From an uncultured Candidatus Saccharibacteria bacterium (GTDB lineage Bacteria; Patescibacteriota; Saccharimonadia; Saccharimonadales; JAGQNJ01): a stretch of 64,000 nucleotides of DNA. The number at the start of each line of letters is the position of its first letter. The stretch's first letter is position 1. A program made the position numbers and the translations under genes. The notes under the pieces are model-generated. The model made no database searches. It was not told where the DNA came from and worked only from the letters and a program-made list of their open reading frames with translations. Positions 1 to 64,000 of the stretch are shown here, one piece after another. The stretch lies in NCBI GenBank assembly GCA_964493895.1, contig CAZBPY010000003.1, forward strand, positions 15,176-79,175, given 5' to 3'.

Positions 1-499
1 CGGCCAATTCATCATCGCCATCCTCCAGGGGTTGGTTGATGCCGCACTGCTGGCCATGGCCGGTTTGCCGGAATACTTCTTTTTCTTCTTTGTGCTGCTG
101 AGCGCCTTGTCAGTCATCCCCCTAGGCGGCGGCATTGTGGCCATTCCGATTGGAATAGTCATGATTCTAACCGGCCATATCTGGGAAGGAATTCTGGTCA
201 TCGCCGGTCACATTATTATAGTTACTAATATTGACAATGTCCTGCGACCACGTTTGGTACCCAAAGAAGCTAAATTAGATTCGGCTTTGACATTGCTGTC
301 GGTGTTTGCCGGGCTTAAATTGTTTGGTTTCTTAGGAATAGTGCTTGGCCCGGTAATTATGATCCTGATTGTCACCACCATCCAAGTCTATTTAGAAGTT
401 CACGGTTTTGATCCCAAGGATGGTAAGCCCCACCGCTCCAGAGGTATGGTGGCCCGTAGTATCCGGCGTCTTAAGAAGTTATTGGTTCGGCCCTCCTAA
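1..499 (+). CDS. AI-2E family transporter (UPF0118/PerM-like), C-terminal fragment; 5' end lies outside the window
   Basis: Hydrophobic C-terminal region with the NIDNVLRPRL...P motif typical of the AI-2E family. The frame is open to window position 1. Confidence 0.5.
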   Translation, partial: GQFIIAILQGLVDAALLAMAGLPEYFFFFFVLLSALSVIPLGGGIVAIPIGIVMILTGHIWEGILVIAGHIIIVTNIDNVLRPRLVPKEAKLDSALTLLSVFAGLKLFGFLGIVLGPVIMILIVTTIQVYLEVHGFDPKDGKPHRSRGMVARSIRRLKKLLVRPS

Positions 500-514
500 T
501 CGACTGATCGGTCT

Positions 515-523
515 TGTTATACT
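515..523 (+). promoter_or_regulatory. Extended -10 (TGTTATACT) 15 nt upstream of the ATPase ATG, flanked by the inverted repeat GTCTTGT/ACAAGAC
   Basis: TGnTATAnT-type match, no SD follows. The inverted repeat is at 511-517 and 528-534. Confidence 0.4.
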
Positions 524-538
524 AATGACAAGACACTT

Positions 539-3073
539 ATGGTTAAAAACAATCATCATTTGCACCACTGGCACGCCGAGCAGCCTAGTTTTGTGTTGAA
601 ATCTTTTGACACCAGTACCGAGGGTCTATCTTCAGCTAAGGCCAAGCAGCGGTTAAAACGCTTTGGTCTAAACGTTTTAACCACCGAAAAAACCTCCTGG
701 CTGAAACGTCTCGTCGAGCCTTTCACTAGCTTGTTTGTGATTATTATGGTGGTGGCCTTGGTAATTAGCCTGGTGATGCAGGAACCTACTGATGCCTTGG
801 TAATTAGTGCTGTTTTGATTGTCAACGCTTTGATTTACTACTTCCAGCAGTACTCGGTCGGCCGAGTGCTGGCGTCCTTAAAGAGTCAGGAAGCTGGTAC
901 GGTTAGCGTTATGCGCGACGGCAAAAGACTTGAGATTAAGGCCCGCGGAATTGTACCTGGTGATATTGTCTATCTGTTCGAGGGGTTGAAGGTACCGGCA
1001 GACGGTCGAGTTATTGAAGCCAGCAATCTAGACGTTGATGAGTCAATATTAACTGGCGAGTCTTTGCCGGTCAGTAAATCTATTGATAGTTTGCCAGAAA
1101 AAACTGAAATTGGAGATCAAAAGAACATGGTCTTTAAGGGCACGTTGGTTTATAAGGGCAGTGGCTTGTTTGTGGTAACGGCCACCGCCAATAATACCCA
1201 GTTGGGAACAATCAGCCGTCTAGCCAGTCAAAGCGATATTGGTCGAACCCCAATCGAACGCAAAATTGATGAAATCACCAAAAAAATAGTCTACGGCGTA
1301 GGGGTAATAGCGGTTATCGTTTTTGGCCTGGGCCTGCTGCGTGGCATCGGCTTGGCCGAGGCCATTCGCTTTACCCTCTCCCTAGTTGTCTCGGTAGTTC
1401 CCGAGGGCTTACCAGTTACTCTAACTGTAGTTCTGTTATTAAGCGCCAAACGGATGGCCCGCCACAAGGCTCTGGTCAAGCGTCTGGCCAGCATTGAAAC
1501 TATGGGGGCCATCACCTTGATTGCTACCGACAAAACCGGTACTCTGACTCAGAACAAACTTGATGTAGCGGCGGTTCATCCGGACAAAACCAGTGTAGCT
1601 CACGCCGCCGCGGCCAGCATTACCACTGAAAACGGTATAACCCTTGATCCGCTGGATAATTTGTTGGACAAAGCTTTCGGCAATTTCGTTAAGCCGGGGC
1701 GGCGGCTGGACGATTTTCCCTTTGATCAAAAATTGCGGATGAGCGGTGCCGTTTGGCAGACCAAGAGCGGCAAAATTACCTTTGTTAAGGGTGCTCCTGA
1801 AGTTATGATCAGCAGCCTGTCGGCAGCCGAAAGGCGTAAGATCATGCAGGTTCTAGACGACTATACCTCGCGCGGCTTTCGAACAATTGCCTTCGGTCAT
1901 CTATCTAGCGGTGTCAAGCAGCTTTCCGATGTTTCTAAACACAAGCTAAAGTTTGATGGACTGGTGGCTTTGGCTGATCCGCTGCGGCCTAATATTCCAT
2001 CGGCTATTGCCGAGGCTCGAGCAGCCGGCATCAAAGTAGTAATGTTAACCGGTGACCACAAAAATACCGCCGAAGAAATTGCTCGGCAAGCCGGACTGGT
2101 TACAAATTCAGACCAGGTAGCTGATAGTAGAATGCTGGAAAAGCCGCCCAATCGTCATCTTATGAAAACAGTTCTATCACGGATCCATGTCTTTGGCCGC
2201 GTCCTGCCGCAACACAAGTTTAACTTTCTTAAAAGCGTCAAGGACACTGAGGTTACGGCTATGACCGGAGACGGTGTTAATGATATCCCAGCCCTGGTAG
2301 AAGCCGACGCCGGTCTATCAATGGGTAGCGGTACCGACGCGGCCAAAGACGCCAGCGATATTGTTCTGTTAGACGACAATTTTGGCACCATCATTAACGC
2401 TGTCAAGCAAGGCCGAGCCGTGATTGCTAACATCCAAAAGATGCTATTCTATCTTATCTCAACTAGTCTCGGTGAAGCTGGAACCATGATTGGCGCCCTG
2501 CTGACCGGCTTGCCGCTGCCGGTAACTGCCGTACAAATTCTGTGGATCAACCTAGTGACCGATACTTTTACAGTGTTGCCGATTGGCATCTCCAAGCCCG
2601 AGCGCTACCAGATGAAGCAGCCGCCGCGAAGTCCTCACAGACCGTTGTTATCACGGCCAATGTTGTCACGCACCATCTGGACTGGCCTGCTGACCGCGGC
2701 GGCCACGCTTTTCGTATTCCATCGTTTGCTACCCAAAGGCTATGACTATGCCCAGACGGCGGCCTTCACAGCCATTGTGGTGGCCCAATGGGCCAATGCC
2801 CTGAACGCTGCTTTCGACCGCTATAGTTGGCTATATTTCTTCCTGCGACCAAACTTCCTGCTGTTAGGCGGAATTGTAATTTCAATCGGCCTGCAGGCTT
2901 TGGTCGTCTATGGTCCGCTGCAATCAGCCTTCGGCATCGTGCCGCTGTCGTCATCAGATCTCATGCTGACGGTGTTTGTACCGGCCGCCACGGTTCTGCT
3001 TGGCGTCGACCTGCACAAGCTAATTTTCCGCCGCTCGGATTTACCCCCTGAAAGGGCCGCCCAAACACCTTAG
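539..3073 (+). CDS. Cation-transporting P-type ATPase (P2-type, Ca2+/Mg2+-like)
   Basis: TGES actuator motif, DKTGTLT phosphorylation site and TGDGVNDIPAL hinge motif; ten-helix membrane architecture. Confidence 0.9.
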   Translation: MVKNNHHLHHWHAEQPSFVLKSFDTSTEGLSSAKAKQRLKRFGLNVLTTEKTSWLKRLVEPFTSLFVIIMVVALVISLVMQEPTDALVISAVLIVNALIYYFQQYSVGRVLASLKSQEAGTVSVMRDGKRLEIKARGIVPGDIVYLFEGLKVPADGRVIEASNLDVDESILTGESLPVSKSIDSLPEKTEIGDQKNMVFKGTLVYKGSGLFVVTATANNTQLGTISRLASQSDIGRTPIERKIDEITKKIVYGVGVIAVIVFGLGLLRGIGLAEAIRFTLSLVVSVVPEGLPVTLTVVLLLSAKRMARHKALVKRLASIETMGAITLIATDKTGTLTQNKLDVAAVHPDKTSVAHAAAASITTENGITLDPLDNLLDKAFGNFVKPGRRLDDFPFDQKLRMSGAVWQTKSGKITFVKGAPEVMISSLSAAERRKIMQVLDDYTSRGFRTIAFGHLSSGVKQLSDVSKHKLKFDGLVALADPLRPNIPSAIAEARAAGIKVVMLTGDHKNTAEEIARQAGLVTNSDQVADSRMLEKPPNRHLMKTVLSRIHVFGRVLPQHKFNFLKSVKDTEVTAMTGDGVNDIPALVEADAGLSMGSGTDAAKDASDIVLLDDNFGTIINAVKQGRAVIANIQKMLFYLISTSLGEAGTMIGALLTGLPLPVTAVQILWINLVTDTFTVLPIGISKPERYQMKQPPRSPHRPLLSRPMLSRTIWTGLLTAAATLFVFHRLLPKGYDYAQTAAFTAIVVAQWANALNAAFDRYSWLYFFLRPNFLLLGGIVISIGLQALVVYGPLQSAFGIVPLSSSDLMLTVFVPAATVLLGVDLHKLIFRRSDLPPERAAQTP

Positions 3074-3109
3074 GTTTTGCGATATACCTTAAAAGATATA
3101 TTGCAAAAC
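3074..3109. repeat. AT-rich palindromic repeat element, copy 1 (core GATATACCTTAAAAGATATATT)
   Basis: 36-bp imperfect palindrome starting 1 nt after the ATPase stop and lying between convergent genes. One of four copies of a conserved 22-mer. Confidence 0.6.
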
Positions 3110-3149
3110 AACCATCATCCAGACCAGGCATTGGCAAACGGCCGGACAC

Positions 3150-3467
3150 TTACCGCCGCGGCCAAATAACCGCCGCGGTAATTGACCCTAGAGGAATCGG
3201 GCCAAAGTCTCGGCTGTCGGTACTCATTGGCCGGTTGTCGCCCGAAACAATAAAACCGTCACCGTCTGTGTCGACAATTCGTTTGATTTTCTCTAGCCCG
3301 TGGTGACTAAATACCACGATCTGACCGGGACGATAATGCCGCCGGGGCACAGCCAAAATCAGACGTCCCGGCCTTAAGGTCGGCTGCATGCTGTCGCCAA
3401 CCACTCGGCGGACTAAAAACCTAGGCCGCCTTTTTGGTTTCGTGGAAGATCTTGGCGATCTCATCAA
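3150..3467 (-). CDS. sodX: Small S26 family (signal peptidase I-like) peptidase, candidate NiSOD maturation protease SodX
   Basis: GDSMQPTL (box B) and GDNRxxSxDSR (box E) motifs. There is no N-terminal TM segment and the product is only about 105 aa. It lies immediately downstream of sodN. The annotated start overlaps sodN by 47 nt, so the true start is probably internal. Confidence 0.6.
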   Translation of the reverse strand: MMRSPRSSTKPKRRPRFLVRRVVGDSMQPTLRPGRLILAVPRRHYRPGQIVVFSHHGLEKIKRIVDTDGDGFIVSGDNRPMSTDSRDFGPIPLGSITAAVIWPRR

Positions 3468-3804
3468 TCATGTCCAGCAATTTCTGACCCTCAGCCGGAT
3501 CAACAGACTTCTTGCAGTCACCGGCTTGCTTGGTAGCTTGCCAAAACTTATCATGCAAATCTGGATACTTTTCTAAATGCGGCGGCTTGAAATAATCTGT
3601 CCATAGTACCCATAAGTGATGCTTTACCAGTTCAGCTCGCTGTTCTTTGATAAAAATAGCCCGGATTTTATCTTCCTGGTGAAGGTCGGAACTGTATTTT
3701 TTCATAATCTCATGAACCGATTCAGCTTCGATACGAGCCTGAGCCGGATCATATACTCCGCATGGTAAATCACAATGTGCATAAACTGGCTTGATCAAAC
3801 TCAT
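3421..3804 (-). CDS. sodN: Nickel-containing superoxide dismutase (NiSOD) precursor
   Basis: 9-aa propeptide MSLIKPVYA followed by the Ni-hook HCDLPCGVYDPAQARIEAESV. Similarity to Streptomyces SodN runs over the full length. A GGAGGG SD sits 5 nt upstream. Confidence 0.9.
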   Translation of the reverse strand: MSLIKPVYAHCDLPCGVYDPAQARIEAESVHEIMKKYSSDLHQEDKIRAIFIKEQRAELVKHHLWVLWTDYFKPPHLEKYPDLHDKFWQATKQAGDCKKSVDPAEGQKLLDMIDEIAKIFHETKKAA

Positions 3805-3833
3805 AATCCCTCCTTCGATGTGATTCTAGTATA

Positions 3834-4556
3834 TCACTGGAGATATTTTATAGCCAGATCACGAGCCAATAGTCCGGAAATCGGATTAGCAAACCCTGCC
3901 AGGTCAGCCGTCAATGGACGTTTGTCCTGACTCAAAGCTTGTTGCAGATGATTGGGACTGAGTCCTACCATTCGCAAGGCCTCACCAGCTGCAAATCGGT
4001 ACAAAAGAGTCGGCTTGCCGTCCGACTTAGCATAGATTGACGGCCAGACCAATCTATCAAATTTATCGTGTATCATCGAAGGGTCCGGACGGTCACGAAC
4101 TACTTTTCGAGCCCGGTGTTGAGCAGCCATAACACCATGCAATACGGTTGTCGTGGCTGCTAAATCAACAGCCGGTCCTATATCTGTACGACAGGCGTGT
4201 TGCAGAATTCTAGGGAACTTCTTAGATACTGACACGATTGTTGCTGTCATATCATATTTACTACGTCGGTGCCAGGTGGACATAGGCGGATGAATATCAA
4301 CTGCAGGAGAAGTGTCAAACGACAGCTTTGTATGAGCAACATCAATGGCATCGTCAGACATGGCGTATCGGTCCTTTAGGTGACGAACTGCCTCCCCAGA
4401 TAGAGCAGCCGAGTACACAACATCGAGGAAGCCCTCGACTTCCTCGATACCATTCCTAATTTGGGGGTTGTCGGGGAATTGAATTACTTCGCCGCATTTA
4501 TCTCCGGGTCCATTAGTCATAATTACTATTATATCACACTTGTCAATCTTTTTCAA
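3834..4556 (-). CDS. Hypothetical protein (240 aa), no confident family assignment
   Basis: Long ORF with coding-like composition between sodN and trmD. The N-terminal GPGDKCGEV is only weakly reminiscent of UDG family motifs. Confidence 0.5.
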   Translation of the reverse strand: MKKIDKCDIIVIMTNGPGDKCGEVIQFPDNPQIRNGIEEVEGFLDVVYSAALSGEAVRHLKDRYAMSDDAIDVAHTKLSFDTSPAVDIHPPMSTWHRRSKYDMTATIVSVSKKFPRILQHACRTDIGPAVDLAATTTVLHGVMAAQHRARKVVRDRPDPSMIHDKFDRLVWPSIYAKSDGKPTLLYRFAAGEALRMVGLSPNHLQQALSQDKRPLTADLAGFANPISGLLARDLAIKYLQ

Positions 4557-4567
4557 TACCTAGTTCT

Positions 4568-5212
4568 CTAGCGGCTTTGCTGGCGGCGCCACTTTTCAAT
4601 GTCAGCATGGTGGCCTGATCGAAGCACTGATGGAACAGTTATACCGCGAAATTCTTCTGGCCGAGTGTAGTGTTCGTGCTCGATGGCCTGATCATCGTCT
4701 TGAAAGGACTCTTTTTCAGCACTGGTTTCACCTCCCAGAACGCCGGGCAACAACCTAGTGACGCTATCAATTATAATCATCGCCGGTAACTCACCGCCAG
4801 TTAAGACGTAGTTGCCAATGCATATCTGTTCGTCAACAAAGCTGGTAATTCGCTCATCATAACCCTCATAACGCGGGCAGACAATTATCAGGTCGTGGCT
4901 GGCTGAGGCCAGGCGCTTCGCATCGGACTGTTTGTACAGCTTGCCGCGAGGTGTCGGTAGTAGCACCCTGGCATCTGGCGAGCTGGTCTTAGCGTGTTCA
5001 ATTGCCGCCACTATTGGTTCTGGCCGCAGAACCATGCCGTCACCGCCACCATAAGGAATATCATCGACTTGCTGGCGAGGTCCCAGGCCAAAATCTCGCA
5101 ATGGTATATGGACAAAGTCTACTGCGCCAATGTCCTGAGCTTTGCGAAGCATGCTGGTGCCCAAAACCCCCTCAAACATGTCCGGAAACAGTGAGATTAT
5201 AATTATCTTCAC
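4568..5212 (-). CDS. trmD: tRNA (guanine37-N1)-methyltransferase TrmD
   Basis: DDIPYGGGDGMVLRPEP SPOUT knot motif. GTG start preceded by TGTATAAT 6 nt upstream. Confidence 0.9.
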   Translation of the reverse strand: MKIIIISLFPDMFEGVLGTSMLRKAQDIGAVDFVHIPLRDFGLGPRQQVDDIPYGGGDGMVLRPEPIVAAIEHAKTSSPDARVLLPTPRGKLYKQSDAKRLASASHDLIIVCPRYEGYDERITSFVDEQICIGNYVLTGGELPAMIIIDSVTRLLPGVLGGETSAEKESFQDDDQAIEHEHYTRPEEFRGITVPSVLRSGHHADIEKWRRQQSR

Positions 5213-5294
5213 AACATTATTATACAGGGGTAGAATTAAGATGCCTAGTTAGCGAATATATCGCTGTGAGGCCGTCTGGGTTAATATTAATACA

Positions 5295-6860
5295 ATGCGT
5301 AGCTTAAAAATGGCGGTAGGTTTTTTTATTGCTGCAGTGATATTATTTGCTCCAGCATTGGGTTCGGTGTCTTCGGCTCAAGCTTCGTCTGATTATGAAG
5401 ACAGTGAGTGTTATTTGGGCAACGTTCCTGCTTTTGATGCACGCGACCAGATTCGACCAGGCAGCTATGCTATCTATGCTAAATTGGCTCGCCGTGGACA
5501 ATTAGCACCTGTGACTCTTTATATTGAGGACAATGGAGCTTCTGCTTGCCAGCTAGTCGGTTCAATTGAAGCAAATGGCGAGACCTGGCAGAGGGTAGGC
5601 ACTTGGGATTCAATCGATGATGCGCCGGTTCGGTTTCAACTGAGTTCGCCGGCTTTTACTTATGAACTTGACGCTAACCGCCCATCGATAATGTTACTTC
5701 CGCTGACTAGTCCGCCCTGCCAGCCGGTTGTTAATTGTGAACTTGAGTACGAGGGTCAGCCTGCATACCTTGTGCCGACTAGTACTTTACTAAGCGAAAA
5801 TCAATTGCGGGTACAACAAGTCAAAGATCTACAATCAGATCGTTTGGTGCAGGTTGGGTATTTTTCTGATGGTCAATTACTTTACACCACGCCTAAGTTA
5901 GAGCCGTTTGACCTGCGGTATGTCCGTGGCGGTGATCACGACCTATCCAGGGTGCTGCAATTTGAGTCCGGGCAGAGGGTGGTTTTACCTTCCACTGCCA
6001 GGATTAGCTTTGCCAGAGATTTTCAAAATCTGTTATTCCGCCTTTTTCACAGCAATCGCATCGGCTTGCAAATTCTAGCCACCTTAATCATCTTGTCTCT
6101 AGTGGCCATGATTACTCTGGCCGCTATTCGCACCCTACATCGGCGACGTATTTGGAAGCTTAGTCATGGTTTATTGAGGCCGTCGCCTTCTAAACTGCAG
6201 CCACAGCAACAGCTGCCGGCCAATTATGTTCCGCCGGCCCATAAATTCATAGCTGAGGATTCGGCCCTGATAAAGCGAGTTAAACAGTTCATGCCTTATG
6301 TTTTTGCGGCGATTTGCATCGTTGTGGCCATTGGCGTAATTGACACTTATGTGGGTCAGCTATTTAAGGTTGATGGGCCAAGCATGGAAAACACTCTTCA
6401 GACCGATGATTTGATCTATGTTAACCGACTACCAAAAACCTGGGCCACTATCAATGGCGGTGAATTCGTGCCTAAACGCGGGCAAGTTGTCGTCTTCCAA
6501 AAGGCCCATAGCGAACTGTTTATTCAGGAAAGTCAGGGCGAAGAAAATACATATGTTGTCAAGCGAGTTTTGGGACTGCCTGGTGAGCGAGTACTGATCA
6601 AAAACGGTAAAATCACTATTTTTAACCGCGATCATCCTGGCGGCTTCAACCCTGATGATAACAGTGACTGGCAGGCAACATATATCGTTGACCCGAACGA
6701 GAATATTGACTTAACCCTAAATCAAAGCGAGATCTTTGTCACTGGCGACAATCGTCCAGAATCACTAGACTCTCGAACCAACGGACCGATTAATATCAAT
6801 GAGCTGATTGGAGTGGCCGAAGCCCGCCTATTGCCGTTTAGCAAACGCCAAACGCTTTAG
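5295..6860 (+). CDS. lepB: Signal peptidase I (S26A) with a long N-terminal extracytoplasmic extension
   Basis: C-terminal domain carries GPSMENTL (catalytic Ser), KRVLGLPGERV and GDNRPESLDSR boxes. N-terminal hydrophobic segment, a domain of about 230 aa, two TM helices, then the catalytic domain. Confidence 0.75.
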   Translation: MRSLKMAVGFFIAAVILFAPALGSVSSAQASSDYEDSECYLGNVPAFDARDQIRPGSYAIYAKLARRGQLAPVTLYIEDNGASACQLVGSIEANGETWQRVGTWDSIDDAPVRFQLSSPAFTYELDANRPSIMLLPLTSPPCQPVVNCELEYEGQPAYLVPTSTLLSENQLRVQQVKDLQSDRLVQVGYFSDGQLLYTTPKLEPFDLRYVRGGDHDLSRVLQFESGQRVVLPSTARISFARDFQNLLFRLFHSNRIGLQILATLIILSLVAMITLAAIRTLHRRRIWKLSHGLLRPSPSKLQPQQQLPANYVPPAHKFIAEDSALIKRVKQFMPYVFAAICIVVAIGVIDTYVGQLFKVDGPSMENTLQTDDLIYVNRLPKTWATINGGEFVPKRGQVVVFQKAHSELFIQESQGEENTYVVKRVLGLPGERVLIKNGKITIFNRDHPGGFNPDDNSDWQATYIVDPNENIDLTLNQSEIFVTGDNRPESLDSRTNGPININELIGVAEARLLPFSKRQTL

Positions 6861-7690
6861 TAGGCCTGTATGGTCATTTCGCTGACTTCAACCGGAGCTT
6901 CAAAGGGGTATTCATTAGGATAATCTGATGCAAACGCCCAGAATTCCAGGGATATAAAACTCTTTGCACTATCCTCAAACTCAATATCGTTACAGACATC
7001 GGTGAAGTTTGTGCTATTTAATATATGTGTATTATAACTTGAGTCCTCCGATTTCCGGTTTTTATCTGGACTGGCAACAATCCGTACAGAAGATGCCTTG
7101 TTCGGTTCTGTGACTCGGGCACGCGCGCAGACTTTAAATCTCTTCCCCCAATTCGCTTCAACAAATTTAGGTACTTGAATATATTCTTTTGTAAATTCAG
7201 GCGTCATGATATTGCCAACAACTGGGTCTGAGTGCCATTTAGGACCAGTCTCCCATACGCTTTCAGGTCCGGCAGTAATTGTTACAACATCACTCAGGAC
7301 ATGGTCACGTGAGCTGAGATTTCCGTCATACACTCTGAGCTGGTTGGCAATTAATTTATTGCCAGCTCGCTTTTGGCCTGGCAACGGCTTCCCAGCATAA
7401 TTATAGAGCGCATTCGCGAGCTGGGCTCTTAATAATGGATCGCTTGGTTTAAACGTCCCGTTTTGAAAGCCATTCATCATACCTATGTCAGAGGAAGTCG
7501 CCCAGGTTATGGCATCTTTGGCCCAGGCTGGCGTGTCGGTGAATCTAGCCGTCGTAACCGATTCCGCCTTGGATGAATTGCCTCTCACCCGATTGAATAC
7601 GTAGAATCCGACTGCCACGATCAAAACTATTACTATTAGAATAATAAAGGCTTCTACGTGTGCGAAGCCGCGCTGTCCAATTTTTTTCAT
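6857..7690 (-). CDS. Type IV prepilin-like N-terminus protein with an SLH (S-layer homology) domain
   Basis: N-terminus MKKIGQRG|FAHVEAFIILIVIVLIV matches the G/F...E(+5) prepilin signature. Residues about 49-96 (FTDTPAWAKDAITWATSSDIGMMNGFQNGTFKPSDPLLRAQLANALYNY) match the SLH consensus. Confidence 0.6.
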   Translation of the reverse strand: MKKIGQRGFAHVEAFIILIVIVLIVAVGFYVFNRVRGNSSKAESVTTARFTDTPAWAKDAITWATSSDIGMMNGFQNGTFKPSDPLLRAQLANALYNYAGKPLPGQKRAGNKLIANQLRVYDGNLSSRDHVLSDVVTITAGPESVWETGPKWHSDPVVGNIMTPEFTKEYIQVPKFVEANWGKRFKVCARARVTEPNKASSVRIVASPDKNRKSEDSSYNTHILNSTNFTDVCNDIEFEDSAKSFISLEFWAFASDYPNEYPFEAPVEVSEMTIQAY

Positions 7691-7775
7691 TTTTTAACCT
7701 TTTGATTTTATGTATTCTGGTCAAACTATACCATAATACGGCCCGCTTACCTAGAGCTTGTCCACAGCTCTAAAA

Positions 7776-8264
7776 CTATATATCAAGGTCGTCGAGATCA
7801 GCCAGTTCGCGGCGGGTTCGGTCAAAGTTGGATTGGCTGTCATCGGCTTCATCTTGTTCGTCAGCAAAGACCTGTACATCCGAATGGTCGGCGACGCTTT
7901 CGCTGGCATTCTCCGCACTGTCGTCTGCATCAATCGGATGGTCATCTTGTTTAGGTTTTTCTTCAGCTGCTGGCTGGGGCTTATCAGATTTTTCAGGTTT
8001 AGGCGGCTTCTCCCCGCCAACATCAACAATTTTTAGATTATAACGAGCATCATTCTTTGTCCCCAGAGCCCGCAGTAAAGTTCTCAACGCCTGGGCCCCG
8101 GCACCGCGCTTGCCAATAACTCGTCCAAGATCTTCGGGATTAACGGTCAGTTCTAGTAATACACCTTTTTCATCTATAGTACGCTTGATAGACACATCAT
8201 CGGGGTTGCCGACAATAGTTTTTACTACATATTCAATAAATTGTTCGTCAATACTGGCGCTCAT
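7776..8264 (-). CDS. KH-domain RNA-binding protein (KhpA/YlqC-like) with an acidic C-terminal tail
   Basis: VIGKRGAGAQALRTL KH GXXG loop. Position after rpsP is conserved. SD caGGAGGa 6 nt upstream. Confidence 0.75.
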   Translation of the reverse strand: MSASIDEQFIEYVVKTIVGNPDDVSIKRTIDEKGVLLELTVNPEDLGRVIGKRGAGAQALRTLLRALGTKNDARYNLKIVDVGGEKPPKPEKSDKPQPAAEEKPKQDDHPIDADDSAENASESVADHSDVQVFADEQDEADDSQSNFDRTRRELADLDDLDI

Positions 8265-8302
8265 AATGTCCTCCTGTAAGCTCAGTCTTTGGTAATACTT
8301 CG

Positions 8303-8311
8303 ATTATAGCA
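8303..8311 (-). promoter_or_regulatory. Extended -10 (TGCTATAAT) upstream of the KH-domain gene
   Basis: Perfect TGnTATAAT about 40 nt upstream of the SD and ATG. Confidence 0.4.
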
Positions 8312-8329
8312 CGAGCAAAATGCCGGTAC

Positions 8330-8806
8330 TTAAGACTTTTTGTCTTCTTTGGGAGCGCCTTCGGCAGCAGGCTTGTCGGTGGCCTCAGCTGATTCTGGTT
8401 CAGCTTTTGCGCCTTCGGCATCGGTAGACTGTTCAACATCTTCAGCGGGTGGTTCATCGGTGGCCGCCGGTGTCTCAGGCTCGGCCGGCTCGTCAGGGCG
8501 ATTCTTGCGCAACTTCTCGGGGTTGCGGATTTTACGCTTTAGAGGCTCGCTTAACTGAACCCAGGCGGGCAGCTTAACCCCTTCTTTCTTGAATAATCGG
8601 GCCACTCGATCGGATGGTTGAGCACCATTTTTAAGATAAAAATCGGCCTTCTCGCTGTCGATCGTTAAAACTTTGGTGTGCGGATCAAAATTTCCCAAAC
8701 GGTAAACAATCCGACCGCTGGTCGGCGTCAGACGGGATTCTTGGACCACCACACGGTATTGAGCATGGCCTTTGCGGCCAGTTCGTTGCAAACGGATAGC
8801 TAACAT
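8330..8806 (-). CDS. rpsP: 30S ribosomal protein S16 with a C-terminal low-complexity extension
   Basis: MLAIRLQRTGRKGHAQYRVVV N-terminus typical of bS16. Confidence 0.85.
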   Translation of the reverse strand: MLAIRLQRTGRKGHAQYRVVVQESRLTPTSGRIVYRLGNFDPHTKVLTIDSEKADFYLKNGAQPSDRVARLFKKEGVKLPAWVQLSEPLKRKIRNPEKLRKNRPDEPAEPETPAATDEPPAEDVEQSTDAEGAKAEPESAEATDKPAAEGAPKEDKKS

Positions 8807-8854
8807 ACTCGGACTATTCTACAGATAAGCGCCTCTGATGTCAACAGGGGTTAT

Positions 8855-9547
8855 TTATTGATATTTTTTCAAGGCTTCGGTGGCGGCTTCTTGCTGACCT
8901 ATTTGCTTGGACGGCCCTTGTCCGCTTCCCATTAGTTTGTCATTGATATAAACGCCAACTGTGAATAATTTGTCGTGGTCCGGACCCTCTTCCTCAATAA
9001 CTTTATAGACTGGTGTAGCGCTATCAATCGCTTGAGCCTTTTCCTGAAGATGCGACTTAGCATCCATCCAGGAACCAGATTCCAATATGCCATCGAATGT
9101 CGGCAGCAAACTCTTAGCAATAAAGTCGCGGGCGGCTTCATAGCCCTGATCCAGGTACAGCGCCCCAACCACAGCTTCGTAAGTATTAGCCAAAATTTGG
9201 GCCCGGGCCCGCTCGGAGCCGCGCTTTTCACCGCGGCTTAACCGCAACAAAGGTTCAAATTCTGATCGTCTGGCTGCCTCAGAAATGCTCTCGGTACGCA
9301 CTAAACTGCTGCGCCAGTTAGTTAATATTCCTTCCGGTTCAGAATAGTTGGAATACAGAAACTCAGTTACGACTAGCTCTAAAACGGCGTCGCCCAGAAA
9401 CTCCAGTCGCTCGTTGTGTTCGGTGACAGACTTACGGTGCTCATTAACATAACTGCGATGCGTAAAAGCCAGTAACAACAGTGCTGGATCTTTAAAGGTC
9501 GTACCTAATTGTTTCTTGGCAAACTCAACGTATGGTGCTATGTCCAT
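8855..9547 (-). CDS. rnc: Ribonuclease III
   Basis: ERLEFLGDAVLEL RNase III signature plus C-terminal dsRBD. Confidence 0.9.
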   Translation of the reverse strand: MDIAPYVEFAKKQLGTTFKDPALLLLAFTHRSYVNEHRKSVTEHNERLEFLGDAVLELVVTEFLYSNYSEPEGILTNWRSSLVRTESISEAARRSEFEPLLRLSRGEKRGSERARAQILANTYEAVVGALYLDQGYEAARDFIAKSLLPTFDGILESGSWMDAKSHLQEKAQAIDSATPVYKVIEEEGPDHDKLFTVGVYINDKLMGSGQGPSKQIGQQEAATEALKKYQ

Positions 9548-10060
9548 CTATTTCTTAAGCCCTATTTTCTTCTGTCTAATTTTCTTGAGTCCCAGCAAAA
9601 TAATCTTGCCAATATCATCATACTCTATTTTATCAAGCGCTTCTCTAGCTGGGAACCATTTTATATCATTCATCCAGTCTTCTTTGACTAGTTTCTGGTC
9701 AGCCGGATCAGCGTGAACCAGATAAATGTCCTGGGTGATCAACACTAAGCTGTTTTGCCGGCGATACTGGAAATTGATTTTCCCCAGCCAATCGTACATG
9801 GTGACCTTTTTCAGGCCGGTTTCTTCTTTAACTTCGCGTTCGGCGGTCTGTTTGGGTGTTTCTCCTTCTTCCATGTGACCTTTGGGAATTGTCCAGCGGT
9901 CACGAGCATCCTGAATTAGCAAGATGTCTATCTCGTCAGTACCCGGCCGGCGTCGAAAAATGACACCACCGGCGGTTGGTTCACGCAGGACCTCTTTGAT
10001 AGCCGGGCTGCGGCGCTGAGCAAACTTGCGAAACCGGTCAATTGGCTTTGGTCTTTTCAT
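9548..10060 (-). CDS. NUDIX hydrolase
   Basis: Perfect Nudix box [23 protein letters not shown]. Confidence 0.8.
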
Positions 10061-10490
10061 TCTTTTCCTTCTGTTGTCTGAGCAGTGACCCTAACACTCC
10101 ATTGATGAATTTTGAAGAGTTATCGCCGCCAAAGGCTTTGGCCAGCTCCACCGCTTCATTGATCACCACCTTGTCAGGAGTGTCCGTCTCGTAAAGAAGC
10201 TCGTAAGCTCCTATTCGAAGAACCAGGCGGTCCATCCGGGCAATCTGGTCCAGAGGCCACTCCGGCGCCAACGGCTGTAACACCTTATCAATATCAGATA
10301 CATGGGAATCCACACCTTTGACTAGCTGACGGACAAAAGCGGTGTCTTTCAGGGTCTTGTGATAGCGCTGGATATTTTTCTTGGTCACCTGGTCAAGATC
10401 AAAAGCCTTATCACCACTTGTGGTTCGAAACTCTTGCTCGAACAAGGTTTGCAGTGCGACGATGCGACCAAGATGCCTGTTTGCGCTCAT
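10038..10490 (-). CDS. nusB: Transcription antitermination factor NusB
   Basis: NusB fold motifs ([23 protein letters not shown]). Confidence 0.8.
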
Positions 10491-10572
10491 TGTTAAATTC
10501 CTATCTACCTGATATCCGGGTAATTTGGGAAGTTATTACTAGTATAGCAGGCTTCACCAAGCCCGGCGTGGC

Positions 10573-10743
10573 TTATTTTACAGACTTGGCAGCCTTCTGG
10601 CTGGCCTTCTTACCTGACTCCCGACGAGTTGTATAAGCCTTGACTGGTGATTGAGCATTCACCGCCCGAGCCAGCTTGACCACCAGGTGACTGCGGCGAG
10701 CCCCTGTTCGGCGCGGAGTGGTTCGTTTCTTGGGCTGTCCCAT
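10573..10743 (-). CDS. rpmF: 50S ribosomal protein L32 (56 aa; absent from the ORF track because it is under 60 aa)
   Basis: Translation MGQPKKRTTPRRTGARRSHLVVK... matches the bL32 N-terminal pattern (PKKRTS..RR..RRSH). Confidence 0.7.
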   Translation of the reverse strand: MGQPKKRTTPRRTGARRSHLVVKLARAVNAQSPVKAYTTRRESGKKASQKAAKSVK

Positions 10744-10818
10744 AAAAAATAATCCCTTTCCTTAAATTTCTAAATCCTTGAAACCTAGTCTACCACTAAA
10801 TCACCCCTGTTTCAAGAG

Positions 10819-13728
10819 CTAGCCAACTACGATGTTGAGAATCTTGTCCGGCACGTAAATGACCTTTTTAATGTCTTTGCCGGCAAGGTGCTTACTGACT
10901 TTTTTGTCATTTTTAGCCGCCTCTTCGGCAACCGCCTGATCGCTGCCAGCCGGAAGTTCCAATTGAGCCCGGACTTTACCGTTAATTTGCACCACCACTG
11001 TCACCACGTCGCTAACAAGATATTTCTCGTCCCACTTGGGCCAGTGGCCAACATGAACTGAATCCTCATGGCCTAGCTGGTGCCACAACTCTTCGGCAAT
11101 AAACGGGGCAAACGGAGCCGCGCACATAACGGTTTTTTCCAGACAATCGCGCCAGACTTTGGACTTAGCAATTCCAGCCTCGCCCTTCAGTTTGTAAAAG
11201 TCATTAACCACTGTCATCAGAGCCGAAATTGCCGTGTTATAGCGTTGTTCGTTAATGTCGTCAGTGACCTTATGAATCATTTTGTTTGTAGCTACCAGAA
11301 GCTGCTTCTCTAGGTCTCGGTCAACTTCTTTCTCGAGGGCATCATTAAATTCTTGGACAAGATTCCACAACCGCGACAGAAATCGGAATGTACCCGGCAC
11401 ACCCTGGGGGTCCCAATTGGTACCCAGCTCTAATGGTGCAGCAAACATCAGGTAGGTGCGTAAAGCGTCAGCCCCATACCCTTGATCGATGATCTCTAGC
11501 GGATCAGCCCCGATACCCTTTGATTTGGAAAATGCGCTGCCATCACTAGCTGTAACTTTGCCATTAAACAGGAATTTCTTGAAGGGCTCGGGATCATTAA
11601 TCAAGCCTCGCTTATGGAAAAAACGGGTTACAAACCGAGCATACAACATATGGGCCGTGGCGTGATCAGCTCCATTATAGAAATCCAGGGGCATCCATTT
11701 GTTGACGCGTTTAATGTCGAAGGCTTGTTTGTCATTGTGCGGATCAAAGTAACGCAGCATGTACCAGCTACTGCAAATATAGGTATCTAGGGTATCGGTT
11801 TCTCGTTCAGCCGGGCCGCCGCATTTTGGACATTTAACTTTCAGCCAGTCCTTAGCCCTTGCCAAGGCGCTGCGTCCATCACCGCTCGGCTTGAAATCAG
11901 TCAATTCAGGCAATATAACTGGCAGGTCTTCATCAGGCACCAACACCGGTCCGTCTTTCGGGCAGTTGATAATTGGGATAGGTGCCCCCCAGTATCTTTG
12001 GCGAGATACGCTCCAGTCACGCATCCGATAGTTAGTTACCGATTTAGCTACGCCCTTTAGTTCCAAATCAGACACAATTTTTTCTCTCGCCTCGGAGGCT
12101 TCCATACCGTCATACTCACCAGAATTTATTAATTCACCCTCTCCTTCAATCGATGTGGTTTCTTGTAGCAAGCTCCAGATCATCTTCTGATTGCTTGGCG
12201 TCAAACGATTCATCACCTCAGATTCATCGACCCACACTAAAGAATGTAACTTCTGTTCCCCTTCGTCAATTTTTTCTTGTTGGTCTAAGTTCTCGACAGT
12301 CGCTAATAACCCGTGGCTAATGCTTTTTCGATTCTGATTTTTATGTGAAGCATTGTAGCGAGCGCTAGTAACCCAAGGAGATTGCTTGATAATTTTGACA
12401 TGTTTAAGGCCGGCTTCTTCTTCAATTTCCATGCGTGCCGCATCCTCAGGCGTTTGGCCCTCCTCGATACCTCCCATGATGGCTGTGGTTATTCCTTCCA
12501 GTGTTCCATGCCAATCTAAAATTGCATACTTCCCAGTTGACTCATCACGCAGATGAACAACAACTGTCTGTCTTTCAACCTCTTCTAGACCTGGGGCTGG
12601 TGGATTTGAAGCATCAGGCGCACTTGGCATGACAACTTGTCGCATTGGCAGATCATATTTCTGAGCGAATTCGAAGTCGCGTTCGTCGTGGGCCGGGACG
12701 GCCATAATTGCGCCAGTTCCGTAACTGAGCAAGACATAATCAGCAATCCAGATAGGAATTTTTTCCTGATTGGCCGGATTGATAGCGTAGGCGCCGGTGA
12801 ACACGCCGGTCTTTTCTTTGGCTGCTTGCCTCTCCACTTCGGTTTTCTTAGCCGTGGACTTGATGTAGTCGTCAACTTCTTTTCTGCGCTCATCCGTTGT
12901 AATCTTGGCAACGATGTCGTGTTCGGGGGCGACAACCATAAAGGTAGCTCCAAACAGGGTGTCCGGCCGGGTGGTAAAGACGGTCAAGATCTCGTCGTGG
13001 CCATCGATCTTAAAGTCAATTTCGGCACCCTGGCTACGTCCAATCCAATTCTTCTGAGCCAGCTTGACGCTTTCTGTCCAATCCAGATCGTCAATAGCCT
13101 CTAGCAGCTCGTCGGCGTAATCCGTGATTTTGAAAAACCACTGCTTGACCTCTTTCTTCTCGACCAGCGGATCATCCGGCCCATCATGCCGCCAACATTT
13201 GCCGTCAATAACCTGCTCATTAGCCAACACCGTCTGGCACTTGGTACACCACCACTGCATCCGAGCATCCTGATAAGCCAGCCCGGCTCGATACATTTCA
13301 GAAAAGATCCATTGTGTCCATTTGTAGTAATCCGGTTGGTGGGTAGCAATTTCTTTGGACCAGTCATTGCTCCAGCCCATGGCCTTATACTGTTTGTGAT
13401 AATTCGGAATAATCTGAGCCATTGATTCTTGCGGCGAAATCCCAGCTTTGATGGCGTAATTCTCAGCCGGCAGACCAAAGCTATCCCAGCCCACCGGGTG
13501 ATAACTTTCATAACCCTGCTGCCTCTTGAACCGAGCCAGTACGTCGCTGATGGTGTAGTTCATGGCGTGGCCGATATGAATGCCAGCCCCGCTGGGGTAA
13601 TTGAACATGCTCATAGCAATAAACTTCGGCCTATCCGAATCTAGATCAGCCTTATAAGTTTGATGTTCATCCCAGTATTTCTGCCACTTCGGTTCAATGG
13701 CTTTTGGATCATAGCGTTTCATCGCCAT
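10819..13728 (-). CDS. leuS: Leucine--tRNA ligase carrying a Nudix-like domain insertion of about 150 aa; the true start is probably the second ATG at 13722
   Basis: HIGH motif (HIGHAMNYT), FGLPAEN, the editing-domain end motif AVPAHDERDFEFA, RDWSVSRQRYWG and FSKSKG (KMSKS) are all present. Residues about 369-530 are an extra domain not present in E. coli LeuRS. Confidence 0.9.
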   Translation of the reverse strand: MAMKRYDPKAIEPKWQKYWDEHQTYKADLDSDRPKFIAMSMFNYPSGAGIHIGHAMNYTISDVLARFKRQQGYESYHPVGWDSFGLPAENYAIKAGISPQESMAQIIPNYHKQYKAMGWSNDWSKEIATHQPDYYKWTQWIFSEMYRAGLAYQDARMQWWCTKCQTVLANEQVIDGKCWRHDGPDDPLVEKKEVKQWFFKITDYADELLEAIDDLDWTESVKLAQKNWIGRSQGAEIDFKIDGHDEILTVFTTRPDTLFGATFMVVAPEHDIVAKITTDERRKEVDDYIKSTAKKTEVERQAAKEKTGVFTGAYAINPANQEKIPIWIADYVLLSYGTGAIMAVPAHDERDFEFAQKYDLPMRQVVMPSAPDASNPPAPGLEEVERQTVVVHLRDESTGKYAILDWHGTLEGITTAIMGGIEEGQTPEDAARMEIEEEAGLKHVKIIKQSPWVTSARYNASHKNQNRKSISHGLLATVENLDQQEKIDEGEQKLHSLVWVDESEVMNRLTPSNQKMIWSLLQETTSIEGEGELINSGEYDGMEASEAREKIVSDLELKGVAKSVTNYRMRDWSVSRQRYWGAPIPIINCPKDGPVLVPDEDLPVILPELTDFKPSGDGRSALARAKDWLKVKCPKCGGPAERETDTLDTYICSSWYMLRYFDPHNDKQAFDIKRVNKWMPLDFYNGADHATAHMLYARFVTRFFHKRGLINDPEPFKKFLFNGKVTASDGSAFSKSKGIGADPLEIIDQGYGADALRTYLMFAAPLELGTNWDPQGVPGTFRFLSRLWNLVQEFNDALEKEVDRDLEKQLLVATNKMIHKVTDDINEQRYNTAISALMTVVNDFYKLKGEAGIAKSKVWRDCLEKTVMCAAPFAPFIAEELWHQLGHEDSVHVGHWPKWDEKYLVSDVVTVVVQINGKVRAQLELPAGSDQAVAEEAAKNDKKVSKHLAGKDIKKVIYVPDKILNIVVG

Positions 13729-13730
13729 CT

Positions 13731-13739
13731 ATTATAACA
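13731..13739 (-). promoter_or_regulatory. Extended -10 TGTTATAAT, 8 nt upstream of the second leuS ATG (leaderless-type arrangement)
   Basis: acctctgTTATAATag ATG gcg ATG. The same 15-mer recurs upstream of alaS. Confidence 0.45.
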
Positions 13740-13763
13740 GAGGTGGCCCAGGAGTAAACCCCA

Positions 13764-14513
13764 TCAAACTTTGGGAAAAATATGCAAAGCCTGACCGGTC
13801 ATGCGTTCAGCAAACTGCTTAGCCGGCTGTGAGTAGTACAAAGGTGTTCCAGGGTCACGGGCCGTTTGGATGTCTTGTTGGACTGCGGCATCACCTTCAT
13901 ACCTGAACATTGCATGGGTGTCAGTATCAATGTATTCAACTCGGTCAGTTTCATCATCAATATCAAACACCAAAACACTATGGGTATTAAGGCCAGCTCG
14001 TCCATCGACAATCGAAGGGATAAAAATGCTAACTGCCGATAATCCGTGCTGTCTAGTGGTGTATTTCAGCGCCTCGATCCATCGATTCTTATCCTTGCCG
14101 CCAAATTCGCCTAGCTGAAGTAAAATGTTTCTCTCGTTATCGGTTGTGACTCGTCGAGAATTGGTGCTCTGCTGAAGATCCGTAGAGTTTATATCGTATT
14201 GCAAATTCTGTGAAACTACGGGATGGCCAGCAAAGCGCAGTGTATCGGCTAAGGATGTTGCGACCCAACCAAGCCCTTCGGCATAGTATCCCTTTTCTTC
14301 ATGACCAGGACCGAAGGTATCGAGAAAACCTACAAGACCATCAAGACTTACATCGGCAGATTCATCAAGCATCAATCGGGCTACAGATACGCATTGCAGC
14401 AAACAAGCTCTGCCAAGCCTAAACTCGCGTTCTTTATCAATAATTTCGCCCATCAGCAGTTGCTGGGGGACTCTGAGTAGGTCATGATGTGTTGGATGGT
14501 GCATGTCTGCCAA
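13764..14513 (-). CDS. Hypothetical protein, possibly a papain-like (C39-like) cysteine peptidase fold
   Basis: Cys in GRACLLQCVSVARLML and downstream His/Asp-rich segments (HSVLVFDIDDETDRVEYIDTD) resemble C39-like domain spacing. Weak. Confidence 0.4.
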   Translation of the reverse strand: MADMHHPTHHDLLRVPQQLLMGEIIDKEREFRLGRACLLQCVSVARLMLDESADVSLDGLVGFLDTFGPGHEEKGYYAEGLGWVATSLADTLRFAGHPVVSQNLQYDINSTDLQQSTNSRRVTTDNERNILLQLGEFGGKDKNRWIEALKYTTRQHGLSAVSIFIPSIVDGRAGLNTHSVLVFDIDDETDRVEYIDTDTHAMFRYEGDAAVQQDIQTARDPGTPLYYSQPAKQFAERMTGQALHIFPKV

Positions 14514-15782
14514 CTACCTTGAGAAGTTTTGTTTCTTTTTAGCTAGCCAATCTGGGCTTTGACGAACAAGCAGTTTGACATCCTCTGGATCAGCCAGGAG
14601 CGGTTTGATGGCTTCTTCAGCGTAAACATTGTTTTGCGAGCCTTTGATCAACACCACCGCCCCGGTTTTTAAGTGTCTTTTTATAACTTCGCCGGCATCG
14701 TGCGGGTTTTCAGCCTTGATAACTTGACAGCCCTTAGCTTGAGCTGCCGCCGCTGTAAATTTATTGGCATCCGGACCCAGTGTGACCACTAAATCAAGCT
14801 GCTTAGGCTCGCAGTAATCACCGATATTTTTATGAGCTTGCTGAGACATATCGCCGAGTTCATTCATATTACCCAGCAAAGCAATTTTTTGTGGTGCCTT
14901 CATCTGATACAAACTATCTAGGGCTGACATGACTGCTGTCGGGCTGGCATTATAGCTCTCGTCAATAATCAGCGAATCCTTGATGCCTTTTAGGCGTTGC
15001 ATTCGGCCACTGACCGGTTGGATTTTGGCTATACCGTCGGTAATCGTTTGCTTGTTAAGCCCCAGTAGGTCAGCTACAGCGCTGGCGGCGGCCGCAGAGT
15101 ACAATTCACTTTTGGCAACGGCTTCCATAACAGCCGAGATCCACGGTTTACCAGACTTTTCGATGTCGAACCGGGCCGAGGCCACCGCAAACTGCGGCCG
15201 CCGCAGCCGATAATTACCGGCCGACTCACCATAGAAAATAGCCTTTAGATTCTTTGGTAGGTATTTCTTATCACACAAGTCTTGGTTGACAATCACTTGC
15301 TTGGAAAAATCGGCTACCGCAAATTCTTCTTCAGCCACTGCTGACATGGTCTGGAAAAATTCCATGTGTTCGGGAGTTATGGCCGTCACCACAGCCATGT
15401 CCAACTTTAAATACTTTTTAAATTGAGTGATCTGCCCGGGCCCATCAGTACCCAGTTCAACCACCACCACGTCGAAAGGATAGCGGCCTAATAGCTGAAG
15501 CTCAATTCTTAGAAAAACCCACAGCCAAGCCAACGGATTGAGTAGTGATGGCATATTAAGGCCAAAAAACACTAGCGGCACACTGACCGGGTCATTGTAG
15601 TTGCCGGCCTGAAATCGAACCCGCTGCGCCTGTCCTAAAACTGTAGCTATAGCAAACTTGGTGCTGGTCTTGCCGATGCTGCCAACGACGCCAACAATCT
15701 TGAACGAACGCTTGGCCCGCAATCGGCGAACCTGCCACCCCAAGATACTTACGACAAAGCGACGGGCCAGATTTTTCATCAC
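14514..15782 (-). CDS. murF: UDP-N-acetylmuramoyl-tripeptide--D-alanyl-D-alanine ligase (Mur ligase family, MurF-like)
   Basis: VVGSIGKTSTK P-loop and IDESYNASP motif of Mur ligases. Confidence 0.75.
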   Translation of the reverse strand: MMKNLARRFVVSILGWQVRRLRAKRSFKIVGVVGSIGKTSTKFAIATVLGQAQRVRFQAGNYNDPVSVPLVFFGLNMPSLLNPLAWLWVFLRIELQLLGRYPFDVVVVELGTDGPGQITQFKKYLKLDMAVVTAITPEHMEFFQTMSAVAEEEFAVADFSKQVIVNQDLCDKKYLPKNLKAIFYGESAGNYRLRRPQFAVASARFDIEKSGKPWISAVMEAVAKSELYSAAAASAVADLLGLNKQTITDGIAKIQPVSGRMQRLKGIKDSLIIDESYNASPTAVMSALDSLYQMKAPQKIALLGNMNELGDMSQQAHKNIGDYCEPKQLDLVVTLGPDANKFTAAAAQAKGCQVIKAENPHDAGEVIKRHLKTGAVVLIKGSQNNVYAEEAIKPLLADPEDVKLLVRQSPDWLAKKKQNFSR

Positions 15783-15787
15783 AACTC

Positions 15788-16705
15788 CTAGTTTCCCGTC
15801 GGCGTAAAGATTTTCTGGATCTGTAGTTCAAGCTGTTCACGCATTAGGTTGGTGTCCGGAACTTCAACCGGCACCTGTGCTCCATAGCCGAAATACTTCT
15901 CTGTTCTGGCAGAGCCACCAAAAGTTATCTCAAGAACCTGTCGACTATTAATGCCGCTAACGATGGTTAGCTGGGCAGGATCAAGTCCAGCGTATTGGTC
16001 AGGATCAACAGCACTCATTTGCTTTAGCCCCATCCACTCGTCAATTTTTTTCAGTGCTTCGATGTAGCTTTTCAGATTAACATTCACTTTATATTCATAA
16101 GCCTGCTTGCCAGCCCGCTCAACGACTTTGGCGCCGCGGTAATCAACATCATAAACTTTGTTGTCCTTCATAAACTGCAGTAATTCTTGCTGTTGAGCCG
16201 AAGTCAGATTAGCAAATGGCACCGATGAAAAAACTGTTTCAGCAAAGACACTTTGATTTTGTCCAAAACCTTGAACTAGATTCTCCCGGCTCCAGACATT
16301 TTGAATAGACGAAATATCTGGCCGATTAGCAGTCTGGATATCAGTATAACGAGCAAAGTTATTGTCCGGCGTCCCGATGATTTCAGTTAATACTTTTGTC
16401 TCACCGTTAGCCGATGGCTGAGTAATTGTTGTAATCCCCCGAGCCACATTATTCTGCCCCAGCGATAATTGAATAGTCTGATCAAGTTCAGTCTGACCGG
16501 TGGTCTGCTTGATCTGCCGGGTTACCCCTTGTGTCCGCAGACTAGTCGCTACACTATCCCAAAAAACCTTGTAGGGATTGCGGTGAATAAATGAGTACCA
16601 CATCCAAACCCCGCCTACTAAAATCAAAGTTCCAAGAATACACAGCCAAACTATCGCCAACTTCCGGCCATCCATAGGAACATCTTTAACGCGTGCCATT
16701 GACAC
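15788..16705 (-). CDS. Hypothetical membrane-anchored extracytoplasmic protein; the true start is probably the ATG at 16699
   Basis: Single N-terminal TM segment (LAIVWLCILGTLILVGGVWMWY). Co-directional and adjacent to murF. TGTTATAAT lies 8 nt upstream of the internal ATG. Confidence 0.55.
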   Translation of the reverse strand: MSMARVKDVPMDGRKLAIVWLCILGTLILVGGVWMWYSFIHRNPYKVFWDSVATSLRTQGVTRQIKQTTGQTELDQTIQLSLGQNNVARGITTITQPSANGETKVLTEIIGTPDNNFARYTDIQTANRPDISSIQNVWSRENLVQGFGQNQSVFAETVFSSVPFANLTSAQQQELLQFMKDNKVYDVDYRGAKVVERAGKQAYEYKVNVNLKSYIEALKKIDEWMGLKQMSAVDPDQYAGLDPAQLTIVSGINSRQVLEITFGGSARTEKYFGYGAQVPVEVPDTNLMREQLELQIQKIFTPTGN

Positions 16706-16781
16706 CTATTATAACACTGGCGAGCTGACTCAAACACCCCTGGAAATTTCATTCTCACTCCTGTAGAATAGGCAATGCTAA

Positions 16782-16858
16782 GGGGTATTAGCTCAGTTGG
16801 CTAGAGCGCTTCGCTGGCAGCGAAGAGGTCAGCGGTTCGAGTCCGCTATACTCCACCA
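16782..16858 (+). tRNA. tRNA-Ala (anticodon GGC)
   Basis: Cloverleaf with G3:U70, anticodon loop cuGGCag and encoded CCA. Confidence 0.85.
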
Positions 16859-16884
16859 TTTTGATCGATAATTTTTTGATAGCA

Positions 16885-16909
16885 AGCTATACACAGGTGT
16901 AGCTTTTTT
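16885..16909 (+). terminator. Hairpin plus T-run downstream of tRNA-Ala
   Basis: agctatacac-ag-gtgtagct followed by TTTTTT. Confidence 0.5.
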
Positions 16910-17288
16910 ACTTTTTCGTCTTCGTCTGGTGGACTCAATAAAATACCACCGAATTCGGTTAATTCTTGTTTGCAGAAATCACAGTGTGGTTTGATAGCCA
17001 TAATAAATTGCGAAAATCGTGCGCGCCCACCCGGCGACGGGTAATTTTATGTTTAGTGGTTTTTGTTTTACACGTCGCGTTTTTGCGCACGATCCTCCTG
17101 AATACAATTAAACGCTTATGTTTAGTATATGTCAACTTGCAGTCGATTATTTGCGGCTCAATCTATCAACGCTACCATAGTTGCCATAGTGGTAGTTGCA
17201 AAGTGATACACTTTTTGTGTATAGAGTGTATCAAAATATTTATCACTGATTTTAGACGTATAGCCGCCAAAACATCTATAGCGCCATG

Positions 17289-19313
17289 TCAACTTAGAAA
17301 ACCAAGGAGTTGCCGTTCGTCAATTTGTTTGACGCCGAGTTTATCGGCTTTGGCTAGCTTGCTGGAGCCGACATTGTTGCCAACTACTAAGTAGTCAGTC
17401 TCTTTTCCGACAGATGATTGAAAGGTGCCGCCTAAGGCACGGATCTTTTCGGCAGCTTCTTCTCGCTGCATTGAGTCCAGACTGCCGGTGATAACAAAGG
17501 ATTTGCCGGACAATTTGCCGCCAACCTGTTTTACCTCCTGGGGGTGAACTCCGAGTTTAGCGAACTGTTGCAAAATCTTCTGGTTAGCCGGATCAGCGAA
17601 CCACGCCACAACGGCTTCAGCAACCACTTCGCCAACTCCTTCAACAGCAGCTAGATCATCAATTTCAGCGGCTGCAATTGCCTCCAGGCTGCGGAAATGA
17701 TTGGCCAAATCAATAGCAGTTTGAGTGCCGACATGACGAATACCAAGTCCGTATAAGAACCGTGCCAGGGTTGGGCTTTTCTTAGTTTGGATAGCATCTA
17801 CTAGTTTGCGGGCTGAGACTTCGGCGAATCGTTCCAGTTTTTCAACTTGTTCGGCCTTTAGTCTGTAGATATCGGGCGTCTCGCGGATTAGTCCGGCGTC
17901 CAGTAGGGCGATAACGTTTTTCTCGCCCAAGCCTTCGATGTCCAGAGCACTTTTGCTGGCAAAATGCTGGATGCGTTTGTAAACCCGCGAGGGACACTGG
18001 TTGTTGGGGCAGCGCCAGACAGCCTCGTCGGCTTTGAGCTTAGACAGTCGCGTGCCGCATTCCGGACAGGTGCTGGGGAATTTGAAGGGTTTGGCTGACT
18101 TTGGACGAAGCTTTTCGACGACCTCAACAACTTCAGGAATAATGTCACCGGCTTTTTGGATGATAACCGTATCGCCAACTCGGATATCTTTGCGAGCCAC
18201 TTCGCTTTCATTGTGCAGCGTGGCCATCTGGACGGTTGAGCCAGCCACTACCACTGGTTCGAGCATGGCGACCGGGGTGGCCGCGCCGGTGCGGCCGATG
18301 GAGATAAAGATGTCTTTGACGGTAGTTGTGGCTTGCTCGGCCGGATATTTGTAAGCGATCGCACCGCGCGGCGCTTTGCCAGCTATTCCTAGACGAGCAT
18401 AAACCTGGCGATCATTAACCTTAACTACCAGGCCATCGGTACCATAGGGCAATTTGTGGCGTTTCTCTTCCCACTGGTCGGCGTATTTTTTGACTTCGGA
18501 GATGGTTTTTAGGACCGGAGCTTGCTTGTTAACCAAAAAACCAAGCTGGCTGGCTACTTTGTAGGTGTCGGCATAAGTCGGCAAATCATCCGGGTTGTCG
18601 CGCAGGACATCATAAGCTCGAAAATGCAGCGGCCGCTGAGCTACCAGCTTCGGATCGAGCTGCCTGATGGTTCCAGCAGCTGTATTACGGGGGTTGGCAA
18701 ACAGCGGCAGGCCCTGAGCCTGGCGGTTTTTGTTTAGTTTTTCAAAATCCTTTTTATACATGACAATTTCACCGCGGATTTCAGTTCGGCCAATCAGAAA
18801 CTTTTCATAACCTTTGTGTTTGTGCAGCCGCAATGGCACCGAATCCAGAGTGCGAACATTAACCGTAACATCCTCGCCAATGAAACCATCGCCGCGAGTC
18901 ACCGCTCGGGACAATAAACCGTCTTCGTACACCAACGCACAGGCAAAACCGTCCATTTTTAGATCGACGAAATATTCGATTTTAGAATCCGGAGCCAATT
19001 TAGTTATGCGAGCCGCCCAAGCTTCTAGCTCAGCCTGGTCAAAAGCATCGTTTAAACTCAACATTCGACTAGTGTGCCTGGCCGAAGCAAACTTACCCAA
19101 AGCTTTGCCGGCCACTCGTTGAGTTGGTGAATCCGGAGTTACTAGGTCCGGATATTGCTCCTCCAGTTGAGACAGTTCGTGCTTGAGCGAGTCGGCCGCC
19201 GCCTCGCTCATTATCGAGCGATCGTTGACGTGGTATTCATAGCGATACTCGTTTATGGCTTCTTTAAGGCGCGCCACCCGCTCGGCGGCGGCCGACCGGT
19301 CAAGCTTTTTCAC
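17289..19313 (-). CDS. ligA: NAD-dependent DNA ligase LigA
   Basis: KxDG adenylation motif (KMDGFA), OB fold, Zn finger, HhH repeats and C-terminal BRCT. Confidence 0.9.
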   Translation of the reverse strand: MKKLDRSAAAERVARLKEAINEYRYEYHVNDRSIMSEAAADSLKHELSQLEEQYPDLVTPDSPTQRVAGKALGKFASARHTSRMLSLNDAFDQAELEAWAARITKLAPDSKIEYFVDLKMDGFACALVYEDGLLSRAVTRGDGFIGEDVTVNVRTLDSVPLRLHKHKGYEKFLIGRTEIRGEIVMYKKDFEKLNKNRQAQGLPLFANPRNTAAGTIRQLDPKLVAQRPLHFRAYDVLRDNPDDLPTYADTYKVASQLGFLVNKQAPVLKTISEVKKYADQWEEKRHKLPYGTDGLVVKVNDRQVYARLGIAGKAPRGAIAYKYPAEQATTTVKDIFISIGRTGAATPVAMLEPVVVAGSTVQMATLHNESEVARKDIRVGDTVIIQKAGDIIPEVVEVVEKLRPKSAKPFKFPSTCPECGTRLSKLKADEAVWRCPNNQCPSRVYKRIQHFASKSALDIEGLGEKNVIALLDAGLIRETPDIYRLKAEQVEKLERFAEVSARKLVDAIQTKKSPTLARFLYGLGIRHVGTQTAIDLANHFRSLEAIAAAEIDDLAAVEGVGEVVAEAVVAWFADPANQKILQQFAKLGVHPQEVKQVGGKLSGKSFVITGSLDSMQREEAAEKIRALGGTFQSSVGKETDYLVVGNNVGSSKLAKADKLGVKQIDERQLLGFLS

Positions 19314-20242
19314 AGCATACTCCGATAAAGGTTATAGACGTAAGTTATAGCTACTGGAAAAAGTAAAGCGGACAATATGAAGAAAGCTCCCTGAGCAGCC
19401 ACCGGTGCCAGAGCAATAAACGGCACTACCACCAAACCCATAACCAACAGTAAGATCAGCGGCAAAAACAACAGTTTTCTAATCACTGCCATCCGTCGAA
19501 ACCGCACTAATCCTCGGGCCGAGCGCAGTGCTCTCATCGGGGCCATATCCGGCAAGCTGACAATCAACAAGGCGAATATTGAGCTGCTGATGAGATAAAG
19601 GCTCAGTAGAGCTAAAAGAATCAAAAAAACCAGCCACAAAATTTTTTCAATTTCAGTAACAGCTAAACCGTTGGCAGTTACTGTTGCATATATACTGCTG
19701 CCTAGAGATAGTGGTAGTAGTTGAAGAGCTATCACCGCAATAACCAAAATAACTGGTATCAACGGTGTCATGCCGTTATAAAAAGCCTCCTTGACTGTTA
19801 CCGGATTAGACTTTGATTGAGAACCGTACATCCGCCTTAGACCATACAAAACGGCCAAGCTGAACAACAAAACCAAAGCAAATTGATAAATCCCCACTGA
19901 TTGATTGCTGAGCTGGGTGCTTGACCCAACCAAGGCAGTATAGACAATAGTACTTGCCGGTAACGATCCCATGGTGTCCATGAGTATGTCCCTGGCTTCG
20001 GTGACGTCAAAGACGCTGCTGCTCATCTGGACAAACACAAACGTCAGCACACCGTATATCAAAGAGAAGGTTATAAAAAAGCGTTTATTTTGACGAATAA
20101 TTCTTATGGTTTGGCGGCTCAACTCCATGACACTTGGCAGTTTGGCTTGCGATGGCTTAATCCGCTTCTGCAGATGAAACGATTTGTATTCTGGATCGGC
20201 TAATTTGCGCGGTTGTTTGGTGGTTGGTTTTTTACTTGCCAC
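19310..20242 (-). CDS. Hypothetical polytopic membrane protein
   Basis: Six or more predicted TM helices. Start overlaps ligA by 4 nt (ATGA). Lies downstream of htpX. Confidence 0.55.
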   Translation of the reverse strand: MASKKPTTKQPRKLADPEYKSFHLQKRIKPSQAKLPSVMELSRQTIRIIRQNKRFFITFSLIYGVLTFVFVQMSSSVFDVTEARDILMDTMGSLPASTIVYTALVGSSTQLSNQSVGIYQFALVLLFSLAVLYGLRRMYGSQSKSNPVTVKEAFYNGMTPLIPVILVIAVIALQLLPLSLGSSIYATVTANGLAVTEIEKILWLVFLILLALLSLYLISSSIFALLIVSLPDMAPMRALRSARGLVRFRRMAVIRKLLFLPLILLLVMGLVVVPFIALAPVAAQGAFFILSALLFPVAITYVYNLYRSML

Positions 20243-20243
20243 T

Positions 20244-21119
20244 TTAAGCAGCCTCTCCCATTTCCTTTAGCCGGGCAATCCTATCTTCAATTGGCGGGTG
20301 GGTACTAAATAGTGACGACATAAAACTTTTCTTCAATGGATTAGCAAAAAACAGATGAGCTGTAGAGCTGTTTTGTCGCCGCATGGTGCTGCCGTGAGCT
20401 TGCATTTTTTCCAGGGCGCCAATCAAGCCTTCAGGATAGCGAGTAGTTAAAGCACCGGTGGCATCAGCCAGGTACTCTCGCTTCCTGGAGATGGCCAGCT
20501 GAATGAACATAGCAATCAATGGAGCCAACAGGGCAGCCACAATGCCAATCAACATAACAACCTGATTGTTATTGCTGTTATTGTCGTCGCGAAACCACAT
20601 CGCCCGCAGGATGATGTCGGAAATCAAGGCTACTACCGCCACCAAAGCAAAGGCTACCATTGATACTCGAATGTCATAGTTTTTGACATGACCCAATTCG
20701 TGAGCCATAACCCCCTGGAGCTCCTTGTCATTCAACTTATCCAGCAGGCCTGTTGTAATTGCTACACTGGCCTTTTGAGGATTACGGCCGGTAGCAAAAG
20801 CGTTCAGGGCCGGATCGTCAATGATATAAATCCGGGGCGTCGGCAAACCTTCAGTAATAGCCAAGTTTTCGACAATCCGATACAGACGCGGATTATCTCG
20901 CTTGGTGATTTCCTGAGCTCCGTTCATAGTCAGCGACAATTTCGAGCTCGAATAATAGCTAAATAAAACGTACACCAGGGCGCCGATCAAAACATAAACC
21001 GTGATCGAAGTGTCACCCCACCATAGAGCGAACAGCCAGCCCAACAAGGCCACAAAGGCCACAAAGAAAATCATCAGAAAAACAGTTTTGCGCTTGTTGC
21101 CAGCAATTTGCTTATACAT
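20244..21119 (-). CDS. htpX: Zinc metalloprotease HtpX (M48 family)
   Basis: HELGHVKNYD HExxH motif, two N-terminal TM segments, downstream Glu ligand. Confidence 0.85.
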   Translation of the reverse strand: MYKQIAGNKRKTVFLMIFFVAFVALLGWLFALWWGDTSITVYVLIGALVYVLFSYYSSSKLSLTMNGAQEITKRDNPRLYRIVENLAITEGLPTPRIYIIDDPALNAFATGRNPQKASVAITTGLLDKLNDKELQGVMAHELGHVKNYDIRVSMVAFALVAVVALISDIILRAMWFRDDNNSNNNQVVMLIGIVAALLAPLIAMFIQLAISRKREYLADATGALTTRYPEGLIGALEKMQAHGSTMRRQNSSTAHLFFANPLKKSFMSSLFSTHPPIEDRIARLKEMGEAA

Positions 21120-21148
21120 TAACTCTAAACGCCTCCTGACTTGTTTGG

Positions 21149-21706
21149 TTAAAACTTAACGTCAGTCGGTTTTTCAATATTGGCTTGTTCAGCCTCGTCA
21201 ACTTCAAAAAATTCACGAATTTTAAAGCCCATCATGCCAGCAAAAACACTGGTGGGAAAGACCTGGATTTTAGTGTTTAGGTCGCGGACAGAACCGTTAT
21301 AGAATCGCCGCGCAGCCTGGATTTTATCTTCAGTGTCAACCAGTTCGGCCTGCAGTTCTTTGAAATTGTCGCTAGCCTTCAGATCTGGATAGTTCTCGGC
21401 CACGGCAAACAAACTTTTCAAAGCTTGCTCGAATTGGTTATCAGCCTTGGCGGTTTCCGCCGGCCCTTGAGCTTTGGTTATGGCACTACGAGCCTTGGTG
21501 ACTTCTTCAAAAACTCCCTTTTCATGCTTGGCATAACCCTTAACGGTGTTGACTAAATTTGGAATTAAATCACCTCGGCGCTTTAACTGAACTGTAATGT
21601 CGCTCCAGGCCTCATCGACTCGAATTTTGGCTCGAATCAAGCCGTTATAAATCAGCACCAGTATCAGCACTAATGCAGCTGCGGCGATGCCAATGTATAT
21701 CCACAT
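21149..21706 (-). CDS. lemA: LemA family protein
   Basis: N-terminal TM segment plus the LemA core. Start moved to MWIYIG (ATG 21706, SD aGGGGAG) because the longer ORF would overlap the tRNA-Leu gene. Confidence 0.8.
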   Translation of the reverse strand: MWIYIGIAAAALVLILVLIYNGLIRAKIRVDEAWSDITVQLKRRGDLIPNLVNTVKGYAKHEKGVFEEVTKARSAITKAQGPAETAKADNQFEQALKSLFAVAENYPDLKASDNFKELQAELVDTEDKIQAARRFYNGSVRDLNTKIQVFPTSVFAGMMGFKIREFFEVDEAEQANIEKPTDVKF

Positions 21707-21736
21707 AATTTTCTCCCCTGTTAAAACTGTAGTTTC

Positions 21737-21745
21737 ATTATAGCA
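21737..21745 (-). promoter_or_regulatory. Extended -10 TGCTATAAT for lemA-htpX
   Basis: About 30 nt upstream of the lemA ATG, between tRNA-Leu and lemA. Confidence 0.4.
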
Positions 21746-21770
21746 AAATCGCCGGCTGAAAAACAGAAGT

Positions 21771-21857
21771 TGGTGCGCGGGGCGGGACTCGAACCCGCAC
21801 GCCCAGTTGGGCATTTGATTTTAAGTCAAACTTGGCTACCAGTTACAACACCCGCGC
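21771..21857 (-). tRNA. tRNA-Leu (anticodon TAA), long variable arm
   Basis: 87 nt. Acceptor gcgcggg/cccgcgc, anticodon loop cuUAAaa, encoded CCA. Confidence 0.85.
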
Positions 21858-22349
21858 TCTCTGTAATCTTAACGCAACTTTCTTATTTTTGCCACGGTGT
21901 GTTGGTTGCAGACTGTGACAATTGGGACATAATATTCTTAGGTTTACTAACCTATTGTCTGTGGGATCACCATTGATGTGATCTAATTCCACTGGGATTC
22001 TACCGTCTATACTTCTTTCTGCCCATCCACAAATTTCACATTTTGGATTTTTTAATCCATCTTTGTAGAGACGGAGCTTTAGGGTATGGCTTTGGACTTT
22101 GCTGCCTTTTCGAAGCCACTTTTTTGTAGGTGTAATAGGAAGATTAAATTTATACAATCCGCCCTTGTTCCAGCCTCGACCGGTAAAATGATGGGTTGAG
22201 AGTTTTAGTTCAGCAACTCGTTCGGAAACTTGTTTATAGTTGCCGCCTGCCGGAATAAGGCCAATCTTTTTTATTACGGCTCGGTAACTAGTGCAAGTAG
22301 CCACCGCTTTCACTAATTGCTCGTCCGTCCAGCTGCGTTGCTTCGGCAT
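21843..22349 (-). CDS. HNH endonuclease (homing-endonuclease-like) with an N-terminal HTH-like region
   Basis: ELDHINGDPTDNRLVNLRILCPNCHS HNH/zinc motif. The 3' end overlaps the 5' end of tRNA-Leu(TAA) by about 15 nt. Confidence 0.75.
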   Translation of the reverse strand: MPKQRSWTDEQLVKAVATCTSYRAVIKKIGLIPAGGNYKQVSERVAELKLSTHHFTGRGWNKGGLYKFNLPITPTKKWLRKGSKVQSHTLKLRLYKDGLKNPKCEICGWAERSIDGRIPVELDHINGDPTDNRLVNLRILCPNCHSLQPTHRGKNKKVALRLQRARVL

Positions 22350-22643
22350 ACAGCCAGAGTACCAAACACATATTAAATACCTATTAAACGTGAATAATTT
22401 GGAGGCGCGTACGAGATTTGCACTCGTGTATAAGGTTTTGCAGACCTTTGCCTAACTCCTCGGCCAACGCGCCGCATAATATCCCTGTTCATTGTAACGT
22501 AAACCCCTGTTCAAGAAAATCGCTAAATATAGACCATTACATCCGACGACAGCCGGTTTTTTATGATCTAACCTAGCCCCTCTTCGCGAATTGCTCGGCA
22601 ATATCTTTATTTATAACCCAGAGGTTGGTTTGCCATCTCTGTC

Positions 22644-23021
22644 TTAGCCTTCGACTACCACCTCAAACCCGCCGTAAGCCATCTTGGTCATGTCGCTGGG
22701 CATCTCAAAGTTATCACCCACGTCCATGGCGTTCATCTCGGCCATGACCTTTTTGTTAACCTCATCGCGATGAGCTTTAGATTTGAAAATAATAAATGAA
22801 AACCAGATATTTTCGTCGGCATTGGCCCCGGCCATTTCCGTGAAAGCCCGCGATTTCACCGGCCCCATTTCTTGCTGCCCGAGATCGTCACCGCGGCATT
22901 CAAAATACTGCAAGGCACCATGCTTCATCCAAGAATCACGCCCCATTTCAGCCATTTTCTGATACTCTGCCTCTTTACCCTTGGGCACCACCAACACGAA
23001 TCCATCTACATACTTACCCAT
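22644..23021 (-). CDS. DUF1428 family protein
   Basis: MGKYVDGFVLVVPKGKEAEYQKMAE...WMKHGALQYFEC resembles DUF1428. Start chosen at the ATG at 23021. Confidence 0.55.
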   Translation of the reverse strand: MGKYVDGFVLVVPKGKEAEYQKMAEMGRDSWMKHGALQYFECRGDDLGQQEMGPVKSRAFTEMAGANADENIWFSFIIFKSKAHRDEVNKKVMAEMNAMDVGDNFEMPSDMTKMAYGGFEVVVEG

Positions 23022-23125
23022 TACTCTACTCCCCCTCACTTGGCCTTTACTCTCCTAGTTTAGCATTTAGCGCAAACGATAGGCAGCCAAATATCTGCTG
23101 GGTTTACTTTGGCTCGCCTGTCGTC

Positions 23126-23212
23126 TGGTGCGCGAGAGAGGACTTGAACCTCCACGCCCCTAGGGGCACAGGCCCCTCAAGCCTGCGCGTCTACCAATTC
23201 CGCCACTCGCGC
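23126..23212 (-). tRNA. tRNA-Leu (anticodon GAG), long variable arm
   Basis: 87 nt. Acceptor gcgcgag/ctcgcgc, anticodon loop uuGAGgg, CCA. Confidence 0.85.
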
Positions 23213-23308
23213 TTACCTGTTAATAATACGAATTTACCTCTGGAAAAGCAACCTCCCCAAAGCGAGCCATATTGCTTATGATTAAAATTTGTGTTATAAT
23301 TAGAAGAT

Positions 23309-24118
23309 ATGGTATCGCCAGAGGTGAAACTGACAGGTGTACTGCCAGGCAAACAACCGCCTTTTATATCGGCTGCTGATTATGAACATCTGGCCAAAAT
23401 ACAAACTTCCAAAATTATTCCGACTCAACTTTCCAGCGATCCAATTCGCTTTACTCATGATTTGGTACGCTTCCCGGTTGATAAAAAACTTCCAAAGCCA
23501 TTTGCCAAGTGGCTGGTTTATTGGGCTTCGCATGATACCGAACTAATTGACCATACACCAGATGATTTGCAACGCTTCCCAGGCATAAAGGATGCTCAAC
23601 AAACTCCATTGGAAGCTGGAGGGCGATGGTTTTGGGGAACAATTGCCCGTGCCAAGGAGACCAAGAAGGGTGCACATAAAGGTCCGGTTTCAGCATTTGG
23701 TTGGGCTCATCCGCTAAAAGGAGCTTTGACCAGTCGCGACATCCGGCAGCAAAGCAAAGAATTTGGGCTGAATATCAAGAGGACGGCCACGATTGCTATG
23801 CGGGTTACAGACGGCTTTCGGCATAGCGGTCTATTTACTCCATTTATGTTAGGCTCACTTTATGATTTTGTGCAGAGGACAACTGAAGGCAGTGAACAAC
23901 TCTATACAGATGCAGCCTTTCGAGTGTCATCGACAGAGAGGATATCTTTTCCGTTTCTGGAAAATGGAAGAGTAAGACAAATTTTGCGACCAGAGATTAT
24001 GGGCGGTAACCAAGGTGGGGTGCTTTATGCGCATTATGATCTGCGGAAATTGCTTGAATGCGAGCCGCGCGACCTCGGGTTGGAGCATCTGACCGAAGAT
24101 GATATAATAGCAAGCTGA
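23309..24118 (+). CDS. Hypothetical protein (269 aa), orphan, flanked by tRNA genes
   Basis: Long ORF with coding-like composition and no recognisable motif. Confidence 0.5.
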   Translation: MVSPEVKLTGVLPGKQPPFISAADYEHLAKIQTSKIIPTQLSSDPIRFTHDLVRFPVDKKLPKPFAKWLVYWASHDTELIDHTPDDLQRFPGIKDAQQTPLEAGGRWFWGTIARAKETKKGAHKGPVSAFGWAHPLKGALTSRDIRQQSKEFGLNIKRTATIAMRVTDGFRHSGLFTPFMLGSLYDFVQRTTEGSEQLYTDAAFRVSSTERISFPFLENGRVRQILRPEIMGGNQGGVLYAHYDLRKLLECEPRDLGLEHLTEDDIIAS

Positions 24119-24125
24119 AACTCAT

Positions 24126-24202
24126 GGGTTGTTAGCTCAGTTGGCTAGAGCACCTCGTTTACACCGAGGGGGTCGGGGGTTCGAGTCCCTCACAACCCAC
24201 CA
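24126..24202 (+). tRNA. tRNA-Val (anticodon TAC)
   Basis: Cloverleaf, anticodon loop uuUACac, CCA encoded. Confidence 0.85.
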
Positions 24203-24294
24203 TCTATTGTCGCTGGTAACGGTTCGTCAAAATTCTCACATCAGTGAGATTTTTTGTTTGCTAGAGTGGGGGTATTAAGGAAGGGACGATACCG

Positions 24295-24558
24295 ATGCCA
24301 ACAGGAGATCAATTTCGCCAAGCAGCTACAACAGCTAAACAAGCAGCCGAAGCTAAAAAAGCCGAAGTCCAGCGGATGCGTGAGACTGTAGCTCAGATGA
24401 AGCGCGACATGGAAGATCTGCATAAAACGGCTGACAGTTGGGAGCAGGAAATTAAACAGTTAGACAATCAGATTCGAGATCTTGAAGATCAGGCCCGCGA
24501 GGCCGATGAAGCCGAGCGCCGCCTTGAGTCTCAGCGACAGCAATACGATATCCGTTAG
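24295..24558 (+). CDS. Hypothetical small coiled-coil protein (87 aa)
   Basis: AAGGAAG SD 6 nt upstream. Heptad-rich, charged sequence. Confidence 0.5.
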   Translation: MPTGDQFRQAATTAKQAAEAKKAEVQRMRETVAQMKRDMEDLHKTADSWEQEIKQLDNQIRDLEDQAREADEAERRLESQRQQYDIR

Positions 24559-24646
24559 CCGGCCCAGGCCTGCATATACGTTGATTATCCAGAGGTAATA
24601 CGATAGAATACAGGGGTCTTTTGACATCGCTGTCTGGCGGCCGCTC

Positions 24647-24722
24647 GGCGCTATAGCTCAGTTGGTAGAGCAGAGGCCTGAAGAGCCTTGTGTCCCTGGT
24701 TCGAGTCCAGGTGGCGCCACCA
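24647..24722 (+). tRNA. tRNA-Phe (anticodon GAA)
   Basis: 76 nt, anticodon loop cuGAAga, CCA encoded. Confidence 0.85.
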
Positions 24723-24732
24723 TTTTAAGTTT

Positions 24733-24809
24733 GCGGGTGTAGCTCAGTTGTTTAGAGCGCATCCTTGCCAAGGATGAGGCCAGGGGTTAGAGTCCCCTCA
24801 CCCGCACCA
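24733..24809 (+). tRNA. tRNA-Gly (anticodon GCC)
   Basis: Anticodon loop uuGCCaa, CCA encoded. Confidence 0.85.
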
Positions 24810-24835
24810 AAGATTTCTAACTATGCTAATCTGTA

Positions 24836-24863
24836 AAACACCGAGAAAATCGGTGTTTTTTCG
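24836..24863 (+). terminator. Rho-independent terminator after the tRNA-Val/Phe/Gly cluster
   Basis: aacaccg-agaaaat-cggtgtt followed by TTTTTCG. Confidence 0.6.
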
Positions 24864-25000
24864 TTTAACCCATAGGGGACTTAAACTAACTAATAGAATA
24901 ACTATATGATGGACGAGCGAATAGAGCGTGGAAAATGGCTACTCAATAATGTTAAACACGCAGCAATGGCCACTGTGAGACACAAGGTCTACTCGTCTGA

Positions 25001-26662
25001 CTAGCTGCGTGGCAAGTGGTCTGCCAAATGATCCATGTTGTATTCGTCTCGCAGTTGAGCGACCTGCTTGGCCCGAGTTGCGCCAATCTTAACACCAGGA
25101 TTTAAAATTCCGTGCGGATCAAATATCTCTTTGACCTTTTCGAACAGGCCGTAGACTTGCTCACCAAAGAGGTCTTTCAGGTATATGGCCCTTAGCCGGC
25201 CATCGTTGTGTTCTCCGGCTGTGCTGCCGCCCATTTCAATCACCATTTTGTAGTAGTCGTCCATCAATTTGAAAACTGTCTGGCGATCGGCGACTTGCGA
25301 CAAATCTAGAAACGGTTGCAGATGAAGATTTGCGTCAGCAGCATGCCCCCACAGAGCCACCTTCAGGTGATACTTGTCAAACAATTTATAAATGCTCTCA
25401 ACAAATTCTTTGAATCTAGTCACCGGCACAATTCCATCCTCGACAATCGGCAGAGCCTTTTTCTTGCCCGAGACATGGGTTATCAGTGAAGCCGCCGAGT
25501 GGCGAATCTTCCACAGCTCATCACGTTTGTGATAATCAGAAGTCGTCTCGATATTATTAGTGTATGGCTTGACAATTTTGTGCAGCCGCTTGGTCTGTTT
25601 CTTTTGAATGCTGGTCTTAGCGTCATCAAATTCAACCAGCATGACAATCGCCGGATAAGGCGGCTCTATAAGGTTCTTCAGCTGATTTGGGTTGGTCTCG
25701 GCAATAAAGTCCAACAGGTGCCTGTCAACCATCTCGATTGCCGCTGGATTCAGCTTGCGAATTTCAGTCACTACATGGCTGGCATCCTCGATGTTATCAA
25801 AGCCAATCACCGTCAAAGTCCGCTGTGTATTATTAGGAATAACTTTTAGCTGAGCCGCTGTGACAATGCCCAGCGTCCCCTGCGATCCGACAATCAGCGG
25901 TGTCAGATCGAACACGCCGTGCTTTTGCTTGACATTGCTCAGGTCATAGCCAGCCGAATTTTTGGAGGTGTTCAGTTGGATTTGTTTGATCAGTTCGGAA
26001 TGGTCAGTTAAAAGATTATCCAGCTCGCGGTAAATCTCGCCCTCGAAGTTGGTCTGGCCTTTCTTTTTGTTGAGCTCGCGCCTCGACAATGGTCGGGTTT
26101 CAATCACTTCGCCATTGGCAAGGACCACCCGCAGAGCCTCGGTGTAACCGCGGGTATCGCCGTATTTGACCGTTCTCTCGCCGGCAGTGTTATTGGCCAC
26201 TGCTCCGCCTAGGGTAGCGTAATCGATTGAACTTGGAAACGGCGGCAAGAAGTAGCCGTGAGTTTTCAAAGTGTCTTGCAGGTTGCGGTAGTTAAGACCG
26301 GGCTGAACCAAGACCATGCCGTGCCGACTATCAAATTCCAGGAGTTTATTCATATGAGCCGGAAAAACCATGACGATTCCTTCGCCTATGGCTGCTCCGC
26401 CCTGGTCAGAACCCCGGCCACGGGCCGTGATCGGCAAAACCCGACCCCTTTCAGCTAGCTGCCAGGCAAACTTAGCGGTCTTGCGGACATCGTTTTCGTT
26501 CTCTGGGTAAACCACAAACTGAGGCAAAACTTCAAATACCCCGCCATCAGTCGAAAAATACTTCCGAGCTGTCATTGAGGTGATGACCTCGCCAACTAAA
26601 TGCTCTTGCAAATAATGCGCAATTTTACTCATGTCTGATCTCGGCTTTCCCTCCTCAGCCAA
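25001..26662 (-). CDS. FAD-binding oxidoreductase (GlcD / D-lactate dehydrogenase-like, FAD-linked oxidase family)
   Basis: FAD-binding PCMH domain (RGRGSDQGGAAIGEGIVMVF) and the C-terminal FAD-linked oxidase domain. Confidence 0.8.
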   Translation of the reverse strand: MAEEGKPRSDMSKIAHYLQEHLVGEVITSMTARKYFSTDGGVFEVLPQFVVYPENENDVRKTAKFAWQLAERGRVLPITARGRGSDQGGAAIGEGIVMVFPAHMNKLLEFDSRHGMVLVQPGLNYRNLQDTLKTHGYFLPPFPSSIDYATLGGAVANNTAGERTVKYGDTRGYTEALRVVLANGEVIETRPLSRRELNKKKGQTNFEGEIYRELDNLLTDHSELIKQIQLNTSKNSAGYDLSNVKQKHGVFDLTPLIVGSQGTLGIVTAAQLKVIPNNTQRTLTVIGFDNIEDASHVVTEIRKLNPAAIEMVDRHLLDFIAETNPNQLKNLIEPPYPAIVMLVEFDDAKTSIQKKQTKRLHKIVKPYTNNIETTSDYHKRDELWKIRHSAASLITHVSGKKKALPIVEDGIVPVTRFKEFVESIYKLFDKYHLKVALWGHAADANLHLQPFLDLSQVADRQTVFKLMDDYYKMVIEMGGSTAGEHNDGRLRAIYLKDLFGEQVYGLFEKVKEIFDPHGILNPGVKIGATRAKQVAQLRDEYNMDHLADHLPRS

Positions 26663-26726
26663 ACCATTACCATCTTACCCACTATAATACCACGACCACA
26701 ATCCTACATAAACATAAGCTGGAGAT

Positions 26727-26813
26727 TGGTGCGGATGAGAGGACTCGAACCTCCACGAGTCGAAGCTCACTAGCTCCTGAAGCTAGCGCGTCTACCAATT
26801 CCGCCACATCCGC
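26727..26813 (-). tRNA. tRNA-Leu (anticodon CAG), long variable arm
   Basis: 87 nt. Acceptor gcggatg/catccgc, anticodon loop uuCAGga, CCA. Confidence 0.85.
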
Positions 26814-26835
26814 GTGAACCACAAGGGGCTGAAAA

Positions 26836-28620
26836 CTACTCTATTGTAACTCGTTTTTCACGGATCGCCCAGTTCTGAACATTGGCAAAGCGATCAGTCG
26901 CCGAGTTAAAGCCTGTCGGCTCAAACCCATAAACCTTTTCGGTAGTCACATACAAAAACCTGGGTTGAAACAAGGCAATGGCCGGAGCATCCTTGCGCCA
27001 CTGGTCTAGCATTGGTTTATACTTTGGTATCCTCAACACCGGATCCACCCGGCTGCGTCCACCTTCGAGCCCAGTGTCAACCACTTCCGACTTATACTCA
27101 GCCAAGTTCAAGCGCTGGTCAGCACTTGGATCAGCCTGGCTGGAGTGCCAATAGGCATAAATGTCCGGATCATTACCCAGCGAGACTCCATAAAGCAAGG
27201 CATCGTAGTTGTGGAAAGCGATGGTCGATTGCAGCTCGGCATCCGGCTGTAAGACAACGTCAACCTTCACCCCTACATCGCGCCACTGCTTTTGAATCAT
27301 GCTGGCTACATAGGAGTACTGGTCGGAGCTGCGTGATACTAACTGAATTTGCAGAGGTTGTCCGGCTTTAAGGCGAATGCCGTCTTTGCCAACGGTCCAA
27401 CCATTGCTTTCCAGTAACTTTTTCGCTTCACCTGGGTTGTAGGGTAACTGGATTGAACTTGGGTCGTAACCTATATGACTGCGCAACAGCAGACTGTCAG
27501 CCTTGATGACCGGATAGCCAAGTCCGGCAATGATGGCATCGGTGTTGGTAGCCTGGGTTAGAGCTTGGCGGACAGTTACATCAGATAAAATTGGCGCACT
27601 GTTCTTCAAAAATATCATCACCTCTCCGGCTAGTGGCACATTATATCTATCGATTCCATCGGTATCGTGAAGCTCCTGGGGCAATACGTCTAAGCCAGCT
27701 GCTGCCGTAATTTCACGATGGACCAATGCGGCACTGAGCGACTCCTCGCTACGAAAAGCTCGAATGACAAACCGATCCAACTGAGGTCGGCCCTGGTAGT
27801 ATTGGTCGTAGTTGACTAACCCAACCTGCTCTTCTCTGGTCTCAGGAGTATTACCAACGACCTGCACAGCATCCCATTTGAACGGCCCTGATCCAACCGG
27901 GTTAACAGTATTAAAATTGCTGGAACGCAAACTTGATGAAGGCACGCCTTCCAGAATGTGTTTCGGCACCAATCCGGTCGTTAGGGTGTGCGGGAATGAT
28001 GCCAAGCCGTGCGGCAAGGTAAATTTGATGGTTCGATCATCCAGGGCTTCAATCTTGACATTTTGCCAGATAGGCAAAAGCGGTGACTTGGCATCAGGGT
28101 TTTGTATGGTCTTGAAGGTAAAGGCAGCGTCATCAGCTGTCAATTGCCTGCCGTCATGCCAGAAGACATCATCACGCAAATAGGCTGTGTACTCAGATGC
28201 TTGGGGATTGGAATCCAACTTGTAAGCAATGTCACCGACCAACTGATTGTTACTGTCGTACTGCATTAACCCAGAGAAAACCAAACGCGATACCGCAGCA
28301 TCAACTGGGCCAGTGGCATACAGCGGGCTGGCATTGGTAAATGCCCCTACTATACCCTCCGTGTAGGTGCCCCCTGGGGCTGGGCCATCGACTTGATAAA
28401 AGCGGGTCAATCCTCTGGTTTGAGCCACTACACTACCGGCCAGCAAGACTAGTAATAGCAGCCATCCAAGAATAAAACGCCGAACACCGACAATGTGATC
28501 AAGCCGCTTAAACAAATATCGGTCCAAACCTTTTTCGGCTTGTTGACCCAATTCCTGAGCCTGGTGCTTGCTCCTCTTAACACGTCTGCGGATCCGTAAT
28601 TTTTGTACGCGACTAATCAT
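26836..28620 (-). CDS. ABC transporter substrate-binding protein, family 5 (peptide/nickel-type), membrane anchored
   Basis: N-terminal TM anchor and SBP family 5 architecture. Start set at MISRVQ to avoid overlap with secG. Confidence 0.6.
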   Translation of the reverse strand: MISRVQKLRIRRRVKRSKHQAQELGQQAEKGLDRYLFKRLDHIVGVRRFILGWLLLLVLLAGSVVAQTRGLTRFYQVDGPAPGGTYTEGIVGAFTNASPLYATGPVDAAVSRLVFSGLMQYDSNNQLVGDIAYKLDSNPQASEYTAYLRDDVFWHDGRQLTADDAAFTFKTIQNPDAKSPLLPIWQNVKIEALDDRTIKFTLPHGLASFPHTLTTGLVPKHILEGVPSSSLRSSNFNTVNPVGSGPFKWDAVQVVGNTPETREEQVGLVNYDQYYQGRPQLDRFVIRAFRSEESLSAALVHREITAAAGLDVLPQELHDTDGIDRYNVPLAGEVMIFLKNSAPILSDVTVRQALTQATNTDAIIAGLGYPVIKADSLLLRSHIGYDPSSIQLPYNPGEAKKLLESNGWTVGKDGIRLKAGQPLQIQLVSRSSDQYSYVASMIQKQWRDVGVKVDVVLQPDAELQSTIAFHNYDALLYGVSLGNDPDIYAYWHSSQADPSADQRLNLAEYKSEVVDTGLEGGRSRVDPVLRIPKYKPMLDQWRKDAPAIALFQPRFLYVTTEKVYGFEPTGFNSATDRFANVQNWAIREKRVTIE

Positions 28621-28630
28621 ACCACCTCTG

Positions 28631-28846
28631 TTATGCCAAGACGATGCTAAGCAAAATCGAAGCCGCAAACACAAAGGCTACGATAATAGTTAGCTGAAAA
28701 ATCGTCTTGTCAGAACCCCGCCGAACAGTATTAATCTCTGAACCACCGCCAAAGCCAGCCCCCAAGGTTGCTCCACGGACTTGAATCAAAATAAGAATGG
28801 TCATCAGTATGGCGCTTACGACTGTTGTGTAACCTAGAAAATCCAT
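28631..28846 (-). CDS. secG: Preprotein translocase subunit SecG
   Basis: Two TM helices with a Gly-rich loop LGAGFGGGSEINTV. Confidence 0.7.
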   Translation of the reverse strand: MDFLGYTTVVSAILMTILILIQVRGATLGAGFGGGSEINTVRRGSDKTIFQLTIIVAFVFAASILLSIVLA

Positions 28847-29236
28847 TTACCTCTCCTCTAAAATAGTCGTCACTAAATAGTTTACCAGCCCGATGATAAT
28901 TCCAGCAATAAGAGCCGATCCAAAACTCTCAACATTTAAGTCGCCGTATAGATGGCTGGCTAGTAAGACCATAAGGGCATTGATGACAATCATAAACAGC
29001 CCCAGACTAAACAACAATGCCGGCAAGGCCAACAGAACAATGATCGGCTTTATGACGGTGTTAATTAAGGCCAGAACCAGACCTGCCACCACAATCACGC
29101 CCAAGCGATTATCATAAGTAATTCGATCAGGCCCAAGTATGCTAGCAGCTATCCATAGACCAAGGCCGCAGACAAACCAGCGGACTACAAATCGAGCAAT
29201 TGGGTTATTCATAATGCTTATTCTATTGTAGGCCAT
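28847..29236 (-). CDS. YvlD / phage-holin-4_2-like small membrane protein
   Basis: Four TM helices of about 125 aa, with the VINALMVLLAS-type pattern of this family. Confidence 0.5.
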   Translation of the reverse strand: MAYNRISIMNNPIARFVVRWFVCGLGLWIAASILGPDRITYDNRLGVIVVAGLVLALINTVIKPIIVLLALPALLFSLGLFMIVINALMVLLASHLYGDLNVESFGSALIAGIIIGLVNYLVTTILEER

Positions 29237-30444
29237 CAGAGAAGCGGGGGCAAATTCTTGCTAAGCAAGCGGCTACCGTTTTTGGTTACCAGGATGTCGT
29301 CCTCAATGCGAACGCCAATATTCTCTTCGGGGATGATGATGCCCGGCTCGACTGCCAGCACCATGTTTTCGGCAAACTCGGTGTGATAATCACCAATGTC
29401 ATGGGTGTCCAGGCCTAGGTAGTGCGAGGTGGCGTGAGGGAAATACTTACGAATGGCTTTTCGAGACCGGACTTTAATCAGACCCAACTTTTTGAGCTCG
29501 TCACCAACAAACTTTTCAACCATTTTTTCGTATTCGCGGAAAGCCACGCCCGGCTTTATCAGACTGATGGCATAATCATGAGCCCTCAGACAGGCCTGTA
29601 AAACGGCTTGTTGTCTTTTGGTAGCTCTGCCCACCGGCAAAGTCCGGCTAATATCGGCGGCGTAATTATTAACCTCGGCGCCGGTGTCGATTAACAGCAG
29701 CTGGTTTTTGTAAATTTTGCCGCCATTGGCAAAACTATGAACCAGGGTTGCTTCGGGGCCGCTGGCTACTATGGTCTGAAAGGCATTGCCACGGGCACCC
29801 ATACGAACATACTCGTAATCCAGCCAAGCCACAGCTTCATAGGAGTATTCAATTTTCGGCAATCGACGAATTAGTGACTTAATAGCTGTTTCGGTTATCT
29901 CAATTGCCCGCTGTATTTCGGCAATCTCCTCTGGTTGTTTGATCATTCTCAGCTGCACAAAGGCTTCTCGCACATCGCGGGTTTTGAGGCCGGGATTGGT
30001 ACGGCGCAGACGTTCTTTAAGGTGGCGCCGAGCCGGATTGCTGTAAAAATCATAAAACCTGACAAACCGGGCCAGCGGCTCTAGGATCATCACCTCACGA
30101 ATATCTTTCAGTTTTTGGTTAAGCGGCGGCCAACCCTGAGCCTCGGTCAGAACTGATTTAATTCCAGAGGTTTTCTTTAGTTGCTCAACATCAATGCGAC
30201 CATCAAAGATGTTGCGAATCTCATCACGTGGCGGCAGGATCAGATATTCCCGCTCATCGTCCATTACCAGAATAATGTCCGGTTCGTCAATGCCGGTTAG
30301 GTACCAAAAATTGCTGTCCTGGCGAAAAGGATAAGTCGTATCGCCGGTGCGTTGCATCAGCCCGTTTGCGGTAATGATAATTAGTCCGGAGCCCACCGCC
30401 TCACGTAACTTGCGCCGGTTATTTACAAAAAACGAAGCTTTCAT
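29236..30444 (-). CDS. Xaa-Pro aminopeptidase (M24B family)
   Basis: Pita-bread fold metal-ligand motifs (HATSHYLGLDTHD, VLAVEPG). Confidence 0.8.
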   Translation of the reverse strand: MKASFFVNNRRKLREAVGSGLIIITANGLMQRTGDTTYPFRQDSNFWYLTGIDEPDIILVMDDEREYLILPPRDEIRNIFDGRIDVEQLKKTSGIKSVLTEAQGWPPLNQKLKDIREVMILEPLARFVRFYDFYSNPARRHLKERLRRTNPGLKTRDVREAFVQLRMIKQPEEIAEIQRAIEITETAIKSLIRRLPKIEYSYEAVAWLDYEYVRMGARGNAFQTIVASGPEATLVHSFANGGKIYKNQLLLIDTGAEVNNYAADISRTLPVGRATKRQQAVLQACLRAHDYAISLIKPGVAFREYEKMVEKFVGDELKKLGLIKVRSRKAIRKYFPHATSHYLGLDTHDIGDYHTEFAENMVLAVEPGIIIPEENIGVRIEDDILVTKNGSRLLSKNLPPLL

Positions 30445-31910
30445 GTTTTTGACTTCTTCTGCGCCCGGATGTACTGCTTTAGTATAGCGGCTTTTTTGAC
30501 TCCGACAACCTTTTCTAGTTCGCCGCTCCGAGCTTCCATAATACGTTTCATAGATCCAAAATGCCGCAGCAATTTTTGGCGACTGATCGGTCCGATGGTT
30601 GGAATGTCGTCCAGGAAACTGGCGGTTTGGCGCTGGCGCTTTAAAACCGTGTGGTAACTGACTGCAAATCTATGTGATTCGTCGCGGATTCTCTGCAGCA
30701 GCTTAACTATGTGTGACGACTTCGGCAACAACTGCATTTGAAAGCCATTATCGGTTTTTATAACGATTTCTTCCTCGCGTTTGGCCAATCCAATCATCGG
30801 AATATGCGAATAGCCGGCCTTATCTCTTGCCGCCAAAGCCGCACTGAGTTGCCCTTTGCCGCCATCAATCAAAAATAGATCTGGCAGCTTCCATTGCTTG
30901 ACATTTTTAGGACTAAGCCGGCGTATAATGGCTTCATTCATGTGAGCAAAGTCGTCGTTGCCAGGAATACGCATCTTGAATTTTCGGTACTCGGCCTTGT
31001 TAGGCAAGCCATTGGTGAAAACTACCATGCTAGCGGTGGTATCGGTGCCGCTCATGTGTGAAATGTCATAGCCCTCGATACGGCGCGGCGGCGCGGCTAG
31101 CCCCAAGAGATCGGCCAATCCGGCCAGGCCTTCGTCTTTACTGAGATCCATAAACTCGCGGTCACTAAACACGATCTGTCGAGTCAACCCCTTCAGAGCA
31201 AACAACTGCTTTTTCAGCCGCGCCGCCTCCTCGAACTGCTTAGCCTTAGCGGCTGCCATCATGTCACGTTCGACCTGGCTGATCAGAACCTTTCGCTCAC
31301 CCTTAAAGTACTGCATCAGCTTTCGTAAGTTTGCCCGGTAGTCTTTAACGTCGGTTTTACCTTCCTCCAAACCAGGGCACAGGCCCAGATGATACTGCAA
31401 ACAGGCTCGCTTTGGCACAACACCAGTGTGAGTCGAAAAAGGAAAAGCTCGCCGAAGATACTGTAAGGCTTTTTTAATGCTAAAAACATTAAAATACGGC
31501 CCAAAATACTTGGCTCCGTCATCCAGTGGCCGCCGGGTTATAGTCACTGTCGGATGCTCAGAGTTGTAATCGACCCGGATATAGCCGCTGCTTTTGTCAT
31601 CGCGCAGCAGAATGTTGTATCGTGGCTGGTAGCGCCGGACCAACTCGGCCTCCAAAAATAGGGCATCGAGTTCGGTTTCAACCGTAATCCAATCCAGGTC
31701 AGCAATCTCAGCTACCAGGGCTTCGGTCTTTGGATCCGGTGCCCGGCCCTTTTGAAAATACTGCCGCACCCGATTACGCAACCGGGCCGCTTTACCAACA
31801 TAAATAATTTTGCCGGACTTATTTTTGTACAAGTACACGCCCGGTTCCATCGGCAGGTCCTTTAGTCGGTCAGTATTAAACTTCTGATTCATGTTGAGCT
31901 CTTTTGGCAA
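30441..31910 (-). CDS. uvrC: Excinuclease ABC subunit C; likely true start is ATG 31892 (MNQKFNTDRL...)
   Basis: GIY-YIG domain (GVYLYKNKSGKIIYVGKA), UvrC RNase H-like domain and C-terminal HhH. Confidence 0.85.
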   Translation of the reverse strand: MPKELNMNQKFNTDRLKDLPMEPGVYLYKNKSGKIIYVGKAARLRNRVRQYFQKGRAPDPKTEALVAEIADLDWITVETELDALFLEAELVRRYQPRYNILLRDDKSSGYIRVDYNSEHPTVTITRRPLDDGAKYFGPYFNVFSIKKALQYLRRAFPFSTHTGVVPKRACLQYHLGLCPGLEEGKTDVKDYRANLRKLMQYFKGERKVLISQVERDMMAAAKAKQFEEAARLKKQLFALKGLTRQIVFSDREFMDLSKDEGLAGLADLLGLAAPPRRIEGYDISHMSGTDTTASMVVFTNGLPNKAEYRKFKMRIPGNDDFAHMNEAIIRRLSPKNVKQWKLPDLFLIDGGKGQLSAALAARDKAGYSHIPMIGLAKREEEIVIKTDNGFQMQLLPKSSHIVKLLQRIRDESHRFAVSYHTVLKRQRQTASFLDDIPTIGPISRQKLLRHFGSMKRIMEARSGELEKVVGVKKAAILKQYIRAQKKSKT

Positions 31911-31930
31911 TATACCTTAAAAGATATATT
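31909..31930. repeat. AT-rich palindromic repeat element, copy 2 (AATATACCTTAAAAGATATATT)
   Basis: Abuts the trhO stop codon and lies 16 nt upstream of the uvrC ATG. Confidence 0.6.
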
Positions 31931-32871
31931 CAAGTTCTACCTGCGTGTCTGGTCCTGCCAGCTGGAGCGGCCGGGACTTGAGTTTGCCGGTGAAGTTTTT
32001 GGCACTGGAGCTTTTCGCAAACTGGTGTTTGACGCTCGAGGCAAGTGGCGCAAATTAGCACCAGGCGATTGCAGGCCTTATTACTGCAGTTCTCATAATT
32101 GCTAGTCTTGTTCGAGCAATGGACGCAATCGCCAATATCTTTGGATTTTTCAGAAAAGCGCTGCACCATCCGATCATCAAAAATGTGCAAAGCCCCTTCC
32201 CACAAACCATCGTCACCATATTTTTCACCGTACTTAACTATGCCGCCGTCGAGCTGATAAACCTCTTTAAAACCACGATTTTTCATTAATGCCGACAATA
32301 TTTCGCAACGAATCCCGCCCGTGCAATATGTCACCACTGGCTTGTCTTTTATGTCATCGTACTTTCCCGACTCCAACTCCCGAACAAAATCATGTGTCGT
32401 TTTAGTATCAGGTACCGCGGCGTTTTTGAACTTGCCAATTTTAGCTTCGTAAGCATTCCGGCCATCGAAAAAAACTACGTCATCGCGTCGTTTTTCAACC
32501 AATTTATGAACTTGAGCCGGCTTGAGATGCTTGCCGCCACCTTTGACACCTTTTTCGTCAACCTCAATTTCATCCGGCCGGCCAAAGGCTACCAATTCTG
32601 GCCGGACTTTGACGCTCAACCGAGGAAAATCATCACCTGACCCTTGGCTCCACTTATAAGTTATTCCCTTAAAAATAACCGATTTGTTCATCTCCGACTT
32701 ATATTGACGCAAGGATTTTAGCGGCCCGCCTAAGGTTCCGTTGATGCCGTGTTTACTGATGATAACCCGACCCTTGAGGCCCAGACGGGTACAAAGTTCG
32801 CGTTGCCAACGCATAGTCATTTCCGGATCAATTACCGGCACAAACTTGTAGTATAGAATCACCTTTTCCAT
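31930..32871 (-). CDS. trhO: tRNA uridine(34) hydroxylase TrhO (rhodanese-related, UPF0176/YceA)
   Basis: Rhodanese active-site CTGGIRCE and the YceA-type N-terminus. C-terminal Cys cluster. Confidence 0.8.
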   Translation of the reverse strand: MEKVILYYKFVPVIDPEMTMRWQRELCTRLGLKGRVIISKHGINGTLGGPLKSLRQYKSEMNKSVIFKGITYKWSQGSGDDFPRLSVKVRPELVAFGRPDEIEVDEKGVKGGGKHLKPAQVHKLVEKRRDDVVFFDGRNAYEAKIGKFKNAAVPDTKTTHDFVRELESGKYDDIKDKPVVTYCTGGIRCEILSALMKNRGFKEVYQLDGGIVKYGEKYGDDGLWEGALHIFDDRMVQRFSEKSKDIGDCVHCSNKTSNYENCSNKACNRLVLICATCLERQTPVCEKLQCQKLHRQTQVPAAPAGRTRHAGRT

Positions 32872-32901
32872 AGACTGTTATTCTAGCAAAGCACCTCTGT
32901 T

Positions 32902-32930
32902 TTGTCATCATTTGACATAAGTGCTATAAT
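32902..32930 (+). promoter_or_regulatory. Sigma70-type promoter: -35 TTGTCA, 17-bp spacer, extended -10 TGcTATAAT
   Basis: Near-consensus elements about 190 nt upstream of the ABC exporter start. Confidence 0.55.
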
Positions 32931-32963
32931 TGTAGGATTGTAAAAGTAACGGAGAGGCGACAG

Positions 32964-33035
32964 ATGTACCACGTACAAAATTCAATCATGATCGACACGT
33001 TTGTCGCTGAGCAAACTTGCGCATATGTGCGCTAA
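32964..33035 (+). CDS. Candidate 23-aa upstream ORF / leader peptide (MYHVQNSIMIDTFVAEQTCAYVR)
   Basis: GGAGAGG SD 6 nt upstream of the ATG. Lies in the 5' leader between the promoter and the ABC gene. A GC hairpin (gcgcatatgtgcgc) overlaps its last codons. Confidence 0.35.
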   Translation: MYHVQNSIMIDTFVAEQTCAYVR

Positions 33036-33116
33036 GCTGCCTCCCGGACTCTCGTACACTAAAACCCAAAATTCCCAAAATCCCCACCAACTAACCGCAG
33101 CAAGGAGCCTGCGAAT

Positions 33117-34875
33117 GTCATTATCTAAACGAACTGTAAAAATTTACTTTCAAGCCAATTGGCGCCGCAAAAAACTATTTTTCGGGGCAATTTTTGGCTG
33201 GACTGCTGGTTTTATACTTCAGCGTCTAGTAGTGCCAATTGTCATTGCCAGGGCTTTCGACAAGCTGATTGAGCATCAGGGCAACGTTGATTTTTCGATG
33301 TTTAAAGATGAAATCGGATTGTTCGTACTGGCCGCGCTTACTGCTCAAGCCTTGATAGATGGCGGGCTCTTCACCCTCAGCCGACTTGAGTATCGTGTGA
33401 TGGAGGAATTTTATGACAAGATTTTCGCTAAACTTTTAAGCCATAGCCAGAATTTTCACAACAATTCATTCACGGGTGCCTTAGTGAACCAAGCAAACAG
33501 ATTTGTTAGTGGATATGTAACTGTAACAGACACCTTTGTTATGAGCTTCTTCCAGCTGTTTGTTTTAGTGGTTTTATCATCTGTTGTGTTGCTATTTCTA
33601 TCGCCGCCTCTGGGCGTCATCATAATTACTTGGTCGCTTATCTTTGTGGTGATTAATTACCGACTGACAAAGAGACGGGTTGCTGCTGGTAGAGAAAGGG
33701 CTAGGCGGGACTCCATCCTGACTGGCAATCTTGCCGACAGCATCAGTAACATTAGCGCCATCAAAGCAACAGCCGCAGAAGCCTACGAGAAAAAGGCCTT
33801 CAATGTCAATGTTCGGGCTAAGGTTATGGCCAATTTAAGATACTGGGATTTGACGGTTACCAATGACATATTTTATGGCATATTAATGGTGTTGCTGCAG
33901 TTCACGGTTCTGATAGCCTGTATTTTCCTCATGAAGAACGGAAGTATTACTGCAGGTGTATTAATTTTGTCACAGATTTACATAACACAAATCATTAACA
34001 GTCTGTGGAATTTAAGTAGTGTTCTAAAGAACCTGGAACAAAGCCTATCTGATGCTGCAGAAATGACAGAAATTCTTGACCTGCCAGCTTCGGTCTTTGA
34101 TTCCCACAATGCCAAAGAACTAAGAGTTAAAAACGGCGAGATAACTCTTGACCATATTGATTTCACCCATGCCGACAATCAAGAAGCTTTGTTTAAAAAC
34201 CTCTCAGTAAGTATTGTCGCCGGTGAAAAGGTTGGCCTGGTCGGACGAAGTGGTGGTGGTAAAACAACCATAACTAAATTGTTGCTAAGATTTTCTGACA
34301 TCCAGGGAGGCCAAATTCTGATTGATGGTCAGAATATTGCCGAAGTAACCCAAGAAAGTCTGCGTAAAAGCATCTCCTATGTCCCTCAAGAACCGTTGCT
34401 CTTTCACCGATCACTCGCTGAAAACATCTCTTATGGTAAGCCTGAAGCCAGCCAAAAGGAAATCGAACGCGTCGCAAAAATGGCTCATGCCCACGAGTTC
34501 ATCAAGGATTTGCCGCAAGGTTACGACACCCTGGTCGGCGAACGTGGTGTAAAGCTGTCGGGTGGTCAGCGTCAGCGTGTTGCCATAGCCCGGGCCATGA
34601 TTAAAGATGCCCCTATTTTGGTCCTGGACGAAGCCACTTCAGCCCTGGACTCCGAGAGTGAGCTGCTAATTCAGGATGCTCTCTGGAAATTGATGGAGGG
34701 TCGCACTGCGATTGTTATTGCTCACCGTCTAAGCACCATCCAAAAGATGGACCGGATAATTGTTATGGACAACGGCGAGATCGTTGAACAGGGCACTCAT
34801 AAAGAACTGATTGCCAAAAAAGGTACGTACGCCGATTTATGGAAGCATCAATCTGGAGGCTTTATAGATGAATAA
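33117..34875 (+). CDS. ABC transporter ATP-binding/permease protein (type I exporter half-transporter, MsbA-like)
   Basis: Six TM helices, Walker A GRSGGGKTT, signature LSGGQRQR, Walker B ILVLDEATS. Start taken at the ATG with AAGGAG SD rather than the upstream TTG at 33001. Confidence 0.8.
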
Positions 34876-36676
34876 CCGCACTGATGCCATAAAAAGAAAC
34901 ATCCAGCTAATTGTACGGATGTTGGGAACAGGTTTTAAGTTGCGTCCAGCTGGGGTGATTCTCTATTTCGCTGGAGCAATATTGGAGATTGGAGCATTCA
35001 TTGGCTCGGTTTATGCAACAGCTCGACTTGGTGCCTTGCTGGCTGCTTTCATTACTAGCGGTAATACCGAGGGCATTTGGTTCTGGCTGTGGGTTGATAT
35101 TGTCGCCGCCTTAATAATCGCTCTTGGCCACTTTGTTATGGGATACGCCAAGCGATTGATGTACTTCGCTTTTGTTCGCTGGTCGACCAATAGTTACCTG
35201 GCCGCGCTATCTCGACTAGATATTGAAGATTTTTACGATGAAGAACGTCGAAACTTAATCAACAAAGTCGGTAGCGCCTATAGCTGGCAAATTCCTAACT
35301 TGATGGAAATGAACCTGGACCTGATTTACGGAATTATGAGGTTCTTAGCAATCACTATGGTGGTGGCCCAAATTACGTGGTGGCTGGTTCCTTTGATCGC
35401 TCTTTTCTTGGTGCCAACTTTAATTGCCGAGAGTCGGATGGCTAAGTTGCAGTGGTTTGTCTGGGATCAAAAAGGTGATGAGCGCCATATTTTCTGGGGC
35501 CTTGATTGGATAATCAAGCGGGCTCGGGGGCAAATGGAGCTTCGTAGTACCCAGGCTACAAATTATATGCTTAACAAAATCGATAGCATGAACAATGACT
35601 TCTACTCAACTCAGGAACGAGAATTCAACAAAGCTTCGAAAATCAGCTTGCCAACCAGATTTCTAGAAGTAGTTGGAACTTCGATAGGCTCGATAGTGTT
35701 ATTAAAACAATTACTATCGCGGACGATACCACTCGATCGATATTTCTTCCTTTCAGGAGCTTTGCTGCGGGTCGGCGGTGCTTTAAATGCTATATTTATG
35801 ACCTTATCGCGCATGCAAGAATCATTGTTGTTCGCCGACAGTTATTTCAGCCTAGCGGACTTCAAGCCTAAACTAGTTGACCAGCTCAGATCGATCGACC
35901 TTCCGATCGATGGCCAAGCACCAACAATTGAATTTAGAAATGTTTACTTCACCTATCCTGGCCACAACCAGCCGGTGTTTGAAAATCTTAACCTAAAAGT
36001 TGGGGCCGGAGAGCATGTAGCATTAGTGGGCGAAAACGGAGCTGGCAAGACTACATTAATTAAGTTGTTACTACGTTTTTACAAACCAACTTCGGGTCAA
36101 ATTTTAATCAACGGACACGATTTGCAGGAGTTATCGATTGAATCTTGGTACAACCACATAGCGACTTTGTTCCAGCAATTTAACGAGTATCCCTTCCCGA
36201 TTGACGAGAATATCTATGTTGGTCGTTCGACAGCCAAACCAGATAAGAAGGCTCTGAAAGAAGCAGCTGACTTTGGTGGTGTGAGTAGTTTTGTTAAACG
36301 TTACAAGCACGGTTGGGACACAGTTTTGGACAGCAGTTTTAAAAATGGTGTTGAGCCAAGTGGCGGCCAATGGCAGCGCGTTGCTTTGGCTCGAGCCTTC
36401 TACCGCCAAGCCAGTGTTCTAATTCTAGATGAGCCAACTTCTGCCATCGATGCCCGAGCCGAGTACGATATTTTCAACAATATCTTCAAGCATTTTCAAA
36501 GCAAAACTGCCTTGATTGTCAGCCACCGTTTTAGTACCGTTCGCCGGGCTGACCGAATTATTGTAATCGACCGGGGCAAAATCATTGCCGAGGGCAGCCA
36601 TCAAGAATTAATGCACGATAAAAAGGGAATGTACTACGACCTATTCACCAAACAGGCTGAAGGCTACTTAGACTAG
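34868..36676 (+). CDS. ABC transporter ATP-binding/permease protein (second half of a probable heterodimer)
   Basis: Six TM helices, Walker A GENGAGKTT and a degenerate signature PSGGQWQR. Start overlaps the upstream gene by 8 nt. Confidence 0.8.
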   Translation: MNNRTDAIKRNIQLIVRMLGTGFKLRPAGVILYFAGAILEIGAFIGSVYATARLGALLAAFITSGNTEGIWFWLWVDIVAALIIALGHFVMGYAKRLMYFAFVRWSTNSYLAALSRLDIEDFYDEERRNLINKVGSAYSWQIPNLMEMNLDLIYGIMRFLAITMVVAQITWWLVPLIALFLVPTLIAESRMAKLQWFVWDQKGDERHIFWGLDWIIKRARGQMELRSTQATNYMLNKIDSMNNDFYSTQEREFNKASKISLPTRFLEVVGTSIGSIVLLKQLLSRTIPLDRYFFLSGALLRVGGALNAIFMTLSRMQESLLFADSYFSLADFKPKLVDQLRSIDLPIDGQAPTIEFRNVYFTYPGHNQPVFENLNLKVGAGEHVALVGENGAGKTTLIKLLLRFYKPTSGQILINGHDLQELSIESWYNHIATLFQQFNEYPFPIDENIYVGRSTAKPDKKALKEAADFGGVSSFVKRYKHGWDTVLDSSFKNGVEPSGGQWQRVALARAFYRQASVLILDEPTSAIDARAEYDIFNNIFKHFQSKTALIVSHRFSTVRRADRIIVIDRGKIIAEGSHQELMHDKKGMYYDLFTKQAEGYLD

Positions 36677-37365
36677 TTTTCGTCAGACGATTTTTCTTCT
36701 GAGTCTTTGCTGTCGTCATCGGACTTGTCGTCCTCGGCATTTTCCTCGCCCTCGGCACCTTCTTCGCCTTCGGCAGCTTCTTCAGCTTCGGCTTCTTCAG
36801 ATACTTGGGCTGGTGTTTCTTCAACGATAGCTACGCCGTGTTCGGGTTCGGTCAAAACTGTAATGCCACTTGGCACTTGCAGGTCGGCCACGCTGATGCG
36901 GTCGCCAATTTCGGCTAAGCCTTCAACACTGACTTTAATCTCATCAATCAGGTCGCGCGGCAAGGCTTTGACCTGGACATGGTCGAGTTGGCGAATGACC
37001 ATAAGTCCAGCTTTTTCGGCCGGAGCATCACCTTCAAAAACAATCGGTACTTCGGTTTCAACTTCTTCGTCTTGGCGAATAGCACTAAATACGATATGGC
37101 GAATTTGGTGCTTGCGCGGTTCAAAATCAACATCTTTAATAATCGTCAAAAATTTTTGCCCGTCAACCGATACATCAACGGCATGGTGCTTGCCAGCGGC
37201 ATCGTACAGCTTGACCAGATCCTGATAATTACCCTGAGCAATAACCGACGCTTGTCCGTGGTTATGAATAACAACCGGGACCTTGCCTGCCTTCTTCAGT
37301 TGGCCGAGACCTTTGCCCACCGTTTCGCGCTTTTCGAGCGATATAGTAATTTGGTCGTTACTCAA
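36673..37365 (-). CDS. rplY: 50S ribosomal protein L25 / general stress protein Ctc form, with an acidic tail
   Basis: bL25 beta-barrel N-domain plus Ctc-type C-domain. TTG start with GGAGG SD. Confidence 0.8.
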   Translation of the reverse strand: MSNDQITISLEKRETVGKGLGQLKKAGKVPVVIHNHGQASVIAQGNYQDLVKLYDAAGKHHAVDVSVDGQKFLTIIKDVDFEPRKHQIRHIVFSAIRQDEEVETEVPIVFEGDAPAEKAGLMVIRQLDHVQVKALPRDLIDEIKVSVEGLAEIGDRISVADLQVPSGITVLTEPEHGVAIVEETPAQVSEEAEAEEAAEGEEGAEGEENAEDDKSDDDSKDSEEKSSDEN

Positions 37366-37391
37366 TGTTTCCTCCTTTAAGTTTGGCTTGT

Positions 37392-37400
37392 ATTATAGCA
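37392..37400 (-). promoter_or_regulatory. Extended -10 TGCTATAAT for rplY (divergent from the dedA promoter)
   Basis: Located about 25 nt upstream of the rplY SD. Confidence 0.4.
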
Positions 37401-37431
37401 TAGAATCAGCCGGTTTTTGACCTGTTAGCCA

Positions 37432-37440
37432 TGCTATACT
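37432..37440 (+). promoter_or_regulatory. Extended -10 TGCTATACT, 9 nt upstream of the DedA ATG (leaderless-type)
   Basis: No SD. The ATG sits about 7-9 nt after the -10. Confidence 0.4.
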
Positions 37441-37449
37441 AACACTTAC

Positions 37450-38103
37450 ATGTTCGACACCCAAGCTTTAATTGCCAGCGGCGGGATCCTAATCGTAGCC
37501 GCTATTGTTTTTGCCGAATCGGGACTATTGATCGGCTTTTTCCTGCCCGGTGACACTTTGCTATTTAGTGCCGGACTATTAGCCGCCCAAGACGTAGTGT
37601 CTTTGCCGTGGTTATTATTATTCACCATACTAGCCGCCATCATCGGCGACAATGTTGGCTATTCAATCGGCCGGCGCACCGGACATCGGATCTTTAAGAA
37701 AGAGGACGGAATCCTATTTCACAAAGCCCATCTGGTCCGAGCCGAAAAATTTTACCATCAACACGGCGGCAAAACTGTCACCTTGGCGCGATTTGTACCA
37801 GTGGTCCGAACTTTTGCTCCGCTGGTAGCCGGCATCGGAAAAATGCCCCGCCAGCGATTTATGTTTTATAACATCATTGGTGCCTTTCTGTGGGGCGGTG
37901 GCGTTACTTTATTAGGTTATTGGCTGGGCAGCAAAATCCCAGGGCTCGACCACTACATCGAATACATCTTAATCGGCGTGATTGTTGTCAGCCTTAGCCT
38001 GTCCTTCTTGCACGTTCTGCGTGAGCCGCGGGCTCGAAAAGCCATGGTCGCCGGCATCAAGAGTCAGCTCAGTAAAATCGCTCTAAACAAAAAGGTCGAT
38101 TAA
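37450..38103 (+). CDS. DedA family membrane protein
   Basis: GLLIGFFLPGDTLLFSAGLLAA DedA/SNARE-associated motif. Confidence 0.8.
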   Translation: MFDTQALIASGGILIVAAIVFAESGLLIGFFLPGDTLLFSAGLLAAQDVVSLPWLLLFTILAAIIGDNVGYSIGRRTGHRIFKKEDGILFHKAHLVRAEKFYHQHGGKTVTLARFVPVVRTFAPLVAGIGKMPRQRFMFYNIIGAFLWGGGVTLLGYWLGSKIPGLDHYIEYILIGVIVVSLSLSFLHVLREPRARKAMVAGIKSQLSKIALNKKVD

Positions 38104-38489
38104 GCTTCTTTTAGAAATTTATTGGCGCCTTCGATCAGTAAGTGCGGCCTATAGCCATAGCTGCCGGCGGGGTTGATGTATTCTGCAGCCGGAGCATTGC
38201 TGCAAAACCTAGCCAATCTAAAGTCGGTTATTCTCATGGCATAATCTTGGGCTGTGTCTTCATCCATACCTACGCGGCGAAATCTTTCGACAGCCGTCTC
38301 ACGCAACGACAGCCGCTCACCTTCTGGTTGCATTTCACGCCCAAGACCAAGACAAAATAGCAACAAAGTGGCACCGGCCACAGCCTTTTCATCTGGAAAG
38401 CCAGGATTCTCAGCCGCCTGCGTGAAATATGAAGCCAGGGCGTTTTGGGCCGCCTCTAATTTTACTGAGTCAATCTCTCTATAGACCAT
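38100..38489 (-). CDS. Hypothetical protein (129 aa)
   Basis: ORF with coding-like composition, no motif recognised. Confidence 0.4.
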   Translation of the reverse strand: MVYREIDSVKLEAAQNALASYFTQAAENPGFPDEKAVAGATLLLFCLGLGREMQPEGERLSLRETAVERFRRVGMDEDTAQDYAMRITDFRLARFCSNAPAAEYINPAGSYGYRPHLLIEGANKFLKEA

Positions 38490-38496
38490 CTCTATA

Positions 38497-41307
38497 TTAT
38501 AACATACTTGACAAGTATTTTCCAGTGTAAGATTTTTTGTTTTGAGCGACTACCTCTGGTGTACCTTCGGCGATGATTTGACCACCGCCACTGCCGCCCT
38601 CCGGCCCCATGTCGATGATGTAATCGGCCGATTTTATGACGTCCAGGTTGTGCTCGATAACGATCATGCTGTTGCCATTGTCGACAAGAGCGTGCAGCAC
38701 GTTGAGCAGTTTATTGACATCATCCATATGCAGACCGGTGGTTGGCTCGTCCAGGATGTAGAGCGTGCGGCCAGTCGGCCGGCGCGATAACTCGGTCGCT
38801 AATTTAACTCGCTGAGCCTCGCCGCCGCTCAAAGTCGTGGCCGACTGGCCCAGAGCGATATAGCCCAACCCCACATCAACCAAGGTCTGCAGTTTACGGG
38901 CAATCGCCGGCTGGTTGGCAAAAAACTCTAGGGCCTGGTCACAGGTCATAGCCAAAACGTCAGCAATGGTCTTACCTTTATAGTGAATTTCCAGGGCTTC
39001 TTTGTTATAGCGCTGGCCGTGGCAGACTTCGCAAGCTACATAAACATCCGGCAAAAAGTGCATTTCAATCTTGATAATTCCGTCGCCGGCGCAGTTTTCA
39101 CAGCGGCCGCCTTTAACGTTAAAACTAAATCGGCCCGGGCTATAGCCGCGAATTTTTGATTCTGGAACCGAGGCAAATAACTCCCGAATTGGCGTAAATA
39201 GTCCAGTGTAAGTTGCCGGGTTGGAACGGGGTGTTCGACCGATTGGTGATTGATCAATGACGATCGCTTTATCCAAATTATCAATTCCTTCAATGTCGTC
39301 ATGCCGGCCAGGCACGCTGTTGGCTCGGTGCAACCGGGCGGACAATTCCTTGGCCAAGATATCGTTGATCAAGCTGGATTTGCCAGAGCCGGAGACGCCA
39401 CTGACTACTACCAATTCGCCGAGAGGTATAGTGACATCGATGCTTTGCAGGTTGTGCTCGCGGGCACCTTTAATGACCAGCATTTTGCCATTGCCGGATC
39501 GGCGTAGTTTGGGGGTTTTGACTTCCTTTTCACCACGCAAGTACTGCCCAGTTATACTTTTGGGATTTTTAGCCACGACTGTTGGCGAGCCTTCGGCCAC
39601 TATTCGGCCGCCGTGCACACCGGCACCCGGTCCAATATCCAAAAGATAATCAGCAGTTCGGATAGTCTCTTCGTCATGCTCAACCACAATCACGGTGTTG
39701 CCTAGGTCGCGCAGGTGCTTCAAAGTCTTAATCAGCCGAGAATTGTCGCGTTGATGAAGTCCGATCGACGGTTCATCCAAAACGTACAATACGCCCATCA
39801 GACCTGATCCAATCTGGGTAGCCAGCCGGATTCTTTGGGCTTCGCCGCCACTTAAAGTCGTGGCGCTGCGCGACAAAGTCAGATAATTCAGGCCGACTTC
39901 TTTCAAAAAGCCAATCCGGGCCTTAATCTCTTTTATGATTTGTGAGGCAATGTGCTGTTGTTTGTCAGTCAGCTTTAGCTTTTCAAAAAACTCCACGGCT
40001 TCATCGACCGAAAAGTCACAAATATCAATAATCGACAAGTCAGCTACAGTGATAGCCAGCACCTCTGGCTTGAGGCGCTTGCCCTGACAAGCATGACACG
40101 GCCGTTGCTGCATGAACCGCTCGATATCGCGGCGGATGAAGTCGGACTCGGTCTCTTTGTGCCGGCGCTCCAGATTTGGGATAACCCCTTCGTAGGTACT
40201 GTCAAAAGCTCGACCACTGCCCAAAGGCACACGGTAGGTTTGCTCACCGGTGCCGTACAGAATTTTGTCCAGATCTGCCTTACTTAGCTGGCCGGTCGGC
40301 ACGTGAATGCTAAAACCATGAGCCTCGGCCACAGCCGCCATTTTCTTCATATACCAAGCATCGGTGTTGATGCGGTTATAGGGGCGAATAGCGCCTTCGG
40401 CAATCGTCAAGCGGCCATTAGGAATCACCAACTCTGGATCAACTTCCATCCGCGAGCCCAATCCGGTACACACCGGGCATGCTCCAAAAGGTGAGTTGAA
40501 ACTAAATGTCCGCGGCTCTAATTCCGGAATCAAAACGTCCGGATGATCAATGCAAGCATACATCTGGCTGTACTGAGCATCGCTTTTGCTGTCAGCATTG
40601 TGAACTGTCAAGCGGCCATCGGTAATATCCAGAGCCTGCTCGATTGATTGAACCAACCGACCCCGGCTCTCCTCATTATTCACCAGACGATCAATGACGA
40701 TTTCAATGCTGTGCTTTTTGGCTTTATCTAACTGAGGAAACTCATCCAAAGCATAAACAACTCCATCGACTCGAGCCCGAGCAAAGCCGCCGCGCATGTA
40801 CTGTTCCGGAATGTGCTCGAAAGCGCCTTTTTTCTGGGTGACAACCGGTGCCAGGATTATCAACCGGGCACCTTTGGTCTGTTCAGTAACCTGTTTAACG
40901 ATGTCGGCTGCAGTTTGCCTGGAAACCACCTTGCCACAGACTGGGCAGTGCGGCGTGCCAATCCTGGCAAACAACAGCCGCAAGTAGTCATAAATTTCGG
41001 TCACCGTGGCCACCGTCGAACGCGGGTTGCGTGAAGTCGATTTCTGATCAATCGAAATAGCCGGGCTTAGGCCATCAATTTGATCAACATCAGGCTTTTC
41101 CATCAGCCCTAGAAACTGCCGAGCATAAGACGACAAACTTTCAACATAGCGGCGCTGGCCTTCGGCATAAATCGTATCAAACGCCAAACTAGACTTACCC
41201 GAACCACTCAGTCCAGTAATGACGATTAACTTCTCTCGGGGCAACTCAACCGAAATATCCTTCAGGTTGTGCTCGCGGGCACCTTTAACAACAATTTTCT
41301 CCGGCAT
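38497..41307 (-). CDS. uvrA: Excinuclease ABC subunit A
   Basis: Two ABC ATPase modules (GLSGSGKSSL / GVSGSGKSSL), zinc-finger insertions and LSGGEAQR signatures. Confidence 0.95.
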   Translation of the reverse strand: MPEKIVVKGAREHNLKDISVELPREKLIVITGLSGSGKSSLAFDTIYAEGQRRYVESLSSYARQFLGLMEKPDVDQIDGLSPAISIDQKSTSRNPRSTVATVTEIYDYLRLLFARIGTPHCPVCGKVVSRQTAADIVKQVTEQTKGARLIILAPVVTQKKGAFEHIPEQYMRGGFARARVDGVVYALDEFPQLDKAKKHSIEIVIDRLVNNEESRGRLVQSIEQALDITDGRLTVHNADSKSDAQYSQMYACIDHPDVLIPELEPRTFSFNSPFGACPVCTGLGSRMEVDPELVIPNGRLTIAEGAIRPYNRINTDAWYMKKMAAVAEAHGFSIHVPTGQLSKADLDKILYGTGEQTYRVPLGSGRAFDSTYEGVIPNLERRHKETESDFIRRDIERFMQQRPCHACQGKRLKPEVLAITVADLSIIDICDFSVDEAVEFFEKLKLTDKQQHIASQIIKEIKARIGFLKEVGLNYLTLSRSATTLSGGEAQRIRLATQIGSGLMGVLYVLDEPSIGLHQRDNSRLIKTLKHLRDLGNTVIVVEHDEETIRTADYLLDIGPGAGVHGGRIVAEGSPTVVAKNPKSITGQYLRGEKEVKTPKLRRSGNGKMLVIKGAREHNLQSIDVTIPLGELVVVSGVSGSGKSSLINDILAKELSARLHRANSVPGRHDDIEGIDNLDKAIVIDQSPIGRTPRSNPATYTGLFTPIRELFASVPESKIRGYSPGRFSFNVKGGRCENCAGDGIIKIEMHFLPDVYVACEVCHGQRYNKEALEIHYKGKTIADVLAMTCDQALEFFANQPAIARKLQTLVDVGLGYIALGQSATTLSGGEAQRVKLATELSRRPTGRTLYILDEPTTGLHMDDVNKLLNVLHALVDNGNSMIVIEHNLDVIKSADYIIDMGPEGGSGGGQIIAEGTPEVVAQNKKSYTGKYLSSML

Positions 41308-41385
41308 ACGTCAGCGGATTGTATCAAAAAATCGGCATTTTTTCCACTCCCTGCGTTAGAGCCAAGACTATGAGACAATAGCCTT

Positions 41386-41790
41386 ATGCGTCTAATCAAG
41401 GTAATCCTGACTGATATCGCCGGTGTTGGACTGATAATATTGTCAGCTTTAACCGGTTGGATACCCGGCCCGGGTGGGATTCCGCTATTCCTAGCTGGAC
41501 TGGGCCTGCTGGCCATTAATCATAAATGGGCGCACCGCTTGCTGGACGAAGTTAAAAAACACGGCCTGAAAATTGCCGAAAAGTTTTTCCGAGAGCATCC
41601 AGCCATAATGGCTGTCTATGACGTTTTTTCTCTAGCGTTAGTAGCTGCCGGAATCTTCATATCTATCAAAGTGCAAAGCAATCTTCGATTTTCGGCTATC
41701 TCGGTGATTATTATAGGTATTGGTTTATTCCTTGGTAATCGTCGTCGCCTGAGAAGAATTACCAGTTACTTCAAGGGCCAAAACAAGTAG
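41386..41790 (+). CDS. PGPGW-motif transmembrane protein
   Basis: WIPGPGGIPLFLAGLGLLA matches the PGPGW family. Confidence 0.55.
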   Translation: MRLIKVILTDIAGVGLIILSALTGWIPGPGGIPLFLAGLGLLAINHKWAHRLLDEVKKHGLKIAEKFFREHPAIMAVYDVFSLALVAAGIFISIKVQSNLRFSAISVIIIGIGLFLGNRRRLRRITSYFKGQNK

Positions 41791-41855
41791 ATAAAAAGCT
41801 TAAGCATGAATAGTACTTAGTTGATTTTTACGCAACTTGGTGTAGAATTAAATCA

Positions 41856-42027
41856 ATGTTGGAATTGATTGTGTTGGGTCAAATTCCTGGGACTCAACTA
41901 AGAATTACTATCGCCTGGTTTGTGTTTGCTCTGCTTGGAGTGCTGATTTGGGCTGATCTTAAATTTCACGCCAGTCAAAATACCAAAGCTGCGCTGGATA
42001 AGACCAGGCAACGTCTTCACCAATTGG

Positions 42028-42047
<20 letters not shown>
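41856..42047 (+). CDS. Hypothetical small membrane protein (63 aa)
   Basis: One or two TM segments. Weak. Confidence 0.3.
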
Positions 42048-44770
<2,723 letters not shown>

Positions 44771-44793
44771 CTAGCTGGCTCTTGTAGGTGACT

Positions 44794-45843
44794 CTAGTAA
44801 ATGTAGCTGTAGGCGGCAGCCTGAGCAGCTGATAGAGTCTTGTGCGAAACAACTCCCCAACCGACAACGTTCATTTCTGAAACATTAACACTGCCGTCGG
44901 AGTTAACCGATTCAACATAACCGACGTGACCGTAATAGTCGCGGGGTGGCGTCCAGATGACTGCGCCAGCTCTAGGGACGTTACCGACAGAGAAACCAGC
45001 CCTTTGAGCCAATACCTTCCATGTGGAAGCGTTACCCAGGTTATTAGGCAAGTCTGGACGACGGTTTTTGACATACCATGTACAATAGCCGTAGTCATAG
45101 CCATTGCCGCCATAAATCGCGCCATTACCCCAGGCAAAACCACCAGAGGTAGCCACGTTAGAAAGGCTTGGGTTACTGATAGCTCGACTAGCCGGTTGAG
45201 CTCCAGGCAAGACAATGTATTCTCCGACTGGCAGATTACCGCTTTCAACGTCGTTAAAAGCAACAACTTGGTCGCGGTTAGCCTGATATTTACTTAAAAT
45301 GCTGTCGATGGTATCACTAGCGGCCACCTTGTAAACAATACCGTTAATAGGTGAAATGACCAGTACTTGGCCAGGGGTCAAAGAGTCACCGCTCAAATTG
45401 TTTGACCAACGAATGGTATCAGAGGTCACACCGAATTTAGCTGCTACTGACGAGACGTCATCGCCAGCTTGAACAGTATAATTTTGGATATCAGCCCGTG
45501 ATTTTAGAGCTGTAGCAATAATCTGCGGCCGAGCCGTTACCACGTTATCAGACGGTGCAAAGTTCAGCTGAGCATTAACTGTATCGGCTTGGTTGGCTAC
45601 GGCCCTCTTTTCAGGCAAGTCGGCTACCCACGCCACATTGACGGCAATGTCAGCCGAGGAAATAGCGTCTAACGGATTGACTATCTCGTCAGCCACATCG
45701 CTAGTCGCTAGGCTATTAGCCTGGGCAGTGTTGGTAGTTTGCGGCTTTTGAGCTACAAAGGCCACCACGACCATCAACAGAATAGCGTTACCGACTAACA
45801 GAGAGTAGCGAATCGTTTTGCCGCGATTCTTTTTACTAAACAT
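44794..45843 (-). CDS. Peptidoglycan hydrolase with two LysM domains and a C-terminal CHAP domain
   Basis: N-terminal TM anchor. LysM repeats (YTVQAGDDVSSVAAKFGV, YKVAASDTIDSILSKY). CHAP Cys (CTWYV) and His (YGHVGYVE). Confidence 0.8.
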   Translation of the reverse strand: MFSKKNRGKTIRYSLLVGNAILLMVVVAFVAQKPQTTNTAQANSLATSDVADEIVNPLDAISSADIAVNVAWVADLPEKRAVANQADTVNAQLNFAPSDNVVTARPQIIATALKSRADIQNYTVQAGDDVSSVAAKFGVTSDTIRWSNNLSGDSLTPGQVLVISPINGIVYKVAASDTIDSILSKYQANRDQVVAFNDVESGNLPVGEYIVLPGAQPASRAISNPSLSNVATSGGFAWGNGAIYGGNGYDYGYCTWYVKNRRPDLPNNLGNASTWKVLAQRAGFSVGNVPRAGAVIWTPPRDYYGHVGYVESVNSDGSVNVSEMNVVGWGVVSHKTLSAAQAAAYSYIY

Positions 45844-46074
45844 TCGTCGATACCAACGCTTGCGCTTGATATCTGATTCTAGATTACCCAGACGGGTGGA
45901 AACTTCTTGACTTAGAACTTCAGTGGTACGAATACCAGCCTCCGTTTACATTGTTTGCAACTCTGACCTCTGTTGTAACAGATAGGAAAGCGTCAAAATT
46001 GCAAGCTTAATTATAGCACATTTGAGCTTATGTAAATAGGCTTTTTTAGCTTCTTTTTACCCCTGTTAAATAAG

Positions 46075-47112
46075 CTAATTACAGAGAGTTTTACAATATT
46101 TTTTAGTATTTTGCTCGTGTTCTTCCTGGGTATGGGCAAAATGGGTCGTGCCATCATCACCTGACACAAAGTATAGGTAATCTGTTGGAGCTGGATTGAT
46201 AACAGCGTTCAGTGCTGAAATCTCGATATTGCTAATTGGTCCCGGCGGTAAGCCATTGTTAAAATAGGTATTATAAGGTGAATCAAAGGTCAATGACGGC
46301 GGCTGACCGGCTAAGATTGCTCCGTAGCCAGAGGTGGCATCTGATTGGAGGCGCATGCCTTCCCGCAAGCGACGCAAGAACACCTGGGCCACAATCGGCC
46401 GGTCAGCCGCCCGGGCCACCTCTTGCTCTACCATAGAAGCCAGGATTATACCCTGGTGTACAGTCAATCCCTGAGCCACAATCGCCGCCCGTACCTCTGG
46501 GGTAAGGCGTTTTTGCATCTCATCCAAACTTGATTTGATAATACTGTGCGGATTGGTGTTAGCCGTTTTTTGGAAGCTCTCAGGGTAAAGATAGCCCTCC
46601 AGGCTGGCTCCAGCCGGTTTGTCGACCAGGGCAGGATGGCCTTCGTACTGGGTTGGCTCTAGGGCAGCATGAACTTCTTCGGGGTCAAAACCACTGTTAA
46701 TCAGGGCTGCGCTGACCTGATCTAGCCGCGTTCCAGGTACAATTGTCACCAGATCAATCGTCACGTCACCTCTTGCCAGTATCTCGACAATCTCTGGCAC
46801 AGATTGGCTGGGCCTTAAGGCATAGGTCCCCGCCTTCAGATCTTCGCGCAAACTCTGGTTTTTAACATACCAATCAAAAGCCCACGATTCCCGGATAAGT
46901 CCTTGTTCCTTTAAATCACGGCCGATTTCCTGGACTGTGGCACCGCTTGGCACCTCAACAACGACAATATTTTGCGAGTTGCTAACCGGTTCTAAAGCCC
47001 GGTCATACATGACACGCACTAAAATGGCCGTGGACAGCACTAACACCACCGCTACAGATACCAGTACGGTTATTTTCTTGGCTTTACTGGTCATATTCGA
47101 CCACCACTTCAT
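46075..47112 (-). CDS. mltG: Endolytic murein transglycosylase MltG (YceG-like)
   Basis: N-terminal TM segment and YceG domain. Position after ruvX is conserved. Confidence 0.8.
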   Translation of the reverse strand: MKWWSNMTSKAKKITVLVSVAVVLVLSTAILVRVMYDRALEPVSNSQNIVVVEVPSGATVQEIGRDLKEQGLIRESWAFDWYVKNQSLREDLKAGTYALRPSQSVPEIVEILARGDVTIDLVTIVPGTRLDQVSAALINSGFDPEEVHAALEPTQYEGHPALVDKPAGASLEGYLYPESFQKTANTNPHSIIKSSLDEMQKRLTPEVRAAIVAQGLTVHQGIILASMVEQEVARAADRPIVAQVFLRRLREGMRLQSDATSGYGAILAGQPPSLTFDSPYNTYFNNGLPPGPISNIEISALNAVINPAPTDYLYFVSGDDGTTHFAHTQEEHEQNTKKYCKTLCN

Positions 47113-47522
47113 AAATGCTCCTCAATATAATCTTGCAGTATTAGTGTAGCAGCTTCAGCATCAATCGCCTCCTTAGGATAAGCATCCCCCCGCCGGCGCA
47201 AGACAGTCTCGGCTTTAATAGAACTTTCGGCTTCATCGTGGAAGACAAACTCTACCGGCACTTCTTTTTGCAAACGGTTAACAAAATCACGAACAAATTT
47301 GGTCTGCTCAGTATCTTCTAAATTCTGATTTTGCGGCAAGCCGACAACCACAGTTCTAGCTTTTTCGTCCTCTATAATTTCTTTCAGGGTATCGACCACC
47401 GTATCGTCATTTGTCACAGTTTTAAGCGGCTCGGCAATTTTAGCAATCACATTTGCCCTAGCCACGCCAATGCGCACAGCTCCAACATCAAGGCAAATCA
47501 AAGATTCATCGACAGCATTCAT
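47109..47522 (-). CDS. ruvX: Holliday-junction-resolvase-like nuclease RuvX/YqgF
   Basis: LDVGAVRIGVA RNase H-like motif. alaS-ruvX-mltG synteny. Confidence 0.85.
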   Translation of the reverse strand: MNAVDESLICLDVGAVRIGVARANVIAKIAEPLKTVTNDDTVVDTLKEIIEDEKARTVVVGLPQNQNLEDTEQTKFVRDFVNRLQKEVPVEFVFHDEAESSIKAETVLRRRGDAYPKEAIDAEAATLILQDYIEEHL

Positions 47523-47526
47523 AAGC

Positions 47527-49164
47527 TTAGTTTGCCGAATTAAATTCGACGGTTATTTTCTTGGTAGCCTTCGGTGTGCGCGACACCCAGAAGGGACTGT
47601 AGTCGACCTCGACACTTTTTACCCCCGGCAAACTCCGGACGGCATTTTCAGTCTCACCGCGTTTTTTGCCGCGGATTTCTTCTTTGAGAGTATCTATATC
47701 GATGTCCGGACCGACTTCTGCTTTGGTGCTGACCTCAATGACAGTGTCACCATTCTCGGCCACTGATTTCACAGTAAAGGTAGCCTGGTCTAGTCCATCC
47801 TCCTGAACCATCTGTCGCTCAATATCGATTTCATCTTTGAGACTTTGTTCAACCAACTTCTTTAGATCATCACGTTCAATACCAAGCATGGTGTAATCCG
47901 CCGAATAAGTCACCTTAACCTCGTTGCCTTCTTGATCGACGCCTGGACTCGGAGTAGTTGATTCGTTGGATTTTTTAAATGAACTTTGGATAACGAAAAA
48001 TTTATCTTTCTCTAGCTGATCTTGAAGATTTTTCTTGACCACGTCGTCTTTGGCAGCAATTTTGGCTTTGGCCGTTTCAACATCCTGAGCCGTTACCACC
48101 CGAGCTATTTTGCTGCTACCGCCCTTCATTTGACCGCCGCGGCCGCTGACATTGCTATACCCAGAGACGGTGTAATTGGCCGGACCAATATTATATTGAT
48201 CGCCATTATTTTGAGCATTAACTACAGTTGTTCCAGTAAAGCTACAGCCGCCATTGAAGTTTGGCGTTGTTAACGAGGCCGAACTTTGGGTTATGAAAGT
48301 CAAACCATTAGTACTTACCCCAGTTCCTGCCGGAATAGTCGGCGGCGAACCGCTGACTGCTGAGCAAGGAATTGATAGGGTCATATTGCCGCTGGCTTTG
48401 GTGCCAAGATCTTTTTGGCCAGTCGCCGGCGCCGTCTGGGTTTCGTCAACTTTTTCAGTCACTAATTTGGCTGGCACCACTTTGGCTGACTCATCTAACT
48501 GGGATGAGGCCGGGCTAGCTATAAACTCAAAACTGGTATCGACAGATTCGGTGTCAGTTTCGATGGCAATTGTAGCCTTTGGTAAGACAACCACAGCCAA
48601 GATAAATAACAAGACTGCCCCAGCTACAGCACCAATAATCAACAGGATTTTTTTGCGGAACTGTTCAAAGTTAGGAATTTTTGGACTTTTGCCCTTGCCT
48701 GGTTTCTTAGACTTGGACTTCGGTGTTTTAGCCGAGCTACCTTTTAAAGCCGCTGAGGCCGCTGCAGCGTCAGTTTCCTCTTCCATGTCAATGTCATCTT
48801 CGGTCTTGGCGGCCGGGGTGGTTTCTGGCTCGAGATGAGCCTCTAACTCCTCGTCGTCGACCACCTTCTTATCGGGAGCCGCCGGAATCTCCGGCTTGGA
48901 GTTCAGGTTCTTGGCCACATGCAAACCGGTTGCGCCGGCCAAAGGCAGCAAGCCTTTCTCAGATGTAATTAGAACCGGACTTTTACCAGCCTCGTCAGCA
49001 GCCCGTTTTAAAAGCTTCATATTGACAATGCTCTGCAATGCTGCGGTTCTCTTAGGCAAGACTAAAGCCACAATCTTGGAATCGCTCTTAGACAGCTTGT
49101 CAATAACGGCGGTGATTTCGTCGTCTATATCAATGTAGATGGTGTCTTTTTTCTCAGCAGCCAT
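47527..49164 (-). CDS. Hypothetical membrane protein: cytoplasmic N-domain, acidic/Pro linker, one TM segment, large extracytoplasmic domain
   Basis: TM segment ILLIIGAVAGAVLLFILAVVVL near residue 180. Lies immediately downstream of the ftsA-like gene. Confidence 0.55.
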   Translation of the reverse strand: MAAEKKDTIYIDIDDEITAVIDKLSKSDSKIVALVLPKRTAALQSIVNMKLLKRAADEAGKSPVLITSEKGLLPLAGATGLHVAKNLNSKPEIPAAPDKKVVDDEELEAHLEPETTPAAKTEDDIDMEEETDAAAASAALKGSSAKTPKSKSKKPGKGKSPKIPNFEQFRKKILLIIGAVAGAVLLFILAVVVLPKATIAIETDTESVDTSFEFIASPASSQLDESAKVVPAKLVTEKVDETQTAPATGQKDLGTKASGNMTLSIPCSAVSGSPPTIPAGTGVSTNGLTFITQSSASLTTPNFNGGCSFTGTTVVNAQNNGDQYNIGPANYTVSGYSNVSGRGGQMKGGSSKIARVVTAQDVETAKAKIAAKDDVVKKNLQDQLEKDKFFVIQSSFKKSNESTTPSPGVDQEGNEVKVTYSADYTMLGIERDDLKKLVEQSLKDEIDIERQMVQEDGLDQATFTVKSVAENGDTVIEVSTKAEVGPDIDIDTLKEEIRGKKRGETENAVRSLPGVKSVEVDYSPFWVSRTPKATKKITVEFNSAN

Positions 49165-49183
49165 AATAAACCTATTTTTCAGT

Positions 49184-50476
49184 TTACACTTTCAAAATTC
49201 TATCCAGTCGTTCGCGTATCGAACCGCTTGGGGCATTGAGTTCTTGCTGAAGCGTATCAAGACCAACACGGAGAAGACCCATAGCGGTAATAAAGGTATG
49301 GTCGCTAACATCGCCGGTTTTGTCAACAATACCGACCACTTGACCGGGCTTGATGTGATGAACCTGCGGCTTTTTGGTGAATGGTAAACTTCGGTACCAG
49401 TCAGTGGAGTTGAGTTCATGCATCAGCATTTCAAGTGACGAGCCGCCTCCGCACAGCAGTAGTTTCTGCGGTAAATGATCCAGTTGGTCAAATTCGCTCA
49501 GGGCCAATTCAACACCGCTCATCCAAACATCCAAGGTCTTTTCTAAAGCTCTGGTGACATCCTTGTTTTCTTTGACCGGATGAGCTCCGTCCGACAGCGC
49601 CGTTTTTAGTTGTTCAGCCTTGTCAAACGGTATGTCTAGCTCCCTTTCGATAGAGCGGGTGTAAGCCCGGCCGCCAATGCCAAACATCTTTGTTCCCTGG
49701 ACTCCGCCGTCGTTGATAACGGCAATATCGGTGGTGCCGCCACCGACATCCATCAAGATTGCGCTCATGTTGGCATTGCCGTCATCGCCAATAACTGATC
49801 GGGCCACAGCAAATGGCTCGGCAGCCACCGCCAGCAAATCCAGGTCCAATTCCTGGGCAGCCCGTTCCAGTGCCCCAATATGCACCAACGGCGCAAAAGC
49901 TGTGTATAGCTGAACCACCACATCTTTACCCTGAAAACCAAGCGGATTGGTCACCTTATAGCCGTCAATCTCAATGCCAACTAGAGCGCTGTTGACCAGG
50001 CGAATCTCAACCTCTTTGCCGCCCATTTCCCAGGCCAGCTGATTTCGGGCTTTTTCTTCGGCCCGACTTTGAACAACTTTGATGATTTGCTCAACTTCGG
50101 CGATGTCCAGAGGTTTTTCAGCATCGGCGCGTTTGACACGGACAGTGGTTGTAGTGCCTTTGACCAGTTCGCCAGCGATGCCGATAACAGCTGTTCTGGC
50201 GCTGATTCCAGCCTGCTCCTCGGCCTCAGCCAAAGCTTTGTCACAATTAGCCACCACCCCTGAAATATCGGCAATGGCTCCGGCTTGCATATCACCTAAA
50301 CTCTGATGAGCCCGGCCAACGCCAATAACCTCAACGCCCTTATCTGTTATACGGGCAATCAGAGCCTTCACAAATTCGGTACCAACATCCAAAGCCACCA
50401 AATAGCGGTCCGAACTAACCTTTGTCGGCGCCTTATCGGTAGCTGCCTGTTTCAGCTTCTTTATTTTCTCAAGCAT
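49184..50476 (-). CDS. ftsA: Actin-like ATPase of the FtsA/PilM family (cell division protein FtsA-like)
   Basis: LDVGTEFVK phosphate-1, DVGGGTTDIAV phosphate-2 and an AEQLK adenosine-like motif. Length 430 aa fits FtsA better than PilM. Confidence 0.6.
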   Translation of the reverse strand: MLEKIKKLKQAATDKAPTKVSSDRYLVALDVGTEFVKALIARITDKGVEVIGVGRAHQSLGDMQAGAIADISGVVANCDKALAEAEEQAGISARTAVIGIAGELVKGTTTTVRVKRADAEKPLDIAEVEQIIKVVQSRAEEKARNQLAWEMGGKEVEIRLVNSALVGIEIDGYKVTNPLGFQGKDVVVQLYTAFAPLVHIGALERAAQELDLDLLAVAAEPFAVARSVIGDDGNANMSAILMDVGGGTTDIAVINDGGVQGTKMFGIGGRAYTRSIERELDIPFDKAEQLKTALSDGAHPVKENKDVTRALEKTLDVWMSGVELALSEFDQLDHLPQKLLLCGGGSSLEMLMHELNSTDWYRSLPFTKKPQVHHIKPGQVVGIVDKTGDVSDHTFITAMGLLRVGLDTLQQELNAPSGSIRERLDRILKV

Positions 50477-50518
50477 AATTATCTCTGGTAATTATAGCAT
50501 GAGCGTAAACAGTTACGG

Positions 50519-52483
50519 CTATTGGAGTACAGCTTTTATGCGGCGTATACCGGCAGAGGATGATTCTTCTTTGACAATCTTGAATTTCTTACCGTCTTCG
50601 GTCAATTGAGCAGTGTGCTCAACATGCGGACCGCCGCAGATTTCGAAACTGTAGGGCCGCTCATCGGGCGGTGACTTCGGATCTTTCATCGAATAAACTT
50701 TGACAGTGTCGCCATAGCGGTCGCCAAACTGTCCCAAAGCTCCTAGTTTGCCGGTGGCCTCTTCGGTAGGATATTCTTTCCAGGTAATTTTCAGATCCTT
50801 AGCAATCTCACGATTGACGATGTCTTCGACTTGTTTGATCTCTTCTGGCGTAACTTTTTGAGGATGCGAGAAATCGAACCGTAAGCGTTCCTCGGTGATA
50901 TTCGAGCCATGCTGAATCACATGATCCCCTAGGACATCGCGCAGAGCCTGATACATCAAGTGCGTCGCCGTGTGGTACTTCCTGTGTTGCATGGTCTGAC
51001 CGCCCAAACCACCTTTGAATGTACCCTTTGCCGCCGTTTGTGACCTCTGACGCTGTTCTTCCATCTTGGTATCAAACTGTTTTTTCCAATTCTTTGATAC
51101 CGGTATGTCTCGTTTAAAGGCTTCCTCTAGACTAAGCTCTACAGGAAAACCATGCGTATCATATAGTTTAAAAATTAGTTCTCCATTAATCTCTTTTTTC
51201 TTAACGGAGGCAAGAATTTTATTTCCATTTTCATCTGTAATACTATCTCCATCGTGATCCGTCAGAGGTTCGTTCTTCAAAAACTCTTTCAAACCTTTGC
51301 GCAGCGTCTGACGGAAAACTTTTTCTTCTTTGGTCAAGACTTCTATGACCTTGGTTTCATTCTTAGCAACTTCCGGAAAATCTTCCTTGTAGAGATCGAC
51401 TATCACTGGCACAACTTCCTGGAGGAAGTTCTGCTCGACACCAAGATCAAAAGCAAAACGAATAGCTCGGCGCAACAAACGGCGCATCACATAGCCTTGC
51501 TCTTTGTTAGAAGGAGTGACCCCGTCGACCGCCAGCCAAGTGGCACCCTTGAGATGATCAGCAATAACCCGCATAGCATTGGTGTTGGAATCGTAGGTTT
51601 TGCCACTTAATTTCTCTAGTTTCTCAATTATGGGCCAAAACAGGCTAATTCGGAAAACGTCCGGATTATCCAAAACGGCGGCAGCGATACGTTCCAGGCC
51701 AGAACCTTGGTCGATGTTCGGAGCTTCCAACTCCACAAAACCATCTTCGGTTTTCTTATAGCCCATGAAGACGTTGTTGCCGATTTCGAAAAACCGCGGT
51801 GAATCGCTGGCCGGATGTGGTTTACCCCATTTCGTTTCATCGTGATACTGCTCGCCAAAATCAAAGAACATCTCAGAATCCGGCCCGCACGGATCACCCA
51901 CCAAGGTTCCTTCCTCATCACCGTTACGGCTCCACCAGTTTTCCTGGCCGTCATAGAGGAAGATGCGCCCTCCTTGCATGCCCAGTTCGGCTCCCTTTTC
52001 AGCAGGACCAACTTCAACGACTTTGGCGTCAATGCCGCGCTTTTTAAACTCAGCTTGCCACAAAGAAATGGCTTCATCGTCCCTAGGGATGCCGTATTTT
52101 TCGTTGCCGATATAGCACGAAACATAGACTCGATTCGGGTCCAGGCCAACTTCGTCGAACAAAAACTCGGCCATCCAAGGAATTTGCTCTTTCTTGAAAT
52201 AATCCCCCAAACTCCAGTTGCCCAGCATCTCAAATGTCGTGGTGTGCGATTCGTCGCCAACTTCCTCAATATCCTGGGCTCGCAAACACACCTGACTATC
52301 TGTTAACCGTTTACCTTTGGGATGAGTCTCGCCCAGCAGATACGGTATCATCGGCTGCATACCCGACCCAGTAAACAGCGTCGTTGGATCGTTTTGCGGC
52401 ACTAAAAGAGCCCGCGGAATAATCTTATGCCCGCGCTCCTCAAAAAATTTCAAGTATGCCTGGCGAATTTCCTGAGCTGTCAT
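50519..52483 (-). CDS. alaS: Alanine--tRNA ligase (short form lacking the C-Ala domain)
   Basis: Class II catalytic core and editing domain HxxxH/CxxxH (HTATHLMYQAL). Start set at MTAQEIRQ (ATG 52483) with TGTTATAAT 7 nt upstream. Confidence 0.9.
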   Translation of the reverse strand: MTAQEIRQAYLKFFEERGHKIIPRALLVPQNDPTTLFTGSGMQPMIPYLLGETHPKGKRLTDSQVCLRAQDIEEVGDESHTTTFEMLGNWSLGDYFKKEQIPWMAEFLFDEVGLDPNRVYVSCYIGNEKYGIPRDDEAISLWQAEFKKRGIDAKVVEVGPAEKGAELGMQGGRIFLYDGQENWWSRNGDEEGTLVGDPCGPDSEMFFDFGEQYHDETKWGKPHPASDSPRFFEIGNNVFMGYKKTEDGFVELEAPNIDQGSGLERIAAAVLDNPDVFRISLFWPIIEKLEKLSGKTYDSNTNAMRVIADHLKGATWLAVDGVTPSNKEQGYVMRRLLRRAIRFAFDLGVEQNFLQEVVPVIVDLYKEDFPEVAKNETKVIEVLTKEEKVFRQTLRKGLKEFLKNEPLTDHDGDSITDENGNKILASVKKKEINGELIFKLYDTHGFPVELSLEEAFKRDIPVSKNWKKQFDTKMEEQRQRSQTAAKGTFKGGLGGQTMQHRKYHTATHLMYQALRDVLGDHVIQHGSNITEERLRFDFSHPQKVTPEEIKQVEDIVNREIAKDLKITWKEYPTEEATGKLGALGQFGDRYGDTVKVYSMKDPKSPPDERPYSFEICGGPHVEHTAQLTEDGKKFKIVKEESSSAGIRRIKAVLQ

Positions 52484-52490
52484 CTGCTCT

Positions 52491-52499
52491 ATTATAACA
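52491..52499 (-). promoter_or_regulatory. Extended -10 TGTTATAAT, 7 nt upstream of the alaS ATG (leaderless-type)
   Basis: Same acctctgttataatag 15-mer as upstream of leuS. Confidence 0.45.
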
Positions 52500-52503
52500 G
52501 AGG

Positions 52504-52755
52504 TTAGTCTTTGGTCGAGCAGAGCAGTAGAATGCCCGATACTGGGTTCACAAATATCAGCGTGCAAACGCCGAAGGCGACGGTGTTATTCTTGGTTCCT
52601 TTGTAAATACCCCAAGAAATGACGGTCATTGGAATCATCCAGGCCAACGGAATAAGTAGCCAACCGAACGCTACAGTTGAAATAATGTTAAAAATAAAGG
52701 CAATCAAGCGTAGCGTCTCATCGGTGCTGCTAACATTTGTTTTTGCTTTTGCCAT
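52504..52755 (-). CDS. Hypothetical small membrane protein (83 aa)
   Basis: Two TM helices. aGGGAG SD 6 nt upstream. Confidence 0.45.
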   Translation of the reverse strand: MAKAKTNVSSTDETLRLIAFIFNIISTVAFGWLLIPLAWMIPMTVISWGIYKGTKNNTVAFGVCTLIFVNPVSGILLLCSTKD

Positions 52756-52795
52756 ATCTATCTCCCTGTTAATAATTTATTAAATCATACCTTAT

Positions 52796-53854
52796 TCACC
52801 TCTGTTGAGCAATAATCCCGCCACCCAAGACTTTGTCGCCGTCGTAGATAACGGCCGACTGTCCAGGGGTGGCAGCCCGGATTTCATCTGACAACGCTAC
52901 CTGTAGCGTACCTTTCTTCGATGACGCTATATCTAGCGTCCCGCCTACCAGAGGTGCTCTATGTCTAGTGCGAACTTGAACCTTAGCCCCATCCCTAGGA
53001 GTATCATTAATCCAGTGGACATCCTCCAGAGAAAGTTGTTTATACCACAATCTTTTATCACCTAAATCCGTTGTGACGTAAACTTCGTTTTTGTCCATAT
53101 CCTTCCCGGCGACGTAATATGGTAAGCCGCCGCCGACTCCCAAGCCCTGCCGCTGGCCAATGGTGTAGAAAATCGCTCCGTCGTGCTGGCCTACCTCGGC
53201 ACCATTCTCGTCAATGATGCGGCCGGGCTTGGTCTTAACGTACTGGCTGAGAAATTCTTTGATGCCGACTTTGCCGACAAAGCAAATGCCCATACTTTCC
53301 TTTTTGCCAGCTGTAACTAGGCCAAATTCTTTTGCCAGTTTTCGAACCTCTGGCTTGGTTAGATCACCCAACGGTAACCGGGTTCGCTGCAGAGCCTCTT
53401 CAGTTACCCTGTACAAAAAATAAGTCTGGTCTTTGTTGTCGTCTTTAGCCTTAAGCAGCTGGCCATCTTCAGCTCGAGCATAGTGTCCGGTGGCAATCAG
53501 ATCGGCTCCTTCTTCCAGGCAAGTTTCCAAAAACAGCTTGAACTTGACCTCTTGATTGCACATGATGTCCGGGTTCGGCGTTCGGCCCGCCCGGTATTCA
53601 GCAATCATGTAGTCAACGACTTTTTGCTTGTACTGCTTTTCAAAATCAAATACCTTAAAATCAATACCCAATTGCACCGCCACCCGCTTAGCGTCCTCAA
53701 AATCCTCTTTCCAGGGGCAAACAAAGCCAGGCAGGCTCTTAGTCCAGTTCTTCATATAAACGCCAACGACGTTATAACCCTGCTGTTTGAGCAGAGCTGC
53801 AGCCACCGACGAATCCACGCCGCCGGACATACCAACGTAAACTGTCTTAGCCAT
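52796..53854 (-). CDS. mnmA: tRNA-specific 2-thiouridylase MnmA
   Basis: PP-loop VGMSGGVDSSVAA and the catalytic Cys pattern. Confidence 0.9.
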   Translation of the reverse strand: MAKTVYVGMSGGVDSSVAAALLKQQGYNVVGVYMKNWTKSLPGFVCPWKEDFEDAKRVAVQLGIDFKVFDFEKQYKQKVVDYMIAEYRAGRTPNPDIMCNQEVKFKLFLETCLEEGADLIATGHYARAEDGQLLKAKDDNKDQTYFLYRVTEEALQRTRLPLGDLTKPEVRKLAKEFGLVTAGKKESMGICFVGKVGIKEFLSQYVKTKPGRIIDENGAEVGQHDGAIFYTIGQRQGLGVGGGLPYYVAGKDMDKNEVYVTTDLGDKRLWYKQLSLEDVHWINDTPRDGAKVQVRTRHRAPLVGGTLDIASSKKGTLQVALSDEIRAATPGQSAVIYDGDKVLGGGIIAQQR

Positions 53855-54998
53855 TCAAAATCTCCTTGAGCGCAGTAACGGTTTTCTTAATTTCGCTGTT
53901 AGTTGTGCTTCGGCCGAGCGTGAAGCGCAGGGTTGAGCGAGCAGCTTCATCAGATAGGCCGATGGCTCGCAGAACGTGCGACGACTCCTCTTTGCTGGCG
54001 CTGCAGGCTGAACCGACGGCGCAAATGATTCCGGCTTCGTCGAGTTGCATCATCAGCCGTTCGTTGTCTTGTCCGGGAAAAGTCACGTTGACATTATTGG
54101 GCAAACGCTTTTTAAGCGAACCGTTGATGATAACCTCGGACAGTTCAGCCTGCAGCGCCCTGATAAACTCATCGCGTAACTGGGTGAGGCGGCGGCTTTC
54201 ATCGGCGCGCATCTTCTGAGCTATCTCTAAGGCTTTGGCCATGCCGGCGGCGGCGGCCACATTTTCGGTGCCCGACCTTAGCCCGCGCTCTTGGCCGCCG
54301 CCGCGCACTTGCGGCACCAGTTTTACCCCTGTTCGGACGTATAAAACACCCGACTGCTTAGGTCCGTAAATCTTGCCAGCGTTCAGAGTCATTAGATCCA
54401 CACCTAGACTGGCAACATGCAAGTCCAAATAGTTGGCGGCCTGACAAGCGTCGGTGTGGAAATATAAGGGTAATTCGTTACCAGCGACACGTCGCTGTTG
54501 GCGAATTTTTTGCAACAATGTCGCAATTTCTTTCAGGGGCTGAATAGCACCGATTTCATTATTGGCATACATAACACTGACCAGCACGGTATTATTGTCG
54601 ATTTTATCTTCTAAGCTCTTTAGATCAATTAGACCTTCTTTGGTCACAGCCGCTTCATGGCGGCCGAATTGACCAGCTGGTTCGCGAACTGATTCGTGCT
54701 CGATAGCACTAATCACTAGGTTGGCATTTGGGAATTGCTCCAAGACACCGGTAATCGCTAGGTTGTTGGCCTCGGTACCGCCAGCCGTAAAAATCACTTC
54801 AGACGGCTTGGCGCCCAACCAATGGGCCACCGACTCGCGGGCGGCCGACAGGTCGGCTGCCACGGCTTTGGCCGCTAAATAATTAGCTGACGGATTGAAA
54901 AACTTTTCAGAAAAATAAGGCTCCATAGCCTTTAGAACCGCCGAATCTACAGGGGTAGCAGCAGCATAATCCAAATAAATTGGTGTCGAGGCACTCAT
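53847..54998 (-). CDS. Cysteine desulfurase (class V aminotransferase, IscS/NifS-like)
   Basis: PLP-lysine region and active-site Cys loop (GSACSAS). Adjacent to mnmA. Confidence 0.85.
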   Translation of the reverse strand: MSASTPIYLDYAAATPVDSAVLKAMEPYFSEKFFNPSANYLAAKAVAADLSAARESVAHWLGAKPSEVIFTAGGTEANNLAITGVLEQFPNANLVISAIEHESVREPAGQFGRHEAAVTKEGLIDLKSLEDKIDNNTVLVSVMYANNEIGAIQPLKEIATLLQKIRQQRRVAGNELPLYFHTDACQAANYLDLHVASLGVDLMTLNAGKIYGPKQSGVLYVRTGVKLVPQVRGGGQERGLRSGTENVAAAAGMAKALEIAQKMRADESRRLTQLRDEFIRALQAELSEVIINGSLKKRLPNNVNVTFPGQDNERLMMQLDEAGIICAVGSACSASKEESSHVLRAIGLSDEAARSTLRFTLGRSTTNSEIKKTVTALKEILNG

Positions 54999-55022
54999 AT
55001 CTATAGCCTAACGCTTTAGGGC

Positions 55023-55421
55023 TTAGGAAACAAAGTTATAAACTTCTTTGCGAACCCGGTCCTGGTACAGAGTCGCAGCATCGTACAGACGGCGAACTTC
55101 ATCTCGTGAAGCCCGTTTATAGGCTCCGCCATTTTGTGACTTCAAAACACCAGCCGGTTGGACGTTATAGCGAGTCGAAACAATCCGATGTCGGCCATTT
55201 TGGTCAGTCCATTCTTCGTGCCAGACCCAAGTATGTTCATCCAGACAGAAAAACTCGCGTTTGCGGCCCTTGGGAATTGGACCAAAAACCTGGCCGCCGA
55301 CTCGAGCTTCGCGGCGAATCAAACTCTGGCGCAAAGCCTGCAGGCGACCCTGTTGCCGGCCCGAATTAGACGGCATCAATAAATCAAGCAGCTTGGCCAT
55401 AATTTTCCTCGATTTCTTCAA
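55023..55421 (-). CDS. Hypothetical basic protein (132 aa)
   Basis: ORF only. Confidence 0.35.
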   Translation of the reverse strand: MKKSRKIMAKLLDLLMPSNSGRQQGRLQALRQSLIRREARVGGQVFGPIPKGRKREFFCLDEHTWVWHEEWTDQNGRHRIVSTRYNVQPAGVLKSQNGGAYKRASRDEVRRLYDAATLYQDRVRKEVYNFVS

Positions 55422-55776
55422 AGGCAGCTTCTATTTTTTGTCGAGCTGTCTTCTCATTAATCTCTTCATCAGCCGGCCCGTTGTTTTCAGCCTGGTCGGT
55501 CTGTTCGGCCTGATTGGGCACTGCATAAGTCTCAGGCTGAGTTGCTACTACTCCAACTACCGAGCTGGCTTGCTCCAGTTTGGCGGCATCGGCCCGGGCG
55601 ACTTCTTCTTCTTTAACCAAAGCTTGATAAGCATTGCCCACCCCATAGCTTATTTGGTCCAGACGAGCCTGAAGAAACTGGGCAACTTCTGGGCTAAGAC
55701 CCATCGACGCCTGTGATGTTTCTTTGTCGCTGCCGCGCAGAAATTCTCCGATACCTTCTATAACTTCTTGTAACAT
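55384..55776 (-). CDS. Hypothetical acidic protein (130 aa)
   Basis: ORF only. Overlaps the previous ORF, so one of the two starts is wrong. Confidence 0.35.
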   Translation of the reverse strand: MLQEVIEGIGEFLRGSDKETSQASMGLSPEVAQFLQARLDQISYGVGNAYQALVKEEEVARADAAKLEQASSVVGVVATQPETYAVPNQAEQTDQAENNGPADEEINEKTARQKIEAAFEEIEENYGQAA

Positions 55777-56550
55777 TTAAGCCTTAATTCTGAATAATTT
55801 CTCTGCGTTGTGAGTAGTTGCTTTGGCAATTTCTTCTAGAGATTCACCTCGTAAACTGCTCAGAAACTCCGCCGTCACACGAACGTGCTTAGGCTGACAG
55901 ATTGTACCACGAAAAGGAACAGGAGTCAAGAAAGGAGCGTCAGTTTCTAACAGTAGTTTTGACAACGGCACTTTTTTAGCCATTTCCAGCTGTTTCTCCT
56001 CTTTAGTAAAGGTCATAATGCCATTTAAGCCAATATAAAGCTCTCTACGCAATATTTTATTCATTTCCGCAATAGTGCCGGTGAAACTATGCACCACGCC
56101 CCTAACCCCCTCAAAATCGTCCAAAATGGCAAAAAAATCATCGAAGGCTTCTCGTACGTGGAAAACTAGGGGCAAACCGTGTTCCTGGGCCAATGTCAAC
56201 TGAAACCTCAATAGCTTCTTCTGATCCTTCTTTGGAGAGTGATTGTAATAATAATCCAAACCTGTTTCGCCAACGGCTACCACTTTGGGCTTGGTGGCCA
56301 AATCACTAAATTGCTGCAAAGCCTTTTCGTCCCCGACATAGACCGAACCTTCGTGTGGATGGAGGCCAATAGTTGCCCAAACATTGTCATGTCGGGCGGC
56401 CATCTCAATTGCTGATTTTGAGTCAGGCAAGCTACAGCCGACACACAACACTTTAGTTACCTCGTCATCAGCGGCGGCCTTTAGGACTTCATCCGGATCA
56501 AGCTCATAATCCGGAAACTGAATATGTGCGTGGGTATCAACCAACTTCAT
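55777..56550 (-). CDS. tatD: TatD family metal-dependent hydrolase (DNase)
   Basis: MKLVDTHAHIQ N-terminal HxH and TIM-barrel metal ligands. Confidence 0.85.
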   Translation of the reverse strand: MKLVDTHAHIQFPDYELDPDEVLKAAADDEVTKVLCVGCSLPDSKSAIEMAARHDNVWATIGLHPHEGSVYVGDEKALQQFSDLATKPKVVAVGETGLDYYYNHSPKKDQKKLLRFQLTLAQEHGLPLVFHVREAFDDFFAILDDFEGVRGVVHSFTGTIAEMNKILRRELYIGLNGIMTFTKEEKQLEMAKKVPLSKLLLETDAPFLTPVPFRGTICQPKHVRVTAEFLSSLRGESLEEIAKATTHNAEKLFRIKA

Positions 56551-56617
56551 AATGATATTCTACCACTGTTAGTTTGAGCTTGCCTGAGTCACTGAATCTA
56601 TCCGGCGGCGCTAGCCT

Positions 56618-56653
56618 CCCCGGATCGGTCCCCGGATCGGTCCCCGGACCGGT
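56618..56653. repeat. Tandem 12-bp repeat (CCCCGGATCGGT) x3 in the metG-tatD intergenic region
   Basis: Three head-to-tail copies. The third has one mismatch. Confidence 0.6.
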
Positions 56654-56661
56654 CGAATCGC

Positions 56662-56683
56662 AATATATCTTTAAAGATATATC
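56662..56683. repeat. AT-rich palindromic repeat element, copy 3 (AATATATCTTTAAAGATATATC)
   Basis: Perfect 10-bp arms. Overlaps the metG stop codon by 2 nt. Confidence 0.6.
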
Positions 56684-58148
56684 AGGTTTTAGCAGGCTTG
56701 GATGTGCTGGTAGCATCAATATCTGTTCGCGGGAACAGAGTGGTCTTCGGCGCCCGAATCACGCCTTCTTCAAAGATGTGCCGGATGCGAACAGCGGTCT
56801 CTGGCAAAAACGGCTCGAGCATCTCGGCAATTTGCAGTAAACTAGCCACTTGATAGCTCAACACCTCTTGCAGGTGGCCCTCGGTGTCGTCTTTGGCGAT
56901 TTCCCAAGGTTTTTGCTCTTCAATATACTGGTTCAGACCCCTGATACGGTTCCAAATTATCTCTAGAGCCCGGTCAAACTTACAATCAAGAATAGCTTCT
57001 TCAAACTGACCGACATCATGGCCGACATCCGGCAAAGTACCGATCAGGCCGTTTTGATAGCTCTGGATCATAGCCAGCGTTCGCTGGACGGTATTGCCCA
57101 ACTCATTGGCTAGATCGGTGTTATACACCTCGTCCAGCTTTTGCCACATAAAGTTACCATCTTCGTAACTGGGGATATAGCGCAGGAAATAATAGCGAAA
57201 AGTGTCAACACCATATTTATCAACAACGTCCTTAGGATGAATTACGTTGCCAAGCGACTTGCTCATCTTCTTTCCCTCAACATTTATGAAGCCATGGACA
57301 TAAAGAGTTTTTGGTAAGGGTAGGCCCAGCGCCAATAACATTCCCGGCCAAATCGCGGCGTGAAACCGGATGATATCCTTGCCAATAACTTGAATATCGG
57401 CCGGCCAAAACTTCTTGAAGTCAGCGTGTTCGGGATAGCCAAGCACGGTGATGTAATTCATCAAGGCCTCAAACCAAACGTACATTACCTGATTGGCGTC
57501 ACCCGGCACTGGGATTCCCCAGCTGATTTTGTCTTTCGGCCGGGAAATGCTGATGTCCTCCAGGCCTTCGTTGATAATAGCTAAAATCTCATGTTTGCGG
57601 GTGCTGGGGATAATTCGAAAACTACCTTCTTCGATGGCCTTTTTAATCTGCGGAGCGAAAGCTGACAAGCGAAAGAAATAATTTTCTTCTTCGATTTTTT
57701 CGTACGGCCGGTTGTGGTTCGGGCAAACACCGCCGTTAGCCTTGACAATTTGCTCGGTGAAAAAAGCCTCGTCACCAGTGCAGTACCACCCCTCATATTT
57801 GCCTTTGTAAATGTGCTTGGCCAGGTTCTTCCAGACAATCTGAGCTCGTTGTTCGTGCCCCTGATCCGTAGTCCGGATAAATCGGTCGTTAGAAATGTTG
57901 AGCAGCTTGGTCAGATTCTGGAAACTCTGGCTGATGCTGTCAGCATAATCTTTGGGGGTCAGTTTAGCCTCGGCGGCTTTCTCGGCGATTTTACCCCCAT
58001 GCTCGTCAGTACCAGTACTGAACAAGGTGGTCTTACCGCGCTGGCGAGCAAACCGAGCCAAAACATCAGCGTAAACCAATTCCATGCCAAAGCCAACATG
58101 CGGCTCATCATTAATATATGGAATTGCGGTCGTCACATAATAGTTCAT
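56682..58148 (-). CDS. metG: Methionine--tRNA ligase (short form)
   Basis: Class I HIGH-region variant (PHVGFGMELVYADV) and KMSKSLGN. Confidence 0.9.
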   Translation of the reverse strand: MNYYVTTAIPYINDEPHVGFGMELVYADVLARFARQRGKTTLFSTGTDEHGGKIAEKAAEAKLTPKDYADSISQSFQNLTKLLNISNDRFIRTTDQGHEQRAQIVWKNLAKHIYKGKYEGWYCTGDEAFFTEQIVKANGGVCPNHNRPYEKIEEENYFFRLSAFAPQIKKAIEEGSFRIIPSTRKHEILAIINEGLEDISISRPKDKISWGIPVPGDANQVMYVWFEALMNYITVLGYPEHADFKKFWPADIQVIGKDIIRFHAAIWPGMLLALGLPLPKTLYVHGFINVEGKKMSKSLGNVIHPKDVVDKYGVDTFRYYFLRYIPSYEDGNFMWQKLDEVYNTDLANELGNTVQRTLAMIQSYQNGLIGTLPDVGHDVGQFEEAILDCKFDRALEIIWNRIRGLNQYIEEQKPWEIAKDDTEGHLQEVLSYQVASLLQIAEMLEPFLPETAVRIRHIFEEGVIRAPKTTLFPRTDIDATSTSKPAKT

Positions 58149-58213
58149 CTCTGGTAGTATAACGAACTTCTAAGGCCAATCAAAAAGTATGCCCTGATAC
58201 CATCCGCCAGTCC

Positions 58214-58672
58214 TTGCTTGTTGAAGTAAAGGGGAATATAGTTGTTAATATGAATTGGGGTAAGTTTCAAGGGGAACACTCCCGTAATGCGGGGGGAGCA
58301 ATTGCAGATACAGACTTTGATGTGGTGTCCATCGGGAGAGCTATGTTGGATCATAACAATGGCTGTGGTGTCCAGGAGGGGCTGGCCTGTGCTGACTGTT
58401 GGAAATCAGCTAAAATAGTTACTGCATCACTAAGAGAAAGAGGTTATCTTGGCGACAGCCCCGGCCCATTCAGTAAAATTAGATGGCAGGTGCAATCAGA
58501 TATGAGTGGACCGTGGCACTTTGATTTAGAGGAAGATCACCCCTATGTTGTGACCTCCGTAGAAGCACTGGGGCAATTTGAAAATGCCTGGTCAGAAGAG
58601 CCAGTAGAGTTCAGTAAAGTTGCAGTGTCAGCTTTAATTCGAGCTCAACGTCTAGAAAGAATTACTCCGTAG
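58214..58672 (+). CDS. Hypothetical protein (152 aa) containing three Cys, divergent from metG
   Basis: ORF only. Purine-rich and compositionally unlike its neighbours. Could instead be part of a structured leader. Confidence 0.3.
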   Translation: MLVEVKGNIVVNMNWGKFQGEHSRNAGGAIADTDFDVVSIGRAMLDHNNGCGVQEGLACADCWKSAKIVTASLRERGYLGDSPGPFSKIRWQVQSDMSGPWHFDLEEDHPYVVTSVEALGQFENAWSEEPVEFSKVAVSALIRAQRLERITP

Positions 58673-59966
58673 GGTCGATGTAGTCCTTGCACAGCCGTTC
58701 AAAAATAGCATTGGTCCAACCAAAACCAGTTTGCGAAGGATAAAGCCCTTTTTGCGGTGGCTTGTCGGGGTTGACGACGTTGTATTTTTCCAGGAAAATT
58801 CCGTGTTTGTTAAACCAATCCAGATTGATGCGCAGCCATTTCATGGCGATGCGGCGGGCATCTTTGTGATAGCCATATCTTTCCAGGCCCTGAATAACGA
58901 TCCATTCCAAGGGCGCCCAACCATTAGGATGCGCCCACTGGGTTGGCAAACTGCCCGGCACCAAGTGACTGACTGGCTGATTGTCGGTGGTGCTGAGCCC
59001 GCCGCGGTTCTCGAACCGGCCCAAAGCGCCAATCAGTTTCCGAGCCCGGGCGTCATCGACCATGCCGGCCCACAGCGGGAAGAATCCAGCCAGTGAACTG
59101 ATGTTACCGCGGCGCTCTTTAACAAAATTGTAATCATAGTAAAAGCCTTTGGCATTACTCCACATCAGCTCGTCCATCATCTGTTTTCGGGTATGAGCCC
59201 GGTTCAGCCAAACGCCGGCCTCGTTGTCTCGGCCTAAAATTTTGGCGGCTCGGGCAAAGTCCGATTCGTACCGATATAACAGGGAGTTCAAATCGACAGG
59301 TAAATAATTCAGTGCTCGGCGGTTAAAACGCGGCGTCATATCCCAACCGCTCTCGGCTTCAGCCAGGTCGTTAAGCATGTTGATGTCGTAATAGCGGCTC
59401 AGGCCCATATAAACCGCTCGCCAGTTTGGCTTGGCCGTTCCCAGCCAAACAGTCGAATACTCATCATGAGCCACAGCGATGTGCTCTTCCAGCCATTTTC
59501 GATCCTTCTTATAGGTGTCATAAACCTGGAAAATGAAAGTCGTCAGAAACGGCGGCTGGGAGCGCCCCATCAGATAAGTTCGCGAAGCGTTGGGAATAAT
59601 CCGAAACCGCTTTTGCATGCTGATCAAATTTTCTAAAATGCCTTCGACTAGTTGTTGGTGCTCGGCGTCCAACAATCCTTGGACCATAAAAAAGCTGTCC
59701 CAATAATACATTTCGTTGAAATCAAACGGGTGACCCTCTTCATAAGCTGGCACCAAATAGGCGTAGGGCAGGCCAATCAAAGTCTCGTCATCTTTTGGAT
59801 GATAGCGCTCTAACTTCTTCCAATAGGCAGCGATGTACTCTCGAGCCTTGGCCACATCCTGCGGCTGCAGGTCCCGGGTGCGTCCGGCCGGCAGAACTGA
59901 TTTTGCAACGTCTTTTATCTTGCCAAGCATAAGCCTTAGTGTATGCTGGCCCACCTCGGTGGTCAA
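58662..59966 (-). CDS. Trehalase (glycoside hydrolase family 37), cytoplasmic
   Basis: GH37 signatures EMYYWDSFF and QWAHPNGWAPLEW, plus C-terminal GFGWTNA. Confidence 0.8.
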   Translation of the reverse strand: MTTEVGQHTLRLMLGKIKDVAKSVLPAGRTRDLQPQDVAKAREYIAAYWKKLERYHPKDDETLIGLPYAYLVPAYEEGHPFDFNEMYYWDSFFMVQGLLDAEHQQLVEGILENLISMQKRFRIIPNASRTYLMGRSQPPFLTTFIFQVYDTYKKDRKWLEEHIAVAHDEYSTVWLGTAKPNWRAVYMGLSRYYDINMLNDLAEAESGWDMTPRFNRRALNYLPVDLNSLLYRYESDFARAAKILGRDNEAGVWLNRAHTRKQMMDELMWSNAKGFYYDYNFVKERRGNISSLAGFFPLWAGMVDDARARKLIGALGRFENRGGLSTTDNQPVSHLVPGSLPTQWAHPNGWAPLEWIVIQGLERYGYHKDARRIAMKWLRINLDWFNKHGIFLEKYNVVNPDKPPQKGLYPSQTGFGWTNAIFERLCKDYIDPTE

Positions 59967-59975
59967 ATAATTCGC

Positions 59976-60458
59976 CTAGCAATCGAAACTGAAATCGCTG
60001 TAGTCGGGCTGCCTGGCCAGTTCTTGGCAATCACTTTGGTGTTGTTGTTGACTCGCTTCTATTGCTTCGGCCTCTGCAGCAACCGCTCGCCATTCGTCAC
60101 GCTGGTCATAATAGGCGACCATCACAGATATGCCGGTCAAGTTTAACCGCAACTGGTCACCGTAGTAACAAAATATCTCTCCTGGTTTGTCGGGTGTATC
60201 ATCACTCCAAGCTAGACTGCCCTGCTCAGCGTCCTCTACCCCTGATTGACCTGACTGAGCATATTCGAGCAACTCGCCGACGGTCAGCCAATTATGCTCG
60301 GCGGCTCGCCGGGTTGTTATGCGTCCATCTACTATGGGGTGATGTGTAAATCCGCAAGCCTCAATTTCTTCACCGTTTCCAGTTGAACAAGCTGTAGCAC
60401 CAGCTAGTAGTGCCGCTGTCAAGGCTAAAGCTTTTGGTGCCAGTCGTCTTTCTGACAT
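59976..60458 (-). CDS. Hypothetical lipoprotein
   Basis: Signal peptide with lipobox LLAGATAC. AAAGGAG SD. Confidence 0.55.
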   Translation of the reverse strand: MSERRLAPKALALTAALLAGATACSTGNGEEIEACGFTHHPIVDGRITTRRAAEHNWLTVGELLEYAQSGQSGVEDAEQGSLAWSDDTPDKPGEIFCYYGDQLRLNLTGISVMVAYYDQRDEWRAVAAEAEAIEASQQQHQSDCQELARQPDYSDFSFDC

Positions 60459-60526
60459 ATGTCTCCTTTACTGGCCATATTACGCCAGCAATGACTCAAA
60501 GACAAGCACAAGCCTTTTTACGATAT

Positions 60527-60548
60527 AATATATCTTAAAAGATATATT
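60527..60548. repeat. AT-rich palindromic repeat element, copy 4 (AATATATCTTAAAAGATATATT)
   Basis: Perfect 10-2-10 palindrome, 54 nt downstream of the cytochrome b5 fusion gene and about 70 nt upstream of the lipoprotein gene. Confidence 0.6.
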
Positions 60549-60601
60549 TATGATCTGGGACTATGGTCTGGGACTGACGACCAGCCAGACCGGCCAATGA
60601 T

Positions 60602-61675
60602 CTACTCAGCGATTACGCCGATTTTGAATTGTTCTAGTTGACTAGCGGCGCTGGAGCTGTGCGGTGTGCCGCTGCCAATTGATCGGCCGTCAGCATCTTG
60701 GCGTTGGGTGAAGTGAGTGGTTGCATCTATGCCGCAGGCGCGCAAGATCTCAGATCCGCCAGGGTGGCTGGCAATAAAATCAGTGATGTCATAGACTGAA
60801 CCACGAATTATTGTCCAGCAATCCTCGGAGTTGTCATGAGTAGCTACTTCAGCAACCGTAAAAACCTCTCCCTCGATCGTCTCTGTCTCGGTCTCTGGAG
60901 CATCCTCGAATTCCTCAATCACAGTGCTGGTTTCCTCTACCGGTTGTTCGTCCTTATTGAGCTGGCCGTAGACTAACCAACCACCGCCGACCAATACGGC
61001 CATCACGACGATAATAGCTATTACTTTCTTCATTAATTTACCCTCCTTGTGGGCTTTAATTGCTTCGACTATTTGAATATACCCTATGCACACGGCTAAG
61101 ACCAAGGCATACCAAAGCCAAAGCGTTCTGTACCAACCTTGCTGTAGATTGGCACCCAATGCCAAAGCATGAGCTACAATCGCAAACATGGCAATGATTT
61201 GAGCGTACTCAATAATCGGCCACCAATTTTTTTGCTCGAACCAGCGCTTAGTCTCGAAGGCCAGAAAGGTCAGGAAAGCCAACGTCCCGAAAGTGGCTGC
61301 CCACTGCAAACTTATTCCAACATATTCCAGATAGCTCCCGGGCGGAAAACCAAGCCCCGCCAGCCAAAGACCGGCAATTAACAGAGACGGGTGCAGCAAA
61401 ATAAAAATCAACGCCGCCCAGCCAGTAACCTTAAAGTAATGTTTGAGCGGTTCCTTTTCTACCCCAGCCGCTCGCCTAATGGCTCCGACGACGTAATGAG
61501 CCCACATCAAGCTGAACGCCAACAGACCAAAGAGAGGGAAGAGCCGAAAATCAGTAAAAGTGGCTAATTCAAAACCTTCATAAACCTGCCCCCAGGCTAT
61601 GACGGCCAAAAGGCAGACCACCACACTTAAGGCCCAGGCGCTGGCGATAACCCCCCTTTGTTTCATACGAAGCAT
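60602..61675 (-). CDS. Polytopic membrane protein (His-rich six-TM heme-binding-like N-domain) fused to a C-terminal cytochrome b5-like domain
   Basis: C-terminus SEDCWTIIRGSVYDITDFIASHPGG matches the cytochrome b5 HPGG heme-binding motif. N-terminal six TM helices have conserved His. Confidence 0.6.
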   Translation of the reverse strand: MLRMKQRGVIASAWALSVVVCLLAVIAWGQVYEGFELATFTDFRLFPLFGLLAFSLMWAHYVVGAIRRAAGVEKEPLKHYFKVTGWAALIFILLHPSLLIAGLWLAGLGFPPGSYLEYVGISLQWAATFGTLAFLTFLAFETKRWFEQKNWWPIIEYAQIIAMFAIVAHALALGANLQQGWYRTLWLWYALVLAVCIGYIQIVEAIKAHKEGKLMKKVIAIIVVMAVLVGGGWLVYGQLNKDEQPVEETSTVIEEFEDAPETETETIEGEVFTVAEVATHDNSEDCWTIIRGSVYDITDFIASHPGGSEILRACGIDATTHFTQRQDADGRSIGSGTPHSSSAASQLEQFKIGVIAE

Positions 61676-61697
61676 TATACCACTAGGCTTTCTTAAC

Positions 61698-62162
61698 CTA
61701 GTCGATGTCAGCGAGTATATTCCAGTCTGTTTGGGCTTGATCGCCCATGATCACACCCAGCAACCCCTCAGCAAAGCGACCATCTTCCTTGATAGCTTCA
61801 ACGCTTGAAGGCAGTTGTAAGACGTCGAGCAAAGTGCAGCCGTGACGGCGCACATAATATTCAAGCCCGCCAAATAGCTCGTTAATGCCTGCCTCGTTAA
61901 CCTCATAATTTGTTACCGGTTTGGGGCCCCGGCGTAGTGTCTGACTTTCCACAACCTTGATAGTATCCAATAAACCTTTGTCTGCCAGAATTTTAGCTCT
62001 ACAAAGTATCAGTCCCCGCTTAACTGAATATCCTGTATCTTCAAGTTCTAGGTGCATTTCTCGCGGAGTGAATTTTGATCCCCCTCTTTGCCGCTGAGCA
62101 AAACCAAAACCCAGGACAGACAGTCCAGCCTTTTGCGTGCGCCTCCGCTTTTGCTCTGTCAT
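61698..62162 (-). CDS. Hypothetical protein, possible winged-helix (PadR-like) regulator
   Basis: GY...GLL...RRGPKPVTNYEVNEAG resembles PadR-type wHTH spacing. Weak. Confidence 0.35.
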   Translation of the reverse strand: MTEQKRRRTQKAGLSVLGFGFAQRQRGGSKFTPREMHLELEDTGYSVKRGLILCRAKILADKGLLDTIKVVESQTLRRGPKPVTNYEVNEAGINELFGGLEYYVRRHGCTLLDVLQLPSSVEAIKEDGRFAEGLLGVIMGDQAQTDWNILADID

Positions 62163-62243
62163 AATAACTAATTATGAAACTCTAGTCTGCCTGTTGCAAG
62201 CATAAGCCGATGAAAAAAGCACCAGCGATTGCTGATGCCCTCT

Positions 62244-62632
62244 TGGTGGAGCTGCAGGGAATTGCACCCTGGTCCGCGGGATTATTCGGTTAGTCGTCTA
62301 CAGGCTTAGTTTGTTTTCGATACTTGAAGCCGGGCCTAAAAACAAACAAAATAGCACGCGACTCGCAGTCCTAAAGTCTTAAGTTGCTTTACGGATCATA
62401 AAGCAACCGCAGCCAGAAAATATGGCACGCTCTAGGCCTATCCGGCGTCAGACTAGGCGCGGCTGTAGGCAATTAAGCTACAGCTGGTGCGAAAGCTAGA
62501 GCTTTGAACGGATTCAAAGCAGCTAGGCGTTCACTAATAGATGTTTTTGCATCTAAAAAAACTGCCTATAACGCTGACAAGCGGCCTGCGGATCTAACCA
62601 ATAAAGTCCTACGTCGAGCTAAAATCAGCCCC
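62244..62632 (-). ncRNA. ssrA: tmRNA (SsrA), 389 nt; predicted tag AKTSISERLAALNPFKALAFAPAVA
   Basis: 5' GGGGCUGAUUUUAGCUCGACGUAGGAC (compare E. coli GGGGCUGAUUCUGGAUUCGACGGGAU). tRNA-like 3' end with T-arm cagggUGCAAUUccctg, acceptor CAGCUCC-A-CCA and a G3:U Ala determinant. Resume codon GCA at RNA position 83. Tag ORF 62473..62550 ends UAA. Confidence 0.8.
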
Positions 62633-62643
62633 ATGTACACTTA

Positions 62644-62652
62644 TTATACCAT
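62644..62652 (-). promoter_or_regulatory. Extended -10 TGGTATAAT upstream of ssrA
   Basis: Located 10 nt upstream of the mature tmRNA 5' end. Confidence 0.4.
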
Positions 62653-62827
62653 AAGCGGTCAAGATATCATACCCTGCTCTACTTGTGACTTTGCTCACAC
62701 TCAGAGTTATGAAATGAAAGTAGGGAAGTAGCAAATTTTGGGATAGGGGAGTTTTTTAGGTTTTTTGGGCCGGCATCCCCAGTCACCAATTTCTTTAGTG
62801 TGTTATTTTTACAACAAAGGGTAGGGG

Positions 62828-63616
62828 CTAGGGGAGGGCGAGGTAGAGTTGATGCCACTGTTCTAGTGACAACTCTTGAGCCCTGGCATCTGGACTAATC
62901 CTAGCTCTGAGCAGTAAATCACCTGGGTCAATTCCCTTGTCCAAACCACTTTTCAGCGCTGACTTGAGCTTCTTTCGTCTCTGTGAAAAGCCAGCTTTGA
63001 CCAGCCTGAAGAATCTATTACTGTCAATACCCGGAAACAGTGGTTGAGGGCGGCGGCGGAGAATCAGAATCTGGGAATCAACCTTCGGGGGCGGCGTAAA
63101 TAAGTGGGCCAGGACCAGCTCGCCGGGCTCAACTTCATAAAATAACTGCAGCGCCACGGCCACGAAAGACAACTTCCCTGGCTCCGCCGCCGCCCGCTCG
63201 GCCACTTCTTTCTGGACCAGCAGCACGGCTGTCGCCGGCTTATGCTGGCTATCAATCAGTTTTCGAAACAAGTTGGCTGTCAGGTAGTAAGGAATATTTG
63301 CCACGACTTTATAGCTGTCGGGCAGTGACGACAGATCAAAAGTTCGGATATCACCCTCTTGGATCTGAAGCTGGTTGTCCCAAGTTTTAGCAAATTTTTT
63401 ATGCAAAGGTTCGATGGCATCTTGGTCAAACTCTAGTGCCAACACTTCGGCCCCCTTCTCCAGCAGCACCTCTGTCAAACTGCCGGTTCCGGGCCCAATT
63501 TCTAAAACCTGATCCCCGGCGGCCACCTCGGCGGCGTCGGCTATTGATTCCAGTGAAGCTCGGTCAGTCAGCCAGTGCTGGCCTAGCGACTTTTTAGCCC
63601 AGGGTAAGTCATTCAT
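62828..63616 (-). CDS. rsmA: 16S rRNA (adenine1518/1519-N6)-dimethyltransferase RsmA/KsgA
   Basis: SAM-binding LEIGPGTGSLT and NIPY motif. Confidence 0.85.
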   Translation of the reverse strand: MNDLPWAKKSLGQHWLTDRASLESIADAAEVAAGDQVLEIGPGTGSLTEVLLEKGAEVLALEFDQDAIEPLHKKFAKTWDNQLQIQEGDIRTFDLSSLPDSYKVVANIPYYLTANLFRKLIDSQHKPATAVLLVQKEVAERAAAEPGKLSFVAVALQLFYEVEPGELVLAHLFTPPPKVDSQILILRRRPQPLFPGIDSNRFFRLVKAGFSQRRKKLKSALKSGLDKGIDPGDLLLRARISPDARAQELSLEQWHQLYLALP

Positions 63617-63619
63617 GGC

Positions 63620-64000
63620 TCACCACCAGTGATTAACACTCCAAAAGCTATAGGCCTGCTGCCAGCTGCCGTAGCGGCCATTGGCATAACCAGAGAAGTG
63701 GTTCAGCTGACAAACCGGGTCAGTCTGCCAGTTTGGACAAGCACTAATCAAGATCTGAGCGTTACAACGCTGTCCTAGGCCAATACAGCGGTTAGAGCTT
63801 ACTGCCGCCGGGTTCCAACCCGACTCCCGGCCAATGATGTAATCGACATATTGGTACTGTGACGGATCGATGCCGGCAGCTCGCATCCAGTCCAATTTGC
63901 TGCCGCTGACTGAACCGCTTGGCACCTTGCTGCCCTTGGCAACAATTCGGTTGACCGGACTGACCGCCAAGACCTCGTGCAGAACAGCTCGCTGCGTCGG
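63620..64000 (-). CDS. Lytic transglycosylase (SLT/lysozyme-like domain) protein; N-terminus probably outside the window
   Basis: IIGRESGWNPAAVSSNRCIGLGQ matches the SLT ES...GLMQ catalytic motif. Frame is open upstream to the window end (TTG at 63970 may be internal). Confidence 0.5.
   Translation of the reverse strand, partial: PTQRAVLHEVLAVSPVNRIVAKGSKVPSGSVSGSKLDWMRAAGIDPSQYQYVDYIIGRESGWNPAAVSSNRCIGLGQRCNAQILISACPNWQTDPVCQLNHFSGYANGRYGSWQQAYSFWSVNHWW

Follow-up and report, generated by a model that had tools for sequence, protein, structure and literature searches.

A dispersed AT-rich palindrome at gene junctions of a Saccharibacteria genome and its likeness to toxin-antitoxin operators

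REP and REPIN elements (RAYT; E. coli, Pseudomonas, and the SMAG of Stenotrophomonas) are short extragenic palindromes that occur in many near-identical copies, are specific to a lineage, and differ between relatives; they are often found inside operons and a few nucleotides from stop codons, and they have a GTAG or GTGG head, an imperfect GC-rich hairpin, and an arrangement in inverted doublets. REPs reportedly often lie within ~15 nt of stop codons. In Neisseria, dRS3 repeats, NIMEs, and DUS pairs are ~20-bp intergenic dyad repeats at variable junctions, sometimes after genes; dRS3 repeats, of which there are hundreds, border RS mosaic units and are prophage integration targets, and DUS also occur as single 10-12-mers inside genes. 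MITEs measure ~50-500 bp and are marked by terminal inverted repeats and target-site duplications, and intrinsic terminators consist of a palindrome directly downstream of a stop codon, with a G+C-rich stem base and a 3′ U-tract. To our knowledge, no short dispersed palindromic repeats have been described in CPR bacteria, Saccharibacteria included; a limited literature search for the present motif or for dispersed Saccharibacteria palindromes found nothing relevant. Dyads are also bound by antitoxins: HigA2 of V. cholerae binds as a dimer to a dyad that extends from just after the -35 box over the -10 box, and protects 24 bp around a 7-5-7 dyad (PMC11006873).

The window analyzed here, by which the whole 64-kb stretch of DNA is meant, comes from a metagenome-assembled genome of an uncultured member of the Saccharibacteria (TM7/CPR) and contains four copies of a 22-bp palindrome. 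CPR genomes are small and tightly packed, and a dispersed palindrome is unusual for such a genome. The palindrome belongs to the known general kind of short interspersed intergenic palindromes; it departs from REPs, MITEs, terminators, and uptake sequences in the features that define them, and it agrees with a toxin-antitoxin (TA) operator family in sequence only. The palindrome is a modest curiosity, and its putative identity as an operator is a testable lead.

Copies of the palindrome and neighboring genes

When the window was searched with AATATAYCTTWAAAGATATATT allowing up to 3 mismatches, matches were obtained only at 3081-3102, 31909-31930, 56662-56683, and 60527-60548, all four recurring on both strands because the 22-mer is palindromic, and the chance expectation for the pattern was 0.00 in 100 dinucleotide-preserving shuffles. 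The four near-identical copies reported in the earlier note were thereby confirmed; 20 of the 22 columns are invariant among them, and each copy is 86-95% identical to the consensus. Copy 1 (3074-3109) consists of the core GATATACCTTAAAAGATATATT at 3081-3102 with GTTTTGC and GCAAAAC on its two sides, making a 36-bp palindrome; copy 2 (31903-31930) consists of the core AATATACCTTAAAAGATATATT at 31909-31930 with the flank TTTGGC in common with copy 1; copy 3 (56662-56683) is AATATATCTTTAAAGATATATC with a perfect 20-bp palindrome inside; and copy 4 (60527-60548) is AATATATCTTAAAAGATATATT, a perfect 10-2-10 dyad as had been claimed for it. A relaxed search with the 14-bp centre found no further degenerate copies in the window, and a 10-bp half-site search found no lone half-sites there, exact AAGATATATT being confined to the palindromes; with one mismatch allowed, this half-site gave 4 extra matches, which equals the shuffle expectation. 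In a general repeat search, the palindrome was the sole dispersed repeat family in the window besides the tRNA genes.

The copies vary at position 11 (centre), at positions 1 and 22 (outermost), and at position 7 (one arm base). Copies 1 and 2 are 93% identical over 28 nt; they share an asymmetric C at position 7, an AA centre, and a flank of six further bases (TTTTGC and TTTGGC, TTTKGC), and these shared features show that the copies arose by copying, not by convergence. The four sites are young copies of one short dyad, AATATATC-N6-GATATATT, of 22 bp (28 bp in copies 1 and 2). The sequence surrounding the four copies does not align, and a larger mobile unit was rejected on the basis of flank-vs-flank local alignments (best p 0.02 over 48 tests), GGTCTGG not being enriched either. 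The would-be loop CTTWAAAG is conserved as well as the stem, the lone arm substitution is uncompensated, and the hairpins are weak; the conserved property is thus sequence rather than structure, as the earlier note had held.

The window has ~48% G+C and belongs to a compact genome, with a median intergenic gap of 29 nt, many gene overlaps, and half of its gene junctions shorter than 30 nt. The neighboring genes were identified by NCBIfam and Pfam. When checked against ORFs and family assignments, all four copies were intergenic, in agreement with the claim that none lies inside a gene core. At copy 1, the 36-bp palindrome immediately follows the TAG of a P-type ATPase gene (3071-3073; distance 0 nt), and the 22-mer begins 7 nt beyond that codon; copy 1 ends 40 nt (3110-3149) before the stop of the convergent sodX (3150), so that it faces a convergent sodX-sodN pair instead of a downstream gene. 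The last base of copy 2 is also the A of the trhO stop codon TGA (minus strand), a 1-nt overlap, and this copy ends 16 nt upstream of the uvrC ATG (31892). The metG stop codon (TGA, 56682-56684, minus strand) takes its GA from copy 3, an overlap of 2 nt, and tatD follows 111 nt downstream of this copy. Copy 4 is preceded by a Cyt-b5-domain gene, which stops 53 nt before it, and followed by a gene for a 160-aa lipoprotein, whose ATG is 68 nt further on. Three of the four copies touch the upstream stop codon. The earlier statement that three copies lie within 0-2 nt of a stop holds for trhO and metG, and for the ATPase gene it holds only for the 36-bp palindrome and not for the 22-mer; the statement that two copies lie 16-70 nt upstream of the next start is correct for uvrC and the lipoprotein gene.

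The genes adjoining copy 1, sodN (nickel superoxide dismutase) and sodX (maturation protease) at 3150-3804 on the minus strand, may be a horizontally acquired cassette. A cyanobacterial origin of the window was rejected, since HIP1 was not enriched, though Ni-SOD genes are present. UvrC (30441-31892, minus strand) is short, with 483 aa vs 498-506 aa in relatives, and its matches to UvrC profiles of ~600 aa are split into two separate stretches, which suggests that a middle segment is missing.

Relatives and other genomes

Eight contigs of the closest available relatives, 114.6 kb in total, were compared with the window. No 22-mer within 5 mismatches of the consensus was found in these eight contigs, in which ~7 copies would be expected at the density of the window (Poisson P ~8e-4), and no other recurrent AT-rich palindrome was found in five of them (73.7 kb). 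The metG-tatD gap is 2-3 nt in three relatives, whose MetG is 82%, 77%, and 75% identical to that of the window, vs 131 nt in the window. In four relatives with ~86-87% TrhO identity and gene order kept over ~20 kb, trhO and uvrC overlap or are separated by 1 nt or 9 nt; their spacing is 37 nt in the window, where TrhO has an unalignable tail that is 17 residues longer than in the relatives and ends at the TGA of the palindrome. At the junction of copy 4, the lipoprotein gene is missing between the Cyt-b5 gene and trehalase in the two relatives with 77% and 75% MetG identity.

The spacers of the window, all on the minus strand, were delimited at 31893-31929 for trhO-uvrC (37 nt, nearly all copy 2, lineage-specific), at 56551-56681 for metG-tatD (131 nt, lineage-specific, comprising copy 3, a 12-nt tandem repeat at 56617-56654, and a TGGTAGAAT box), and at 60459-60601 for copy 4 (143 nt; the relatives differ in gene content at this junction). 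Each copy is accompanied by 40-110 nt of otherwise unrelated spacer DNA. Junctions of overlap or ≤9 nt have been opened into 37-143-nt spacers, each with the same dyad, which documents recent remodeling of operon boundaries in a reduced genome. Copies 2 and 3 lie at junctions of conserved gene order and are therefore not rearrangement scars. The dyad is a recent gain that was placed in formerly tight junctions of one Saccharibacteria lineage. The earlier note had offered a lineage-specific small repeat element as one possibility, and this part of it stands: the 114.6 kb of sequence from the nearest relatives lack the motif, also at the two orthologous junctions that could be compared, and no other genome in the collections scanned (see below) carries it in multiple copies.

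The TGGTAGAAT box (56551-56570, minus strand) is promoter-like and lies 6 nt before the tatD ATG as a leaderless-type extended -10; since tatD is coupled to metG by 2-3 nt in the relatives, a new promoter would have arisen in the spacer of copy 3. G+C-rich tandem repeats directly adjoin copies 3 and 4 (a 12-mer × 3.2 at 56617-56654 and a 13-mer × 2.1 at 60549-60575, respectively), possibly as a result of replication slippage beside the palindrome.

The exact core was then sought in three larger collections. It was found in 63 stretches of 185,579 species-representative genomes, all of them single matches, in 116 stretches of JGI metagenomes, and as 7 single matches in IMG/VR viral contigs. No named Saccharibacteria were among the exact-core matches of these three collections, and none of the 185,579 representative genomes had more than one exact core. 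Most of the matches are chance occurrences in AT-rich DNA. Coding coincidences were seen, namely YILKDIL in a dus-like gene and GYTLKDIL in cysS, and some matches are the tips of A-run/hairpin/T-run terminators in AT-rich Firmicutes. A ~150-bp foldback, MITE-like family in AT-rich JGI contigs (Ga03021xx/Ga03022xx, 18 contigs), with the ends TGGATTGGTTTTGG... and ...CCAAAACCAATCCA, has the centre GCCATATAYCTTWAAAGATATATGGC, which is the same 20-mer core; this match is probably a coincidence amplified by copy number.

Likeness to toxin-antitoxin operators

The flanks of every exact match were inspected, and in ~20 contigs, including Collierbacteria, Woesebacteria, Falkowbacteria, and Parcubacteria, TTGACA immediately precedes the exact 20-mer, which overlaps a TATAAT or TATATT (-10) box and has a start codon 6-17 nt downstream. 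This class of TTGACA-dyad promoters is clearly not due to chance. The genes downstream encode 94-aa HTH_3 proteins or 114-123-aa Gp49-family proteins (PF05973), and the Gp49 and HTH_3 genes constitute a HigB2/HigA2-type toxin-antitoxin pair. The minus-strand 22-mer of copy 2 is identical (22/22) to the operator-type site of Collierbacteria (two contigs), and the arm variant at position 7 also occurs in cassette promoters. The antitoxin family comprises ~246 clusters and is named only in Microgenomates-type CPR; no named Saccharibacteria were found among the 246 clusters. Two antitoxin homologues that were picked independently of the DNA pattern have AATATATC-TTTTAG-AATATATT and AATATATC-TTTTGA-GATATATT in the same place, both inside tight housekeeping junctions, and because these independently fetched homologues carry the dyad with variable centres, the putative operator of the cassette family can be written as AATATATC-N6-GATATATT with a free centre. 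The V. cholerae HigA2 dyad begins just past the -35 box and covers the -10 box, so the CPR promoter dyads have the same architecture with a different sequence. The putative genome-wide regulatory operator that the earlier note had offered as its other possibility gains some indirect support from the identical dyad in these promoters of other CPR bacteria.

Gp49/HTH_3 cassettes of Microgenomates-type CPR were located at 9603-10285 (contig L195), 9589-10285 (L197), 924-1601 (L079), and 974-1694 (L119). Such cassettes are inserted in tight housekeeping junctions, e.g., between tRNA-synthetase genes, and their internal TTGACA-dyad promoter occupies the stretch from the toxin stop to the antitoxin start, as seen for the dyad in L079 and L119.

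The dyad of the window resembles the HigB2/HigA2-type operators in 20-22 bp of identity and in the form AATATATC-N6-GATATATT, and its size and symmetry are those of dyads to which HTH_3 dimers bind. The CPR cassettes resemble copy 2 in that the dyad comes just after a stop, with the next ATG 9-16 nt further on. The operators, however, are placed between -35 and -10 boxes, whereas the window copies have neither a -35 box nor an adjacent toxin or antitoxin gene: scanning and inspection revealed no TTGACA-like -35 at the right spacing at any window copy, and tblastn detected no Gp49 or HTH_3 coding sequence in the window, beside the copies, or in the loci of the relatives. Cassette-bearing genomes gave a single exact 20-mer match each in the scans (inexact copies were checked within ±10 kb of two cassettes), whereas the window has four dispersed copies. 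AT-rich 20-bp palindromes of this kind number ~11,000, and in ~10^12 database bases the match to the operator family may be due to chance.

Candidate explanations

We tentatively favor the reading that the copies are recently copied, naked operator-like sites in duplex DNA that are bound by a dimeric HTH protein. Their functional form would be double-stranded DNA, each copy being a putative operator that is free of a -35 box and of adjacent TA genes, and the binder would be a dimeric XRE-family (HigA2-type) helix-turn-helix protein encoded elsewhere in the genome. Since each copy sits at the 3′ end of an upstream cistron, the bound dimer might act there as a roadblock or insulator, which would set the read-through into uvrC, tatD, the lipoprotein gene, or the convergent partner at copy 1. 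The evidence for an operator comes from four copies in one window and is sequence-based. The lack of an HTH_3 or Gp49 homologue in the window and in the loci of the relatives counts against it, as does the placement relative to downstream promoters, which is inconsistent, one copy lying between convergent genes. The 86-95% uniformity of the copies exceeds that of typical regulon sites and fits the recent copying of a selfish repeat equally well.

The main rival, which we consider rather unlikely though by no means negligible, is a selfish repeat of this kind, either REP-like or a miniature palindrome, which a transposase encoded elsewhere (RAYT/IS200-IS605-like or other) would copy in trans and which would lack a dedicated function. 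The position at stop codons would then merely be where a compact genome tolerates insertions, since with half of the junctions under 30 nt, few sites do so. Near-identical extragenic copies in one lineage only, present or absent by comparison with relatives, speak for this rival; the asymmetric variants and 6-nt flank shared by copies 1 and 2 indicate copying, and the position reported for REPs near stop codons is similar. On the other hand, the window copies are singletons without REPIN doublets and without a GTAG/GTGG head (only copy 2 has GTAG, 8 nt away), they are perfect AT-rich dyads and not imperfect GC-rich stem-loops, and the host is a reduced CPR genome. Their ssDNA hairpins (-0.5 to -4.4 kcal/mol in copies 2-4) are poor substrates for hairpin-dependent Y1 transposition, the similarity stops at ~28 nt with no target-site duplication (a MITE was rejected on the same grounds), each copy came with 40-110 nt of unrelated spacer, and there was no RAYT, transposase, recombinase, or XRE gene among the genes of the 64-kb window. 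An element acting at the RNA level, i.e., a hairpin that stabilizes the mRNA 3′ end, terminates, or modulates ribosome release or translational coupling, is improbable. The contact of three of the four copies with a stop codon would suit it, as would the T-to-C change of copy 2, which gives a G-U wobble on the sense (minus) strand, the location of copy 2 within a probable trhO-uvrC operon, like REPs in E. coli operons, and the hairpin of copy 1, which reaches -14.8 kcal/mol between convergent genes. The RNA hairpins of copies 2-4, however, reach only -6 to -7 kcal/mol; the fold of copy 2 cannot be told apart from those of shuffles (z = -1.4), and for copy 3, 7 of 200 shuffles were at least as good (z = -2.3). 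The stems are all A-T, except for 2 bp of G+C at the stem base of copy 1, the U-tract is absent at all copies, and the sense strand has an A-run rather than a U-run 3′ of the hairpin, copy 1 being reversed in polarity relative to a terminator (T-run 5′, A-run 3′). No intrinsic terminator or sigma-70 promoter was predicted at any copy by consensus scanning, and no Rfam match was found at the palindrome sites. An intrinsic terminator was rejected for want of a G+C-rich stem and a U-tract and in view of the weak hairpins of three copies, and a promoter role was rejected because the scan accepted no -35/-10 pair at any of the copies; the promoter-like boxes that tatD and the lipoprotein gene possess lie away from the dyad. 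The loop is as well conserved as the stem, with no compensatory change. Other convergent pairs overlap by a few nucleotides, several by 4 nt, with no terminator or hairpin (6857-6860, 36673-36676, 38100-38103, and 58662-58672), and the window has no more terminator-like sites than its shuffles, so that the genome seems to use few canonical intrinsic terminators. The suggestion of a REP-like mRNA-stability or terminator hairpin in the earlier note is thus weakened, by the marginal hairpins, the missing U-tract and predicted terminator, and the lack of REP hallmarks.

It is very improbable that the copies are relics of deleted Gp49/HTH_3 cassettes, of which an internal promoter or operator was left in the junctions. 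In other CPR such cassettes do occupy tight housekeeping junctions, where the dyad directly follows the toxin stop and is separated by 9-11 nt from the antitoxin ATG, copy 2 matches the Collierbacteria operator in full, and the 6 nt before the core (plus strand) match TTGACA at 13 of 24 positions in the four copies, in a register chosen post hoc. Against this, tblastn found no toxin or antitoxin coding trace beside any copy, no copy has an intact -35 box, and neutral decay would not remove both genes four times yet keep the 22-mer nearly perfect. Least probable of all is a chromosome-level site, such as a target of a recombinase or of integration (Neisseria dRS3, Xer/dif-type 8-6-8), a homing-endonuclease target, or a nucleoid-organizing or uptake site. 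In its 8-6-8 arrangement of arm, spacer, and arm, the dyad is similar to the core sites of tyrosine recombinases, the junction of copy 4 varies in gene content and copy 1 adjoins the Ni-SOD cassette, an ORF at 21843-22349 has a weak match to an HNH_3 endonuclease, and the copy density of ~1 per 16 kb in the window is similar to that of Noc or SlmA sites. Copies 2 and 3, however, occupy junctions at which gene order is kept in all relatives and which are therefore no rearrangement breakpoints, active recombination at direct repeats would delete essential genes, e.g., metG and alaS, and no recombinase is encoded in the window; the Neisseria repeats differ further in their half-sites and mosaic units. 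A DNA uptake sequence (DUS/USS) was rejected, since DUS occur at ~1 per kb as single-orientation 9-12-mers also inside genes, whereas AAGATATATT is exact only inside the palindromes and isolated half-sites are missing. A parS/Noc/SlmA-type site was rejected as well: the palindrome is missing from all relatives, which argues against a core chromosome-organization system, and is never multi-copy in representative genomes. Its sequence is unrelated to what we take to be the parS consensus, TGTTNCACGTGAAACA.

Should an XRE/antitoxin-type repressor indeed bind the operator-like sites, they would clearly exemplify the spread of regulatory sites by copying and would connect a toxin-antitoxin regulator with housekeeping genes. 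A more far-reaching version, which we hold to be unlikely, is that the operator of a horizontally acquired HigA2-type antitoxin or of a domesticated XRE repressor was copied to many junctions, breaking the trhO-uvrC and metG-tatD operons and putting DNA-repair and other genes under a TA autoregulatory circuit, i.e., an early stage of regulon birth by operator dispersal. If it has no role beyond its own spread, the element would be an AT-rich mobile repeat of unusually small size, shorter and less stable than the known REPs. On both readings, the 22-mer can serve as a sharp marker of the lineage in metagenomes.

Three further genes of the window, all on the minus strand, were recorded. The ORF at 21843-22349 (168 aa, HNH_3 match with E = 1.2e-5) lies among tRNA genes and may be a free-standing homing-type nuclease. 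The leucyl-tRNA synthetase gene (10819-13728) has an inserted NUDIX domain, and the tmRNA gene (62244-62632) has an unusually long predicted tag peptide, AKTSISERLAALNPFKALAFAPAVA.

Follow-up and report, generated by a model that had tools for sequence, protein, structure and literature searches.

A nickel superoxide dismutase and its candidate maturation protease, with probably overlapping genes, at a trmD-linked superoxide dismutase locus of Saccharimonadales

The 64,000-nucleotide window analyzed here, from an uncultured Candidatus Saccharibacteria bacterium, very probably carries a cytoplasmic nickel superoxide dismutase (NiSOD) module of Saccharimonadales (TM7), in which a SodN precursor is matured by SodX, sodX overlaps sodN, and inheritance has been mostly vertical at a fixed locus downstream of trmD. 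The module is not new to the phylum; it is common and already named. What is new is chiefly that a different superoxide dismutase (SOD) type occupies the same chromosomal spot in close relatives. On balance, and with less assurance than for the module itself, we favor a slot past trmD in which NiSOD with its protease, a leaderless Cu/Zn SOD, and an Fe/Mn SOD swap between close relatives by in-place non-orthologous displacement, with sodX overprinting 38–50 nt of sodN in a sub-clade. The features of the locus are collected in Table 1.

The position downstream of trmD was sampled by a metagenome scan that used TrmD and was blind to SOD type, and SODs were counted at distinct loci when they lay no more than 3.5 kb downstream of trmD. 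Where TrmD is at least 63% identical to that of the window, a SOD is present in 30 of the 37 informative loci (20 with sodN(-sodX), 6 with Cu/Zn SOD, and 4 with Fe/Mn SOD); the other 7 show none over at least 3 kb, and a further 15 loci are too short. Where TrmD identity is 53% or lower, the counts for sodN(-sodX), Cu/Zn SOD, and Fe/Mn SOD are all zero, with 7 loci that show no SOD over at least 3 kb and 18 that are too short. NiSOD, which the window has, is the commonest state at this position. Directly upstream of sodN, the window carries unk240, a near-orphan gene for which a set of 1.84 billion representative proteins yields only 4 relatives and which has no match among the PHROGs phage families. 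The contexts of three full-length unk240 relatives were read, and all have the order trmD, orphan, SOD, followed by a convergent P-type ATPase gene and/or an AI-2E transporter gene. The SOD in these three loci is a Cu/Zn SOD of 154–172 aa without a signal peptide. Their TrmD proteins are 84–86% identical to that of the window, as compared to 71–75% for sodN-bearing loci, and their flanking ATPase and AI-2E transporter are 71% and 75–77% identical to those of the window, respectively. Judged by flanking genes, these Cu/Zn SOD loci are the window's closest relatives. Because 30 of 37 loci hold one of three unrelated SOD families, a conserved slot with in-place replacement is the most economical reading. 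If true, this would represent metal-cofactor switching at one fixed locus, and it would provide a clean natural system in which metal availability (Ni, Cu/Zn, or Fe/Mn) could be related to enzyme replacement in reduced genomes.

Table 1. Features of the sodN-sodX locus, in window coordinates
Feature	Position	Strand	Basis
sodN, encoding a 127-aa NiSOD precursor	3421..3804	minus	profile scores and gapless 1q0d alignment
Strong Shine-Dalgarno sequence of sodN, AAGGAGG	3809..3815	minus	sequence reading; ATG 3804 sits 4 nt downstream
Codons of leader MSLIKPVYA, 9 residues; predicted cleavage after Ala9	3778..3804	minus	1q0d alignment and relatives
Codons of Ni-hook HCDLPCGVY, mature residues 1–9	3751..3777	minus	alignment and relatives
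sodX coding sequence, favored start ATG 3464, 104 aa; alternatives TTG 3467 and GTG 3404	3150..3464	minus	Pfam, NCBIfam, actinobacterial profile, AlphaFold2
Catalytic Ser codon in GDSMQPTL; Ser25 from ATG 3464, Ser26 from TTG	3390..3392	minus	invariant in 66 homologues; box B
General-base Lys codon in KIKRIV; Lys61 from ATG, Lys62 from TTG	3282..3284	minus	K-R invariant in 66 homologues; box D
Box E of the S26 fold, GDNRPMSTDSR	3210..3242	minus	G, D, S, T, D, S, R invariant; corresponds to the signal peptidase I motif GDNRxxSxDSR
Out-of-frame overlap of sodX with the sodN 3' end, 44 nt; encodes the basic, unstructured SodX N-tail	3421..3464	minus	tandem-locus comparison and model
Near-orphan gene unk240, possibly first gene of the sodN transcript	3834..4520	minus	29-nt gap to sodN; promoter-like site; relatives' contexts
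AT-rich inverted repeat in the space where sodX and the P-type ATPase gene converge; may act as a bidirectional terminator (weak evidence)	3075..3108	.	RNA-fold hairpin

By profile score and alignment, sodN is a full-length, intact, and ordinary NiSOD gene. Its product reaches 154.9 bits with Pfam PF09055 Sod_Ni, where the cutoff is 25, and 153.5 bits with NCBIfam TIGR02753 sodN, where it is 90. Residues 10–126 align with residues 1–117 of mature Streptomyces NiSOD (1q0d) with zero gaps (E 3e-43), as befits a complete four-helix-bundle subunit. The precursor N-terminus reads MSLIKPVYA-HCDLPCGVY, with the hook at residues 10–18. The alignment places His10 at the position of His1 in mature NiSOD crystal structures; the 9-residue leader must therefore come off. 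This agrees with the preliminary description of the locus, which had proposed a full Ni-hook behind a 9-aa propeptide. Tyr9, Glu17, Arg47, Asp61, and Tyr62, which we take to be the second-sphere residues of the Streptomyces NiSOD structures, are identical in SodN at all five positions of the 1q0d alignment. Of the 120 closest SodN homologues, 118 share the hook HCDLPCGVY and 2 have HCDLPCGIY; their leaders are 8–14 residues long, usually 11, with a single outlier of 36. At the cleavage site, all 120 have Ala at -1 and 115 have Val at -3. As read from its residues, the Val-x-Ala that precedes His10 fits the small-x-small rule of S26 peptidases at -3/-1.

The ORF downstream of sodN spans 3150..3467 on the minus strand and encodes 105 aa from TTG or 104 aa from ATG 3464, from which residues are numbered below. 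By its motifs, profile matches, and model, it is a soluble, minimal, SodX-type S26 Ser/Lys peptidase, though under the NCBI score threshold. In Pfam it clears the thresholds of both Peptidase_S26 (42.8 bits versus 22.9) and Peptidase_S24 (36.4 bits), and its best NCBIfam match is TIGR02754, the nickel-type SOD maturation protease (53.0 bits). Because this match falls below the curated cutoff of 63.25, the NCBI rule names the protein only "S26 family signal peptidase"; its match to signal peptidase I, TIGR02227, is also under the cutoff (45.6 bits versus 47). Alignment to solved signal peptidases identifies GDSMQPTL as box B, KIKRIV as box D ("VKRIIG" in signal peptidase I), and GDNRPMSTDSR as box E. 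Across 66 aligned homologues, G23, S25, M26, P28, K61, R62, G75, D76, S81, T82, D83, S84, R85, and G88 are invariant, which includes both members of the Ser/Lys dyad, Ser25 and Lys61, and R19 and R20 are conserved in at least 90%. A confident AlphaFold2 model computed from the same alignment (pLDDT 90.3) is all-beta past the N-terminal 16 residues, which are unstructured and have no secondary structure. In the PDB it most resembles type I signal peptidases, namely SpsB, SipA, and LepB, with query TM-scores of 0.72–0.78; those to LexA and UmuD are lower, at 0.5–0.6. A sequence scan found no hydrophobic segment or membrane anchor, and the model has no helix. A SodX-specific profile, for which 44 actinobacterial peptidase ORFs adjoining sodN were the sole input, gives the window SodX 81.5 bits (E 1e-24) versus 37.0 bits for the window LepB. 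Every computational test, on sequence and on model, supports the earlier proposal of sodN paired with a SodX-type maturation protease, a minimal, anchorless S26 peptidase of about 105 aa.

sodX is read in the +1 frame relative to sodN and overlaps it by 47 nt when counted from TTG 3467 or by 44 nt from ATG 3464. These two codons, both within sodN, are the sole sodX start codons 5' of the Arg-Arg motif. The arrangement recurs among relatives: in 20 of 40 distinct tandem loci, an ATG lies 38–50 nt inside sodN with the frame open into sodX, and in 12 of the 40 the start within sodN is the only usable one that keeps the near-invariant Arg-Arg. In many relatives, the catalytic Ser too is retained only via the overlapping start. 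The ATG within sodN is kept despite altered surrounding SodN residues, which are Asn-Glu at one locus (L049) and Asp-Ala at another (L012). At the remaining tandem loci, sodX starts directly past the sodN stop or 1–4 nt across it, with the pattern M-x(2-8)-RRVxGxSM; by these starts, two sodX start architectures coexist among tandem loci. The overlap in the window is probably real, as its recurrence suggests, and the start of sodX is likely ATG 3464 (or TTG 3467). The SodX tail, MRSPRSSTKPKRRPRF, owes its basic character to the Lys-rich end of sodN, read there in the +1 frame. The preliminary description had reported a 47-nt overlap and asked for the start to be redefined. The overlap is present in the sequence; the redefinition is not borne out, the overlap being conserved and keeping the Arg-Arg and often the Ser. 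A SodN-SodX fusion by frameshifting at A-AAA-AAG near the sodN stop was considered and rejected, since sodX lies in the +1 and not the -1 frame and the two are separate, non-overlapping genes in many relatives. Public SodX gene calls fall into three classes, of 100–117 aa, 88–100 aa, and 79–88 aa, and those of the last class begin at the Met after the catalytic Ser and are almost certainly truncated miscalls. For annotation, this means that many public Saccharimonadales SodX starts are almost certainly placed too late and that the true start would often lie within sodN.

Candidatus Saccharimonadales / Saccharibacteria MAGs supply the nearest SodN proteins and loci, with at most 87% identity at loci and one 100% identical NCBI protein. 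NiSOD with SodX is widespread in Saccharimonadales, under the NCBI and JGI names "superoxide dismutase, Ni" and "nickel-type SOD maturation protease", and a nickel SOD has been reported in the soil Saccharibacterium "T. rhizospherense" (Starr et al. 2018, PMC6031116). The earlier remark that the module is notable in a small genome does not survive this distribution. Beyond Starr 2018, a search of the literature on NiSOD in Patescibacteria found just generic mentions of SOD. In all Patescibacteria loci examined, sodX lies directly 3' of sodN and is co-directional; 40+ Actinomycetota loci instead place it on the other side, 5' of sodN and divergent, 80–270 nt from the sodN start. PMC3919588 describes an intergenic region between sodN and sodX in S. 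coelicolor, which agrees with the divergent order of Actinomycetota. Of the Streptomyces-like organization claimed initially, adjacency therefore holds and gene order does not, being tandem here. A neighbor-joining tree of SodN has a single clean split between tandem (Patescibacteria) and divergent (Actinomycetota) sequences. The order rpsP, KH-domain protein, trmD, a variable insert, sodN, sodX is found in ~24 Saccharimonadales loci. Pairwise identities of SodN and TrmD correlate (Mantel r 0.42, a value reached by 0 of 2000 permutations), and the GC content of sodN-sodX is within the host range. The conserved trmD synteny, the correlation of SodN and TrmD identities, and the host-like GC content together argue for mostly vertical inheritance within Saccharimonadales and not recent transfer. 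On this tree, built without outgroups, an ancient inter-phylum transfer in either direction is possible.

Three alternative readings bear on these conclusions. The one that touches the overlap places the start of sodX at GTG 3404, which would yield an 84-residue SodX with no sodN overlap and make the longer frame an accident of the sodN sequence. We consider this start unlikely, though it is the most credible of the three alternatives. GTG 3404 lies 17 nt past the sodN stop and 4 residues ahead of the catalytic Ser, which is kept, so that re-initiation after termination is plausible. A reading of the sequence ahead of ATG 3464 found no Shine-Dalgarno-like motif, which speaks against that start, and the sodN codons largely dictate the sequence of the SodX tail. 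However, a start at GTG 3404 loses Arg19-Arg20, conserved as described above, and even the shortest natural SodX N-termini, M-(x)-RRVxGxSM, still include the Arg-Arg. Moreover, 12 related loci have no GTG-like alternative, and the ATG within sodN is the sole start there that keeps the Ser. The AAAAAGG stretch ~18–26 nt from GTG 3404 is too distant to be its ribosome-binding site. We therefore retain the start within sodN. The small peptidase could also be a general S26/S24 protease that neighbors sodN by chance and is not the SodN maturase, either a paralogue of signal peptidase or a self-cleaving domain akin to that of LexA. The subthreshold TIGR02754 score (53 versus 63.25) and the almost equal standing on signal peptidase I (45.6 versus 47) are in keeping with this reading, as are weak PHROGs matches of SodX to CI repressors. 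So is the JGI label "phage repressor protein C with S24 domain", which many homologues bear. In NCBI, some Saccharimonadales homologues go by "nickel-type superoxide dismutase maturation protease" and others by "S26 family signal peptidase" alone. We nevertheless judge a chance neighbor to be highly improbable. SodX has only ~104 aa and has no helix-turn-helix domain, membrane anchor, or self-cleavage region; its adjacency to sodN is kept in two phyla despite opposite gene orders; and the actinobacterial SodX profile clearly favors it over LepB. The genome already encodes its own housekeeping LepB (5295..6860, 93.3 bits), and the SodN leader terminates in a conserved Val-x-Ala S26 site.

The remaining alternative is that the module was recently acquired by horizontal transfer from an actinobacterial host. 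Saccharibacteria are epibionts on Actinobacteria, a way of life that offers a route for transfer, and Actinobacteria are the main known holders of NiSOD. SodN is 64–76% identical to actinobacterial SodN, as near as it is to some Saccharibacteria. Against such an origin stand the position next to trmD, conserved in many Saccharimonadales, SodN identity that follows TrmD identity, a gene order unlike that of every actinobacterial locus, a SodN tree that cleanly separates both groups, and a host-like GC content. We give recent transfer very little credence and prefer mostly vertical inheritance.

A promoter-like site, TTGAAA-17-TATAAT (4556..4528), lies ahead of unk240 and matches the consensus at 11 of 12 positions. 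On this one consensus promoter match, co-transcription of unk240 with sodN is possible. A terminator scan after sodX called none and left just the AT-rich hairpin between sodX and the ATPase gene; the RNA fold of the 101 nt spanning the hairpin has a z-score of -1.8 for the whole 101 nt, and the predicted fold makes transcription termination there possible. The P-type ATPase (539..3073) was considered as a metal link on account of its His-rich N-terminus and was set aside: it is a P2-type, Ca2+-like pump with a PEGLP motif, and none but the closest relatives have it beside their SOD gene.

Nickel supply was examined within the window. The family-5 binding protein that had been raised as a lead is encoded by a real ORF (26836..28674; SBP_bac_5, 212.6 bits). 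Its score against NikA TIGR02294 is 96.6 bits versus a cutoff of 393, and that against Opp4A is 135.9 versus 650. It is flanked by a tRNA-Leu gene and by the gene of a holin-like membrane protein, with no ABC permease or ATPase. The protein was therefore rejected as part of a nickel importer, being generic, far under the NikA cutoff, and without transporter partners. A comparison of ~35 window ORFs with Pfam and NCBIfam found no NiCoT, HupE/UreJ, UreH/SodT, CbiMNQO, or Nik permease in the 64 kb, and the nickel supply that the module had been taken to imply is therefore not accounted for by window genes. A motif search for other SODs likewise found no Fe/Mn SOD or Cu/Zn SOD in the 64-kb window.

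From the gene identities, motifs, fold, gene order, synteny, and distribution described above, we infer a course of maturation that extends to the start codon and co-transcription, cleavage by SodX, nickel loading, and activity. The strong Shine-Dalgarno sequence would direct translation of sodN as a 127-residue precursor. SodX would then cut SodN after Val-Tyr-Ala9, freeing His10 as the new N-terminus, in line with work on Streptomyces and Prochlorococcus; for the window proteins, this step is suggested by the conserved Val-x-Ala-His site. The Ni-hook would take up nickel only once the leader has been removed, with His1 completing the Ni site, whose ligands would be the amine and imidazole of His1, the amide of Cys2, and the thiolates of Cys2 and Cys6. 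The resulting holo-NiSOD would dismutate superoxide in the cytoplasm through Ni(II)/Ni(III) cycling. Because ATG 3464 lies inside sodN, the synthesis of SodX and that of its substrate would be physically coupled during translation. The basic N-tail of SodX would arise incidentally, as the end of sodN is read in a second frame. The module would give an ultra-small, presumably host-dependent bacterium, an epibiont with a genome of roughly 1 Mb, its own cytoplasmic superoxide defense, along with a need for nickel, a role that is already known, and it is in keeping with the picture of oxygen-exposed soil Saccharibacteria.

The closest characterized counterpart is the NiSOD of Streptomyces coelicolor and S. 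seoulensis (SodN SCO5254; PDB 1q0d and 1t6u), with which the mature part aligns over 117 residues without gaps and has an identical hook. In Streptomyces, as in the window, the SodN leader ends in small-x-Ala, and a neighboring S26-type peptidase (SodX SCO5255) has a Ser/Lys dyad. The two systems differ in leader length, which is 9 residues in the window and 14 in Streptomyces, and in arrangement, with sodX downstream, on the same strand, and overlapping in the window but upstream and divergent in Streptomyces. Several actinobacterial SodX ORFs apparently have a hydrophobic N-terminal segment, whereas the window SodX has none, and no Nur or sodF regulatory context of the Streptomyces kind is seen at the window locus. 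Eitinger is said to have described, in 2004, a sodT-sodN-sodX cluster in marine cyanobacteria (Prochlorococcus / Synechococcus). Active NiSOD was shown to depend on the cognate peptidase in the Prochlorococcus system, as cited in PMC8346466. Cyanobacteria co-localize SodT, a UreH-family nickel permease, with sodN-sodX, according to PMC4284471. The window locus resembles that of marine cyanobacteria in belonging to a genome that is small and may depend on NiSOD and in having a short, anchorless SodX that adjoins sodN, and it differs in that a SodT-like transporter is absent from the 64-kb window. The NiSOD of "T. rhizospherense" is from the same phylum and gene family and has the same inferred role in oxidative-stress defense; the accessible part of that account (PMC6031116) covers the SOD gene only and does not describe the protease, the overlap, or the trmD-linked position. 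Compared with the type I signal peptidases LepB and SpsB, SodX is small (~104 aa), without a membrane anchor or the large beta-sheet domain II, and its substrate would be cytoplasmic. It shares with these enzymes the core fold (TM-score 0.72–0.78), boxes B, D, and E, and the Ser/Lys dyad, and their specificity for small residues at -3/-1 fits the SodN leader.

Superoxide dismutase (SOD) genes occupy the slot just downstream of trmD at 30 of 37 informative trmD loci, a count that pools nickel-dependent (NiSOD), Cu/Zn, and Fe/Mn cases. In the closest relatives of the window, a Cu/Zn SOD gene lies at the exact place of the window's sodN-sodX, the genes encoding NiSOD and its S26-type maturation protease. 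The absence of an N-terminal hydrophobic signal peptide from these Cu/Zn SODs (e.g., MEGKTISGTGTFTEYDVDG...) suggests that they are cytoplasmic enzymes; a missing signal peptide is unusual among bacterial Cu/Zn SODs. The bearers of Fe/Mn SOD are further Saccharimonadales-like contigs. Two sodN-sodX loci, L008 (JAYVTZ010000008.1) and L026 (DATLRC010000002.1), are labelled Burkholderiaceae and Dormiibacterota, respectively. Both display the Saccharimonadales-type order rpsP, KH protein, trmD, sodN, sodX, and their TrmD proteins share 65-69% identity with that of the window. Both are probably contigs of Saccharimonadales that were mis-binned.

Features of the window and of related loci (L-numbers) discussed in this part
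Feature	Location	Strand	Remarks
P2-type P-type ATPase	window 539..3073	+	Ca2+-ATPase-like, PEGLP motif; convergent with sodX
Near-orphan gene	window 3834..4520	-	between trmD and sodN; related loci L081-L085
Signal peptidase I, housekeeping	window 5295..6860	+	521 aa, unusually long
Small HNH-endonuclease-domain ORF	window 21843..22349	-	HNH_3, 25.2 bits
Family-5 solute-binding protein	window 26836..28674	-	N-terminus ~100 residues longer, ahead of binding domain
Membrane protein, cytochrome b5-like haem-binding domain	window 60602..61675	-	C-terminal domain 63.9 bits; about 6 predicted helices
Cu/Zn SOD genes of relatives	L081:4730-5248, L084:3524-3988, L085:5715-6233, L086:2185-2703		Pfam Sod_Cu, about 100 bits
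Fe/Mn SOD genes	L096:6768-7349, L098:3680-4279, L101, L103	opposite	1.2-2.2 kb downstream of trmD

The near-orphan gene has no matches in Pfam, NCBIfam, or PHROGs, and a search of 1.84 billion representatives returned only four relatives, at 27-42% identity. All three full-length relatives whose context was read are flanked by trmD on one side and an SOD gene on the other. When the relatives are aligned with the window's gene, ATG 4520, rather than TTG 4556, appears to be the true start. A strong promoter-like site (4556..4528) ends ~8 nt ahead of this ATG, and the mRNA may therefore be leaderless.

The N-terminus of the P-type ATPase is rich in His (MVKNNHHLHHWH), and the protein scores under every NCBIfam equivalog cutoff. 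No ABC permease or ATPase genes adjoin the family-5 solute-binding protein, whose neighbours are a tRNA-Leu and a holin-like four-helix protein (28847..29236). The cytochrome b5-like domain is unexpected given the reduced-metabolism genome, and the protein that carries it may have a bearing on redox or oxygen biology. The HNH ORF, which may be a mobile-element remnant, sits inside a tRNA gene cluster between tRNA-Leu (21771..21857) and tRNA-Cys (22400..22473), overlapping the 3' end of the former. In the housekeeping signal peptidase I, the S26 domain is confined to residues ~336-515; several hydrophobic segments lie in the N-terminal extension of ~330 residues that precedes it. Close relatives L081 and L082 conserve this long enzyme in a 518-aa form with 59% identity.

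Many public Saccharimonadales SodX calls (P0163, P0175, P0176, P0178, P0180, and others) are 79-88 aa long and begin at a Met directly after the catalytic Ser, thus lacking the nucleophile. This pattern looks like a systematic start-site miscall, one that would stem from gene callers steering clear of an overlap with sodN. Several actinobacterial SodX ORFs (e.g., L025, L029, L075), which are high-GC with putative start codons, have an apparent hydrophobic segment just ahead of the catalytic domain (for example, HYLVAAGVVFAAVW), whereas none of the Saccharimonadales SodX proteins carries such a segment.

Follow-up and report, generated by a model that had tools for sequence, protein, structure and literature searches.

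Does a small envelope protein of a Saccharibacterium combine the N-terminal signal of a type IV pilin with an SLH module for attachment to the cell wall, and if so, is it a pilin, a non-pilin substrate of prepilin peptidase (PilD) or an ordinary product of Sec export? The question is raised by P0001, encoded by a complete 277-aa open reading frame (positions 6857..7690, minus strand, ATG start, with stop codon) in the 64-kb window, the whole stretch of DNA analysed here, whose source is a Saccharimonadales MAG. An identical protein is present in the NCBI collection, encoded on a contig of 174,801 bp, and the organism also occurs in sample SRR9016294. Surface proteins and type IV pili drive the attachment of Saccharibacteria to the other bacteria on which they live.

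The gene and its surroundings comprise the following features.

Positions 8330-8806, minus strand: rpsP, from the open reading frame list and domain annotation.
Positions 7776-8264, minus strand: KH gene, from the same sources.
Positions 7698..7701, minus strand: SD-like AAGG, 7 nt 5' of the P0001 ATG, read from the sequence.
Positions 5213..7775, no strand assigned: insert specific to the lineage, lying between trmD and the KH gene and containing the P0001 gene and a convergent LepB paralogue.
Positions 5295-6860, plus strand: LepB (S26) paralogue, carrying a Peptidase_S26 domain.

A preliminary description of this DNA had placed the gene directly after rpsP and the KH gene in the same direction, and all three do lie on the minus strand. 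The LepB paralogue converges on P0001 and shares 4 bp with its 3' end. In the closest relatives the KH gene abuts trmD (in L002, for example, KH occupies 9461-9961 and trmD runs from 10001), and comparison of 70 Saccharibacteria loci showed this slot to be hypervariable; none of these related loci carries a P0001 orthologue. A foreign origin of the insert was rejected, its GC content being 0.44-0.49 compared with 0.45-0.51 in the flanks. Because the P0001 and LepB genes are co-inserted and overlap by 4 bp, a dedicated LepB-substrate cassette was also considered; it was not adopted, as the locus of the homologue P0003 (see below) has no adjacent LepB gene. An Rfam scan gave no match in the P0001 region.

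Two regions make up most of the protein beyond its N-terminus.

Positions 7415..7543, minus strand, residues 50-92: one SLH module (Pfam PF00395) in which the TRAE/TRAQ motif takes the variant form LRAQ; the module is nearest to the third SLH repeat (SLH3) of P0003.
Positions 6860..7378, minus strand, residues 105-277: C-terminal domain without family assignment, predicted to be all-beta, possibly a CBM-like jelly-roll.

The SLH module, proposed beforehand at about residues 49-96, was confirmed by profile search: the Pfam model matched residues 50-92 in one copy at 29.4 bits, above the gathering score of 20.8 (E 7.8e-7), and a custom SLH HMM likewise found one domain (residues 48-105, 96 bits). 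Its core reads L-L-R-A-Q (residues 86-90) where each of the three P0003 repeats has L-T-R-A-Q, a Thr to Leu change, and 34 of 54 residues are identical to SLH3. The tandem set of two or three repeats is absent from P0001, which has one repeat only; wall binding in Bacillus anthracis requires two or three (PMC5817068). The scanned open reading frames of the 64-kb window included no pyruvyl transferase.

The C-terminal domain matched no Pfam family and, by profile search, no PDB sequence. It shares 40% identity with residues 240-423 of P0003, in which both of its cysteines (C188 and C233) are invariant and the blocks GKRFKVCA, RVTE and PFEAP.EV are kept. Foldseek searches with a low-confidence AF2 model (pLDDT 52.7) returned weak matches to CBM22, CBM16, CBM4 and CBM6 and to the CDTb receptor-binding domain (best E 2e-3, TM 0.35-0.46), none of them at E<=1e-3. 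The fold, predicted to be all-beta, may be a CBM-like jelly-roll that possibly binds carbohydrate.

When 1.84e9 representative proteins were searched exhaustively with HMMER, P0003 was the sole full-length homologue of P0001 recovered. A word-indexed search with P0001 as query returned nothing but P0001 itself, and one with P0003 nothing but SLH-sharing proteins. P0003 carries three SLH repeats, the C-terminal domain in common with P0001 and a Sec-type N-terminus, KSKLLLVALAFAVVGAGYVFVSSAS/IEG (here and below, a slash marks a candidate cleavage point); L008, another SLH protein of Saccharibacteria, also has a Sec-type signal (...AFVLVFAVLGGGYYAYRSFAS). In a second HSP, the transmembrane segment and linker of P0001 align with the signal and the start of the first SLH repeat of P0003. 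Between the same two lineages YceG is 42% and LysM-CHAP 40% identical, similar to the 40% seen for the C-terminal domain.

The N-terminus itself can be divided as follows.

Positions 7667..7690, minus strand, residues 1-8: basic leader MKKIGQRG, ending in Gly; either prepilin peptidase may cut after G8, or these residues are simply the n-region of a Sec signal or anchor.
Positions 7595..7666, minus strand, residues 9-32: hydrophobic transmembrane helix FAHVEAFIILIVIVLIVAVGFYVF, in which +3 is His and +5 is Glu.

A class III signal opens with a hydrophilic leader of 6-26 aa whose last residue is Gly, and Glu5 interrupts the stretch of about 21 hydrophobic residues behind it; Gly-1 is the sole residue critical for processing, for which Glu5 is dispensable (PMC4471445). 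The N-terminus of P0001, MKKIGQRG/FAHVEAFIILIVIVLIVAVGFYVF, conforms to this textbook definition: the leader has 8 residues, +1 is Phe and +5 is Glu, and the hydrophobic tract counted from F9 is 24 residues long, the whole reading MKKIGQRG/FAHVE followed by 19 hydrophobic residues. The Gly/Phe and Glu +5 pattern of the prepilin-type N-terminus that had been proposed therefore stands, but its profile support is below threshold. TIGR02537 scored 18.4 bits (E 0.0011) against the N-terminal fragment and 14.1 bits against the full protein, with a cutoff of 20; PRK10506 was likewise sub-threshold at 15.6 and 11.9 bits, respectively; and Pfam N_methyl (PF07963) gave no match at E<=10, so that the check by pilin N-terminal profiles came out negative. 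Matches to pilin or prepilin-peptidase families, all sub-threshold, were obtained with two of 11 N-terminal fragments from the clade, namely those of P0001 and of L041, a pilin-like protein with canonical GFSIVE. As a chance control, 1.36 Mb of Saccharibacteria sequence was searched with the loose pattern, which proved no commoner with an acidic residue at +5 than with one at +2 to +8; the class III motif of P0001 is not clearly more than chance. P0001 was the only one of 263 fetched SLH proteins with the class III pattern. The pairing of motif and SLH module is rare and was seen in no second, independent case; what suggests a union of pilin and SLH is one short motif in one sequence.

Other properties of the segment can be compared with those of Sec signals. 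Past Glu13 the h-region comprises 19 residues and ends in G-F-Y-V-F, resembling the signals of P0003 and L008. The candidate signal peptidase I sites, VRG/N and SKA/E, come after two Arg, an arrangement not typical of Sec signals that are cleaved. The low-confidence AF2 model places a helix at residues 9-36 (pLDDT about 70-74).

Unrelated envelope proteins of relatives, M23 peptidases among them, also carry an RG-FAH leader; in these the residue at +5 is F, I or L. Five GFAH leaders were found in about 1.36 Mb, in unrelated families, against a rough expectation from amino-acid frequencies of about 0.1, and GFAHI is kept in two M23 orthologues whose transmembrane segments otherwise diverge. The four GFAH leaders other than that of P0001 lack Glu5 and match no pilin model. 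A profile of the five GFAH N-termini, searched against 5.8e9 proteins, gave 73 candidates, among which the sole match was a shortened copy of the L066 protein. Two metagenome scans, with the M23-GFAH alignment and with the N-termini from the window and L066, yielded 458 and 600 pattern stretches, respectively, none of which was confirmed by tblastn.

No pil genes or A24 prepilin peptidase were detected in the 64-kb window, and no A24 peptidase emerged when all loci, related ones included, were scanned for the GxGD[..]K motif. Exact look-ups that could have extended the contig gave no record for P0001 or the ATPase and, for KsgA, a Logan contig of 3.7 kb only. Type IV pili and PilD have been reported to be widespread in Saccharibacteria (PMC6744442, PMC11623550, PMC11659515). 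Since PilD is reported to be widespread in CPR bacteria and Saccharibacteria, cleavage after G8 would be biochemically plausible, and processing of P0001 by PilD is possible. In a pilin fold, an alpha1 helix of about 50 residues packs with its C-terminal half on a beta-meander head. Such a fold is not predicted here: in the low-confidence AF2 model the N-terminal helix is followed by SLH helices from residue 55 (the SLH profile begins at 50), with no alpha1C/beta-meander head. The preliminary description had considered a pseudopilin tethered to the wall or S-layer. That proposal fell, there being no pilin head, no N_methyl match and no pil genes in the window, and identification of P0001 as a pilin or pseudopilin is not supported.

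The reading that we consider somewhat better than evenly probable is that P0001 is a lineage-specific, Sec-inserted protein, anchored in the membrane or associated with the wall, whose one SLH module is joined to an all-beta C-terminal domain that may bind carbohydrate. The likeness to G/FxxxE would then either be coincidental or at most let PilD trim eight residues. A rather doubtful alternative makes P0001 a non-pilin substrate of prepilin peptidase: PilD would cut after Gly8 to leave a mature end at Phe9, the helix would remain in the membrane with the SLH module on the wall, and RG/FAH would mark a small set of PilD-processed proteins. This would account for the full match to the class III pattern, for the best NCBIfam matches of the N-terminus being class III families when control N-termini gave none, for the excess of GFAH leaders and for the persistence of GFAHI in the M23 orthologues, and it accords both with the dependence of processing on Gly-1 rather than Glu5 and with the reported spread of PilD in CPR bacteria. 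However, the profile matches all fall below cutoff and N_methyl gives none, the other four GFAH leaders share neither Glu5 nor a pilin-model match, the homologue P0003 has a Sec-type signal, and relatives were not confirmed in either metagenome leader scan. A broader version, that Saccharimonadales send a limited group of non-pilin envelope proteins (among them P0001 and M23 peptidoglycan hydrolases) through PilD by means of a variant class III signal, a basic leader with R-G/F-A-H, for pilus-independent display in a monoderm CPR bacterium, with P0001 as the member that keeps Glu5, is speculative and in our estimate distinctly unlikely.

The truncated architecture could also be taken as decay, P0001 being the remnant of a three-SLH gene, stranded in a hypervariable slot, whose function has not been retained. 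The loss of two of the three SLH repeats relative to P0003, the position within a lineage-specific insert, the absence of orthologues from the 70 related loci and the single homologue known anywhere would all fit such a history, but we regard it as improbable given an intact reading frame with an SD-like site, an SLH module that keeps its RAQ motif, and a C-terminal domain with conserved blocks whose identity to P0003 is comparable to that of YceG and LysM-CHAP. Least probable of all, and very much so, is that P0001 serves as a modular minor pilin or pseudopilin, built into a type IV filament that it tethers to the wall or S-layer through its SLH module. The class III-like pattern includes Glu5, and pilins with grafted functional modules are widespread, CPR bacteria included (PMC8179133); yet the known ones keep a complete pilin module (PMC8179133), whereas in P0001 16 residues separate the transmembrane helix from the SLH module, and an alpha1C/beta-meander is not predicted. 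The gene is neither in nor near a pil locus within the 64-kb window, N_methyl does not match, and the term SLH does not occur in those parts of the supplements of the modular-pilin survey that were available (PMC8179133).

Under the favoured reading of a Sec-inserted SLH protein, the N-terminal hydrophobic segment would direct P0001 to Sec, after which it would either remain as an N-in/C-out anchor or be cut by signal peptidase I at one of the two candidate sites. The observed SLH module would, from what is known of SLH biology, dock the protein to a wall polymer, for which a one-repeat protein would probably need to homo-oligomerise. The C-terminal domain with its conserved Cys pair, whose fold is weakly indicated as all-beta, would be displayed in the wall zone and perhaps bind glycans. 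The alignment suggests that the gene arose from a three-SLH, Sec-exported, P0003-like ancestor through loss of two SLH repeats. P0001 would thus be mildly unusual rather than surprising, and its resemblance to a pilin signal may be coincidental.

If P0001 is an SLH-docked, glycan-binding envelope protein, it is one rare addition to a poorly known surface proteome. Of greater consequence would be proof that RG/FAH is a PilD-processed signal on non-pilins: prepilin-peptidase-dependent display, known from archaea, would then extend to CPR bacteria, and the annotation of such N-termini would change.

Comparison with known systems places P0001 among several partial likenesses. With type IV and modular pilins (IPR012902; PMC8179133) it shares a basic leader to Gly, Phe +1, Glu +5, a hydrophobic helix and a downstream non-pilin module, but it is without the pilin globular module, an N_methyl match or nearby pil genes, and its His at +3 is atypical. 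Archaea possess non-pilin proteins with class III signals, the sugar-binding proteins of the Sulfolobus bindosome (PMC4471445). The likeness of these to P0001 is conceptual, a non-filament surface protein with a prepilin-type signal, and the best NCBIfam match of P0001, albeit sub-cutoff, is to TIGR02537, the N-terminal domain of archaellins and type IV pilins; P0001 is, however, bacterial. The SLH wall proteins of monoderms (B. anthracis Sap and EA1, and clostridial anchors) resemble P0001 in having a bona fide SLH module with an R-A-Q core followed by a non-SLH functional domain, and P0003, its nearest relative, has the classic Sec signal and three SLH repeats. P0001 differs from these in its host, a Saccharibacterium, in its N-terminus, where a class III-like motif and a long hydrophobic anchor take the place of a clear cleavable Sec signal, and, from those of B. 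anthracis, in having one repeat where two or three are needed. Some proteins with a single SLH module function as trimers, among them Thermus SlpA, OmpM of Negativicutes and the cyanobacterial SomA/B-type porins. These belong to diderms, as S-layer proteins or outer-membrane beta-barrels, whereas P0001 comes from a monoderm, is small and has an N-terminal transmembrane helix and a predicted beta-sandwich-like domain; they nevertheless share with it one SLH module per chain, which would imply oligomerisation into a three-pronged SLH unit.

A search with the TrmD protein of the window retrieved about 70 Saccharibacteria/Saccharimonadales MAG loci, with a top identity of 86%, and the source is on this similarity evidently a Saccharimonadales bacterium. 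Among the nearest relatives, trmD directly follows the KH-domain gene (in L002, for example, KH occupies 9461-9961 and trmD begins at 10001), so that the stretch between the two genes in the window represents a lineage-specific insert. Its GC content is not deviant, and across the clade this slot is hypervariable, holding unrelated small genes by lineage. The features concerned are:

Window 5213-7775: lineage-specific insert between trmD and the KH gene, containing the SLH-protein ORF and a convergent LepB paralog
Window 6857..7690, minus strand: SLH-protein ORF, ATG start, 277 aa
Window 5295-6860, plus strand: LepB (Peptidase_S26) paralog, 521 aa, convergent, with a 4-bp overlap with the 3' end of the SLH gene

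The LepB paralog, an unusual signal peptidase I, has a long extension at its N-terminus, a unique ~300-aa domain, further TM segments and a cleavable-looking signal of its own (…SVSSAQA/SS). Its Peptidase_S26 domain spans residues 336-512, a part that relatives match only at 31% and elsewhere in the genome (L016). A second lineage-specific slot beside trmD, between it and sodN, holds a 240-aa ORF (window 3834-4556, minus) that matches nothing in Pfam and, by tblastn, nothing in the 70 related loci. The nickel superoxide dismutase gene (window 3421-3804, minus) is conserved beside trmD in many relatives.

The genes rpsP, KH and the SLH-protein ORF, all on the minus strand, are co-directional, as the preliminary description stated. 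An 85 bp gap separates the latter two, and a simple scan of it for sites resembling a promoter or terminator on the minus strand came back empty; AAGG, read as SD-like, lies 7 nt 5' of the ATG. The SLH module, originally placed at residues ~49-96, was recovered by Pfam as one SLH domain (residues 50-92; 29.4 bits, above the gathering score of 20.8), and an SLH HMM built from hits in this analysis likewise returned a single domain (residues 48-105).

A word-indexed search with the SLH protein found no protein except itself, and when 1.84 billion representative proteins were scanned exhaustively with HMMER, only one of 17,613 hits, P0003 (423 aa, E 4e-66), extended beyond the SLH module. The P0003 gene lies upstream of ftsA on a contig syntenic with window 43-50 kb, and this synteny, together with identities of 52% for FtsA and 56% for Obg, places its host by sequence among distant Saccharibacteria. 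The N-terminus of P0003 is ordinary (MMAKRKSNKSKKLWGSKATSKSKLLLVALAFAVVGAGYVFVSSAS/IEG); the protein has three SLH repeats and shares its C-terminal domain with the window protein (40% identity), where both keep the blocks GKRFKVCA, RVTE, and PFEAP.EV along with a pair of invariant Cys. Its third SLH is the repeat nearest to that of the window (34/54 identical), while its signal and the start of its first SLH align with the window TM segment and linker; the simplest history would be a three-SLH ancestor that lost two repeats. A third Saccharibacteria SLH protein (L008, 578 aa) has three C-terminal SLH repeats and a Sec-type signal (...KKLVAFVLVFAVLGGGYYAYRSFAS/TEQ).

The C-terminal domain, which had no match in Pfam, NCBIfam or PDB sequences, defines a two-member family with that of P0003 and may, given its two invariant Cys, contain an extracytoplasmic disulfide. 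AF2 models were of low confidence (pLDDT 47.8 and 52.7), yet residues 168-277 were all-beta in both. Foldseek against the PDB gave weak but mutually consistent matches (best E 2e-3, TM 0.35-0.46) to the beta-jelly-roll modules CBM22, CBM16, CBM4, CBM6, and CBM29 and to the receptor-binding domains of CDTb and iota-Ib, so a carbohydrate-binding-module-like fold is a lead only.

The N-terminus, MKKIGQRG/FAHVEAFIILIVIVLIVAVGFYVF, consists of an 8-residue basic leader with terminal Gly, Phe at +1, Glu at +5 and then a hydrophobic tract, the features that define class III signals (Berry and Pelicic, PMC4471445). Of the pilin-type N-terminus proposed earlier, the full pattern is thus present, but curated profiles do not recognize it: against 18,950 NCBIfam models the isolated N-terminus gave only sub-cutoff matches, the best being TIGR02537 (archaellin/type IV pilin N-terminal domain; 18.4 bits, cutoff 20, E 0.0011) followed by PRK10506 (prepilin-peptidase-dependent protein; 15.6 bits), and Pfam N_methyl gave no match at all. 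Calibration used nine other clade N-termini and one canonical pilin-like N-terminus:

L041 18181-18924, minus strand: pilin-like protein, 247 aa, N-terminus MKGQRKQSG/FSIVEAVLIVAAIGIIGAAGWVVYQ, positive control for class III profile matches

This control (SG/FSIVEAVLIVAAIG...) matched PRK10574, PRK10506, GspH, and Pfam N_methyl, and none of the other nine matched a pilin model. The control gene, from a related Saccharimonadales MAG, lies outside any visible pil locus. Further evidence against a class III signal came from a control with a loose version of the pattern: over 1.36 Mb, acidic residues were no commoner at +5 than at +2 to +8. Among 263 fetched SLH proteins the class III pattern occurred in the window protein alone; its pairing with an SLH module is rare but unreplicated.

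In related Saccharibacteria too, the leader [basic]-R-G-F-A-H-[I/V/P] precedes a TM helix in envelope proteins that are otherwise unrelated:

L066 14104-14889: M23 peptidase with the leader, ortholog of the L015 protein
L015 16765-17592: M23 peptidase with the leader, ortholog of the L066 protein
L051 8080-8829: envelope protein with the leader
L027 9298-9717: envelope protein with the variant GVAH for GFAH
Window 7595-7690: SLH protein with the leader

These five occurrences in about 1.36 Mb far exceed a rough amino-acid-frequency expectation of about 0.1. The +5 residue is F, I, or L in the other four, and Glu in the window protein alone. With the leader shared in this way, the GFAH portion of the motif is a clade habit and not a pilin hallmark. 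Because PilD processing depends critically on Gly-1 alone (PMC4471445), the leader may also be a candidate recognition site; that it forms a Saccharimonadales-specific RG/FAH class III variant sending non-pilin envelope proteins via PilD is rather improbable.

Sec-type features also count against a class III signal. Counted from Ala14, the h-region has 19 residues and ends in G-F-Y-V-F, a match to the corresponding stretches of the P0003 (GAGYVFV) and L008 (GGGYYAY) Sec signals, and candidate SPase I sites occur at VRG/N and SKA/E. A stereotyped Sec signal ending G-G-G-Y-Y-A-Y-R-S-F-A/[ST] is found on exported proteins of the clade (L008:17696-19432 and L008:19463-20485, both minus), with the counterpart GAGYVFVSSAS in P0003 (L001:1133-2404). 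A similar G-aromatic-x-x-aromatic end is seen on the pilin-like L041 protein and the GFAH proteins.

We favor, as on balance probable, a protein whose hydrophobic segment would be inserted by Sec (N-in/C-out) and which would then be kept as a membrane anchor or cut by SPase I, docking to a wall polymer through its single SLH, probably as an oligomer given the one repeat, and displaying a putative beta-domain in the wall zone. The sequence work establishes the ORF, the SLH module, the homology to P0003, the insert and the lack of a pilin head, whereas export route, oligomerization, ligand and fold are inferred. Somewhat unlikely is true processing by PilD of a non-pilin substrate, which the complete leader pattern would fit and the sub-cutoff profile matches would not; PilD and type IV pili are reported to be widespread in CPR and Saccharibacteria (PMC6744442, PMC11623550, PMC11659515). 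Type IV pilus genes were absent among window ORFs scanned against Pfam, the closest being a sub-threshold PilM_2 match of FtsA. That the protein, with one repeat left and its C-terminal blocks kept, is a decaying remnant seems quite improbable.

The wall-tethered pseudopilin suggested initially was not supported. The predicted helix stops near residue 36 and the SLH begins at 49-50, which leaves no space for an alpha1C/beta-meander head, the defining part of pilins and modular pilins (PMC8179133, PMC4471445). The protein is not filed as a type IV pilin, because two defining features that were tested, curated profiles and pilin fold, fail; a modular pilin tethered to the wall is very improbable.

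Elsewhere, the window encodes a membrane protein with a C-terminal cytochrome b5-like domain (60602-61675, minus) and a trehalase-family glycoside hydrolase (58662-59966, minus), which, like the nickel superoxide dismutase, are notable for a reduced CPR genome. A small four-TM protein matching Phage_holin_4_2 at 84 bits (28847-29236, minus) is flanked by genes for an SBP_bac_5 solute-binding protein and aminopeptidase P. Seven clustered tRNAs, an HNH endonuclease and a DUF1428 gene occupy 21.7-26.8 kb, where tRNA-Leu(taa) (21771-21857, minus) is overlapped by the mechanical start of a LemA ORF (21149-21814) and the end of the HNH-endonuclease ORF (21843-22349); the N-terminal extension of LemA is probably spurious because of this overlap.

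In B. anthracis, two or three SLH repeats are required and binding depends on a CsaB-pyruvylated polymer (PMC5817068). By profile and motif the window protein belongs to the SLH class, but its single repeat and long anchor-like N-terminus are atypical there.

Follow-up and report, generated by a model that had tools for sequence, protein, structure and literature searches.

Integrase-borne islands and prophages insert at the 3′ end of tRNA genes and are accompanied by an integrase and direct repeats. The intron-encoded endonuclease I-TevI is reported (Edgell et al. 2004) to repress its own expression by way of an operator that resembles its homing site. Among free-standing nucleases, SegB of phages T4 and T6 is a GIY-YIG homing endonuclease encoded in a tRNA gene cluster, which cuts inside tRNA genes and causes the tRNA region to be inherited preferentially; homologous nucleases are often encoded beside tRNA genes (PMC13096335; the SegB work is also reported in Brok-Volchanskaya 2008, PMC2330249, as cited in PMC13096335). 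Additionally, in the tRNA array units of Mycobacterium chromosomes, plasmids and mycobacteriophages, no protein-coding genes are more widespread than those for HNH homing-type endonucleases, which have been read as marks of horizontal transfer and of reshuffling of the tRNA repertoire (PMC5966550, PMC6582537).

The locus described here lies in a 64-kb window (the whole stretch of DNA that was analysed) of a Candidatus Saccharibacteria genome and includes a gene for an HNH endonuclease of 168 aa (21843..22349, minus strand). Like segB, it is a free-standing nuclease gene wedged among tRNA genes and co-oriented with them, and the overlap of its ORF with the neighbouring tRNA gene may be compared with the microhomology that the 3′ end of segB shares with the 5′ end of the tRNA beside it (PMC13096335). 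The resemblance is, however, one of lifestyle only: the protein has an HNH rather than a GIY-YIG fold, no GIY-YIG match was obtained in Pfam or PHROGs, and membership of the SegB-like GIY-YIG group was ruled out. Furthermore, SegB is known from phages only and has no single tRNA species as its partner, whereas the present gene resides in bacterial chromosomes beside the housekeeping tRNA-Leu(UAA) and encodes a predicted nuclease. The Mycobacterium arrays differ in carrying tens of extra accessory tRNAs on mobile DNA, while the tRNA genes here are probably the ordinary genomic copies; the present HNH is bound to one tRNA gene across phyla, whereas no specific tRNA partner is reported in PMC5966550 or PMC6582537. 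The explanation that we favour, and hold to be moderately probable, is that the region is native and rearrangement-prone rather than a remnant delivered by an integrase, and that the HNH gene encodes a free-standing endonuclease of the homing type that targets the tRNA-Leu(UAA) gene.

ARAGORN and Rfam agree on seven tRNA genes between positions 21771 and 26813 (Rfam scores of 53-72 bits against a gathering score of 29): tRNA-Leu(UAA) (21771-21857), tRNA-Cys(GCA) (22400-22473) and tRNA-Leu(GAG) (23126-23212) on the minus strand, tRNA-Val(UAC) (24126-24202), tRNA-Phe(GAA) (24647-24722) and, 10 nt further on, tRNA-Gly(GCC) (24733-24809) on the plus strand, and tRNA-Leu(CAG) (26727-26813) on the minus strand. 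The initial annotation had counted six, having missed tRNA-Cys(GCA), which in Saccharibacteria usually lies just upstream of tRNA-Leu(UAA), and had described the genes as alternating in orientation, while the strand pattern (- - - + + + -) forms three blocks. The clustering is real, since elsewhere in the window ARAGORN found just one tRNA and one tmRNA, and the order of tRNA-Leu(GAG), the 269-aa ORF and tRNA-Val is not an assembly artefact, since a 100% identical contig covering window positions 23098-24191 was found in an independent sequencing run. Intrinsic terminator-like hairpins with a T-run are located on the plus strand 3′ of tRNA-Val (24234..24257) and, with a 10-bp stem, 3′ of tRNA-Gly (24835..24869). 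A promoter-like site (TTTACG-16-TATTAT; 22476..22503, minus strand), which is a consensus match only, lies just 5′ of tRNA-Cys and is a possible candidate promoter of a Cys-HNH-Leu transcript, although such matches are no more numerous than expected from shuffled sequence.

The remaining protein-coding genes comprise a DUF1428 gene (22644..23021, minus strand; profile match 1e-26), whose product is 72% identical in relatives L019 and L049, and a GlcD/YdiJ-like FAD-linked oxidase gene (25001..26662, minus strand; profile matches 1e-48 and 3e-32), a recurrent native neighbour of tRNA-Leu(CAG) among relatives. The start codon of the latter is uncertain (26662 or 26632). Pfam and profile matches agree with the identities first assigned to these two proteins and to the HNH endonuclease. 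Two further ORFs had been called orphans. The 87-aa coiled-coil ORF (24295..24558, plus strand) deserves the name, as homologues were found nowhere and Pfam yields coiled-coil noise only; in codon usage it does not stand out from the genome. The 269-aa ORF (23309..24118, plus strand), which stops 7 nt short of tRNA-Val and whose codon usage is atypical (GC3 0.40), belongs instead to a very sparse family with two faint relatives, and profile searches of Pfam, PHROG and NCBIfam returned no match for it. Its low-confidence structure model (pLDDT 58.7, pTM 0.64) hints at a GNAT-like fold: the best 50 PDB matches are all GNAT enzymes (best E-value 1e-5; TM-scores 0.3-0.6). The canonical acetyl-CoA motif R/Q-x-x-G-x-G/A is absent from the ORF, and a three-sequence alignment displays a conserved R165..G169.R171..G174 that is loosely similar to it.

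The flank LigA-mem310-HtpX-LemA is conserved in about 27 related species, and in these loci the tRNAs of the region reappear, as do the FAD oxidase and DUF1428, with order and orientation shuffled. Gene order and content differ in all 27, and neither the 269-aa nor the 87-aa gene was found in any of them, so that the hotspot of turnover proposed initially is borne out, rather than a fixed arrangement with core orphans. Some relatives have compact tRNA arrays at the positions of the 269-aa and 87-aa genes (Gly-Phe-Val-Leu(GAG) in 678 nt in L019; a Val-Leu(GAG) gap of 9 nt in L012 and of 23 nt in L024). Additionally, tRNA-Leu(GAG) is inverted relative to tRNA-Val in the window, the pair being adjacent and co-oriented in L012, L019 and L024. 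The variation consists of slot-by-slot changes between tRNA genes, together with inversions, and not of a single insertion. The spacer between tRNA-Cys and tRNA-Leu(UAA) is empty (8-35 nt) in six species, measuring 14 nt in the closest relative, L049 (LigA 82%); it is filled by the HNH gene in five species, including the window (542 nt), by a 129-aa gene in three, and in one species each by a 431-aa glutamate-dehydrogenase-like gene and a sigma/anti-sigma pair. The HNH gene is present in only 5 of 20 comparable genomes, in keeping with the homing-type character first ascribed to it, and the genomes that carry it are scattered across the LigA tree.

The HNH gene lies between intact tRNA-Cys and tRNA-Leu(UAA) genes, both of which score as full tRNAs, with no intron or intein, and its last 15 nt, TAA stop included, are inside tRNA-Leu(UAA). 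Its product matches Pfam HNH_3 marginally (25.2 bits against a cut-off of 24.8) and phrog_10822 ('HNH endonuclease') over residues 1-160 (4e-42). The structure model (pLDDT 87) predicts three N-terminal helices that resemble a DNA-binding domain, followed at the C-terminus by a beta-beta-alpha-metal nuclease core (strands 121-124 and 137-140, helix 142-146), its best structural matches, which are weak, being the HNH domains of McrA, Cap5 and PacI. It has the HNH motif residues D123-H124, N136 and H145. All of C104, C107, H124, N136, C141 and C144, which make up the catalytic and zinc-binding set, are invariant in 158/158 family members, and H145 is kept in 157 of the 158. The CxxC...CxxC zinc pair on either side of the motif (C104/C107 and C141/C144) is that of the zinc-finger HNH subclass. 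Judged by these residues and the model, the enzyme looks functional. Its codon usage is atypical (GC3 0.38; codon score of -0.03 against a genome mean of 0.30, sd 0.11) and looks foreign.

The protein belongs to a very large and apparently undescribed family, which numbers about 5,000 members at E <= 1e-10. In 74 of its best 80 metagenome relatives, tRNA-Leu(UAA) is the next gene downstream. The gene on the upstream side is variable: tRNA-Cys in one orientation or the other, Gln, Gly, Leu(UAG), Arg or no tRNA at all. The stop codon of intact metagenomic ORFs falls inside the tRNA in 37/65 (57%) and 0-15 nt before it in a further 23. In viral contigs the arrangement is different, the HNH ORF starting 23-77 nt (mostly 45-47) after tRNA-Leu(UAA) in 38 of 80 relatives. 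Family members are also found inside the tRNA arrays of cultured phages, and those of the Gordonia phages GodonK and Smoothie display the same overlap of ORF and tRNA. Longer relatives of 272-292 aa in other bacteria abut tRNA-Leu(UAA) in all five cases sampled, four of them convergently. Gene neighbourhoods in bacteria and in phages alike link the family specifically to tRNA-Leu(UAA). This link had been overlooked in the initial annotation.

The leader of the HNH gene (50 nt from tRNA-Cys to the ATG; 22350..22399, minus strand) holds no Shine-Dalgarno sequence and only degenerate copies, AGGTATTT and TGGTACTC, of a motif, GGTAnAC, that is found among tRNAs in tRNA-Leu D-loops only. In the wider family, GGTAnAC occurs in 29 of 70 leaders (0.8 expected) and its reverse complement in 18 of 70 (0.7 expected); the two often form an inverted pair at a spacing of 23-24 nt, and in many leaders they flank a -10-like box. 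A longer partial copy of about positions 1-35 of tRNA-Leu is present in 9/67 leaders. A target-like sequence in the promoter region of the nuclease gene itself is reminiscent of I-TevI; however, I-TevI is an intron-encoded GIY-YIG enzyme, whereas binding and repression are putative here, and the window copy has degenerate motifs only. The tRNA itself also varies with the presence of the HNH gene. The D-loop of the window's tRNA-Leu(UAA), GGTAGCC, represents a G-type allele, and the base concerned is G in 5/5 HNH-linked tRNAs and T in 14/15 HNH-free ones (p = 4e-4, kinship ignored), the closest relative, L049, having the G-type allele without the HNH gene; the rule is not universal, as 22/67 HNH-linked tRNAs in the wider metagenome set are T-type. 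The first 27 bases of the window's tRNA-Leu(UAA) are 96% identical to those of L022 (LigA 61%), against 63-74% for closer, HNH-free relatives. Furthermore, the separation between allele classes falls with distance from the HNH gene (12.7, 6.7 and 2.0 identity points, values reached by 9, 61 and 579 of 15,504 label sets, respectively). The adjacent tRNA allele follows HNH presence rather than host phylogeny, a co-conversion-like pattern that is correlative, ignores kinship and is drawn from five HNH-positive genomes.

Under the explanation that we favour, the short spacers between tRNA genes would act as slots that different lineages fill with different small genes, those of the window being the HNH endonuclease, the GNAT-like 269-aa protein and the 87-aa coiled-coil protein. 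The N-terminal helical domain of the HNH protein would recognise the DNA encoding the D-arm of tRNA-Leu (GGTAnAC) and the HNH domain would nick or cut an allele lacking the gene. Repair from an HNH-bearing copy, with the conserved tRNA genes as homology arms, would then copy in the cassette together with the adjoining 5′ part of the tRNA, and the D-loop variant copied with it (G for T) may protect the carrier allele. The essential single-copy tRNA would not be disrupted, because the cassette presumably sits within the tRNA transcription unit and its ORF ends at or inside the tRNA.

An alternative that we judge unlikely is that the HNH gene is an old vertical resident, domesticated or trapped, whose patchy distribution reflects repeated loss without homing. 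HNH divergence tracks that of LemA, a host marker, and of tRNA-Leu, and in no locus pair does HNH identity exceed LemA or tRNA identity, so the sample is compatible with long vertical residence and losses; nearly all copies are intact with invariant catalytic residues, as under host-level selection, and the overlap physically couples the gene to tRNA-Leu(UAA), whose touching or overlapping position would leave no room for a breakpoint and so preserve the adjacency. Such residence does not, however, explain the three geometries (in CPR bacteria the HNH gene precedes the tRNA on the same strand, in phages it follows it, and in the long class the two are mostly convergent), which are not derivable from one ancestral arrangement. 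It is equally at odds with the changing upstream neighbour, the precise 14-nt empty site in the closest relative, the scatter of HNH-positive genomes over the host tree, an adjacent tRNA segment that follows HNH presence in a gradient away from the gene, the tRNA-Leu D-arm sequence in the leader and the atypical codon usage.

The region had initially been read as the remnant of an integrated mobile element, that is, one or more degraded integrative elements inserted at tRNA genes, with the integrase lost and the orphans and HNH gene as cargo. While tRNA genes are classical integration sites, relatives differ in gene content and codon usage is atypical in the HNH and orphan genes (the 87-aa ORF itself being genome-typical), this reading is largely refuted and we regard it as very improbable. 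The region shares its tRNA association and lineage-specific content with integrase-borne islands but lacks their hallmarks: no integrase or recombinase is present among its ORFs (all of at least 50 aa accounted for), as the initial annotation had itself remarked, and a search for att-like direct repeats of at least 14 nt of the tRNA 3′ ends, the check then proposed, found none, only whole paralogous tRNAs matching each other. Moreover, GC is within the window's range and overall not deviant, the tRNAs, FAD oxidase and DUF1428 recur in relatives as native parts, the variable genes occupy separate slots between intact tRNAs instead of a contiguous insert, and the HNH gene is at the 5′ side of tRNA-Leu, whereas integrases use the 3′ side. 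Improbable too, if a little less so, is a phage-derived module of HNH and tRNA-Leu(UAA) that serves tRNA gene recombination or amplification, on the model of SegB and tRNA-Tyr in phage T6 escaping tRNA-cleaving defences, or that cuts incoming phage DNA bearing tRNA-Leu(UAA). Close family members abound in phage tRNA arrays, SegB behaves in this way and is 'frequently associated with tRNAs' (PMC13096335), and metagenome locus L060 has a tandem duplication of tRNA-Leu(UAA) plus an ORF of about 100 aa right after the HNH gene; yet L060 is a single case on a contig with ambiguous bases, chromosomal loci otherwise have a single tRNA-Leu(UAA), and a Pfam profile search revealed no defence-system genes near the HNH gene.

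Beyond the proposed homing of this one gene into its slot, we propose only tentatively that the whole family consists of homing endonucleases specialised on the essential housekeeping tRNA-Leu(UAA). They would have colonised this gene in Patescibacteria, in other bacterial phyla and in the tRNA arrays of phages, inserting in three or more geometries. If so, the enzyme would read D-arm-coding DNA and would drag a resistant tRNA allele along, and the target-like sequence in its promoter would be an operator or a footprint. Additionally, the same-strand overlap would couple HNH expression to processing of the tRNA precursor, RNase P removing the stop codon.

Against the explanation that we favour, the HNH gene persists in many intact copies throughout a phylum, as a purely selfish gene would not usually do without continual re-invasion.

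The tRNA-rich island at 21771-26813 of the window was found by ARAGORN to contain seven tRNA genes, all of which were confirmed by Rfam (53-72 bits), rather than the six reported in the initial annotation, in which tRNA-Cys (22400-22473) had been overlooked. The genes are arranged in the order Leu(UAA), Cys(GCA) and Leu(GAG) on the minus strand, Val(UAC), Phe(GAA) and Gly(GCC) on the plus strand and Leu(CAG) on the minus strand, i.e. in three blocks and not in the alternating orientation that had been described. No RNA genes beyond these seven tRNAs were detected by Rfam across the island at E ≤ 0.1, and the 59 kb of the window outside it carry one tRNA and one tmRNA (ARAGORN). The protein genes were, as judged by family profile matches, those originally described: an HNH endonuclease (21843-22349, minus strand), DUF1428 (22644-23021, minus), a 269-aa ORF without family match (23309-24118, plus), an 87-aa coiled-coil ORF (24295-24558, plus) and an FAD-linked oxidase (25001-26662, minus). 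For all five, the annotated frame scored best under a codon model trained on the long ORFs of the window, and positions 23098-24191 recur with 100% identity on a contig of an independent sequencing run. Additionally, a 32-aa ORF (24906-25004, plus) lies between the terminator of tRNA-Gly and the FAD oxidase gene; its interpretation as a gene remnant was discarded, as it resembles nothing in the collected loci.

Relatives were gathered with the neighbouring DNA ligase (LigA) as query against species-representative genomes, which produced about 27 loci of Candidatus Saccharibacteria; L049 is the closest of them (LigA 82% identity). The gene order LigA-mem310-HtpX-LemA is kept in all of these loci, and close to LemA one again finds the island tRNAs, the FAD oxidase and DUF1428, with differing order and orientation. 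Thus, locus L019 reads Gly-Phe-Val-Leu(GAG)-FAD oxidase-Leu(CAG), its first four tRNAs lying within 678 nt, L024 reads SBP5-Leu(CAG)-FAD oxidase-Leu(GAG)-Val-LemA, and 9 nt separate Val and Leu(GAG) in L012. The slot of the 269-aa gene is a 913-nt spacer between inverted tRNAs in the window as opposed to 9-73 nt in relatives, and that of the 87-aa gene measures 444 nt as opposed to 21 nt; tblastn recovered neither gene from any of the about 27 loci. To the left of tRNA-Cys, L049 is wholly different, with topoisomerase IB, Tag glycosylase, a DUF2779-like gene and others. Such shuffling of native genes and lineage-specific fillers among relatives indicates that the region is a synteny breakpoint. 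The comparison thereby upheld the expectation that gene content and order vary and that some relatives possess compact tRNA arrays, while the tRNAs, the FAD oxidase and DUF1428 proved to be native.

Orphan genes sandwiched between tRNAs, together with an HNH nuclease, had been taken as typical of integration hotspots or remnants of mobile elements, any such element being degraded or non-canonical as no integrase was visible. The latter observation holds, since no recombinase is present among the island ORFs. However, the search for direct repeats matching tRNA 3' ends revealed neither an att-like repeat nor a partial tRNA duplication in the island, and its GC content is ordinary; the integrase/att model of a decayed integrative element was rejected on these grounds. 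The island is ordinary in kind, a tRNA neighbourhood whose order has been reshuffled and whose slots vary in content, and where orphans are interleaved with clustered tRNAs in such reduced genomes, a decayed prophage or island should not be assumed. A tRNA-Ala(GGC) gene (16782-16858, plus) lies on the far side of LigA and is found near LigA in most relatives, at variable distance and orientation. The longest LemA ORF (21149-21814, minus; 221 aa) extends into tRNA-Leu(UAA), and translation probably begins only at the ATG at position 21706 (MWIYIGI...), because the LemA domain begins at residue 69. On two MAG contigs, labelled Limnocylindrales (L007) and Acidoferrum (L017), LigA-mem310-HtpX-LemA are arranged as in Saccharibacteria (LigA identity 63-69%); both are probably mis-binned contigs of Saccharibacteria.

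The remote homology searches proposed for the two orphans were productive for the larger protein and returned nothing for the smaller. In a word-indexed search the 269-aa protein matched itself alone, and an exhaustive HMMER search of 1.8 billion representatives retrieved two relatives of similar length (1e-7 and 1.6e-5), with which it shares the motifs W-L-x-Y-W, GRRW and W-x-H-P-L. Its AlphaFold model, built from this three-sequence alignment, is weak (pLDDT 58.7, pTM 0.64), yet every one of its 50 top PDB matches is a GNAT acyltransferase, which tentatively suggests a divergent GNAT-like protein. Codon usage of the gene is atypical (GC3 0.40, score at the 5th percentile of the genome). The contigs of the two relatives hold no tRNA and are uninformative as to functional context. 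The nearest relative, P0002 (L050 1477-2247; L051 58-828), is situated on short tRNA-free contigs, 5' of a gene for an alpha/beta hydrolase and close to a PLD-like one; the family is accordingly not tRNA-linked in itself. For the 87-aa ORF, no homologue was found among 5.8 billion proteins, and matches in Pfam, PHROG and NCBIfam were coiled-coil noise below every threshold; the ORF has genome-typical codon usage and a plausible ribosome-binding site.

The HNH gene, encoding 168 aa, fills the spacer between tRNA-Cys and tRNA-Leu(UAA). Among the anchored Saccharibacteria loci this spacer spans 8-35 nt in six species and 14 nt in L049, while it is occupied by HNH in five species including that of the window (542 nt), and by an unrelated 129-aa gene with a weak Nuc_deoxyrib_tr match (E = 0.009) in three (L005 5709-6275; L010 384-860; L031 2653-3081). 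In L008 it houses a 431-aa glutamate-dehydrogenase-like gene and in L013 a sigma-70/anti-sigma pair; the slot takes diverse cargo. The tRNA-Cys of L049 (7410-7488), 82% identical to that of the window, received no ARAGORN call, and its T-arm region looks aberrant (GACGGGGGCAGTACCCGT).

Association of the HNH family with tRNA-Leu(UAA) is firmly established. A protein search returned 4,977 proteins at E ≤ 1e-10, and more than 500 matches each came from a metagenome and a viral collection when the HNH alignment served as query. Among the 80 best metagenome relatives (54-67% identity), tRNA-Leu(UAA) lies directly downstream in 74, co-oriented in 72 of these, and in the remaining six the sequence extends no more than 236 nt downstream; what lies upstream varies. 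The HNH stop is positioned within the tRNA in 37 of 65 intact metagenome ORFs and 0-15 nt short of it in 23, and in the window the stop codon coincides with tRNA-Leu(UAA) positions 13-15. On viral contigs (38-52% identity), the ATG is located 23-77 nt (mode 45-47) 3' of tRNA-Leu(UAA) in 38 of 80, and members of the family sit in the tRNA arrays of the cultured phages GodonK (tRNA-Leu-HNH-tRNA-Glu), Smoothie (tRNA-Ser-HNH-tRNA-Asn) and S-CRM01 (tRNA-Leu-HNH). Furthermore, a 272-292-aa class from Kofleriaceae-like and Acidobacteriota-labelled genomes abuts tRNA-Leu(UAA) in 5/5 sampled cases, four of them convergent. One tRNA partner is thus met in three geometries, which cannot stem from one inherited arrangement. 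The longer class (L216-L222) has conserved alpha/beta hydrolase, Ser/Thr kinase, tRNA U5-methyltransferase-like and MnmA-like neighbours, and its additional ~110 residues give faint HTH_Tnp_1/DUF8073_C matches. The tmRNA gene of the window (62244-62632, minus) encodes the tag peptide AKTSISERLAALNPFKALAFAPAVA; speculatively, tmRNA would be the rescue system involved if tRNA processing strips the HNH stop codon.

Zinc and catalytic residues of HNH are invariant in 158/158 family members, and in its confident model (pLDDT 87) a three-helix bundle at the N-terminus is followed by a linker and then by a beta-beta-alpha-metal core. No close relative was found among solved structures; when PDB sequences were searched with the HNH profile, McrA alone was returned (E = 0.84). 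Bacterial HNH leaders, i.e. the stretches 5' of the ATG, often contain a TATAAT-like box 6-9 nt from the ATG. GGTAnAC occurs in 29 of 70 such leaders (0.8 expected) and its reverse complement in 18 of 70 (0.7 expected), the two frequently forming an inverted pair spaced by 23-24 nt; among tRNAs, this motif is confined to tRNA-Leu D-loops. In 9 of 67 leaders the similarity is longer, amounting to a significant partial copy of about positions 1-35 of tRNA-Leu, and the leader in the window retains degenerate motif versions only. From these patterns we infer a mechanism in which D-arm-coding DNA would be the recognition element of HNH and the leader copies may represent target remnants, operators or both. 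The leader motif might have been the carrier's own D-loop, yet it differs from that in 20 of 25 loci, for which reason a foreign or ancestral target copy would fit better than a self-copy. A D-loop reading GGTATAC is predicted to be cut and one reading GGTAGMC to be spared, which could provide a new sequence-specific nuclease.

In the LigA tree, HNH-positive genomes are scattered, and the sister of the window, L049, lacks HNH. The adjacent tRNA allele tracks the presence of HNH and not the kinship of the hosts: at the variable D-loop position, 5/5 HNH-linked genes have G and 14/15 HNH-free genes have T (Fisher p = 4e-4, kinship ignored). Over its first 27 bases, tRNA-Leu(UAA) of the window shares 96% identity with that of L022, a relative at 61% LigA identity, as against 63-74% with HNH-free relatives that are closer. 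The two allele classes are less separated with growing distance from HNH (12.7, 6.7 and 2.0 identity points), with 9, 61 and 579 of 15,504 label sets, respectively, reaching these values when kinship is ignored. This pattern is as expected of co-conversion, although the evidence is correlative and the statistics ignore phylogeny. Recent horizontal transfer of HNH received no support from pairwise comparison, as in no locus pair did HNH similarity exceed LemA or tRNA identity, which counts against ongoing mobility. The HNH, LemA and HtpX products of the window were not on record in an exact-protein look-up.

Free-standing nucleases within tRNA clusters are already established: SegB (GIY-YIG) of T4/T6 cuts within tRNA genes and is often tRNA-associated, an influence of nucleases within phage tRNA clusters on immune evasion and on the inheritance of tRNA genes was recently demonstrated (SegB; PMC13096335), and no coding genes are commoner than those for HNH in mycobacterial/phage tRNA arrays (PMC5966550, PMC6582537). 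A search of open-access literature turned up neither an HNH family tied to tRNA-Leu(UAA) nor a tRNA-linked homing gene in Patescibacteria, and the HNH of the window is a member of a notable, apparently undescribed tRNA-Leu(UAA)-linked family. With such a family, the concept known from SegB would no longer be limited to phages and accessory tRNA arrays but would take in an ordinary single-copy gene, tRNA-Leu(UAA), in ultra-small Patescibacteria as well as in other bacteria; the family may also offer a route for the exchange of tRNA alleles and small inter-tRNA genes among genomes otherwise poor in mobile elements. Directly 3' of HNH in L060 (1736-2776), on a contig with ambiguous bases, a ~600-nt tandem duplication comprising tRNA-Leu(UAA) and a ~100-aa ORF recalls SegB-driven segmental amplification, its duplicated tRNA copies being identical at 85 of 86 positions.
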